19,003 nt of DNA, from assembly GCA_948514155.1 (NCBI GenBank), contig CAOQYA010000011.1, forward strand, positions 1 through 19,003, read 5' to 3'. Of this stretch, positions 1 through 19,003 are shown in pieces. Every line of letters begins with the position of its first letter. The stretch's first letter is position 1. The notes under the pieces were generated by a model. It saw only the letters and a list, made by a program, of their open reading frames with translations. It searched no databases and had not been told where the DNA came from. The position numbers and the translations under genes are program-made. The DNA is from an uncultured Eubacteriales bacterium (GTDB lineage Bacteria > Bacillota > Clostridia > Christensenellales > UBA1242).

Positions 1-302
1 CTTTTGAGTTCGACATCCGTCCTTCTGCGAAAATTCTCAAATTCTGCTTGGATACGACGCGCAAGTTCCAAATATTCTGCCGACTTATCGCCTTGCTCGC
101 AAGTGCAGCCCTCCGAGCATCTCTCGCCCTCGTGGCAAGCGCAATCTTCCCCGCAGGTGCAGCCGTCGTTGCAGCCGCATTCGCTTTCGCAAACACAATC
201 TTCGCCGCATGTGCGACTCTCGTCATGCTCACATGCACATTTGTGCTCTTTTTCATGCTTGCCGCAGCAGCATCCGTCTTTTCTTGTTTCTTTATCTTTC
301 AA
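1..302 (-). CDS. grpE: GrpE nucleotide-exchange factor, N-terminal 100 codons (continues past the window start), with a Cys-rich N-terminal extension
   Basis: This ORF is not in the ORF track because it has a TTG start and is open at the window edge. My own minus-strand translation from TTG at 302-300 gives MKDKETRKDGCCCGKHEKEHKCACEHDESRTCGEDCVCESECGCNDGCTCGEDCACHEGERCSEGCTCEQGDKSAEYLELARRIQAEFENFRRRTDVELK. AEFENFRRR is the conserved GrpE signature. The TTG overlaps the hrcA TGA (ccTTGAaa) and follows AAAGGAGGAGAAGG. An in-frame TAA 5 codons upstream excludes an earlier start. The hrcA-grpE gene order is canonical. Confidence 0.85.
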   Translation of the reverse strand, partial: MKDKETRKDGCCCGKHEKEHKCACEHDESRTCGEDCVCESECGCNDGCTCGEDCACHEGERCSEGCTCEQGDKSAEYLELARRIQAEFENFRRRTDVELK

Positions 303-1294
303 GGTCCTTCTCCTCCTTTAATATTTTCAAGTTCGTCAGCAAGCAGTTTAAGTGCAGCCGACACTCCGCCATAGTCCATTCGCTGCGGTCCAATCACGCC
401 CACGCTAAGTTCCACCGAGCCCACTTTCAGCGGCAGTTTGACCACCGAAAGTTCGTCCTCATTTTCGGCCACCGAAACGATAAGTTCGTCGCCCTCTTGC
501 GCATCAAGAACTTCGATAAGTTCTTCTTCGTCCTCCAGCACCGCAAAAATATGTTTTGCCTTTTCGATTTCGCCGCTTTCGAGCAATTTAACAGCACCGC
601 TTTTTTGAATATCAAGAATTTTGCGTTTGTTAAACCTCTTCAGCCCGCTGACAAGACAATCAACGATATTTTGGAAACTTTCAATCTCTTCTGTAAGAGA
701 TCCTTCTTCGAAGGCTTCGGTCATATCAGCGATAGTTTTGCCAACAAAGCGTTTTTTGAAGAAACGCGCCGCGTCGTCACATTCGCGCTTGCTTGCCGAG
801 ATATTGAGGCGCTCATTGATGTAACCCGAGCCCGTCCCTATTAGCACCAAAACTTCTTGGCTTAATAGCGGAATAATTTGAAAGTCTTGCAGCACAAGGT
901 TTTCCACACCACTTGCCATAACAACAGTCGGATAGTTGGTTGCCTGCCCGATAGTTTTGGCAATCGAAGAAATAAGATCGGACAACGACGCTGTTTTCTG
1001 CTCGATAAGAGCGCGCACCTTTTCAAGTTCTTTGTTTGTGGCTTTAAAGTTTCCCAGCATGCTTCCAACATAATATCGATAGCCCATTGCCGTTGGCACT
1101 CTGCCACCCGATGTGTGAAGTTGCCTCAAATATCCCATTGCCTCAAGCGCATTAAGTTCGCTCCTCAGCGTTGCAGTGGAGCAATCTAAACTTGTCAAGG
1201 TCTTAAGGCTGCCACTTGTGATAGGCGAAGAGGAAGAGATGTAGTCTTCAATCGCCACCTGCAAAATCTGTTGTTTTCTTTCAGAAAGCCCCAC
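299..1294 (-). CDS. hrcA: Heat-inducible transcription repressor HrcA
   Basis: The 331-aa ORF has a typical HrcA N-terminal winged-helix region (ERKQQILQVAIEDYISSSSPITSGSL...LDCSTATLRSELNALEAMGYLRQLHTSGGRVPTAMGYRYYV). It has a GTG start with GGAGG 7 nt upstream, a CIRCE operator in its own leader, and grpE immediately downstream. Confidence 0.95.
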   Translation of the reverse strand: MGLSERKQQILQVAIEDYISSSSPITSGSLKTLTSLDCSTATLRSELNALEAMGYLRQLHTSGGRVPTAMGYRYYVGSMLGNFKATNKELEKVRALIEQKTASLSDLISSIAKTIGQATNYPTVVMASGVENLVLQDFQIIPLLSQEVLVLIGTGSGYINERLNISASKRECDDAARFFKKRFVGKTIADMTEAFEEGSLTEEIESFQNIVDCLVSGLKRFNKRKILDIQKSGAVKLLESGEIEKAKHIFAVLEDEEELIEVLDAQEGDELIVSVAENEDELSVVKLPLKVGSVELSVGVIGPQRMDYGGVSAALKLLADELENIKGGEGP

Positions 1295-1310
1295 CTTTTA
1301 ACCTCCAAAC

Positions 1311-1337
1311 TTAGCACTCTCTGCTTTCAAGTGCTAG
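1311..1337 (-). promoter_or_regulatory. CIRCE operator (HrcA binding site)
   Basis: The sequence is TTAGCACTC-tctgctttc-AAGTGCTAG, compared with the consensus TTAGCACTC-N9-GAGTGCTAA. That is a perfect left arm, 7 of 9 matches in the right arm and a 9-nt spacer. It lies between the -10 box and the hrcA start. Confidence 0.85.
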
Positions 1338-1341
1338 CACT

Positions 1342-1370
1342 ATTATATGCAAAAGAAAAAAATATGTCAA
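1342..1370 (-). promoter_or_regulatory. SigA-type promoter of the hrcA-grpE operon
   Basis: The minus strand reads TTGACA (1370-1365), a 17-nt spacer, then TATAAT (1347-1342), with CIRCE starting 5 nt downstream. The -35 box is also the 3' arm of a weak hairpin, ATGTCA(1383-1378)-8 nt-TGACAT(1369-1364), followed by a T-run. That hairpin could be a leaky terminator for the upstream operon. Confidence 0.7.
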
Positions 1371-1423
1371 ACAAAAGTGACATATTTTTTGAAAACTTTT
1401 TGATATTTTGTCGAAAGGCTATC

Positions 1424-3046
1424 CTATCTCGAAAAAGGTTTTATTTTCGGCGCTTGAAGTTTTGCAAGAGCCTCGTCCGAAATTTCGATAACTCTGCCGC
1501 CTTTAGGATTTATCTTTCTTCCGCCAAACACCACCCAAATTGCACGGCAATTTTCCCTTGGCATAGAGGCCTTTCCGTCGGTGAAAATAATCTTATTCGC
1601 GGCGCGCGGAGAAAAATTATCAACAGCAGCGTTAAAATCGGTTCCTCCGTCTATATTAAATCTGATTTTTTCGATATCTGCCTCCGAGCGAACTTCTTGA
1701 AAATCGATAAATCGGGTGTTAAACTGCCCCACTTTGATGCGAGATACTTGCAAAATGTTTTTGCACTCTCTTAAAAAGTTCTTAAGCAGGTCTTCACTAA
1801 CAGAGCCAGACACATCTAGCATAATCTCTGTTTCAGGCTCGGCATATTTAATAAGCCTTGCATTAAGCACATTGTTTTCAAACTCGCCGTCGCGATATGA
1901 CCAATCAGCATTGATTTTCGCACTTTCGCGCAGCAGCCTTTTCCAATTGATAAGCGGCTTAGCCTTGCCAACATTGTCAAAATTTTTATATCGCGAACTT
2001 GTCCCTTTCCCGGCAAGTCCAGAACTTGATTTTTTATTGAGTTTTTCAATCATCTTTTCGAGATTTTCTTGAACTTGCTTGTCATTTTTCTCGAAAAGTT
2101 TATCTTCACCCTCACTAGCCTCTTCTTCAATCTTCTTTTGACGCTCTTCGTCCTTTTTCTTTTCCTCTTCGCTTTCTTCGCCTTGAAGTTCTTTTTCAAA
2201 GTCAGATTTAAGGCCTTTGCCTTCCTTGTAGTTTTTCACAACCTCTTCCCAAAGGTCGTGGCTATCGTGGCCTGCATTTCCGTCTTCGCTTTCTACATTA
2301 TCGCCGCCTTCCTCGTCACCCGAGCCACTTCGCGAGTCGCCACCTTGGCTTCCACCGTCAGAGTTTTCTCCGCCTTGCGAAGAATTTCCGCTTCCTTCGC
2401 CTTGGCCACTTTCAGCGCCGCTTTCTTGTGAGTCACTTTGCCCTTGGTCACTGCCGTCCGCTCCGTCTGAACTTGGACTATCTTTCTCCGAACTTTCACC
2501 CGAGCCACTCTGTCCTTGGCCTTGACCTTGGCCTTGCTCTTCTTGAGAACTCTCGCCACCTGAGGCTTGTCCCTGGCTTGAGCCTTGACCGCCTCCATTT
2601 TGTTGCTGCTGACCACTCTCGCCTTGCTCTTTTGCTTGTTGCTTCTCCTCGGCTTCTTTAACGAGTTTGTCGTAGATTGTCTCCGCCTTCTTGTTAAGCG
2701 CTTCAGGCATGTCAACACCACCCGCAGGAATTATTCCCCCATCTCTTCTCAACATTTGATTGATAACTGCATCGGTGGCGATGTTCCAAAGTTTTTTAAC
2801 TTTGCCGTCCGATCTTCTAATGTGGTCGCTGGCAATATGCAAAATCTCATGCGCAAGAACGAACTCCTGTCCAGCCTCATCAAGCGTTTCCATAAAATTA
2901 GGGTTAACAAAAATATTTTTCCCATCAGTGCAGGCCGTTGTCATTTTCTCCGTTTGAATAATGCGGCAGCCCGCCACAAGGCTTCCGAAGAAAGGATATT
3001 TCAGCAATGTTTTTCTCTTTATCTTTTCAACATCAAACATATGCAC
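1424..3046 (-). CDS. VWA-domain protein with an N-terminal putative zinc-metallopeptidase domain (DUF2201_N plus DUF2201/VWA-like architecture) and a long acidic low-complexity linker
   Basis: The 540-aa ORF has an HExxH motif (LAHEILHI, codons 66-70, nt 2837-2851). Its C-terminal VWA domain has a MIDAS-like DxSGS (IMLDVSGSVS, nt 1802-1816) plus downstream GGTD and FTDG. Residues about 131-335 are a G/S/Q/E/D/K-rich low-complexity stretch. The gene starts 5 nt after the preceding ORF. From recollection, this family is typically encoded next to MoxR-like AAA+ ATPases. Confidence 0.8.
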   Translation of the reverse strand: MHMFDVEKIKRKTLLKYPFFGSLVAGCRIIQTEKMTTACTDGKNIFVNPNFMETLDEAGQEFVLAHEILHIASDHIRRSDGKVKKLWNIATDAVINQMLRRDGGIIPAGGVDMPEALNKKAETIYDKLVKEAEEKQQAKEQGESGQQQQNGGGQGSSQGQASGGESSQEEQGQGQGQGQSGSGESSEKDSPSSDGADGSDQGQSDSQESGAESGQGEGSGNSSQGGENSDGGSQGGDSRSGSGDEEGGDNVESEDGNAGHDSHDLWEEVVKNYKEGKGLKSDFEKELQGEESEEEKKKDEERQKKIEEEASEGEDKLFEKNDKQVQENLEKMIEKLNKKSSSGLAGKGTSSRYKNFDNVGKAKPLINWKRLLRESAKINADWSYRDGEFENNVLNARLIKYAEPETEIMLDVSGSVSEDLLKNFLRECKNILQVSRIKVGQFNTRFIDFQEVRSEADIEKIRFNIDGGTDFNAAVDNFSPRAANKIIFTDGKASMPRENCRAIWVVFGGRKINPKGGRVIEISDEALAKLQAPKIKPFSR

Positions 3047-3051
3047 GCCTC

Positions 3052-3438
3052 TTAAATTATGCAGCCAACTTGCGCAATTTGCGGCGCAAGTTTATTAAAA
3101 TCGGAGCACAAAACAACTATGCTCACATTTGCGGGCAGTTTAAATGAGCCAATCGCCCTATTTTTTAAAATTTCTAAAAATTTAAGTTGCTCTTTTTCTG
3201 AAATCTTGGCAATATCTTCAACAACTAATATCGAGATAATTTCATCCTTATTCTTGCAAAGTTCTTGCAGCCAATCAGGCGCTTGCCACTTGCCAGAAAT
3301 ATATTGTTCGGACAGCGCTTTATCAATCTCGCAATCAGCGGCAATAAAAGTTGCGCCTTTAAAATCTTTTTTGGCCAGATTTGTGATAACAGGAGAAATG
3401 TTTGCAGCAATAGCCTCTAGTAATTCTTTGTTTTTCAT
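3052..3438 (-). CDS. Small protein that is a P-loop-less paralog of the AAA+ core of the upstream ATPase
   Basis: The 128-aa ORF starts with an ATG that overlaps the upstream stop (ATGA at 3438-3435), with AAGGGAGGA upstream. Its segment APDWLQELCKNKDEIISILVVEDIAKISEKEQLKFLEILKNRAIGSFKLPANVSIVVL aligns by eye to the ATPase segment PPAWYDELVEKCQNEPEKNHILFLDELTNALPSIQGEVLTLVQDRKVNGRFKLPSNCRIVAA. The position equivalent to the Walker A motif reads NLAKKDFKG, so there is no GKS/T. Confidence 0.6.
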   Translation of the reverse strand: MKNKELLEAIAANISPVITNLAKKDFKGATFIAADCEIDKALSEQYISGKWQAPDWLQELCKNKDEIISILVVEDIAKISEKEQLKFLEILKNRAIGSFKLPANVSIVVLCSDFNKLAPQIAQVGCII

Positions 3439-5339
3439 AACGAGATTCCTCCCTTAGTTGAAGTTTCACTAGCAGCAGCACTAAGTTCAGCAATCCTCAT
3501 CGCTCTATCTTTATCGCCATGTATCCAAAGACTGTCAAACACCGCCTCTTCTTCCTCTCCAAGTTTGGAAACGAAGTTTCTAACTGTCGCAAGTTTATCG
3601 TCACTCACATTAGTGAGGCAAGTTGCAGTCAGATATCTAAGGTCTGTCTGCATTTCATCAAGGTCCTCTTGAGTGTAGTTGCCACTCAAAACATCTTCAA
3701 GCGAGATAATTTCGCTCTGGCAGAAAGCAGCAAATTCATCAGCAATATCTCCCACATGCATCCTTGCAAGATATGGATTTCTTCCCGCTTTAAGTTCGTT
3801 GGAAACTTTCTCCCACGCTCTTGGTGTTGCGGAAGGGTTTTTTGGGTCTCCGGAGAATTCAGTTCTAAGAGCGCCATCTCCATTAAAAGCAATAAACGCA
3901 TACACTGCAGGATGTATCCCGGCCTTAGCCGCCCACGGCAGCCAGTTGTCTGTAGTTGTCTGAATATTCACATGTCCAAATCTATCGAAAAGCGGCCTTA
4001 TTATATCATAAGCGGCTTCACTATCTTCCATTTCGTTTCCGGCTGCGACAATTCGGCAGTTTGAAGGAAGTTTAAATCTGCCATTCACCTTTCGGTCCTG
4101 AACAAGCGTCAACACTTCGCCTTGTATGCTTGGAAGCGCATTTGTAAGTTCGTCAAGGAAAAGAATGTGATTTTTCTCTGGCTCATTTTGGCATTTTTCC
4201 ACAAGTTCGTCATACCAAGCTGGCGGAATATCTTCAACCTTGCTGGTTGCAGGATTAAAAATTGTTTTTCCGTTCAGTCTATCCAGCGAAAAACTTGCAA
4301 GAAGCAGTGTTATGCAATCCGGGTCAACCTGCTTCACTCTTGCCGATTTTCCGTCGCCGGGCAAGCCATGCAAAAACACCGGCTCGTCGGCCGCAATAGA
4401 TGCAATAATCATTTCCTTAGGAGTTATGTCGCTGTTAAAATTAAAGTTATATGGGTTGTTAGTTGTCTTTTTCGCTTTCTTTGCAGTCTGTTTTGCGGAG
4501 TTATCACTCTTTTGTTTTCCAGACTGATTTACTAAACTGTCCCACCTTACTTCTTTAGCAAAATAGTTATTAAGATATTTATGTGCAAAAGTCTTTTTAA
4601 AGTTGCCGTTATAACTATCGCTACTATCAAACTGAATTCCCGCAAAAAGCACTCTTTCAGAGAGAATAATCTTTTCGTCCTCGTCAACAAGCCAAGTTAT
4701 CGGCTCAACTTTAACCCAATAAGTTTTTCCTGTCTGGGCTTGTTCCTTGTTGGAAAGAACTCCGGGTGCAGAGTCCAAACATTCGACCCTTACAAATTTT
4801 TCACCTCTCCACTCATATTCTATAACTGTGCGAGGGTCAAAGGCCTTGCTATATTCGTCATAACTATGAGAGTCAAAAGTATATTCATGCCCCGTCTTTT
4901 TAAGAGTTCCGTCTGTAAATTGTTTATCAAGACTTTTCCTCTCTAATTCAGTGGCTAATGTTTGTGGGTATTGCCCAATTTTAACACGAAGAATTCCGTC
5001 TGCTCCCCTCACTCCGTTCGGGAGATCTTTGATTAAAGAGAACGACGAAGCGGGCCGGAAGCCATCATTGCGTCTGCTCGGTATACTCCACGTCTTAGGG
5101 CCGTCAGAGCCCACGACACGAACATCCGTATCAGCATTCTCAGAAGCGGACCACCACCAAGAGGCATGTGCTTGACCAGTGGATGTTTCAACAATCTGGC
5201 CTGAATTAACTGCTCCGCCGAGAACAACAGCAAGGTCTGTTGTGGCGGCTTTTGTGCCATATTTTTTAAATATTTTCAGTTGGTTGCTATCCCAAATTTG
5301 TTCTTGATTTAAAAGTGTAAATGCTTTAGTTTTTGCCAT
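3435..5339 (-). CDS. DGR variable (target) protein: an N-terminal diversified ligand-binding-like domain fused to a MoxR/AAA_5-like AAA+ ATPase
   Basis: The 634-aa ORF contains the VR at codons 58-98. Walker A is GLPGDGKS (nt 4344-4367), Walker B is HILFLDE (nt 4149-4166), sensor 1 is RIVAAGN and there is an FDRF motif. No N-terminal hydrophobic signal peptide or TM segment is visible (MAKTKAFTLLNQEQIWDS...). AGAGGAG lies 7 nt upstream of the ATG. Confidence 0.85.
   Translation of the reverse strand: MAKTKAFTLLNQEQIWDSNQLKIFKKYGTKAATTDLAVVLGGAVNSGQIVETSTGQAHASWWWSASENADTDVRVVGSDGPKTWSIPSRRNDGFRPASSFSLIKDLPNGVRGADGILRVKIGQYPQTLATELERKSLDKQFTDGTLKKTGHEYTFDSHSYDEYSKAFDPRTVIEYEWRGEKFVRVECLDSAPGVLSNKEQAQTGKTYWVKVEPITWLVDEDEKIILSERVLFAGIQFDSSDSYNGNFKKTFAHKYLNNYFAKEVRWDSLVNQSGKQKSDNSAKQTAKKAKKTTNNPYNFNFNSDITPKEMIIASIAADEPVFLHGLPGDGKSARVKQVDPDCITLLLASFSLDRLNGKTIFNPATSKVEDIPPAWYDELVEKCQNEPEKNHILFLDELTNALPSIQGEVLTLVQDRKVNGRFKLPSNCRIVAAGNEMEDSEAAYDIIRPLFDRFGHVNIQTTTDNWLPWAAKAGIHPAVYAFIAFNGDGALRTEFSGDPKNPSATPRAWEKVSNELKAGRNPYLARMHVGDIADEFAAFCQSEIISLEDVLSGNYTQEDLDEMQTDLRYLTATCLTNVSDDKLATVRNFVSKLGEEEEAVFDSLWIHGDKDRAMRIAELSAAASETSTKGGISL
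5046..5166 (-). repeat. DGR variable repeat (VR)
   Basis: This 121-nt segment is colinear with 6674-6794 at a constant offset of 1628 with no indels. There are 17 mismatches, and 16 fall where the coding-sense TR has A. It encodes ASWWWSASENADTDVRVVGSDGPKTWSIPSRRNDGFRPAS. The 3' end in coding sense is the GC-rich, invariant GGCTTCCGGCCCGCTTCG. Confidence 0.9.
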
Positions 5340-5378
5340 AAGTTAACTCCTCTTTCGCAAAACATGTTTATTTTTTAA

Positions 5379-5407
5379 ATTATAACATATTGTGCACAAA
5401 ATTTCAA
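5379..5407 (-). promoter_or_regulatory. Candidate SigA-type promoter for the target operon
   Basis: The minus strand reads TTGAAA (5407-5402), a 17-nt spacer, then TATAAT (5384-5379) preceded by TGT (an extended -10). It lies in the 77-nt gap between the RT stop and the target-gene ATG. Confidence 0.55.
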
Positions 5408-5416
5408 GATAAAAAT

Positions 5417-6448
5417 TTAAATTTCTCCGCTCTTAAGCTCATTTTTAAAACTTTCAGGCTCATTCGTGCGCTTAATGTGTCCATAAAAGGCAGTTTTGCG
5501 CATATTAACATAACTTGTGGAGACAACTTTTTTGCTATGTAGCATTTTTAAGGCTTTAAGTTTGCGCTTCATTCGAATTTTGCCCGATTGGCGAAGCCGA
5601 ACAAGAATTTTGCCCGAAGGGGTCAGTCTGTGATTAAAGCCCAAAAAGTCAATGCCCGCTTTCACCTTCCCTATCTGCGTCTTTTTGTTAAGAGAGAGTT
5701 TAAGTTTGCGGCACTCTTCTTCCACCTTCGCCAAAATCTCGCGAAGTTCTTTCTTGCTCTCTCCAATCAAAATCATGTCGTCCATATATCGCACATAGCC
5801 GCGAACACGCAACTTTTCTTTAATAAATCGGTCAACTCCGTCAAGATAATAAATGGCAAACCACTGGCTAGTTTGATTGCCAAGCGGCAGGCCGCAGTTT
5901 AGATTTGCATATTTGCCACTTTTGATAATAGACCAAATGAATTTAAGTTCTTGTTTCGAAAAGCCGGCTGCCTTCAATTTCCAAATGAGAATGTGGTGGT
6001 CAATCGAAGGAAAATAGGAGCGGATGTCGAGTTTAAGAAAGTAGAAATCGTTGTTTTTTGACTTTCTTAATTGCTGCCTCAAAAACATATGCAAGCGCTT
6101 AATTGCAAATGCCGAGCCCTTAAAATTTTGGCAGGCAACATTGTCGAGAATAAGTTTTTTTGCAAGCCGAGGCTTGATGCTGTTGTTGACAAGGCAGTCA
6201 ACGACCACCCTGTCTTTATATGCCGGGGCTTCAATCAACCTTTCTTTGGGGTCAAAGATGCGGAAGTTGTTATATTCCGAAAACTTGTATTGACCCGAAG
6301 TTATGGTTTTTATCAGTTTATATAAATTCTCGGCAAGATTAAGTTCAAATCTAATCACTTCGCCTTTGTGCTGCTTGCTTTTTCGGCAGTGCTTGTGCGA
6401 CTGATATAAATTGTCAAAAGTAAAAATTTCGTCGAGTTTCAAATTCAC
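5417..6448 (-). CDS. DGR-type reverse transcriptase
   Basis: The 343-aa ORF carries the RT motifs FDPKERLIEAPAYKDRVV, YFLKLDIRSYFPSIDH, GLPLGNQTSQWFAIYYL (the DGR-characteristic [I/L]GxxxSQ), YVRYMDDMILIG (YMDD) and GIDFLGF. It sits next to a TR/VR pair. The start is GTG at 6448, or possibly TTG 6 nt downstream, so the exact start is uncertain. Confidence 0.9.
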   Translation of the reverse strand: MNLKLDEIFTFDNLYQSHKHCRKSKQHKGEVIRFELNLAENLYKLIKTITSGQYKFSEYNNFRIFDPKERLIEAPAYKDRVVVDCLVNNSIKPRLAKKLILDNVACQNFKGSAFAIKRLHMFLRQQLRKSKNNDFYFLKLDIRSYFPSIDHHILIWKLKAAGFSKQELKFIWSIIKSGKYANLNCGLPLGNQTSQWFAIYYLDGVDRFIKEKLRVRGYVRYMDDMILIGESKKELREILAKVEEECRKLKLSLNKKTQIGKVKAGIDFLGFNHRLTPSGKILVRLRQSGKIRMKRKLKALKMLHSKKVVSTSYVNMRKTAFYGHIKRTNEPESFKNELKSGEI

Positions 6449-6673
6449 CTCTTGAAAAAAATATATAATAAAAAAACGCCCATGTCAACATCTAAATCTC
6501 AGACGAGGTCTGGCGTTAGATGTCAGAGCGTTTTATGTTCTTCCACCGCAACTAATATGCTATCACAGCGGTTAGAAAAGAGAAAGGTTCCTTCGCTTTG
6601 CAGCACGGGAGTGCTCGCATGAGCGGCTCAAATCTGGCTGTTTTTTATTATTTCACCTTTGGAAATTCAAAAG
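6449..6673 (-). ncRNA. DGR spacer RNA between TR and RT (part of the presumed avd-TR-spacer template/priming RNA)
   Basis: This is a non-coding 225-nt gap with dense inverted repeats. It contains a nested stem-loop (6473-6479 pairs with 6528-6534, 6488-6495 with 6516-6523, 6500-6504 with 6508-6512). It also contains GCAC-GGGA-GTGC (6603-6614), GCTC-GCAT-GAGC (6613-6624) and ACCGC...GCGGT (6545-6572). Its position matches the functional spacer of characterised DGR RNAs. Confidence 0.5.
6455..6534 (-). terminator. Terminator-like nested hairpin plus T-rich tract just upstream of the RT start, a possible 3' boundary or attenuator of the TR-spacer RNA
   Basis: The minus strand reads AAAACGC...ACATCTAA..CAGAC-ctc-GTCTG..TTAGATGT...GCGTTTTTTTATTATATATTTTTTT, followed by the RT GTG. 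The stems are AT-rich, so termination efficiency is unknown. Confidence 0.35.
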
Positions 6674-6794
6674 CGAAGCGGGCCGGAAGCCATTTTTGCG
6701 TTTGTTTGGTTTATTCCATTTCTTATTGCCGTCAGAGCCCACGACACGAACATTATTATTATCATTCTTAGAAGCGGACCACCACCAAGAGGCA
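6674..6794 (-). repeat. DGR template repeat (TR)
   Basis: This is the non-coding counterpart of the VR. Its coding-sense conceptual translation is ASWWWSASKNDNNNVRVVGSDGNKKWNKPNKRKNGFRPAS, rich in AAT/AAC/AAA/AAG codons. I count about 35 adenines by eye, and 16 of them differ in the VR. It lies between avd and the RT. Confidence 0.9.
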
Positions 6795-6838
6795 AAATCT
6801 AACAAACAATCTTTCCCTTAAATAAATCCTTTCGGATG

Positions 6839-7345
6839 TTATCTTGAATTTTTTGTTCGCCAGCGGTCGCGGTCGGAACTTTTCCACGCCACCGTCAAAC
6901 TTATTGCCTCGGCAGTTTGCATGGAAATCTGATTAAACTGCTTTTTTGTGAGGCAGCCGGCATTTTCGGCCAGAAATGCGATGTAGCCAAGCATTTTAAG
7001 TTTTATTATCGCCTCCGTTTGAAAACTTTGGCGGTCGCTATAATTTTTCACATCGTCCATTCGCAGAAAGTTTGCACGCATCAGATTTTCAACTGTGTCA
7101 AGAGAAAGATTTATCATGCGATTAACAAACGAACTTCTAAACTTTGCCGGCGCTTTTGCGGTGATTGTAACAATGTATGCCGAAAGTTTTTTCGTGACTG
7201 TGACAGCCACCAAGTCATTAACATTATGTGGCAAATTTATGTCGCACTCCGCCCACTGCTCCTCTCTCGCCCTTCGATTTTCTTTGGCGGCTTCCACATT
7301 TAAGTGTTTGCCATTTGCCTTTGCAATTGTTTTTTTTGATTGCAA
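6839..7345 (-). CDS. avd: Avd-like accessory variability determinant (four-helix-bundle family); start uncertain
   Basis: The 168-aa ORF lies immediately 5' of the TR, which is the canonical avd position. The C-terminal roughly 125 aa look helical and Avd-like (..SFVNRMINLSLDTVENLMRANFL...AIIKLKMLGYIAFLAENAGCLTKKQFNQISMQTAEAISLTVAWKSSDR). The annotated TTG start has AGGA only 2 nt upstream, which is poor spacing. The true start may be internal, since typical Avd proteins are about 110-130 aa. Confidence 0.6.
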   Translation of the reverse strand: MQSKKTIAKANGKHLNVEAAKENRRAREEQWAECDINLPHNVNDLVAVTVTKKLSAYIVTITAKAPAKFRSSFVNRMINLSLDTVENLMRANFLRMDDVKNYSDRQSFQTEAIIKLKMLGYIAFLAENAGCLTKKQFNQISMQTAEAISLTVAWKSSDRDRWRTKNSR

Positions 7346-7437
7346 TTTCCTCTTCGGCCGAGACTATGTCGCTGGAGCCAATGTCAATTTTCCTTGGAAT
7401 TCTAAGTCCGTTTTTTCTGCTTATTTCTGTCAATATT

Positions 7438-8628
7438 TTAAACCTTTTTTCTTAAGATGTCGCCTTTCGAAAGGGAAAGTGGAATGTCGGCACAAAATCG
7501 CATTTCGGCAACATTGGCTTTGTCAATCTTGTTTCCGTCAAGGTCGGTCAAATTTTCAAGTTTAAAGGTTTTGTTATGCACGCTTGCGTCGGGGCTCAAA
7601 ACTTCCACCTCGTCGCCCTCTGCAAGGAAATTTCGCTGCTGAATAAGCGCCCTGCCATTTTCCATTTTTTCAATCACGCCCACAAATTCGTGCGTCTGAT
7701 ATGGCGAAGAACTTTCTCGATATTGTCTGTCTTCCTCCTCGAAATAAAAGCCGGTTGTAAAGCGGCGGTGGCTGGTCTTTTCAAGTTCTCTCACAAACTC
7801 CTCGTCTGCTTCTTGTGGCAAGATGTCAAGCGCCTTACGATAGGCGTTTGTCACGCAAGCAACATAGTATGCGGACTTCATTCTGCCCTCAATTTTCAGC
7901 GAGGCAATGCCCGCATCTTCAAGTTCTTTTAGGTGCCTAATCAGGCAGAGGTCTTTGGAGTTAAATATGTAAGTCCCGCGCTCGTCCTGCTCAATCGGCA
8001 TGTCGCCCTCACGGCGCACCTCTTTAACAACATATTTCCAGCGGCAGGCCTGCACGCACTCGCCGCGATTTGCGCCGCGGCCGGTGAGATAGTCGGACAA
8101 AAGGCAGCGCCCCGAATAGGACATGCACATCGCCCCATGCACAAAGCACTCGATTTCCACTCTGCCTTGAAGCGCTTTTGCGATTTTTGAAATTTCTTTA
8201 AGCGAAAGTTCCCTGGCAAGCACAATTCTCTTAACGCCCAGCCTTTCCAAAAACTTAGCCGTCTCAAGATTTGTGACATTTGCTTGGGTGCTCACATGCA
8301 CATCAAGGCAAGGAAAGTTTTCGCGAATGAAAGAGATAAGCCCTAGGTCGGAAACAATAACAGCGTCAACATTTGCTTCCACAAGGCTATGGAGATATTC
8401 GCGCATATTCTTAAAATCGTCGTCGCGGGCAAGAATATTGACGGTCACATACACCTTTTTGCCTTGCTCGTGAGCAATTTTTGTGGCATCCTTAATCTCT
8501 TCAATCGAAAAATTGCCGGCAAAAGCCCTCAGCCCGAACGCTTGTCCAGAAAGATAGACCGCGTCCGCGCCGAAGCGAATTGCTGTTAAAAATTTTTCAA
8601 AATTGCCCGCAGGCGCAAGAAGTTCCAT
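7438..8628 (-). CDS. Peptidase U32 family protein (collagenase-like / RNA-hydroxylation family)
   Basis: The 396-aa ORF has the typical U32 N terminus MELLAPAGNFEKFLTAIRFGADAVYLSG..FGLRAFAGNF and the conserved E.FVHGAMCMSYSGRCLLS segment. AGGTGAG precedes the ATG, and the gene starts 7 nt after the tsaD stop. Confidence 0.9.
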   Translation of the reverse strand: MELLAPAGNFEKFLTAIRFGADAVYLSGQAFGLRAFAGNFSIEEIKDATKIAHEQGKKVYVTVNILARDDDFKNMREYLHSLVEANVDAVIVSDLGLISFIRENFPCLDVHVSTQANVTNLETAKFLERLGVKRIVLARELSLKEISKIAKALQGRVEIECFVHGAMCMSYSGRCLLSDYLTGRGANRGECVQACRWKYVVKEVRREGDMPIEQDERGTYIFNSKDLCLIRHLKELEDAGIASLKIEGRMKSAYYVACVTNAYRKALDILPQEADEEFVRELEKTSHRRFTTGFYFEEEDRQYRESSSPYQTHEFVGVIEKMENGRALIQQRNFLAEGDEVEVLSPDASVHNKTFKLENLTDLDGNKIDKANVAEMRFCADIPLSLSKGDILRKKV

Positions 8629-8635
8629 GTCTCAC

Positions 8636-9688
8636 CTATAAATCAATCGAAGGCTTAGCCGTTAAATCTAAACTTGCAAGCCCCATGCCTTTTCTGATGT
8701 AATAATATGCCGCCGAGCCAATCATGGCCGCGTTGTCTGTGCAATATTTAAGTTTTGGATAATATGCCTCAAAGCCGTTTTCCTTGCAAGCCTTTTCAAT
8801 CTTTTCTTGCAAAATGGAGTTCGCACCCACTCCGCCGGCAATGACAATCTTCTTCTGCCCCGAAAGTTTCATTGCACGAATGGCTTTTTCCACAAGTTCG
8901 TTTGTCACGCTCTCTTCAAAACTGCAAGCGATGTCGGCCTTGGAATAAGGCTCTTTTTTCTGCTCAAATTTGTGAACATAGTTGATAACAGAGGTCTTGA
9001 TGCCGCTGAAAGAGAAGTTTAAGGTGTTATGCAGCGAGTTGGAGACGGTGAACTTAATGTTGTTCTTCCCCTCTCTTGCAAGTTTGTCAATCTCCGGGCC
9101 GCCGGGATATGGAAGGCCCAGCACGCGTGCAACTTTGTCAAACGCCTCGCCGGCCGCATCGTCCACGGTGGAGCCAAGCATCTTAAACTTGTTGTAGTCG
9201 GAAATTTTAAGAAGAGCGGTGTGTCCGCCGCTGACCATGAGGCACATAAAAGGCGGCTCAAGGTCGGGATGCGAAATATAGTTGGAAGCAATGTGCCCGT
9301 GCACATGATTGACAGCAATCAGCGGCTTATTCAAACTGTAACTGAGGCCTTTAGCAAAGTTCACGCCAACAAGCAGCGCGCCCATGAGCCCTGCGCCATA
9401 TGTGACCGCAATCGCGTCCAAGTCTTGAGGCTTAATTCCCGCTTCCTTAATCGCCTCTTCATACAAGTTGGAAATTGCCATAAGGTGATTGCGGGATGCA
9501 ATCTCCGGCACAACGCCGCCAAAGCGTCTGTGAATTTCAATCTGCGAAGAAACAAGATTTGATAAAACTTCCCTGCCATTTTTGACGATGCTGATTGCAG
9601 TCTCGTCGCAAGAACTTTCAATGGCAAGAATAATTAAATCTTTTTTGTTTTTGAGAGCGGCAAACTCGGCCGCCATGTATTTTTTCAT
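8636..9688 (-). CDS. tsaD: tRNA N6-adenosine threonylcarbamoyltransferase TsaD
   Basis: The 350-aa ORF contains ILAIESSCDETAISIV, the VNHVHGHI metal-binding motif, and SGGHT and GGVGAN motifs typical of Kae1/TsaD. AGAGGA precedes the ATG. Confidence 0.95.
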   Translation of the reverse strand: MKKYMAAEFAALKNKKDLIILAIESSCDETAISIVKNGREVLSNLVSSQIEIHRRFGGVVPEIASRNHLMAISNLYEEAIKEAGIKPQDLDAIAVTYGAGLMGALLVGVNFAKGLSYSLNKPLIAVNHVHGHIASNYISHPDLEPPFMCLMVSGGHTALLKISDYNKFKMLGSTVDDAAGEAFDKVARVLGLPYPGGPEIDKLAREGKNNIKFTVSNSLHNTLNFSFSGIKTSVINYVHKFEQKKEPYSKADIACSFEESVTNELVEKAIRAMKLSGQKKIVIAGGVGANSILQEKIEKACKENGFEAYYPKLKYCTDNAAMIGSAAYYYIRKGMGLASLDLTAKPSIDL

Positions 9689-9696
9689 ATTTCCTC

Positions 9697-10792
9697 TTAT
9701 ATCTTTTGCAAATAACTGTTAATAAATTCTTGAATGTCGCCGTTCATGACCGACTGAATGTCGCTGGTCTCATAGCCGGTGCGGTGGTCTTTGACAAGGG
9801 TGTATGGGCAGAAAACATAACTGCGAATTTGGCTGCCCCATTCGATTTTTTTAATCTCTCCCTTAATCTCGGCCATGTGCTCCATTTCCTCACGCTCCTT
9901 CTTTTCGGCAAGGCGAGAAAGAAGCATTTTCATGGCAACTTCGCGATTTTGAATTTGCGAGCGCTGGGTCTGGCAAGAAACGACGATGCCAGTTGGGATG
10001 TGAGTTATTCGAATTGCCGACTCGGTCTTGTTGATGTGCTGGCCGCCGGCGCCGCTGGAGCGGAAGGTGTCGATTTTAAGTTCGTCGGACTTAACTTCAA
10101 TCTCGCCGCCCTCCTCAAGTTCGGGCATAACTTCCACGCTTGCAAAACTGGTGTGCCTGCGCGAGTTAGAGTCGAAAGGCGAAATTCTAACAAGTCTATG
10201 AATGCCTTTTTCGGCTTTAAGATAGCCATATGCATTTTCGCCGGAAATGATAAAGTTAATGTTTTTAATGCCCGCCTCGTCACCCTCGAGCACATCGAGA
10301 ACGGTCAGTTTAAAGCCGTTTTTCTCGGCATACATCGAATACATCCTAAACAGCATGTCCGCCCAGTCCTGCGCTTCGGTGCCGCCCGCGCCCGCATGGA
10401 TGTTCATAATCGCATTTGCGCCGTCATATTTTCCCGATAAAAGAGTGACAATTTTAAGGGCGTCCTGCTTTTTTTCAAAGCCAATTAAAGACTGTTTCAA
10501 CTCTTCAAAAAGTTCGTTATCTTCTTCCAGTTCGCAAAGTTCCAAAAGCGCCGAAATGTCGCTTGCATTGGCATCAAGGCCTGCCACTTCAGAGAGCAGT
10601 TTTTCCTTGCTTCTAAGTTTTTTTCCCACCTCGCTCACTCTGGCCGCGTCGAGATAGAAGTCGCTTTCAAGTTGCTGCGCTTTAAGGTCTTCAACTTCCT
10701 TTTCTAGTTTAGCGGTGTCAAAGACACTCCTTTAAGAAGTTAAAGTTTTCTTCAAGAGTTTTAAATTTCATTTTTTCGTTATCAATAACCAT
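9697..10792 (-). CDS. prfB: Peptide chain release factor 2, requiring a programmed +1 frameshift at 10720
   Basis: The ORF-track fragment 9697-10638 carries the SPF (ISPFDS) and GGQ (SGAGGQHINKTESAIRITH) motifs. My own translation of the upstream frame gives MVIDNEKMKFKTLEENFNFLKECL, then TGA. Shifting +1 at CTT TGA C continues as DTAKLEKEVEDLKAQQLESDFYLDAARVSEVGKK..., which joins the listed ORF. The total is about 364 aa. Confidence 0.9.
10717..10731 (-). promoter_or_regulatory. RF2 autoregulatory +1 frameshift site
   Basis: The minus strand reads AGGAG TGT CTT TGA C. That is an internal Shine-Dalgarno-like AGGAG 3 nt before the slippery CUU-UGA-C, the same architecture as E. coli AGGGGG TAT CTT TGA C. 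Confidence 0.85.
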
Positions 10793-10815
10793 ATCAATCT
10801 CGCTTTTACGGAAAG

Positions 10816-10844
10816 AGTATATCAAAATAAAAATGTTTTGTCAA
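10816..10844 (-). promoter_or_regulatory. Candidate SigA-type promoter of the prfB-tsaD-U32 operon
   Basis: The minus strand reads TTGACA (10844-10839), a 17-nt spacer, then TATACT (10821-10816). It lies about 24 nt upstream of the prfB ATG. Confidence 0.6.
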
Positions 10845-10859
10845 AGCATCTATAGCCTC

Positions 10860-10881
10860 AAAAAAAGGGGCCTCGCCCCTT
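10860..10881 (-). terminator. Rho-independent terminator after the 1285-aa surface protein gene
   Basis: The minus strand reads GGGGC-GAG-GCCCC followed by TTTTTTT, about 40 nt after the stop codon. Confidence 0.8.
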
Positions 10882-10920
10882 CTTTAGTTTTTTAACATTT
10901 TCCATCTTTCAAAACTGCTC

Positions 10921-13900
10921 CTACGCCACAGCCGTAAAACCATTCTCCTTCAAAAAGCCCACAATATTTATGTCTGTTTCAAGAAATTCCTCCTGCCACA
11001 AGAAACTTTTAATAAACGGCACGGACGAAATTTCAAGACCATCATATAGCCCCCAAATTTCATTGCTGAAAGCGCTTTCTTCCGTCTCGTCTTGACCGAG
11101 AATGTAGTTTTTAAATATTGTCGCATCTCCACTTTCACTTTTCTTTAGAGTAGCATCATAGTAGCAACTTGAAAACTCGGTGCTGCCGTTGTTGTTATAC
11201 ACGAACGGCAAAGCCCTGGCTGAAGAACTTATTATTTCGCCTTTGAAAGCGCAGTTCGACGCGGTGAGTTTATTGGTGTTAACTGCGCCGACCAAGCCCC
11301 CTATTCCATAGGCAGACGAGGACAGCGAGCCGCCTTTTAATTTGGCAATGGCATAGCAACTATCAATGTTTGTATTTTTGTTGGTGTAAGCAAGAATTCC
11401 GCCAACAGCAAGCGAAGAGGATGTGACGCTGCCATTATAGAACGCCCTTGTTATCTTTAATGGCTGGCTGGCATTAGATGTGAAACTTCCAAGAATTCCG
11501 CCCGCATATGACACATTGCTGCTTCCATTATTTGCCACAACATCGCATATAGACAAAACATCGGTGATTGTCAGGTTTGACCCGGCAGTTGTAATGGTGC
11601 TATCTCCAACAATTCCGCCTGCAGCGCTCTTGCCAGTAATATTTCCAATGTTCGAGCAGTTCTCGATGGTGCCCGCAAAAACTCCGCAAATTCCGCCTGC
11701 AAAGGTGCCTATAACATCAGCCGAGTTTTTGCAGCCCGATATTTTGGCCATTCCATAAGCCATAATTCCTCCCGAATAGCCGTTTGCATTGTTAATCTTG
11801 CCATAGTTTATGCAGTTATTAATAATTGTCTCACCGTTCGTGTTGAGAACTCCATAACCAGCAATTCCGCCTGCATATTTTTGACTGCCTGTAGCGTTTA
11901 ACTCCCCATAATTTAAGCAATTTGAAAAGGTACAGCCCGCTCCACCATAACCAATTCCTGCCAAATATTGCCCTGTTAAACTTCCAAAATTAATACAATT
12001 ATTAACAATTGTTCCACCAATGCCTTCTGCGCGATCTATGGCCGAGACTACACTCGCGTAGTTCACACTATTATCAACATATCTTCTACCAGTGCCATTC
12101 GTTGCCCCAATAATGCCTCCAGCACTAGTCTGAGCCTTAATCTGCCCGCTAACAAAGCAGTTATCGACATCAACAATTGAAGTTGGTGCTTTAAATGCCA
12201 AAAGTCCTCCAGCAGAGCCGCTTTTTGACACGATATCAGCATCAATAACGTGAACATTTGAAAAATAAGGAGAACCATTAACTATATAACCGGTCAGTCC
12301 TGCATAATCGTTAGCACGAACAGTCAAATTTTCAAAAGTCGTATCGTATATATACAAACTACTATTAACTTTGTTAATAAAGCCAGCACTGACAGTTGTT
12401 TCATAGCCCGCGTTTATATTGGAAATTGTATGTCCTTGACCATAAAGATTAATCGATTGAGGAAAAATCGTGTCTGTGCCTATGCCGTCCCACTTGTATG
12501 CCCCTAGGTCTATATCTGCTTCCAAATAAACATAGAATTGACTGGCAGCAGTGCATTCAGTAAGCCACGCAAGTTCTTCTGCTGTGTAAATGTGCCACGG
12601 GCTGGCCTGACTGCCGCTTCCCTCTCTAGGTTTAATTTTACGCTGGCTCCATAAATTATTCGAAGTCTTATCTGTAAGACCATAGTATTTCATGAAAGAA
12701 ACATTTAAAGGAAACACATATCGCCACTGCTGATTATCTACATCTTTCTCACTCCAAACTGTAAGGTCGAAACTGGTTGGAATAGATGTCGAATTTTTAT
12801 ATTCTACTTCTTGAACGCTATTTGCGACTATGTTATCTGACACGACCATACAAGACAGGTTTTTATCGGTAAAAAATTTAACTGTTCCAAAAGGCAAGCC
12901 ATTTCTCGTTATGCTAATATCAGCCCCAACGAGACAGTCATAAGCATAGTATGATGTCGACGAAAAACCTGCAACATAAACATTCGCTTGATTGCTTGTT
13001 GTTTGTATATTGATTTTTCCAGTGAAAACAAATTGTTTTAAATTTTCTCTTGTTAATGTTGGACCGCCATAAACATTCACATAATTAGTCGAATTTATTT
13101 TCACTTCAGCATCTAAAACAGAAAATCCACCATGTGAAGAATTTTTATTGCTCTGAAAAATTCCTTGTGTAAAACAATAAAGCGTAAAGGCATTTTTAGT
13201 AGTAACATCCACATCAAGTTTTTGAACGGAGACTTGATATAAATTTCCGTTGTAGTAGTTGCTGTTTCCTGCTGCAATTATTCCAACAGTTGCATTTTTT
13301 GCATTCTCACCTATAATTCTTGGGCTTTCGATGATTGTGTTGCTGACAGAAACGACAGCACTCGTTGCTGCTCTCACGAATAAGCCTGTGGTAAACCTGT
13401 AACTCAATGATTTTTCGTAATCAAGATTTATTGTCATGTTTCTAATAACATGATCTTTTCCTATTAAAATCACCTCTTTTTTTATCGGTGTCCAATATTT
13501 GTCAACTAAATCAATATCGCTTTCAAGTTCAATTTGCACTTTATTTGGGCCATTATTTATAAACCAAGCTAGTTCATTTGCATTTCTGACCCTATATGTA
13601 GGAGTTGCTGTTGCGGCAGTTTGATAAGGCTTCTTGCTGTAATCTTCCCAATATTCAACGCTAACAAAATTGGTGTTCAACGAATAATACTCTATTAGAC
13701 AATCATTATCAGGAATGATATATTTGAAAGAACTTGTTAAGTCTGCATCTGACCAAATATTTTTGTCGTAGCCTTCTGGAACAACTGTAATATTGTCTTC
13801 TGGCCTAACTGTATTCAGATTAGATGTCACCTTATTAAATCTAATTTTATTTGCCGGAGTTGTCGCCTCTAATTCATATGAAAAGTTTATGAAGCAATTT

Positions 13901-14778
13901 CTCGACGCCGCAGTAGTGTTAGCGGCATATTCTCCCACATAGCAATAATTTGTAAAACTAGAAGGCAAATCAATGTTTACTTTAACATTTTCAACAACAT
14001 CTGCATATCCAGCAGCAGAAGTTGCCTGCCCGCTTATTCCACCGACAAACACCCCTCCCTTTGCTTTTTGTGACGAAAGTCTAATGCTCACATTTATTGC
14101 AGAAATGCCCTTAGTTTCATATGAAGAGTAAGGAAAGCCTAAAACGGACCCAACATGAGTCTCCCCAGAAAAATTAATAACCTCAATCTGTGAATTTTGC
14201 ACAGAAATATTTTGATAATAGTCATTTGCATTTGAATTAGAAACACCTGAAACAACAAAACCTATGCCTGACGAAGAAGTATAGTTTTCTAAATTTGCTA
14301 AAATCAGTGAATTTACAATTTTAAAATTTTTTGCTTCAATCCTTGAAGAGACATTTCGAAAAAAACCTATATGTCCACCAGCTTGCGAGTTGATTGTTAA
14401 ACCTGATATGGTGTGATTATTCCCTTCAAAATTTTGACCTGCCCATATACTTTTCCACAAATGAGCCGACAAATCTATATCATTGCCAAGTTCTACATAT
14501 CCGGCGGAATGAGACTCAAACCATGCAAGTTCCTCACCTGATGTGATTATGTATGGGTTGGCGGCGGTGCCTGCTCCGGTGGCGGGCTGAGTGGCGTAGT
14601 CTGTCCAGTAGTCGGTTGGAAGGTTTGACGGGTCAATTTCTGTGGCTGCGTGAGAAGGCGTCAAGGAAGGCGCTGAGCTCTTATTTGACTGCGCAAAAAA
14701 GAAGACAAACAAAAAAATGGCAACGATGCTCGCCGCTAAACTGAGCGATATTGTGGAAAACTTTTGCCATTTTTTCAT
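10921..14778 (-). CDS. Large secreted or membrane-anchored surface protein with three tandem modules and GLUG-like (AGGIxG) beta-helix repeats
   Basis: The 1285-aa ORF has an N-terminal signal or anchor (MKKWQKFSTISLSLAASIVAIFLFVFFFA). Each of three modules opens with a W.DY..P....NPY/TY/PW.I...EELAW motif (aa 57, 375 and 709). Each ends with an IWS/G..D......P......Y/F motif. Residues about 855-1165 hold at least 9 repeats of NCxNxGxI/L...AGGIxG. No LPXTG motif was seen. Confidence 0.8.
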   Translation of the reverse strand: MKKWQKFSTISLSLAASIVAIFLFVFFFAQSNKSSAPSLTPSHAATEIDPSNLPTDYWTDYATQPATGAGTAANPYIITSGEELAWFESHSAGYVELGNDIDLSAHLWKSIWAGQNFEGNNHTISGLTINSQAGGHIGFFRNVSSRIEAKNFKIVNSLILANLENYTSSSGIGFVVSGVSNSNANDYYQNISVQNSQIEVINFSGETHVGSVLGFPYSSYETKGISAINVSIRLSSQKAKGGVFVGGISGQATSAAGYADVVENVKVNIDLPSSFTNYCYVGEYAANTTAASRNCFINFSYELEATTPANKIRFNKVTSNLNTVRPEDNITVVPEGYDKNIWSDADLTSSFKYIIPDNDCLIEYYSLNTNFVSVEYWEDYSKKPYQTAATATPTYRVRNANELAWFINNGPNKVQIELESDIDLVDKYWTPIKKEVILIGKDHVIRNMTINLDYEKSLSYRFTTGLFVRAATSAVVSVSNTIIESPRIIGENAKNATVGIIAAGNSNYYNGNLYQVSVQKLDVDVTTKNAFTLYCFTQGIFQSNKNSSHGGFSVLDAEVKINSTNYVNVYGGPTLTRENLKQFVFTGKINIQTTSNQANVYVAGFSSTSYYAYDCLVGADISITRNGLPFGTVKFFTDKNLSCMVVSDNIVANSVQEVEYKNSTSIPTSFDLTVWSEKDVDNQQWRYVFPLNVSFMKYYGLTDKTSNNLWSQRKIKPREGSGSQASPWHIYTAEELAWLTECTAASQFYVYLEADIDLGAYKWDGIGTDTIFPQSINLYGQGHTISNINAGYETTVSAGFINKVNSSLYIYDTTFENLTVRANDYAGLTGYIVNGSPYFSNVHVIDADIVSKSGSAGGLLAFKAPTSIVDVDNCFVSGQIKAQTSAGGIIGATNGTGRRYVDNSVNYASVVSAIDRAEGIGGTIVNNCINFGSLTGQYLAGIGYGGAGCTFSNCLNYGELNATGSQKYAGGIAGYGVLNTNGETIINNCINYGKINNANGYSGGIMAYGMAKISGCKNSADVIGTFAGGICGVFAGTIENCSNIGNITGKSAAGGIVGDSTITTAGSNLTITDVLSICDVVANNGSSNVSYAGGILGSFTSNASQPLKITRAFYNGSVTSSSLAVGGILAYTNKNTNIDSCYAIAKLKGGSLSSSAYGIGGLVGAVNTNKLTASNCAFKGEIISSSARALPFVYNNNGSTEFSSCYYDATLKKSESGDATIFKNYILGQDETEESAFSNEIWGLYDGLEISSVPFIKSFLWQEEFLETDINIVGFLKENGFTAVA

Positions 14779-14829
14779 TCTCTTTACCTTTCATTTTCAG
14801 TTTTTTGTGGACAACTTTCGACAAAATTC

Positions 14830-14859
14830 ATTATAGCCCGCTCGCTCGCTCCTAGTCAA
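14830..14859 (-). promoter_or_regulatory. Candidate SigA-type promoter of the surface protein gene
   Basis: The minus strand reads TTGACT (14859-14854), an 18-nt spacer, then TATAAT (14835-14830). It lies about 50 nt upstream of the ATG. Confidence 0.6.
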
Positions 14860-15051
14860 GCGAATTGTCACCGTTTTGTTACATTCTTATCCTATTTATC
14901 TAAGTTTATTGTGTATAACTTAACTGCATATTATCACAAGAAAAGTTTTAAAACAAAATTATTTGTGGATAAACTTTGCCCGCTTACATATTGTTACACT
15001 AATTGCCGCTTCGCAAGAGCTTTTTCACTAATCGTTAAGAGAATTGAAAAA

Positions 15052-15084
15052 ATAAAAAAACTCGGCCAAATGTGCCGAGTTTTT
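15052..15084 (-). terminator. Rho-independent terminator after the 222-aa ORF
   Basis: The minus strand reads CTCGGC-acatttg-GCCGAG followed by TTTTTTTATTTTTT, 10 nt after the stop codon. Confidence 0.8.
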
Positions 15085-15094
15085 CAGGTTAGAC

Positions 15095-15763
15095 TTAAAC
15101 TCTTGGCGGAACGATATTGCCTGTCGCTGTTGGATAGAGCGGCATTTCGAAAAGTCCCGGGCAAGCGCTTGCGGCCGGTGCGGAATGGCATGGCGGGATA
15201 ACCGGATAGCCATACGAAGGCACAAGCACATCAACAACTGCCGTCACTCTGATAATCACCTGTAAGCAGCCTGTAACGGTGAAAGTGTTTTCGCCGGTTG
15301 CTGTGCCGATTTCACTTGAGAAAACTGCACTTGCGGTGATGTTTATTGGAGTGACAGAAGGTTGTGGAACATAGAGAACAACATTCTTGCTCACTGTGAT
15401 TGTCGACCTTCCCGTTCCCAGAACGCCGTTTGCGTCACGATAGTTAACAATAACTGGGATTGTGACGGTTGCACTCACATTTGCATAGTTCGGGCAACTT
15501 TCCAATCTGTCAACAACAAGGTCGGAAATTGTCACTGCTTCATCTGGAGCGTTAGCCGCAGAAATGAATGTGAGAGGCGTTGCAGGGTTAGCAGGATTAA
15601 GGTCGGTAACAGGGAGAACAATTCCGGTCTCGGTGCTCTGCGAAACGCAAGCGTCGAAAACCTTGGTGGTCTCAATTAAGATTTTTTCACAAATTCCGTT
15701 GAGCGGGTTGCCCATGATAGGACCCGGACGACTAGGATTTGTATTGTTGATGTAAAAAGACAT
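15095..15763 (-). CDS. Hypothetical protein (222 aa), function unknown
   Basis: This is a long ORF with AGGAGG 7 nt upstream of the ATG and its own terminator. It is T/V/P/N-rich and looks beta-rich, with no signal peptide and a Pro/Cys-containing C terminus (YGYPVIPPCHSAPAASACPGLFEMPLYP). I do not recognise a family with confidence. Confidence 0.6.
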   Translation of the reverse strand: MSFYINNTNPSRPGPIMGNPLNGICEKILIETTKVFDACVSQSTETGIVLPVTDLNPANPATPLTFISAANAPDEAVTISDLVVDRLESCPNYANVSATVTIPVIVNYRDANGVLGTGRSTITVSKNVVLYVPQPSVTPINITASAVFSSEIGTATGENTFTVTGCLQVIIRVTAVVDVLVPSYGYPVIPPCHSAPAASACPGLFEMPLYPTATGNIVPPRV

Positions 15764-15783
15764 TTTCCTACCTCCTGTTTTGT

Positions 15784-16818
15784 CTATTCATATAATATGC
15801 GCGTCTCGTCAAAGTTGTTCGAAGCAAGGAGTTTTGTTTCGCCGCGGAAGGAGTTAAAATTTGTCAGCACCTCATATGTGCACATGTTATATTGTTTGCT
15901 TGTCGCATCCGCATCGTCAAAGAGAAGCACTCTGTCGCCCACTTTAACCGTTCCGCCTGTCACATCCACAAAACATGCATCCATGCAGAGATTGCCGACT
16001 ATCGAATACTTCTTGCCGCAAATGGTCACCTTCATATTTTTGCTTTTTTCGCGGCTAAAACCGTCGGCATAGCCCACGCTCACAATAGCGAGCGTTGTTC
16101 GACGCTTTGCCTTAAATGTGTGGTCATAGCCGGCAAACTCTCCCTTCTCAAGCGAGCGCAGTTGCAGCACTTTGCCTTCCAGCCTCATAACCTTTTGCAG
16201 CCGCCTGTCGCCATAGCCATATATTCCCAACCCCGCTCTTAAAATATCGCACGGCAGGTTTTTCGCCCCGCTTCCGCCAAAACAGATAGGAAAAGGTTTT
16301 TCCAGAAAAGAGCGCGCACGCAAGAAATTTTGATATTCGATGTTAGTAGTCTTTTTATTGGAAGTTGACGAAAAATGTGCGGAAAAGCCGGCAAAAACAC
16401 GATTTTTTATCAAATTTTTCAGCGTTTTCAATAAATTTTCATTGTTTGCGTCAATTCCAAATCTATTCATGCCGGTGCAGAGTTTAATGTAGCAGCATTC
16501 CGTCTTGCCCGTTTTTATCGCTTTTTTAACATCGCTTATACTTGTGAGGGTTAGATAAAATTTGTCTATCACATCGAAGTTCGGGCATTTTGAAAGAATT
16601 AAAATTTTCTCGTCCGGAAGAATTTTGTATAACTCTTCCGCCTCCTCCAGCGAGGAGACGGCAAACATGTCGACCCTGCCTTTCAGGGTGAGCGCCACCT
16701 CTTTTATGCCATGTCCATATGCGTTAGCCTTGACAACAGCGCAAACTTTAGGCGCATAGCCTTTAAAAAAATTTGCATTGAACACAAGGGCATCTTTATT
16801 AAGAATTTTCCTATTCAT
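15784..16818 (-). CDS. alr: Alanine racemase
   Basis: The 344-aa ORF has the PLP-lysine motif VCAVVKANAYGHG near its N terminus and a C-terminal VSVGYADGF....I.GK.Y.IVGNLCMD pattern typical of Alr. No obvious SD precedes the ATG. Confidence 0.85.
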   Translation of the reverse strand: MNRKILNKDALVFNANFFKGYAPKVCAVVKANAYGHGIKEVALTLKGRVDMFAVSSLEEAEELYKILPDEKILILSKCPNFDVIDKFYLTLTSISDVKKAIKTGKTECCYIKLCTGMNRFGIDANNENLLKTLKNLIKNRVFAGFSAHFSSTSNKKTTNIEYQNFLRARSFLEKPFPICFGGSGAKNLPCDILRAGLGIYGYGDRRLQKVMRLEGKVLQLRSLEKGEFAGYDHTFKAKRRTTLAIVSVGYADGFSREKSKNMKVTICGKKYSIVGNLCMDACFVDVTGGTVKVGDRVLLFDDADATSKQYNMCTYEVLTNFNSFRGETKLLASNNFDETRILYE

Positions 16819-16857
16819 GCAAATTTTATATTATTTTTTTTGTAATTTTGACACTGA

Positions 16858-17625
16858 TTAAAGGCTTGAAAATGCGCTATCCACAATTTTATTTATGTTA
16901 AACTTTCCCCCTTTTTTGCCGTTGAGGTGAAAAAGATATTCGATGTTCCCGCTCTTGCCGGCCACAGGAGAATAAGTCAGGCCGGAAATTGTAAACTTAA
17001 AAAATGTGAGATAAAGAACAAAATCTTCAAGCAGTTTAGCGTGAATTTTCTTGTCTCTAACAACGCCGTTATATTTCTTAGCTGTCGCTGGGCCGCACTC
17101 AAATTGCGGCTTAAAAAGCAGCATGCATTCAACTCCGTTATACTCTTCAACAAGTTTTGGAATTATATGCTTTAGGGAGATAAAAGAAAGGTCACTGACA
17201 ATAAAGTTAACATCTTCAAGTTTCTCGCTTGTTCTAAAATCGGTCTTCGAAAGGTCAACAACTCGGCTGTCACTTTTAATGCCTTCGTCAAGTTGCCCCG
17301 TGCCTACATCAAGCGCATAAACCTTTTTGGCACCCGCCTCCAGCGCCACCTGAGTAAAGCCGCCCGTCGACGCGCCGATGTCAAGCACAATTTTGTTCTT
17401 TAGTTCAAGCCCAAAACTTGCAATTGCACCCAGGAGTTTGAAGGCTCCGCGCGAGACATATAAAAAAGGCTGTTGCACCAAAATTTCTTCCTCGCCGCTG
17501 ACATTGAATGCGCAGTCTCTAGTTTTTCCGTCAACAAAAACTTGCCCTTCTTTAATGGCCGTTTGCGCCTTTTCTCGCGACGGAAAATATCCTTTCACCA
17601 CCAAAAATTTATCTAATCTTTGCAT
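16858..17625 (-). CDS. tlyA: TlyA-family rRNA 2'-O-methyltransferase (hemolysin A family); start moved to the internal ATG
   Basis: The protein starts with an S4-like N terminus (MQRLDKFLVVKGYFPSREKAQTAIKEGQVFVDGK) and has an FtsJ-type SAM motif (VLDIGASTGGFTQV). The ORF-track start at 17733 lies inside the yloV terminator hairpin and upstream of a consensus promoter, so I call the ATG at 17625. Confidence 0.85.
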   Translation of the reverse strand: MQRLDKFLVVKGYFPSREKAQTAIKEGQVFVDGKTRDCAFNVSGEEEILVQQPFLYVSRGAFKLLGAIASFGLELKNKIVLDIGASTGGFTQVALEAGAKKVYALDVGTGQLDEGIKSDSRVVDLSKTDFRTSEKLEDVNFIVSDLSFISLKHIIPKLVEEYNGVECMLLFKPQFECGPATAKKYNGVVRDKKIHAKLLEDFVLYLTFFKFTISGLTYSPVAGKSGNIEYLFHLNGKKGGKFNINKIVDSAFSSL

Positions 17626-17631
17626 GTCTGT

Positions 17632-17660
17632 ATTATATCTAAACTTCCTCTTTTTTCCAA
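17632..17660 (-). promoter_or_regulatory. Candidate SigA-type promoter of tlyA, predicting a leaderless mRNA
   Basis: The minus strand reads TTGGAA (17660-17655), a 17-nt spacer, then TATAAT (17637-17632). Only 6 nt (acagac) separate the -10 box from the ATG, and there is no SD. Confidence 0.5.
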
Positions 17661-17720
17661 CGATTTTTAAAAATTGGACAAAATATCGCCATTTTTTGAC
17701 AAAAAACGGCGTTTTTGCAT

Positions 17721-17749
17721 AAAAAAACCGCAAATTATGCGGTTTTTTG
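17721..17749 (-). terminator. Rho-independent terminator after yloV
   Basis: The minus strand reads CCGCA-taatt-TGCGG followed by TTTTTTT, and it begins right after the yloV stop (17750-17752). Confidence 0.75.
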
Positions 17750-19003
17750 TCATTCGAGTGAAATTAAATAGTAGTAAATTGGCTGGCCGCCGAAGGCAAC
17801 TGTCACTTCGCATTCCGGGAAGCGAGATGCAAGTTTTTCTTGCAAAGAATTTGCCTCTTCTTCCTTAATATCTTCGCCATAGAAGAGAGTTATTGTCATG
17901 ATGTTATCGTCCATCATTTTTGCAACAAGGTCTTCAGTTGTCTTTGAAACAAGTTTGCCTTTTGCCAAAATTGCCTTGTCGTCCAGGCCAATAATTTCAC
18001 CGGTTGTAAGGTCGAAGCCGTCAACATGAGTGTCACGCACCGCATATGTCACAGAGCCCGATTTAACATTCTTAATTGCGTCTGTCATTGCCTCAACATT
18101 CTCTTCAACAGTGCCGTCCGGGTTAAAAGCAATGGCCGCTGAAATGCCTTCCGGCACGCTTCTTGTTGGGATAACAACAAGGTTTTTATTGGTCAGTTCG
18201 TTTGCTTGCTCAGCCGCAAGAATGATGTTTTTATTATTCGGAAAAACAAAAACTGTTCTTGCCGGAACTTTATCAGCCGCTGCAGCGATGTCTGCAGCAC
18301 TTGGGTTCATAGTTTGTCCACCCATGATAATTTCGTCAACACTAAGGTCCTTAAATATCGCGCTTAAGCCCTCGCCCGGCGCAACGGCAACAATGCCAAG
18401 GTTCTTGGTCTCTTCCACGGCACTTGCCTTCTTTTTCAATTCACGATTTTGCTCGCGCATGTTTTCAATCTTAACATTGGTGATTTCGCCAAGTTCAAGC
18501 GCGAGGCCAAGTGCGCGGTTAGGCTCGTTGGAGTGAACATGCACTTTAACAAGCGAGAGGTCTCCAATGCAGATAACGCTGTCGCCGAACTCGAGTAATT
18601 TCTCGCGAAGCTTGTCAATATCGGCCTCAGTGGTCTTCTTGTGCATCTGAACAATCATGTATTCGGTGCAATAGCCAAATTCAATATCTCCAAGATTAGA
18701 AATGTCAGCAATAACATCGTCAACAGACTGCGACTGCTTTTCGTCGTCAAAAACGATGTCGAGGTTCTCCTCGCCCATGATAGACTTGTAAAAGCCGGTG
18801 AAAATCACGATAATTCCGCGTCCGCCAGCGTCCACAACGCCCGCTTTCTTAAGAACTGGCAGCATTTCCGGGGTCTGCCTAAGAATTTCCTCTCCAGTTT
18901 CCAGCACTTTTTTGAAGAAAACTTCAAAATCGTCCGTCTTCTTTGCTATGCTAACAGCGTTTTCCGCCATAACACGAATAACGGTGAGAATTGTCCCCTC
19001 TTT
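17750..19003 (-). CDS. yloV: DAK2 domain-containing protein YloV family, 5'-truncated by the window end
   Basis: The ORF stays open to the window end. Codons upstream of the listed Met read KEGTILTVIRV-MAENAV..., and TILTVIR belongs to the DAK2 domain. The remainder matches the YloV C-terminal domain (GVVDAGGRG..., GGQTMNPS, FPNNKNI). Confidence 0.85.
   Translation of the reverse strand, partial: KEGTILTVIRVMAENAVSIAKKTDDFEVFFKKVLETGEEILRQTPEMLPVLKKAGVVDAGGRGIIVIFTGFYKSIMGEENLDIVFDDEKQSQSVDDVIADISNLGDIEFGYCTEYMIVQMHKKTTEADIDKLREKLLEFGDSVICIGDLSLVKVHVHSNEPNRALGLALELGEITNVKIENMREQNRELKKKASAVEETKNLGIVAVAPGEGLSAIFKDLSVDEIIMGGQTMNPSAADIAAAADKVPARTVFVFPNNKNIILAAEQANELTNKNLVVIPTRSVPEGISAAIAFNPDGTVEENVEAMTDAIKNVKSGSVTYAVRDTHVDGFDLTTGEIIGLDDKAILAKGKLVSKTTEDLVAKMMDDNIMTITLFYGEDIKEEEANSLQEKLASRFPECEVTVAFGGQPIYYYLISLE

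Follow-up and report, generated by a model that had tools for sequence, protein, structure and literature searches.

Which protein is rewritten by the DGR in this stretch of DNA from an uncultured Eubacteriales bacterium (19,003 nt of contig CAOQYA010000011.1; the window), and what might the varied protein do? The window holds a complete diversity-generating retroelement (DGR), comprising Avd, TR, RT and VR, and all genes in it lie on the minus strand (Table 1). The DGR targets the front end of what is predicted to be a cytoplasmic ATP-driven motor working with a protease partner, encoded in a compact cassette of gut bacteria. Its probable role is to sense ligands or select substrates inside the cell in a programmable way.

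Table 1. Coordinates of the features discussed, with the evidence for each
Feature	Position	Strand	Evidence
Avd-like DGR accessory protein, 168 aa	6839..7345	-	phrog_3206 'Avd protein of DGR', 8e-12
Template repeat (TR)	6674..6794	-	121-nt direct repeat of VR
DGR reverse transcriptase (RT), 343 aa	5417..6448	-	RVT_1 2e-21; phrog_1423 3e-93
DGR target gene: variable domain, linker and MoxR-class AAA+ ATPase, 634 aa	3435..5339	-	ORF
N-terminal ~265-aa domain, residues 5-267, VR near its start	4539..5327	-	AF2, hhalign
Variable repeat (VR), codons 58-98	5046..5166	-	repeat comparison with TR
Candidate cis-acting hairpin, stem CTCCC/GGGAG, in coding sequence	5003..5024	-	DNA-level conservation and covariation
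MoxR-class AAA+ module, residues ~300-625	3465..4442	-	Foldseek, Pfam, PHROG
Walker A	4344-4367	-	within AAA+ module
Walker B	4149-4166	-	within AAA+ module
Degenerate AAA fragment, 128 aa	3052..3438	-	BLASTP to target
Zn-metallopeptidase/VWA protein, 540 aa	1424..3046	-	DUF2201_N + DUF2201
HEILH of DUF2201_N metallopeptidase	2837-2851	-	
DVSGS of VWA domain (DUF2201)	1802-1816	-	

Components and activity of the DGR

The TR and VR align over 121 nt with 86% identity, and 16 of the 17 mismatches fall at TR adenines, the remaining one being a T>G change. Given 35 A per 121 nt of TR, the probability of such a bias by chance is ~3e-8 (binomial arithmetic). The VR encodes the stretch HASWWWSAS...GFRPAS of the 634-aa ORF. 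The RT translation contains LGNQTSQ and YMDD. The Avd-like ORF also matched Pfam bAvd (1e-4) and NCBIfam DivGenRetAVD (2e-4), both under their cut-offs, and Avd homologs are found 5' of the RT in 23 related loci. In ~27 related loci an RT ortholog (51-57% identity) directly precedes the target gene, and the association with the DGR is old, as 20 loci with RTs in this identity range carry an adenine-biased TR/VR pair at the same gene position.

A candidate hairpin is situated ~22 nt 3' of the VR. Its sequence, ATCTCC(C/T)CGAACNGAGTGAG(G/A)GG, is kept at the DNA level although the proteins of these loci are only ~40% identical. In the alignment 88.6% of cells are paired and one pair covaries (CG 17 / UA 10); the covariation score was reached by none of 500 shuffles and exceeds all slid controls. 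By analogy with known DGR hairpins, the element may act in retrohoming.

The window's assembly and a second one from the same species differ at 24 of 6,366 nt. The VR holds 20 of these differences, and 19 of the 20 coincide with adenines of the TR. The TR is identical in both, and this concentration of changes shows that the DGR is active. Similarly, 11 of the 12 amino-acid differences in population variant P0122 are at residues 69-92. In three lineages with an intact DGR, amino-acid variants are restricted to the VR; where the RT is truncated or missing, a single identical sequence recurs across 6-76 contigs or index blocks. Presence, absence and decay of the DGR are all seen among loci of the family. 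A chromosomal, currently active DGR rewrites ~40 codons near the N-terminus of the target.

Target protein, partners and distribution

A previous reading of the sequence alone (the sequence-only reading) had placed the VR at codons 58-98 of a 634-aa protein lacking a signal peptide or TM segment, and had concluded that the DGR is aimed at the N-terminal domain of a cytoplasmic protein. Both points were borne out by repeat mapping, by the adenine bias of the TR/VR pair and by the absence of TM or signal-like segments from the target (highest Kyte-Doolittle 19-mer score, 1.08); neither a signal peptide nor a hydrophobic segment was found in any of the three module proteins described below.

The AF2 model of the target (mean pLDDT 82.8; 2,453 homologs) has two folded parts, between which residues 268-294 form a disordered linker. 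Modelled alone, the N-terminal domain (2,873 representative clusters in its family) reached a pLDDT of 92 and a pTM of 0.91. A CLec/FGE-like or DUF6273-type scaffold with permuted element order had been proposed for it. The former part of this proposal was not upheld, as Foldseek searches of PDB and BFVD returned no CLec, FGE or Mtd match (best E 0.06-0.07, TM ~0.1). The latter fared better, since residues ~28-100 match the VR half of DUF6273 (hhalign, 95%, E 2e-8), and on this profile evidence the two VR halves are homologous. The second half of the domain matches weakly, but when aligned in permuted order the domain covers the whole of DUF6273, which is compatible with a circular permutation. 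The domain is DUF6273-derived, DUF6273 being otherwise a DGR-target scaffold of secreted and phage receptor-binding proteins.

Structure modelling and sequence motifs show the C-terminal part to be a MoxR-class AAA+ ATPase with intact catalytic motifs, in agreement with its earlier description as MoxR/AAA_5-like. The closest structures (Foldseek) were NorQ (9qh4, 9qhd) and CbbQ (6l1q, 5c3c), at E 3e-8 to 3e-6 and TMt 0.6-0.66. The module scored 24.5 bits with AAA_5 (cut-off 22) and 25 with bpMoxR, under the cut-off of 27, and matched phrog_1297 at 9e-44. It carries GLPGDGKS, ILFLDE and RIVAAGN; the Walker A/B, sensor and Arg residues GKS, DE, N435, R453 and R507 are invariant across 39 homologs, and Walker A and Walker B are each present in 84 of 85 relatives.

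The next gene, joined to the target by an ATGA overlap (translational coupling), had been called a degenerate AAA paralog, and its 128-aa product indeed matches target residues 373-431 (BLASTP, 6e-7, 34% identity). Such fragments, of 100-163 aa, are found in almost all related loci, and none of 78 relatives retains Walker A. The third gene had been placed five nucleotides further on. A GTG does occur 5 nt past the 128-aa stop, but the ATG at 11 nt, behind AAGAGG, is more likely to be the start. The HExxH and VWA domains read in its product were recovered by Pfam (DUF2201_N, 4e-30; DUF2201, 6e-11), and it matches phrog_1314 at 2e-62. A long acidic linker rich in Ser, Gly and Glu separates peptidase and VWA, and relatives retain HExxH (65 of 68) and DxSGS (66 of 68). 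A homolog occurs in the N4-like phage XC38, adjoining its MoxR-like ATPase, and the nearest relatives of the ATPase/peptidase-VWA pair are phage proteins (584 records).

A genome search for the three-gene module, as the sequence-only reading had suggested, found it in 361 stretches of species-representative genomes, nearly all from gut Bacilli. Of the module loci sampled, roughly 25-33% have the same DGR at the same site. The order target, small fragment, VWA protein is kept in nearly all of 76 loci from species-representative genomes while the flanks are heterogeneous (186 families among 150 neighbours), so the three genes form a unit. Its neighbours include neither a fourth partner that recurs nor phage structural genes; they are mostly housekeeping genes rather than defence islands, and PADLOC detected no known defence protein besides generic RT models. 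Paralog expansion and tandem-domain variants occur in the family. Overall, a cassette in which a DGR diversifies a cytoplasmic domain fused to a MoxR-class ATPase, accompanied by an AAA fragment and a peptidase-VWA protein, is very probable.

Possible functions of the cassette

Recognition domains at the N-terminus of AAA+ motors are established AAA+ logic. The ATPase of the cassette would assemble a ring, presenting the hypervariable domains as putative ligand receptors, and the VWA partner would dock onto it as NorD does on NorQ. ATP hydrolysis would then remodel the long linker joining the peptidase and VWA domains, and thereby position or unlock the peptidase on whatever the variable domain had captured. 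The analogy is with NorQ, which takes a finger of NorD's VWA domain into its pore and remodels a NorD linker (PMC13036017). Ligands would most likely be proteins of phages or other mobile elements, which would make the cassette a DGR-programmable device for intracellular recognition and proteolysis, a mechanism that we put forward tentatively. Related systems combining a DGR with MoxR-vWA proteins have been read as invader sensors (PMC7159879, PMC10907252), and a conflict flavour is also suggested by the paralog and tandem variants, the presence, absence and decay of the DGR, and the copies located beside IS605, RhuM, HipA, Mob_Pre, recombinase or PemK genes. The PADLOC result, the housekeeping neighbours and the N-terminal domain without a match to ligand-binding folds speak against such a device. 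So do the static, DGR-less majority of the family and the phage origin of the nearest relatives of the ATPase/peptidase-VWA pair, for which assembly chaperoning has been proposed.

An abortive-infection-type trigger, the version that corresponds to the hypothesis of the sequence-only reading, in which the ligand only gates the ATPase and the peptidase is freed against host proteins to cause dormancy or death, the ligand itself being left unprocessed, seems unlikely. This logic has been proposed for VMAP ternary MoxR-vWA systems and DGR-diversified STAND sensors (PMC7159879, PMC10907252), the long low-complexity tether could hold the peptidase inactive, and the catalytic motifs are conserved. 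Set against this, no effector-associated adaptor, VMAP, TIR, caspase or trypsin module was found (Pfam, PADLOC), toxin-like features are absent, and a death trigger randomised by a DGR would carry a high autoimmunity cost with no antitoxin-like control visible. Sequence data alone cannot separate it from a recognition-and-proteolysis device.

It is also unlikely that the cassette encodes a non-immune remodelling chaperone that matures or repairs a cellular complex, like NorQD, CbbQO and RavA-ViaA, or that processes structural or replication proteins, like its phage relatives. The variable domain would then merely tune which client is chosen, and the DGR would be an extra that some lineages carry. 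Every characterised MoxR-VWA pair is a maturation or remodelling factor (PMC13036017, PMC9976466), and the phage pairs of MoxR and peptidase-vWA have been proposed to act as assembly chaperones rather than in immunity (PMC7824862). In about two thirds of the family the DGR is missing and populations show no variation, which leaves room for a housekeeping role of fixed specificity, and in two species the window's module stands among hrcA-grpE-dnaK chaperone genes. Massive targeted hypervariation would not be favoured by a housekeeping client, however, and the DGR link is both old and active in several lineages. Moreover, the module occupies different positions in different species and no client gene recurs close to it, and the VR-equivalent region diverges more than any other part of the protein, even where the species compared lack a DGR.

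A selfish function, with the cassette part of a small mobile element of phage descent whose variable domain binds and neutralises changing host or competitor factors (counter-defence or inter-element competition), is very unlikely, even though the best family matches of both large proteins are in phage families, the insertion site differs between species and some copies adjoin a Mob_Pre relaxase, serine recombinase, PemK, IS605 or DDE transposases. A scan of 50,697 phage records for the fused N-terminal domain gave no hit, even with the limit at E<=1, and no integrase, att-like repeat or phage structural gene was seen in the window. In two species the module lies between a U32 peptidase gene and hrcA, and this shared synteny at only 58% target identity suggests vertical inheritance. 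Finally, canonical DUF6273 proteins mostly have lipoprotein-like signal peptides, and most cellular DGR targets are membrane-anchored binders (PMC8144416). A surface or extracellular binder that leaves the cell by an unrecognised route is nevertheless extremely improbable here, given the lack of export signals noted above and the AAA+ motor on the same chain, which depends on ATP, has its catalytic motifs intact and makes an extracellular location implausible.

Comparison with known systems

A DGR that targets a MoxR-type ATPase with a VWA-peptidase partner had been presented as not previously described. The concept is in fact published, both for DGR sensors in MoxR-vWA systems and for AAA-fused targets, so only the present architecture is new: an N-terminal VR, fusion to the ATPase itself and a phage-type peptidase-VWA partner.

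The DGR-associated VMAP ternary MoxR-vWA conflict systems of cyanobacteria and gammaproteobacteria (Kaur et al. 2020, PMC7159879; Dore et al. 2024, PMC10907252) likewise have a domain for ligand binding that is varied by a DGR and acts together with a MoxR-class ATPase, a peptidase and a VWA protein, and their cytoplasmic target is read as an invader sensor. There, MoxR is a separate protein, and the CLec/FGS domain with the VR is C-terminal and in most cases part of the vWA protein, whereas here the VR is N-terminal and fused to MoxR itself. The present module has no VMAP protein, adaptor domain or trypsin, caspase or TIR effector, its VWA protein carries the peptidase, a DUF2201_N zincin, on the same chain, and its hosts are unicellular gut Bacilli (some MAGs are labelled Tenericutes) rather than multicellular bacteria. 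The DGR-diversified STAND NTPases (NACHT/nSTAND1, C-terminal CLec; PMC10907252) also couple an NTPase switch to a hypervariable sensor; the present protein differs in its AAA+ MoxR class, its opposite domain order and an effector supplied in trans via the VWA protein.

AAA-fused DGR targets of Candidate Phyla Radiation (CPR) bacteria (a 2017 study, as cited in PMC10907252) and UVR4/Midasin-like targets (Wu et al. 2018, PMC5758913) share an AAA-type NTPase within the target polypeptide and reduced-genome organisms. As described there, the VR lies in the C-terminal region, neither a peptidase-VWA partner nor a small AAA fragment is mentioned, and RT clade and phylum differ from those here.

The phage MoxR and metallopeptidase-vWA pairs (phrog_1297 / phrog_1314; N4-like and jumbo phages; Iyer et al. 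2021, PMC7824862) are homologous to both proteins (9e-44, 2e-62; BLASTP 1e-19) and share the gene order, with a small ORF in between that shows no detectable homology to the 128-aa fragment. Their ATPases are ~340 aa, without the N-terminal variable domain, and have no DGR attached. NorQ-NorD and CbbQ-CbbO, the best structural matches of the AAA+ module, each include a neighbouring VWA partner with a MIDAS motif, but serve fixed clients (cNOR, Rubisco) and have no peptidase domain, N-terminal recognition domain or hypervariation. The DUF6273 DGR targets of gut phages and Firmicutes ('Ig1-class' VRs, tentaclins; PMC10743442, bioRxiv 10.1101/2024.10.15.618418) have a homologous VR segment (...T.[YF]A...G....WWW..S....V..DG......[VA]RPA). 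Canonical DUF6273 proteins, which are secreted proteins, lipoproteins or parts of virions, have the VR where the domain ends on its C-terminal side, whereas in the cytoplasmic protein described here the VR half comes first. The elements resembling FG.Y.Q and I.W.V...LS...WLN..F come after it, and ~75 inserted residues lie between them.

The retroelement and its activity

Every long ORF of the window lies on the minus strand, and among them are the parts of a diversity-generating retroelement (DGR). An adenine-biased pair of template repeat (TR) and variable repeat (VR), a DGR-type reverse transcriptase (RT) gene adjoining the TR and an ORF for an Avd-like accessory protein are all present, and these are the features by which a DGR is recognised. 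Comparison of the TR with the VR gives 17 mismatches in 121 nt, and 16 of these fall on the 35 adenines of the TR, a bias expected by chance with a probability of about 3e-8 (binomial); the remaining difference is T>G. The VR-encoded residues 58–98 of the 634-aa target protein are HASWWWSASENADTDVRVVGSDGPKTWSIPSRRNDGFRPAS, and the TR translated in frame gives FASWWWSASKNDNNNVRVVGSDGNKKWNKPNKRKNGFRPAS. The sequence-only reading had described the loci accurately, including the DGR parts, the VR codons, the gene order and junctions, and the lack of a signal peptide or transmembrane (TM) segment. The ATGA overlap it reported between the target gene and the 128-aa ORF is present, and the gap to the third gene is very short.

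Features of the window (nucleotide positions; VWA, von Willebrand factor A-like)
Feature	Position	Strand	Evidence or remarks
Avd-like ORF	6839–7345	−	phrog_3206 'Avd protein of DGR', 8e-12; Pfam and NCBIfam Avd models below curated cut-offs
TR, 121 nt	6674–6794	−	Repeat pair with VR
RT	5417–6448	−	RVT_1, 2e-21; phrog_1423 (phage DGR RTs), 3e-93; LGNQTSQ and YMDD motifs
Target, 634 aa	3435–5339	−	ORF holding the VR
VR	5046–5166	−	Inside the 634-aa ORF, residues 58–98
Candidate hairpin	5003–5024	−	In coding sequence, about 22 nt downstream of VR
Small protein, 128-aa ORF	3052–3438	−	Between target and 540-aa ORF
Peptidase-VWA protein, 540-aa ORF	1424–3046	−	Third gene of the module
540-aa protein, N-terminal part			DUF2201_N putative metallopeptidase; Pfam 4e-30; HEILH
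540-aa protein, middle			Acidic Ser/Gly/Glu/Gln-rich low-complexity stretch, about 200 residues
540-aa protein, C-terminal part			DUF2201, VWA-like; Pfam 6e-11; DVSGS
Release-factor ORF	9697–10638	−	PCRF and RF-1
1285-aa ORF	10921–14778	−	No Pfam or PADLOC match

Ongoing diversification was assessed by comparing the window with locus L093 from a second assembly of the same species (GCA_949060665.1) over 6,366 nt, a comparison in which L093 stops short of the TR. There are 24 differences, 20 of which lie in the 121-nt VR (19 of the 20 at TR-adenine positions), leaving four in total across the other module genes and the compared part of the RT gene. The same focus is seen in the 90% cluster of the window protein, where one member differs at residues 67–68 only and another at 12 residues, 11 of them within 69–92. 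Variation is likewise confined to the VR in two further lineages with an intact upstream RT (P0100/L092 and P0141/L091). In P0303/L089 the RT is reduced to a 208-aa remnant and in P0116, P0005 and P0126 there is none, and each of these four proteins occurs as one identical sequence on 6 to 76 contigs or index blocks; the few cluster variants of RT-less or RT-truncated lineages are spread along the whole protein. Diversification therefore follows the presence of an intact DGR. To judge from these comparisons, the DGR of the window is active in nature, with mutagenic retrohoming ongoing.

The sole non-adenine mismatch, at window position 5127 (minus strand), is flanked by two mutated adenines. 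L093 keeps the templated T, so the T>G change is a strain-specific substitution brought in with its neighbours. The mutable stretch of the TR also contains six Lys codons (AAA/AAG), which adenine mutagenesis can turn into stop codons. A stop within the VR would delete the entire ATPase that follows it, an unusual cost when set against the AAY-rich TRs that most DGRs carry.

According to Roux et al. (PMC8144416), VRs are C-terminal because the cis-acting elements for retrohoming can then be intergenic. Here the VR is N-terminal and such elements cannot be intergenic. The GC-rich GGCTTCCGGCCCGCTTCG ends both the TR and the VR, and a short distance downstream, in the coding sequence, is a stretch of unusually conserved DNA that can form a 5-bp stem and encodes a conserved S-(S/P)-N-x-V-R-G motif. 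The first base of its Pro/Ser codon covaries with the third, synonymous base of the Arg codon (CCCC...GGGG versus CCTC...GAGG). Across 35 distinct related sequences 88.6% of cells pair, with one pair being CG in 17 and UA in 10; the covariation score was reached by none of 500 shuffles, and slid controls were all lower. The stem is short, and by analogy with other DGRs the hairpin is a candidate target-recognition element. The same site is kept in loci L002–L070 also where no RT or TR lies within 10 kb and no VR-focused population variation is seen, so that the hairpin of DGR-less loci is either a relic or conserved at the nucleotide level for another cause. Its retention led us to consider a DGR acting in trans on these copies, a possibility not supported, as those lineages show no VR-focused variation.

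Domains of the target and its partner proteins

Three parts can be told apart in an AlphaFold2 model of the target that used 39 homologs and has a mean pLDDT of 82.8: a folded N-domain (residues ~5–267, pLDDT ~90), a Lys-rich disordered linker (268–294, pLDDT <30), and an alpha/beta plus helical module (300–625). The top 18 Foldseek matches of the C-terminal module in the PDB were all NorQ or CbbQ structures (TM-score on target 0.56–0.66), with NorQ (9qh4, 9qhd and others) at E 3e-8 and TM 0.6–0.66 and CbbQ represented by 6l1q and 5c3c; McrB, RavA, RFC and dynein-type AAA proteins ranked after them. NorQ and CbbQ are both ATPases of the MoxR class that work with VWA partners. The Pfam model AAA_5 scored over its gathering threshold, bpMoxR fell 2 bits under, and phrog_1297 ('ATPase') matched residues 308–593 at 9e-44. 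The Walker A (GLPGDGKS), Walker B (ILFLDE) and sensor-1 (RIVAAGN) motifs are all present. Among the 39 homologs Walker A (G..G.GKS), Walker B (hhhhDE), the sensor-1 Asn and several arginines (R453, R507) are invariant, and of the 85 full-length relatives encoded in species-representative genomes, 84 keep the ATPase motifs. A DUF2201 VWA protein with DxSGS, two genes downstream of the ATPase, is kept in nearly all loci. The earlier assignment of the C-terminal part to the MoxR-class AAA+ proteins is thus borne out by structure matches, domain models and invariant catalytic motifs. With its AAA+ core, closest similarity to MoxR and pairing with a VWA protein, the target can be placed, on criteria of sequence and predicted structure, among the MoxR-class ATPases.

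Modelled alone, the N-domain is a single compact unit (pLDDT 92, pTM 0.91). Foldseek found no structural relative in the PDB, including Mtd, TvpA and FGE (best E 0.07, TM ~0.1), or in BFVD (best E 0.06), and PDB sequences searched with a profile gave no match; very divergent C-type-lectin (CLec) variants may escape detection by Foldseek. None of these searches supports a CLec, FGE or Mtd fold. The CLec/FGE-like scaffold proposed from the sequence is accordingly unproven, the confident model matching no CLec, FGE or Mtd chain.

The other scaffold suggested for this domain, DUF6273 (PF19789), fared better. The window protein had no DUF6273 match in a Pfam scan, and several homologs gave marginal ones (20–27 bits against a cut-off of 23.5) covering only profile positions ~77–169 and always at the last ~45–90 positions. 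Canonical DUF6273 proteins were retrieved with a consensus-like probe, used for retrieval only; all fetched proteins carry PF19789. In hhalign, N-domain residues ~28–100 aligned to the C-terminal, VR-bearing half of DUF6273 over 63 columns (95.3%, E 2e-8), and in our reading this profile comparison establishes that the VR half is homologous to DUF6273.

The order of motifs differs between the two groups. The canonical order is FG.YEQ - IEW.VL..LLIS...L - TLR.WLN..F - ...VFLLS..E - R.C.PT.YA...G - WWWLRSPG - V..DG - VRPALW. The window family has the VR half first (FTFLTEEQ - GTKAA.TDFA.LLGG - WWW..S - V..DG - ARPA), followed by GILEVEYGEYPQ, an insertion of ~75 residues, and YWVEVEPI.WLVDE..I.LS..LF - DIK.FMD.YF. 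The collinear arrangement (FG.YEQ - IEW.VL...WLN..F - ...WWLRS...VRPA) is not present in the window family. A circular permutant made in silico without the insertion was collinear with nearly the whole of DUF6273 (147 columns, 95.5%, E 1.4e-8 in hhalign), with a score no higher than that of the VR half alone. The non-VR half by itself aligned to the expected N-terminal half of DUF6273 with weak scores (E 1e-3, probability 22%), and Pfam scans of hand-permuted single sequences did not extend the DUF6273 match. Of the permuted arrangement suggested earlier, then, the VR-half homology and the collinear alignment of the permutant stand, and a gain in score, an extended Pfam match and a firm match of the non-VR half did not appear. 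Tandem arrays exist for both the canonical DUF6273 and the window-type domain, so the classical duplication-and-truncation route to a permutant is available; in P0158, a multi-copy relative, a DUF6273 match bridges the junction of two tandem copies. The N-domain is likely, though not proven, to be a circularly permuted DUF6273. DUF6273 has been described as a CLec-like scaffold of gut-phage DGR targets ('Ig1 class'; 10.1101/2024.10.15.618418, PMC10743442). Most canonical DUF6273 proteins begin with a signal peptide of the lipoprotein type, and the window family has none. It seems that the scaffold was relocated to the cytoplasm from the cell exterior or a virion.

The 128-aa protein aligns to target residues 373–431, from the Walker-B strand to sensor 1 (34% identity, E 6e-7), and none of its 78 orthologs has a Walker A motif; its description as a degenerate AAA paralog was correct. 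In relatives of the 540-aa protein, HExxH is kept in 65 of 68 and DxSGS in 66 of 68. The full-length match of this protein to phrog_1314 (2e-62) carries the label 'HNH endonuclease', which looks like an annotation error, as Pfam and the HExxH/MIDAS motifs give DUF2201_N/DUF2201. In the literature searched we found no functional studies of DUF2201_N/DUF2201 proteins or their phage relatives.

Distribution and genomic setting

The full-length architecture returned 2,453 matches in a 90%-clustered protein collection, hundreds of which are ~620–650 aa long and ~42% identical. The GTDB species-representative genomes gave 361 confirmed stretches, nearly all in gut MAGs labelled Bacilli or Tenericutes, with Clostridium sp. 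CAG:417, Coprobacillus sp. CAG:605 and Ca. Faecisoma among the hosts. A profile of the N-domain found 2,873 clusters at 50% identity, in which the domain is nearly always N-terminal, occasionally duplicated, or joined to ankyrin (P0158) or pentapeptide repeats (P0168) in place of the ATPase. Variants with two N-domains (P0006, P0008, P0009, P0012, P0037 and P0038, ~900 aa; L085, 12556–15276) carry both copies at the N-terminus, in tandem, or have the ATPase between them, and some loci have a second target-like gene behind the VWA gene.

The order target, small protein, peptidase-VWA protein is almost universal in 76 fetched loci. An RT ortholog (51–57% identity) lies directly upstream of the target in about 27 of them. 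Of this group, 20 carry an adenine-biased TR/VR pair at the equivalent site of the gene, with 12/12, 14/14 or 16/17 mismatches on adenines in three examples; several other loci have RT fragments only and no TR. In a species with a 58%-identical target, the module sits between the same neighbours as in the window (U32 peptidase and hrcA) and has no DGR. Across species the flanking genes are unrelated: 150 neighbours carried 186 Pfam families, none more than four times. Most of the neighbours are housekeeping genes; HTH, transposase, methylase, RhuM, HipA, Mob_Pre, recombinase and PemK genes occur in small numbers. Since the gene order is almost universal, the DGR partial in its occurrence and the flanks unrelated, the functional unit is the three-gene module, with the DGR an ancient, often lost attachment.

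In some lineages the cassette has possible mobility genes beside it: it adjoins a Mob_Pre relaxase and HTH genes in L092 (273–4818), a serine recombinase and a PemK fragment in L089 (10304–11893), and IS605 OrfB with RhuM in L002 (8032–9775). These neighbours hint that it moves on small mobile elements.

In the window itself the module lies between hrcA-grpE-dnaK and U32 peptidase-tsaD-prfB. The release-factor ORF begins at PCRF profile position 25, as expected if it is prfB with the +1 programmed frameshift that is classical for this gene. The stretch with the 1285-aa ORF has a GC content of 0.34–0.36 against 0.42–0.48 around it, and the ORF encodes an N-terminal hydrophobic anchor, three 'W..Y....P......ELAWF' units and many AGGI.G-type repeats. 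As it is missing from the otherwise syntenic locus L083 of a related species, the ORF appears to be an independent insertion that codes for a large surface protein.

Proposed function and comparison with known systems

The features regarded as established by these comparisons are an active DGR, a predicted-cytoplasmic fusion of a hypervariable DUF6273-derived domain to a motif-intact MoxR AAA+ ATPase and, in nearly all loci, the predicted peptidase-VWA partner and small AAA fragment. In AAA+ motors the N-terminal domains are the usual site of substrate or adaptor recognition. In NorQD the MoxR pore takes up a finger of the VWA domain, and a linker of the VWA protein is remodelled by ATP hydrolysis (PMC13036017). 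By analogy, the ATPase ring of the window system would display up to six variable receptors and the VWA partner would dock on it; the long acidic linker of the partner would be the remodelled element, and its remodelling would bring or free the zinc peptidase to act on a captured ligand. Such ligands would most likely be foreign (phage or plasmid) proteins, given the targeted hypervariation, the frequent gain, loss and paralogy, and published readings of related DGR and MoxR-vWA systems. Taken as a whole, this recognition-and-proteolysis mechanism is favoured over its rivals, but it is offered tentatively, as somewhat likelier to be wrong than right.

A bolder form of it is possible, though on balance we doubt it. 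The self-contained ~6-kb cassette of gut Bacilli would be an anticipatory, antibody-like intracellular immune receptor with its own protease, in which the DGR continually re-randomises a permuted cytoplasmic DUF6273 domain on a MoxR ATPase, and capture of a foreign protein makes the motor deliver or unlock the VWA-tethered zinc peptidase. It would then be a naturally programmable targeted-proteolysis machine in unicellular rather than multicellular bacteria. That the module serves as an abortive-infection trigger is unlikely.

The ATPase part also has many phage relatives: 584 phage records match residues ~303–616 only, among them N4-like Schitoviridae, PA5oct-like jumbo phages and Bacillus phage G. 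The N4-like phage XC38 encodes, in order, a MoxR-like ATPase, a 135-aa ORF and a 403-aa protein with HEIMH and DTSGS that is homologous to the window peptidase-VWA protein (E 1e-19); homology between the two small proteins was sought and none was detectable. Iyer et al. (PMC7824862) read the phage pair as a MoxR-vWA chaperone and co-chaperone, with a metallopeptidase at the N-terminus, and proposed that it acts in virion assembly. For the window module, a role as a non-immune remodelling chaperone is distinctly unlikely. The N-domain was found in none of the phage records, even at E<=1. A prophage or virion-protein reading was rejected in view of the housekeeping flanks, the count of zero phage structural genes in the 150 neighbours and the absence of the N-domain from the phage collection. 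A selfish-element function is very improbable. An exported adhesin is scarcely credible; no export signal or TM segment was found in any of the three module proteins (Kyte-Doolittle 19-mer maximum 1.08–1.25), as the sequence-only reading had predicted.

The novelty of the concept had been overstated. Cytoplasmic sensors that are diversified by DGRs and linked to MoxR-vWA systems and STAND NTPases are published (Kaur 2020, PMC7159879; Dore 2024, PMC10907252), AAA-fused DGR targets in CPR bacteria are attributed to Paul 2017 in Dore 2024 (PMC10907252), and some CPR targets have Midasin-like AAA matches (Wu 2018). A few N-terminal or internal VRs are also published, mostly in 'Ig1/Ig2' targets taken as phage tail fibres. 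In the literature searched, nothing joins a DGR with DUF2201, RF39 or the window architecture, although individual members may sit in DGR catalogues as unannotated targets whose VR is N-terminal. The features that we did not find there, as predicted for the window, are a VR placed N-terminally in the MoxR ATPase itself, a DGR module with a phage-type DUF2201_N-peptidase/VWA partner and a small AAA fragment, and the common occurrence of such a module, without VMAP or adaptors, in unicellular gut Bacilli.

The worth of the system rests on its architecture, its abundance in gut Bacilli, its demonstrable ongoing diversification and the coding-embedded candidate hairpin. At four or five genes and ~6 kb it is a small, testable and experimentally tractable unit, offering a route to the ligands of an intracellular receptor diversified by a DGR and to the way in which a recognition domain serves a MoxR-VWA machine, and it gives context to the unstudied DUF2201_N/DUF2201 families. 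If the mechanism is true, a natural cassette that joins a hypermutable binder to an ATP-driven protease would be of interest for bacterial immunity and for targeted-degradation and continuous-evolution tools.

Among known systems, the VMAP ternary MoxR-vWA systems have VMAP and effector-associated adaptor domains, whereas the window module has neither: Pfam and PADLOC scans found no VMAP, EAD, TIR, trypsin or caspase family, and the window has the three module genes only. PADLOC-DB 2.0 held no family for the target, small protein or VWA-peptidase, and the RT matched only generic RT/DRT models. On present evidence the system belongs neither with the VMAP ternary systems nor with catalogued defence systems or CLec-fold targets, and it does belong with the DGRs and the MoxR ATPases. 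Two generalisations are broken by it. DGRs have been described with C-terminal VRs and intergenic cis elements (PMC8144416), and here the VR is N-terminal and the hairpin apparently lies in the coding sequence; DGR-diversified NTPase conflict systems have been seen as a multicellular trait (PMC7159879, PMC10907252), and here the candidate system occurs in gut Bacilli, with relatives in 361 stretches of species-representative genomes.

Follow-up and report, generated by a model that had tools for sequence, protein, structure and literature searches.

A chromosomal diversity-generating retroelement with its variable repeat at the N-terminus of a MoxR-like AAA+ ATPase

What does a diversity-generating retroelement (DGR) diversify when it lies among housekeeping genes of a gut bacterium, and what could the variation be used for? 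We addressed this question in a 19,003-nucleotide stretch of DNA from an uncultured Eubacteriales bacterium (GCA_948514155.1, CAOQYA010000011.1; hereafter the window), in which the original prediction had placed a complete DGR, argued to have been active, at 5046-7345. We are highly confident that an active DGR diversifies the N-terminal module of an ATPase encoded there. For the fuller reading, which adds the MoxR-like/VWA anatomy of the locus, we estimate a probability of about 0.85. The predicted limits take in the variable repeat, the reverse transcriptase (RT), the template repeat and an avd-like gene, but exclude the larger part of the target gene (3435-5339) and the two partner genes of its operon (1424-3438).

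Template and variable repeats

6674-6794, minus strand: template repeat (TR), non-coding, 35 adenines in 121 nt
5046-5166, minus strand: variable repeat (VR), coding for target residues 59-98
5046-5064, minus strand: IMH-like 3′ end of VR, TGGCTTCCGGCCCGCTTCG, 19 nt, adenine-free, GC-rich, the same in TR and VR
5003-5024, minus strand: inverted repeat, CTCCC (5024-5020), 12-nt loop, GGGAG (5007-5003)

An ungapped comparison and a repeat finder both reproduced the predicted pair, aligned without gaps over 121 nt at an offset of 1628 with 86% identity; it was the sole long repeat in the window. The flanks of TR and VR were unrelated on both sides, in agreement with the limits of homology first given. 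On the coding (minus) strand, the recount again gave 17 mismatches; TR has adenine at 16 of them and thymine at the other (6755 T in TR, 5127 G in VR). With 35 adenines in 121 nt, 16 or more of 17 mismatches would fall on adenine by chance with a hypergeometric probability of 1.6e-9. Read in the VR frame, TR gives ASWWWSAS-KNDNNN-VRVVGSDG-NKKWNKPNKRKN-GFRPAS, and VR translates as ASWWWSAS-ENADTD-VRVVGSDG-[sequence]-GFRPAS, both exactly as predicted. The VR positions are the columns of highest entropy in an alignment of the target family.

TR/VR homology in the alignment stops right after the 19-nt adenine-free segment, whose role as an IMH-like element is suggested by its likeness to the GC-rich IMH of PMC5758913. 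The inverted repeat lies 21 nt 3′ of VR, within the target coding sequence. A stem of at least four contiguous pairs was kept in 23 of 24 target copies adjoining an intact DGR and in 7 of 7 adjoining RT remnants, compared with 14 of 32 copies without RT (association with the DGR, P = 3.5e-6, Fisher). Five compensatory states were seen (CTC/GAG, CCC/GGG, CAC/GTG, TAC/GTA and CCT/AGG). The window's own stem is weak (-3.2 kcal/mol, z = -0.08) and thermodynamically unremarkable.

Reverse transcriptase, avd-like gene and spacer RNA

6839-7345, minus strand: avd-like accessory gene, 168-aa ORF, TTG start at 7345
5417-6448, minus strand: DGR reverse transcriptase, ORF from GTG 6448, with LGNQTSQ and YMDD
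6449-6673, minus strand: DGR RNA spacer from TR to RT, six helices (H1 to H6)
6682-6681/6591-6590, minus strand: H1, from the 17-locus alignment
6677-6670/6599-6592, minus strand: H2, joining the TR 3′ end to the spacer
About 6668-6663/6654-6649, minus strand: H3, two 5′-arm columns gapped in the window's row
6630-6622/6617-6609, minus strand: H4, from the 17-locus alignment
6576-6568/6549-6542, minus strand: H5, from the 17-locus alignment
6533-6526/6481-6474, minus strand: H6, followed by a U-run
5379-5407, minus strand: promoter-like site, TTGAAA-17-TG-TATAAT, 11/12, in the 77-nt gap ahead of the target gene
6460-6488: second promoter-like site, 11/12, ahead of the RT

The predicted LGNQTSQ and YMDD were both found in the RT translation and fit the motif pattern of the DGR clade ([LI]GxxxSQ, YxDD). 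Its likely start is TTG 6442, which gives 341 aa as in the gene calls of public assemblies. The best solved structure was 8ub7, a 328-aa "Reverse transcriptase" (E = 3.9e-32), which we take to be the Bordetella DGR RT; a group II maturase structure followed 19 orders of magnitude behind (E = 4.6e-13). The RT also matched PHROG RT family 1423 (2.8e-93), and its phage relatives were in DGR-carrying Faecalibacterium, crAss-like, Bacteroides and Bordetella phages.

The ORF 5′ of TR, predicted to be avd-like, has GAGGAAA, resembling a ribosome-binding site, directly 5′ of its TTG. It matched PHROG 3206 "Avd protein of DGR" (8e-12), with matches under the cut-offs to Pfam bAvd (1e-4) and NCBIfam DivGenRetAVD (2e-4) and no sequence match in the PDB. 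The corresponding proteins in related loci, also encoded 5′ of TR, were 43-58% identical over about 162 aa.

For the spacer, RNAalifold on 17 loci gave a fold of 41 pairs, 21 of them with compensatory changes; 3-7 covarying pairs were obtained in slid controls. In the alignment, 96.2% of cells were paired, and 0 of 500 shuffles matched the observed values. The window's spacer folded alone gave z = -3.2. The two promoter-like sites are consensus matches only, and the overall count of such matches was not over shuffled expectation.

Every component tested (RT, avd, TR/VR, spacer, IMH-like end and inverted repeat) was present, as expected of a complete DGR, and all ORFs are intact. The refuting conditions named in the original prediction turned out in its favour: the mismatches sit on adenine, and the best matches of the RT are of DGR type. 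The order avd-TR-RT-target does differ from that of the prototype; it is not unusual, however, being an already described variant on the most common DGR layout ("Architecture B", core avd-TR-RT; PMC5758913).

The target protein

3435-5339, minus strand: target gene, 634 aa
4536-5339, minus strand: N-terminal module, aa 1-268, compact predicted fold bearing the VR hairpin
3462-4451, minus strand: AAA+ ATPase module, aa 297-626, with a helical C-terminal region

The original prediction overlooked the target, which holds the unusual feature of the locus: VR sits in the N-terminus of a 634-aa AAA+ ATPase (residues 59-98), not at the C-terminal end. More than 2400 homologs of this protein were found.

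The AlphaFold2 model of the N-terminal module had a pLDDT of 84.5 and a pTM of 0.83. Foldseek gave no match for it in PDB or BFVD at E≤0.001, C-type lectin DGR targets included, and tblastn gave none in 50,697 phage records. The only link to a C-type lectin or FGE-like fold was a partial one through homologs, which scored 26-29 bits against Pfam DUF6273 (cut-off 23.5); most of these matches spanned just profile positions 77-170, and the VR part of the homologs fell on the C-terminal half of the profile. The target itself had no DUF6273 match at E≤1, and a circular-permutation test of the match gave no extension.

A disordered linker (aa 269-296) leads to the ATPase module, which carries Walker A GLPGDGKS (aa 325-332) and Walker B HILFLDE (aa 391-397), both invariant across 60 homologs. 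It matched Pfam AAA_5 with 24.5 bits (cut-off 22), bpMoxR with 25 bits (cut-off 27) and PHROG 1297 "ATPase" at 8.8e-44. Foldseek matches at E of about 1e-5 included NorQ, RavA, CHU_0153 and McrB, these four with probability 1.0, together with sigma-54 activators and MCM. The target is an AAA+ protein of AAA_5/MoxR type, and we call it MoxR-like, without a finer subfamily label. Hydropathy gave neither a signal peptide nor a transmembrane segment. The target is a soluble protein, in which a 268-aa module displaying VR is joined by the disordered linker to the ATPase, and not a surface or phage-tail protein.

Partner genes and chromosomal setting

3052-3438, minus strand: small protein, 128 aa, overlapping the target stop codon
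1424-3046, minus strand: partner protein, 538-540 aa, metallopeptidase-VWA

The 128-aa protein has no P-loop and is paralogous to the part of the target that runs from Walker B to sensor-1 (E = 6e-7 to target aa 373-431, BLASTP), and family-profile searches returned no family match for it. The partner protein consists of a putative zinc metallopeptidase with HEILH at the N-terminus, a long acidic linker rich in Gly, Ser and Gln, and, at the C-terminus, a VWA-like domain whose DVSGS fits the MIDAS-type DxSxS motif. It matched Pfam DUF2201_N (4.4e-30), DUF2201 (6.1e-11) and PHROG 1314 (1.7e-62). Among 76 related loci, the 128-aa gene was kept 3′ of the target in most and the partner gene in nearly all. 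The target, the 128-aa AAA-fragment paralog and the metallopeptidase/VWA genes are predicted to form one co-transcribed operon. None of the three products matched a PADLOC-DB 2.0 defence model at E≤0.01.

The element is chromosomally resident and flanked by prfA-tsaD-U32 peptidase and, at its opposite side, by hrcA-grpE-dnaK-dnaJ. The position beside dnaK was looked at, and seen, within the source species group.

Variation among strains and related species

The window was compared with four near-identical NCBI assemblies from its own species, to which it is 99.3-99.9% identical across 4.6-6.1 kb. VR, 121 nt long, held 19 of 23 differences in one assembly and 19 of 31 in another; for the remaining pair the counts were 2 of 4 and 2 of 5. 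TR was the same in all four (0 differences). An alternative VR differed from TR at 12 positions, all of them adenines. Within the target protein cluster, variation is confined to residues 67-92, with the exception of a single substitution outside them in P0122. A population check of VR, which the original prediction had called for, found variation centred on VR and an invariant TR across assemblies. Assemblies that differ mostly in VR and have identical TRs argue that the element is active, and on these differences the DGR appears to be active at present.

The trio of target, small protein and metallopeptidase-VWA protein was found in 348 species-level genomes, mostly of gut Bacilli. At the 55 loci with enough upstream DNA, the DGR was intact in 20, reduced to RT remnants in 7 and lost in 28. 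In about half of the related loci no DGR lay within 8 kb, and the machine is therefore not dependent on being diversified. About 20 other species shared the DGR architecture of the window, again with mismatches mainly at A. TRs in related loci mostly encode in-frame stop codons. VR nonsense alleles adjoined intact DGRs only, and among 24 DGR-linked copies from related species 6 had a null VR.

Comparison with known systems

The DGR of BPP-1 (mtd-avd-TR-brt), as summarised in PMC5758913 and PMC12875486, has the same core avd-TR-spacer-RT on one strand, adenine-specific mutagenesis, a GC-rich adenine-free 3′ end common to TR and VR, an inverted repeat 3′ of VR and a structured TR-RT spacer. In contrast to BPP-1, the target gene here lies 3′ of the RT, and its product is a cytoplasmic AAA+ ATPase instead of the tip of a phage tail fibre. 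Because VR is N-terminal, both the IMH-like segment and the inverted repeat fall within coding sequence. A further difference from BPP-1 is that 6 of the 14 AAN codons in TR are AAA or AAG, which are able to turn into stops, and not AAC or AAT, reportedly the preferred ones.

The MoxR-vWA "VMAP ternary" systems of cyanobacteria and purple sulfur bacteria (Kaur et al. 2020, PMC7159879; Dore et al. 2024, PMC10907252) also combine a DGR with a MoxR-like AAA+ ATPase and a vWA partner. Some of their targets are predicted to be cytoplasmic, and the variable domain has been proposed as the sensor of a conflict system (PMC7159879, PMC10907252). As these systems are described, VR lies in a C-terminal FGE/C-type-lectin domain fused to the vWA component or else in a target of its own beside the ATPase, whereas in the window the ATPase itself carries it, in an N-terminal module. 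Other differences are the partner, a DUF2201 metallopeptidase-VWA protein, and the hosts, gut Bacilli known from metagenome assemblies rather than multicellular bacteria. The scanned window ORFs included no VMAP, peptidase-adaptor or TIR component.

Phage "tentaclins" and other DUF6273 DGR targets have VR at the C-terminal end of DUF6273 (PMC10743442, PMC11792537), like homologs of the present target. They differ in being receptor-binding proteins of phages, with Ig-like domains; in the present family DUF6273 can be recognised over its second half alone and in homologs only, and the module is fused to an ATPase.

The "UVR4" targets resemble ours in having an AAA-type (Midasin-like) ATPase domain within a DGR target, but they belong to candidate-phyla-radiation hosts and an unclassified VR class, according to Wu et al. 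2018 (PMC5758913). As we read it, that paper places the NTPase domain 5′ of VR in its P-loop NTPase target category, and it gives no VR position for UVR4. It also reports an N-terminal VR in only 3 of 372 surveyed DGRs, possibly including members of the present family.

NorQ/NorD and other MoxR-VWA pairs share the AAA+ fold class and a nearby-encoded VWA partner with DxSxS; they differ in having no hypervariable N-terminal module, no retroelement and partners without an HExxH peptidase domain. In the literature, we found no description of an AAA+ ATPase with an N-terminal VR conserved across many animal-gut Bacilli.

Possible mechanism and role

The steps of transcript recruitment, cDNA synthesis and VR replacement are taken from the Bordetella phage prototype. 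By this analogy, a transcript running from the 3′ part of avd through TR and the structured spacer would recruit an RT-Avd complex, with the TR 3′ end held in a helix with the spacer. cDNA would be made across TR with random misincorporation opposite adenines, and might then replace VR, guided by the shared adenine-free GC-rich 3′ end and by the inverted repeat 3′ of VR. The outcome is observed directly: changes occur at A-templated positions only, in the codons of residues 67-92, while TR stays constant and the rest of the 6-kb locus nearly so.

The variable module could serve as the recognition head in an ATP-driven complex for remodelling or proteolysis; the DGR would then re-programme what the machine binds inside the cell. 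As a tentative conjecture, the likeliest use is recognition of fast-evolving proteins of invaders (phages or mobile elements). Against the invader role stands the usual picture of MoxR/VWA pairs as maturation chaperones (NorQ/NorD) rather than immune devices; metal-cofactor insertion is the role known for such pairs (PMC13036017, PMC9976466).

Framed as a housekeeping device, the machine would be a MoxR/VWA maturation chaperone or quality-control protease whose range of clients or adaptors is tuned by a real DGR, invaders being irrelevant. We consider this unlikely. The closest structural analogs of the ATPase do include RavA and NorQ complexed with the NorD VWA domain, the locus adjoins a chaperone operon, PADLOC finds no defence family, and many species retain the trio without a DGR. 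A fixed cellular client, however, offers no reason for hypervariation, and DGR targets in the literature face variable ligands (PMC8144416, PMC10907252). The null VRs in DGR-linked copies fit a dispensable, conditionally useful function better, and the dnaK synteny comes from the source species group.

An origin of the trio in a phage or mobile element, which it would serve in superinfection exclusion or takeover instead of serving the cell, appears improbable. Besides the PHROG matches of the ATPase module and the VWA-peptidase, relatives of the ATPase at <32% identity occur in 666 phage records, N4-like and jumbo phages included, and the nearest annotated relatives of the RT are in gut phages. 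Yet there are no phage structural, integrase or replication genes beside the locus, which has conserved housekeeping genes on both sides, and a 77%-identical relative carries the trio without the DGR in the same chromosomal place. The N-terminal module lacks phage matches, and in one phage neighbourhood examined the ATPase (a 341-aa gene) was without such a module.

A relic, in which the divergence of TR and VR is old and retrohoming has ceased, would accord with the RT remnants (7 loci) and losses (28 loci) in related species and with the one mismatch off adenine. It is effectively refuted by assemblies that are nearly identical elsewhere and have different VRs with the same TR, by the second VR with differences from TR at adenines only, and by intact ORFs, a conserved spacer RNA and an inverted repeat with covariation.

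Finally, membership of the RT in another family (retron, group II intron, Abi or DRT defence) beside a coincidental duplication is refuted: sub-threshold NCBIfam/PADLOC matches to group II, Drt3a, retron and UG-type models were seen, and the sole listed NCBIfam DGR match was to Avd and not to an RT model, but those NCBIfam matches were far under the curated cut-offs, the lead of 8ub7, the PHROG match and the phage relatives all point to a DGR RT, and LGNQTSQ, the Avd gene, the A-specific TR/VR pair and the VR turnover in populations would be left without explanation.

Variation in the repeat pair

The template repeat (TR, 6674-6794) and the variable repeat (VR, 5046-5166) were the only long repeat returned by a repeat finder in the 19-kb window. 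Compared without gaps at an offset of 1628, they differed at 17 positions over 121 nt, with the homology ending at both ends. In the coding (minus) sense, 16 of these mismatches were at TR adenines and one was at a TR thymine (6755). TR has 35 adenines in 121 nt, and chance would place 16 or more of the 17 mismatches on A with a probability of 1.6e-9. The original prediction had proposed a complete diversity-generating retroelement (DGR) with an adenine-mutagenesis signature. Its figures for length, offset, mismatches and adenine mismatches were reproduced exactly, and both of its translations, of TR and of VR, were recovered.

The non-adenine mismatch (window 6755/5127; T in TR, G in VR) is flanked by mutated adenines. 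A feature private to one VR lineage, it was common to two other assemblies and missing from an alternative VR allele.

Variation among strains was concentrated in VR. Among members of the target protein's cluster (≥90% identity), differences to the window protein were confined to residues 67-92, except for one substitution elsewhere in the homolog P0122. Identity between the window and four NCBI assemblies of the same species was 99.3-99.9% over 4.6-6.1 kb. The 121-nt VR held 19 of 23 differences in one assembly, 19 of 31 in a second, and 2 of 4 and 2 of 5 in the remaining two. TR did not differ among the four. The alternative VR allele differed from TR at 12 positions, all 12 adenines, and lacked the non-adenine mismatch of the window. 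A population test suggested with the original prediction, run here at the level of assemblies, was thus positive: VR varied while TR was constant. We conclude that the DGR is active; the original prediction had argued from the divergence of VR from TR that it has been active.

Two loci of the window species or a close relative (L084:2675-3030 and L085:106-340) had frameshifting indels inside VR; that in L084 was a 1-nt deletion near an AAAAA run. Gene callers therefore split the target there into a short N-terminal ORF and a remainder of 525 or 574 amino acids.

Reverse transcriptase and Avd

The protein genes of the DGR core are:

5417-6448, minus strand: reverse transcriptase (RT), with a Pfam RVT_1 match and a probable TTG start at 6442
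6839-7345, minus strand: avd-like ORF, matching the PHROG "Avd protein of DGR" (8e-12), with weak Pfam and NCBIfam matches

The motifs LGNQTSQ and YMDD, which the original prediction had reported, were both present in the RT translation. Among solved structures, RT best matched PDB 8ub7, a 328-aa "Reverse transcriptase" (3.9e-32); the next match was a group II maturase (4.6e-13). We take 8ub7 to be the Bordetella phage DGR RT, with which the 328-aa length agrees. RT also matched PHROG 1423 (2.8e-93), and its relatives in annotated phages were RTs of Faecalibacterium, crAss-like, Bacteroides and Bordetella phages, which are known DGR carriers. Assignment to the retron, Drt or group II type was rejected, as matches to those models were far under the curated cut-offs. 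Avd matched no PDB sequence. The RT matches and the Avd match in PHROGs support the interpretation as a DGR.

The original prediction had also stressed the gene order avd-TR-RT-target. According to PMC5758913, avd-TR-RT is the commonest order of the DGR core, and the position of the target varies widely among known DGRs; the order in the window is therefore not unusual.

An ATPase with an N-terminal variable module

VR lies in the first of three adjacent genes:

3435-5339, minus strand: target ORF, 634 aa, with VR at residues 59-98
3052-3438, minus strand: 128-aa protein, paralogous to the target's segment from Walker B to sensor-1 and lacking a P-loop; the gene overlaps the target's stop codon
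1424-3046, minus strand: VWA-peptidase, 540 aa, combining a DUF2201_N metallopeptidase domain (HEILH) with a VWA-like domain that bears DVSGS

The target had no hydrophobic segment suitable as a signal peptide or membrane span. In AlphaFold2 models built with 60 homologs, residues 4-268 formed a compact N-terminal module (pLDDT 84.5, pTM 0.83). A disordered linker (residues 269-296) followed, then the AAA+ domain and a helical region. The ATPase half scored above the Pfam AAA_5 threshold and narrowly under that of bpMoxR, and the Walker A and B motifs were invariant across the target family. Its structural neighbours were NorQ (in complex with the NorD VWA domain), RavA, the MoxR protein CHU_0153, McrB, sigma-54 activators and MCM. 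The AAA_5 match, the invariant motifs and these neighbours identify this half as a MoxR-like AAA+ ATPase.

The N-terminal module gave only noise against PDB and BFVD with Foldseek (best E 0.09-0.13, TM <0.2), and its family profile matched no PDB sequence. In homologs, the VR region matched the C-terminal half of Pfam DUF6273; the window protein itself was below that model. DUF6273 is reported to be lectin-like and to bear the VR of phage tentaclins and of Faecalibacterium prophage targets (PMC10743442, PMC11792537). This sequence similarity of homologs to DUF6273 is the one link between the module and known DGR targets. We tried a circular permutation of DUF6273, placing residues 200-268 before 1-104 in the window protein and four homologs, and the Pfam match was not lengthened. 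A C-type lectin fold is therefore not established.

By sequence search, the module is a widespread mobile domain: an exhaustive search placed it in 1609 clusters at 50% identity. It was also seen alone (about 270-330 aa) or fused to ankyrin, DUF4116 or BspA-type LRR (P0139-P0287), and it was duplicated within one protein in P0006 and other variants of about 900 aa. A phage origin was rejected, tblastn finding no match in the phage collection. The most variable columns of the family alignment were the A-templated VR positions.

The two domains of the VWA-peptidase are joined by an acidic, low-complexity linker of ~200 residues (aa about 130-340), rich in Gly, Ser, Gln and Glu. The protein matched no PDB sequence. 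The 128-aa protein may intercalate in the ATPase ring or cap it.

RNA and DNA homing signals

We aligned the spacer of the window and 16 related loci, taking the stretch between the 3′ end of TR and the start of RT. RNAalifold predicted six helices with 41 pairs, 21 of them with compensatory changes. With the structure fixed, 96.2% of cells could pair. None of 500 column shuffles reached this covariation, and the number of covarying pairs fell from 21 to 3-7 when partners were slid by 1-3 columns. Helix 2 joins the terminal TR bases to the spacer (6677-6670 paired with 6599-6592 in the window). According to PMC12875486, RT-Avd of the prototype is drawn to a structured spacer, and priming of cDNA takes place at the 3′ junction of TR; by analogy, helix 2 fits this picture. 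The last helix (window 6460-6533, minus strand) is followed by a U-run, and together they look like an intrinsic terminator ending the DGR RNA. A promoter-like site (TTGACA-17-TATATT) overlaps it, just before RT, which may mean that RT mRNA is transcribed separately from the template RNA. Rfam and tRNA scans of the window gave no match.

At their 3′ ends, TR and VR have in common 19 nt that are GC-rich and contain no A. An inverted repeat (5024-5020 with 5007-5003) follows 21 nt further downstream of VR. Both signals lie inside coding sequence because VR is N-terminal. The stem was kept in 23 of 24 target copies beside an intact DGR and in all 7 beside RT remnants, against 14 of 32 without RT (P=3.5e-6 for association with DGR presence, by a statistic that ignores phylogeny). 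Five compensatory stem states were found, with the encoded amino acids changing in step. The support is purely comparative; in the window alone the stability of the repeat was weak and not significant.

Distribution in relatives

With relatives in 348 genomes in a scan of one genome per species, the family spans at least 348 species-level genomes, most of them from animal-gut Bacilli. The species of the window had no genome in this collection, the best hit being at 43% identity; judged by its relatives and gene context, it is probably a Bacilli-like gut bacterium. The 76 loci that we fetched were mostly from metagenome-assembled genomes labelled Bacilli or Tenericutes, together with CAG genomes labelled Clostridium or Coprobacillus; several bear human, mouse or rabbit-gut isolate names. 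The three-gene group was kept in nearly all 76. Among the 55 loci with at least 2.5 kb upstream, an intact RT was directly upstream in 20, RT fragments in 7, and there was none within reach in 28. The fragments (L003, L004, L031, L033, L039, L056 and L058) measured 47-234 aa and came from seven species. In a 77%-identical relative (L082:1921-5172) with the same synteny, the U32 peptidase gene was directly followed by the target, the DGR cassette being absent.

Seventeen DGR-bearing loci of other species had a TR ~1.6 kb upstream of VR. Mismatches between the two were solely at adenines in 7 of the 17 pairs and predominantly so in the rest.

Tandem target paralogs also occurred, with six copies in L020 (2514-15887) and four identical copies in L036. 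In L046, one TR was matched by two target genes.

Stop codons in templates and variable repeats

TAA, TGA or TAG was present in the VR frame, at one or two fixed positions, in 11 of the 17 related TRs (L002, L007, L011, L013, L014, L017, L022, L025, L040, L041 and L052; TR ~1.6 kb upstream, VR near 8200 in most). The window TR had no stop codon; 6 of its 14 AAN codons were AAA or AAG, which are mutable to stops. DGR templates are said to avoid stop codons (PMC12875486), and both observations are at odds with that view. Use of genetic code 4 in relatives with in-frame TGA in VR was ruled out because TAA and TAG occupy the same positions.

VR itself had a stop at these positions, with the rest of the ORF intact, in 6 of the 24 target copies beside an intact DGR and in none of the 39 copies without intact RT. 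The stop-bearing templates and the 6 of 24 against 0 of 39 suggest that the DGR makes OFF alleles that are tolerated and reversible. The alternative is that consensus assembly of a hypervariable region has produced artefacts. Template codons beginning with T also give access to Tyr, Trp, Phe, Leu, Ser and Cys, and this may be the benefit that is paid for by the risk of stops.

Proposed mechanism and role

VR turnover is restricted to A-templated sites, and the parts of the element were found together with their conservation. By analogy with the Bordetella prototype, the avd-TR-spacer region would be transcribed, RT-Avd would bind the folded spacer, and cDNA synthesis would be error-prone at adenines. 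The GC-rich end common to both repeats, together with the stem downstream, would then guide replacement of VR. Judging from the anatomy of the target, the AAA+ ring would carry six variable heads on flexible linkers, and the partner's VWA domain would dock there, following the NorQ/NorD pattern. The HExxH domain of the partner suggests proteolysis. The DGR would thus re-programme what the ATPase machine binds.

What the heads bind could be the variable clients of a chaperone, which is the main rival reading. Our preferred conjecture, modelled on the DGR-linked MoxR/vWA conflict systems proposed by Kaur et al. (PMC7159879) and Dore et al. (PMC10907252), is that they recognize invader proteins that evolve rapidly. 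In the joint reading, the DGR-rewritten head of a hexameric AAA+ remodeller would, with the VWA-metallopeptidase, catch and destroy fast-evolving invader proteins in the cytoplasm of gut Bacilli, in an antibody-like, anticipatory manner. Stop-bearing templates would make retrohoming an ON/OFF gamble, that is, DGR-driven phase variation. This reading is tentative, and we put its probability at about one in four.

The DGR core is ordinary; the interest is in the target, the homing signals embedded in coding sequence, the wide distribution in gut Bacilli and the stop-bearing templates of relatives. DGR targets are usually described as binding proteins, of the surface or of phage tails, whose variable lectin fold is at the C terminus. 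Here, in contrast, the part that is mutagenized is the N-terminal head of an ATP-driven machine in the cytoplasm. In VMAP-type systems (PMC7159879, PMC10907252), VR is in the C-terminal lectin domain of the vWA protein or in a neighbouring target, whereas in the window it is in the ATPase itself. As we read Wu et al. (PMC5758913), P-loop NTPase targets have the NTPase domain upstream of VR, the VR position of the Midasin-like UVR4 targets is not stated, and N-terminal VRs account for 3 of 372 DGRs. Tentaclins (PMC10743442, PMC11792537) have an N-terminal VR as here but are phage structural proteins. Within the literature reachable by full-text search, we found no published description of this target architecture or family.

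If the variable head selects substrates for remodelling or proteolysis, the idea of DGR-diversified sensors, put forward for multicellular bacteria, would also hold for gut commensals known solely through metagenomes, and the head would be a natural scaffold for evolving intracellular binders. The cassette comprises six genes in 6 kb, and the hypothesis is directly testable.

Surroundings of the locus

The locus is flanked by prfA-tsaD-U32 peptidase and by hrcA-grpE-dnaK-dnaJ; it is chromosomal, without phage genes nearby. PADLOC found no known defence system. The ATPase module and the VWA-peptidase have phage counterparts (phage locus L083) in PHROG 1297 and PHROG 1314, and the label of the latter, "HNH endonuclease", looks like a misannotation. 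Relatives of the ATPase part occurred in 666 phage records, N4-like and jumbo phages among them.

Elsewhere in the window, a 222-aa ORF (15095-15763) matched no family, and a 1285-aa ORF (10921-14778, minus strand) matched no Pfam family. The latter contains a family of short internal DNA repeats of ~20 nt, with five copies between 11487 and 12124.
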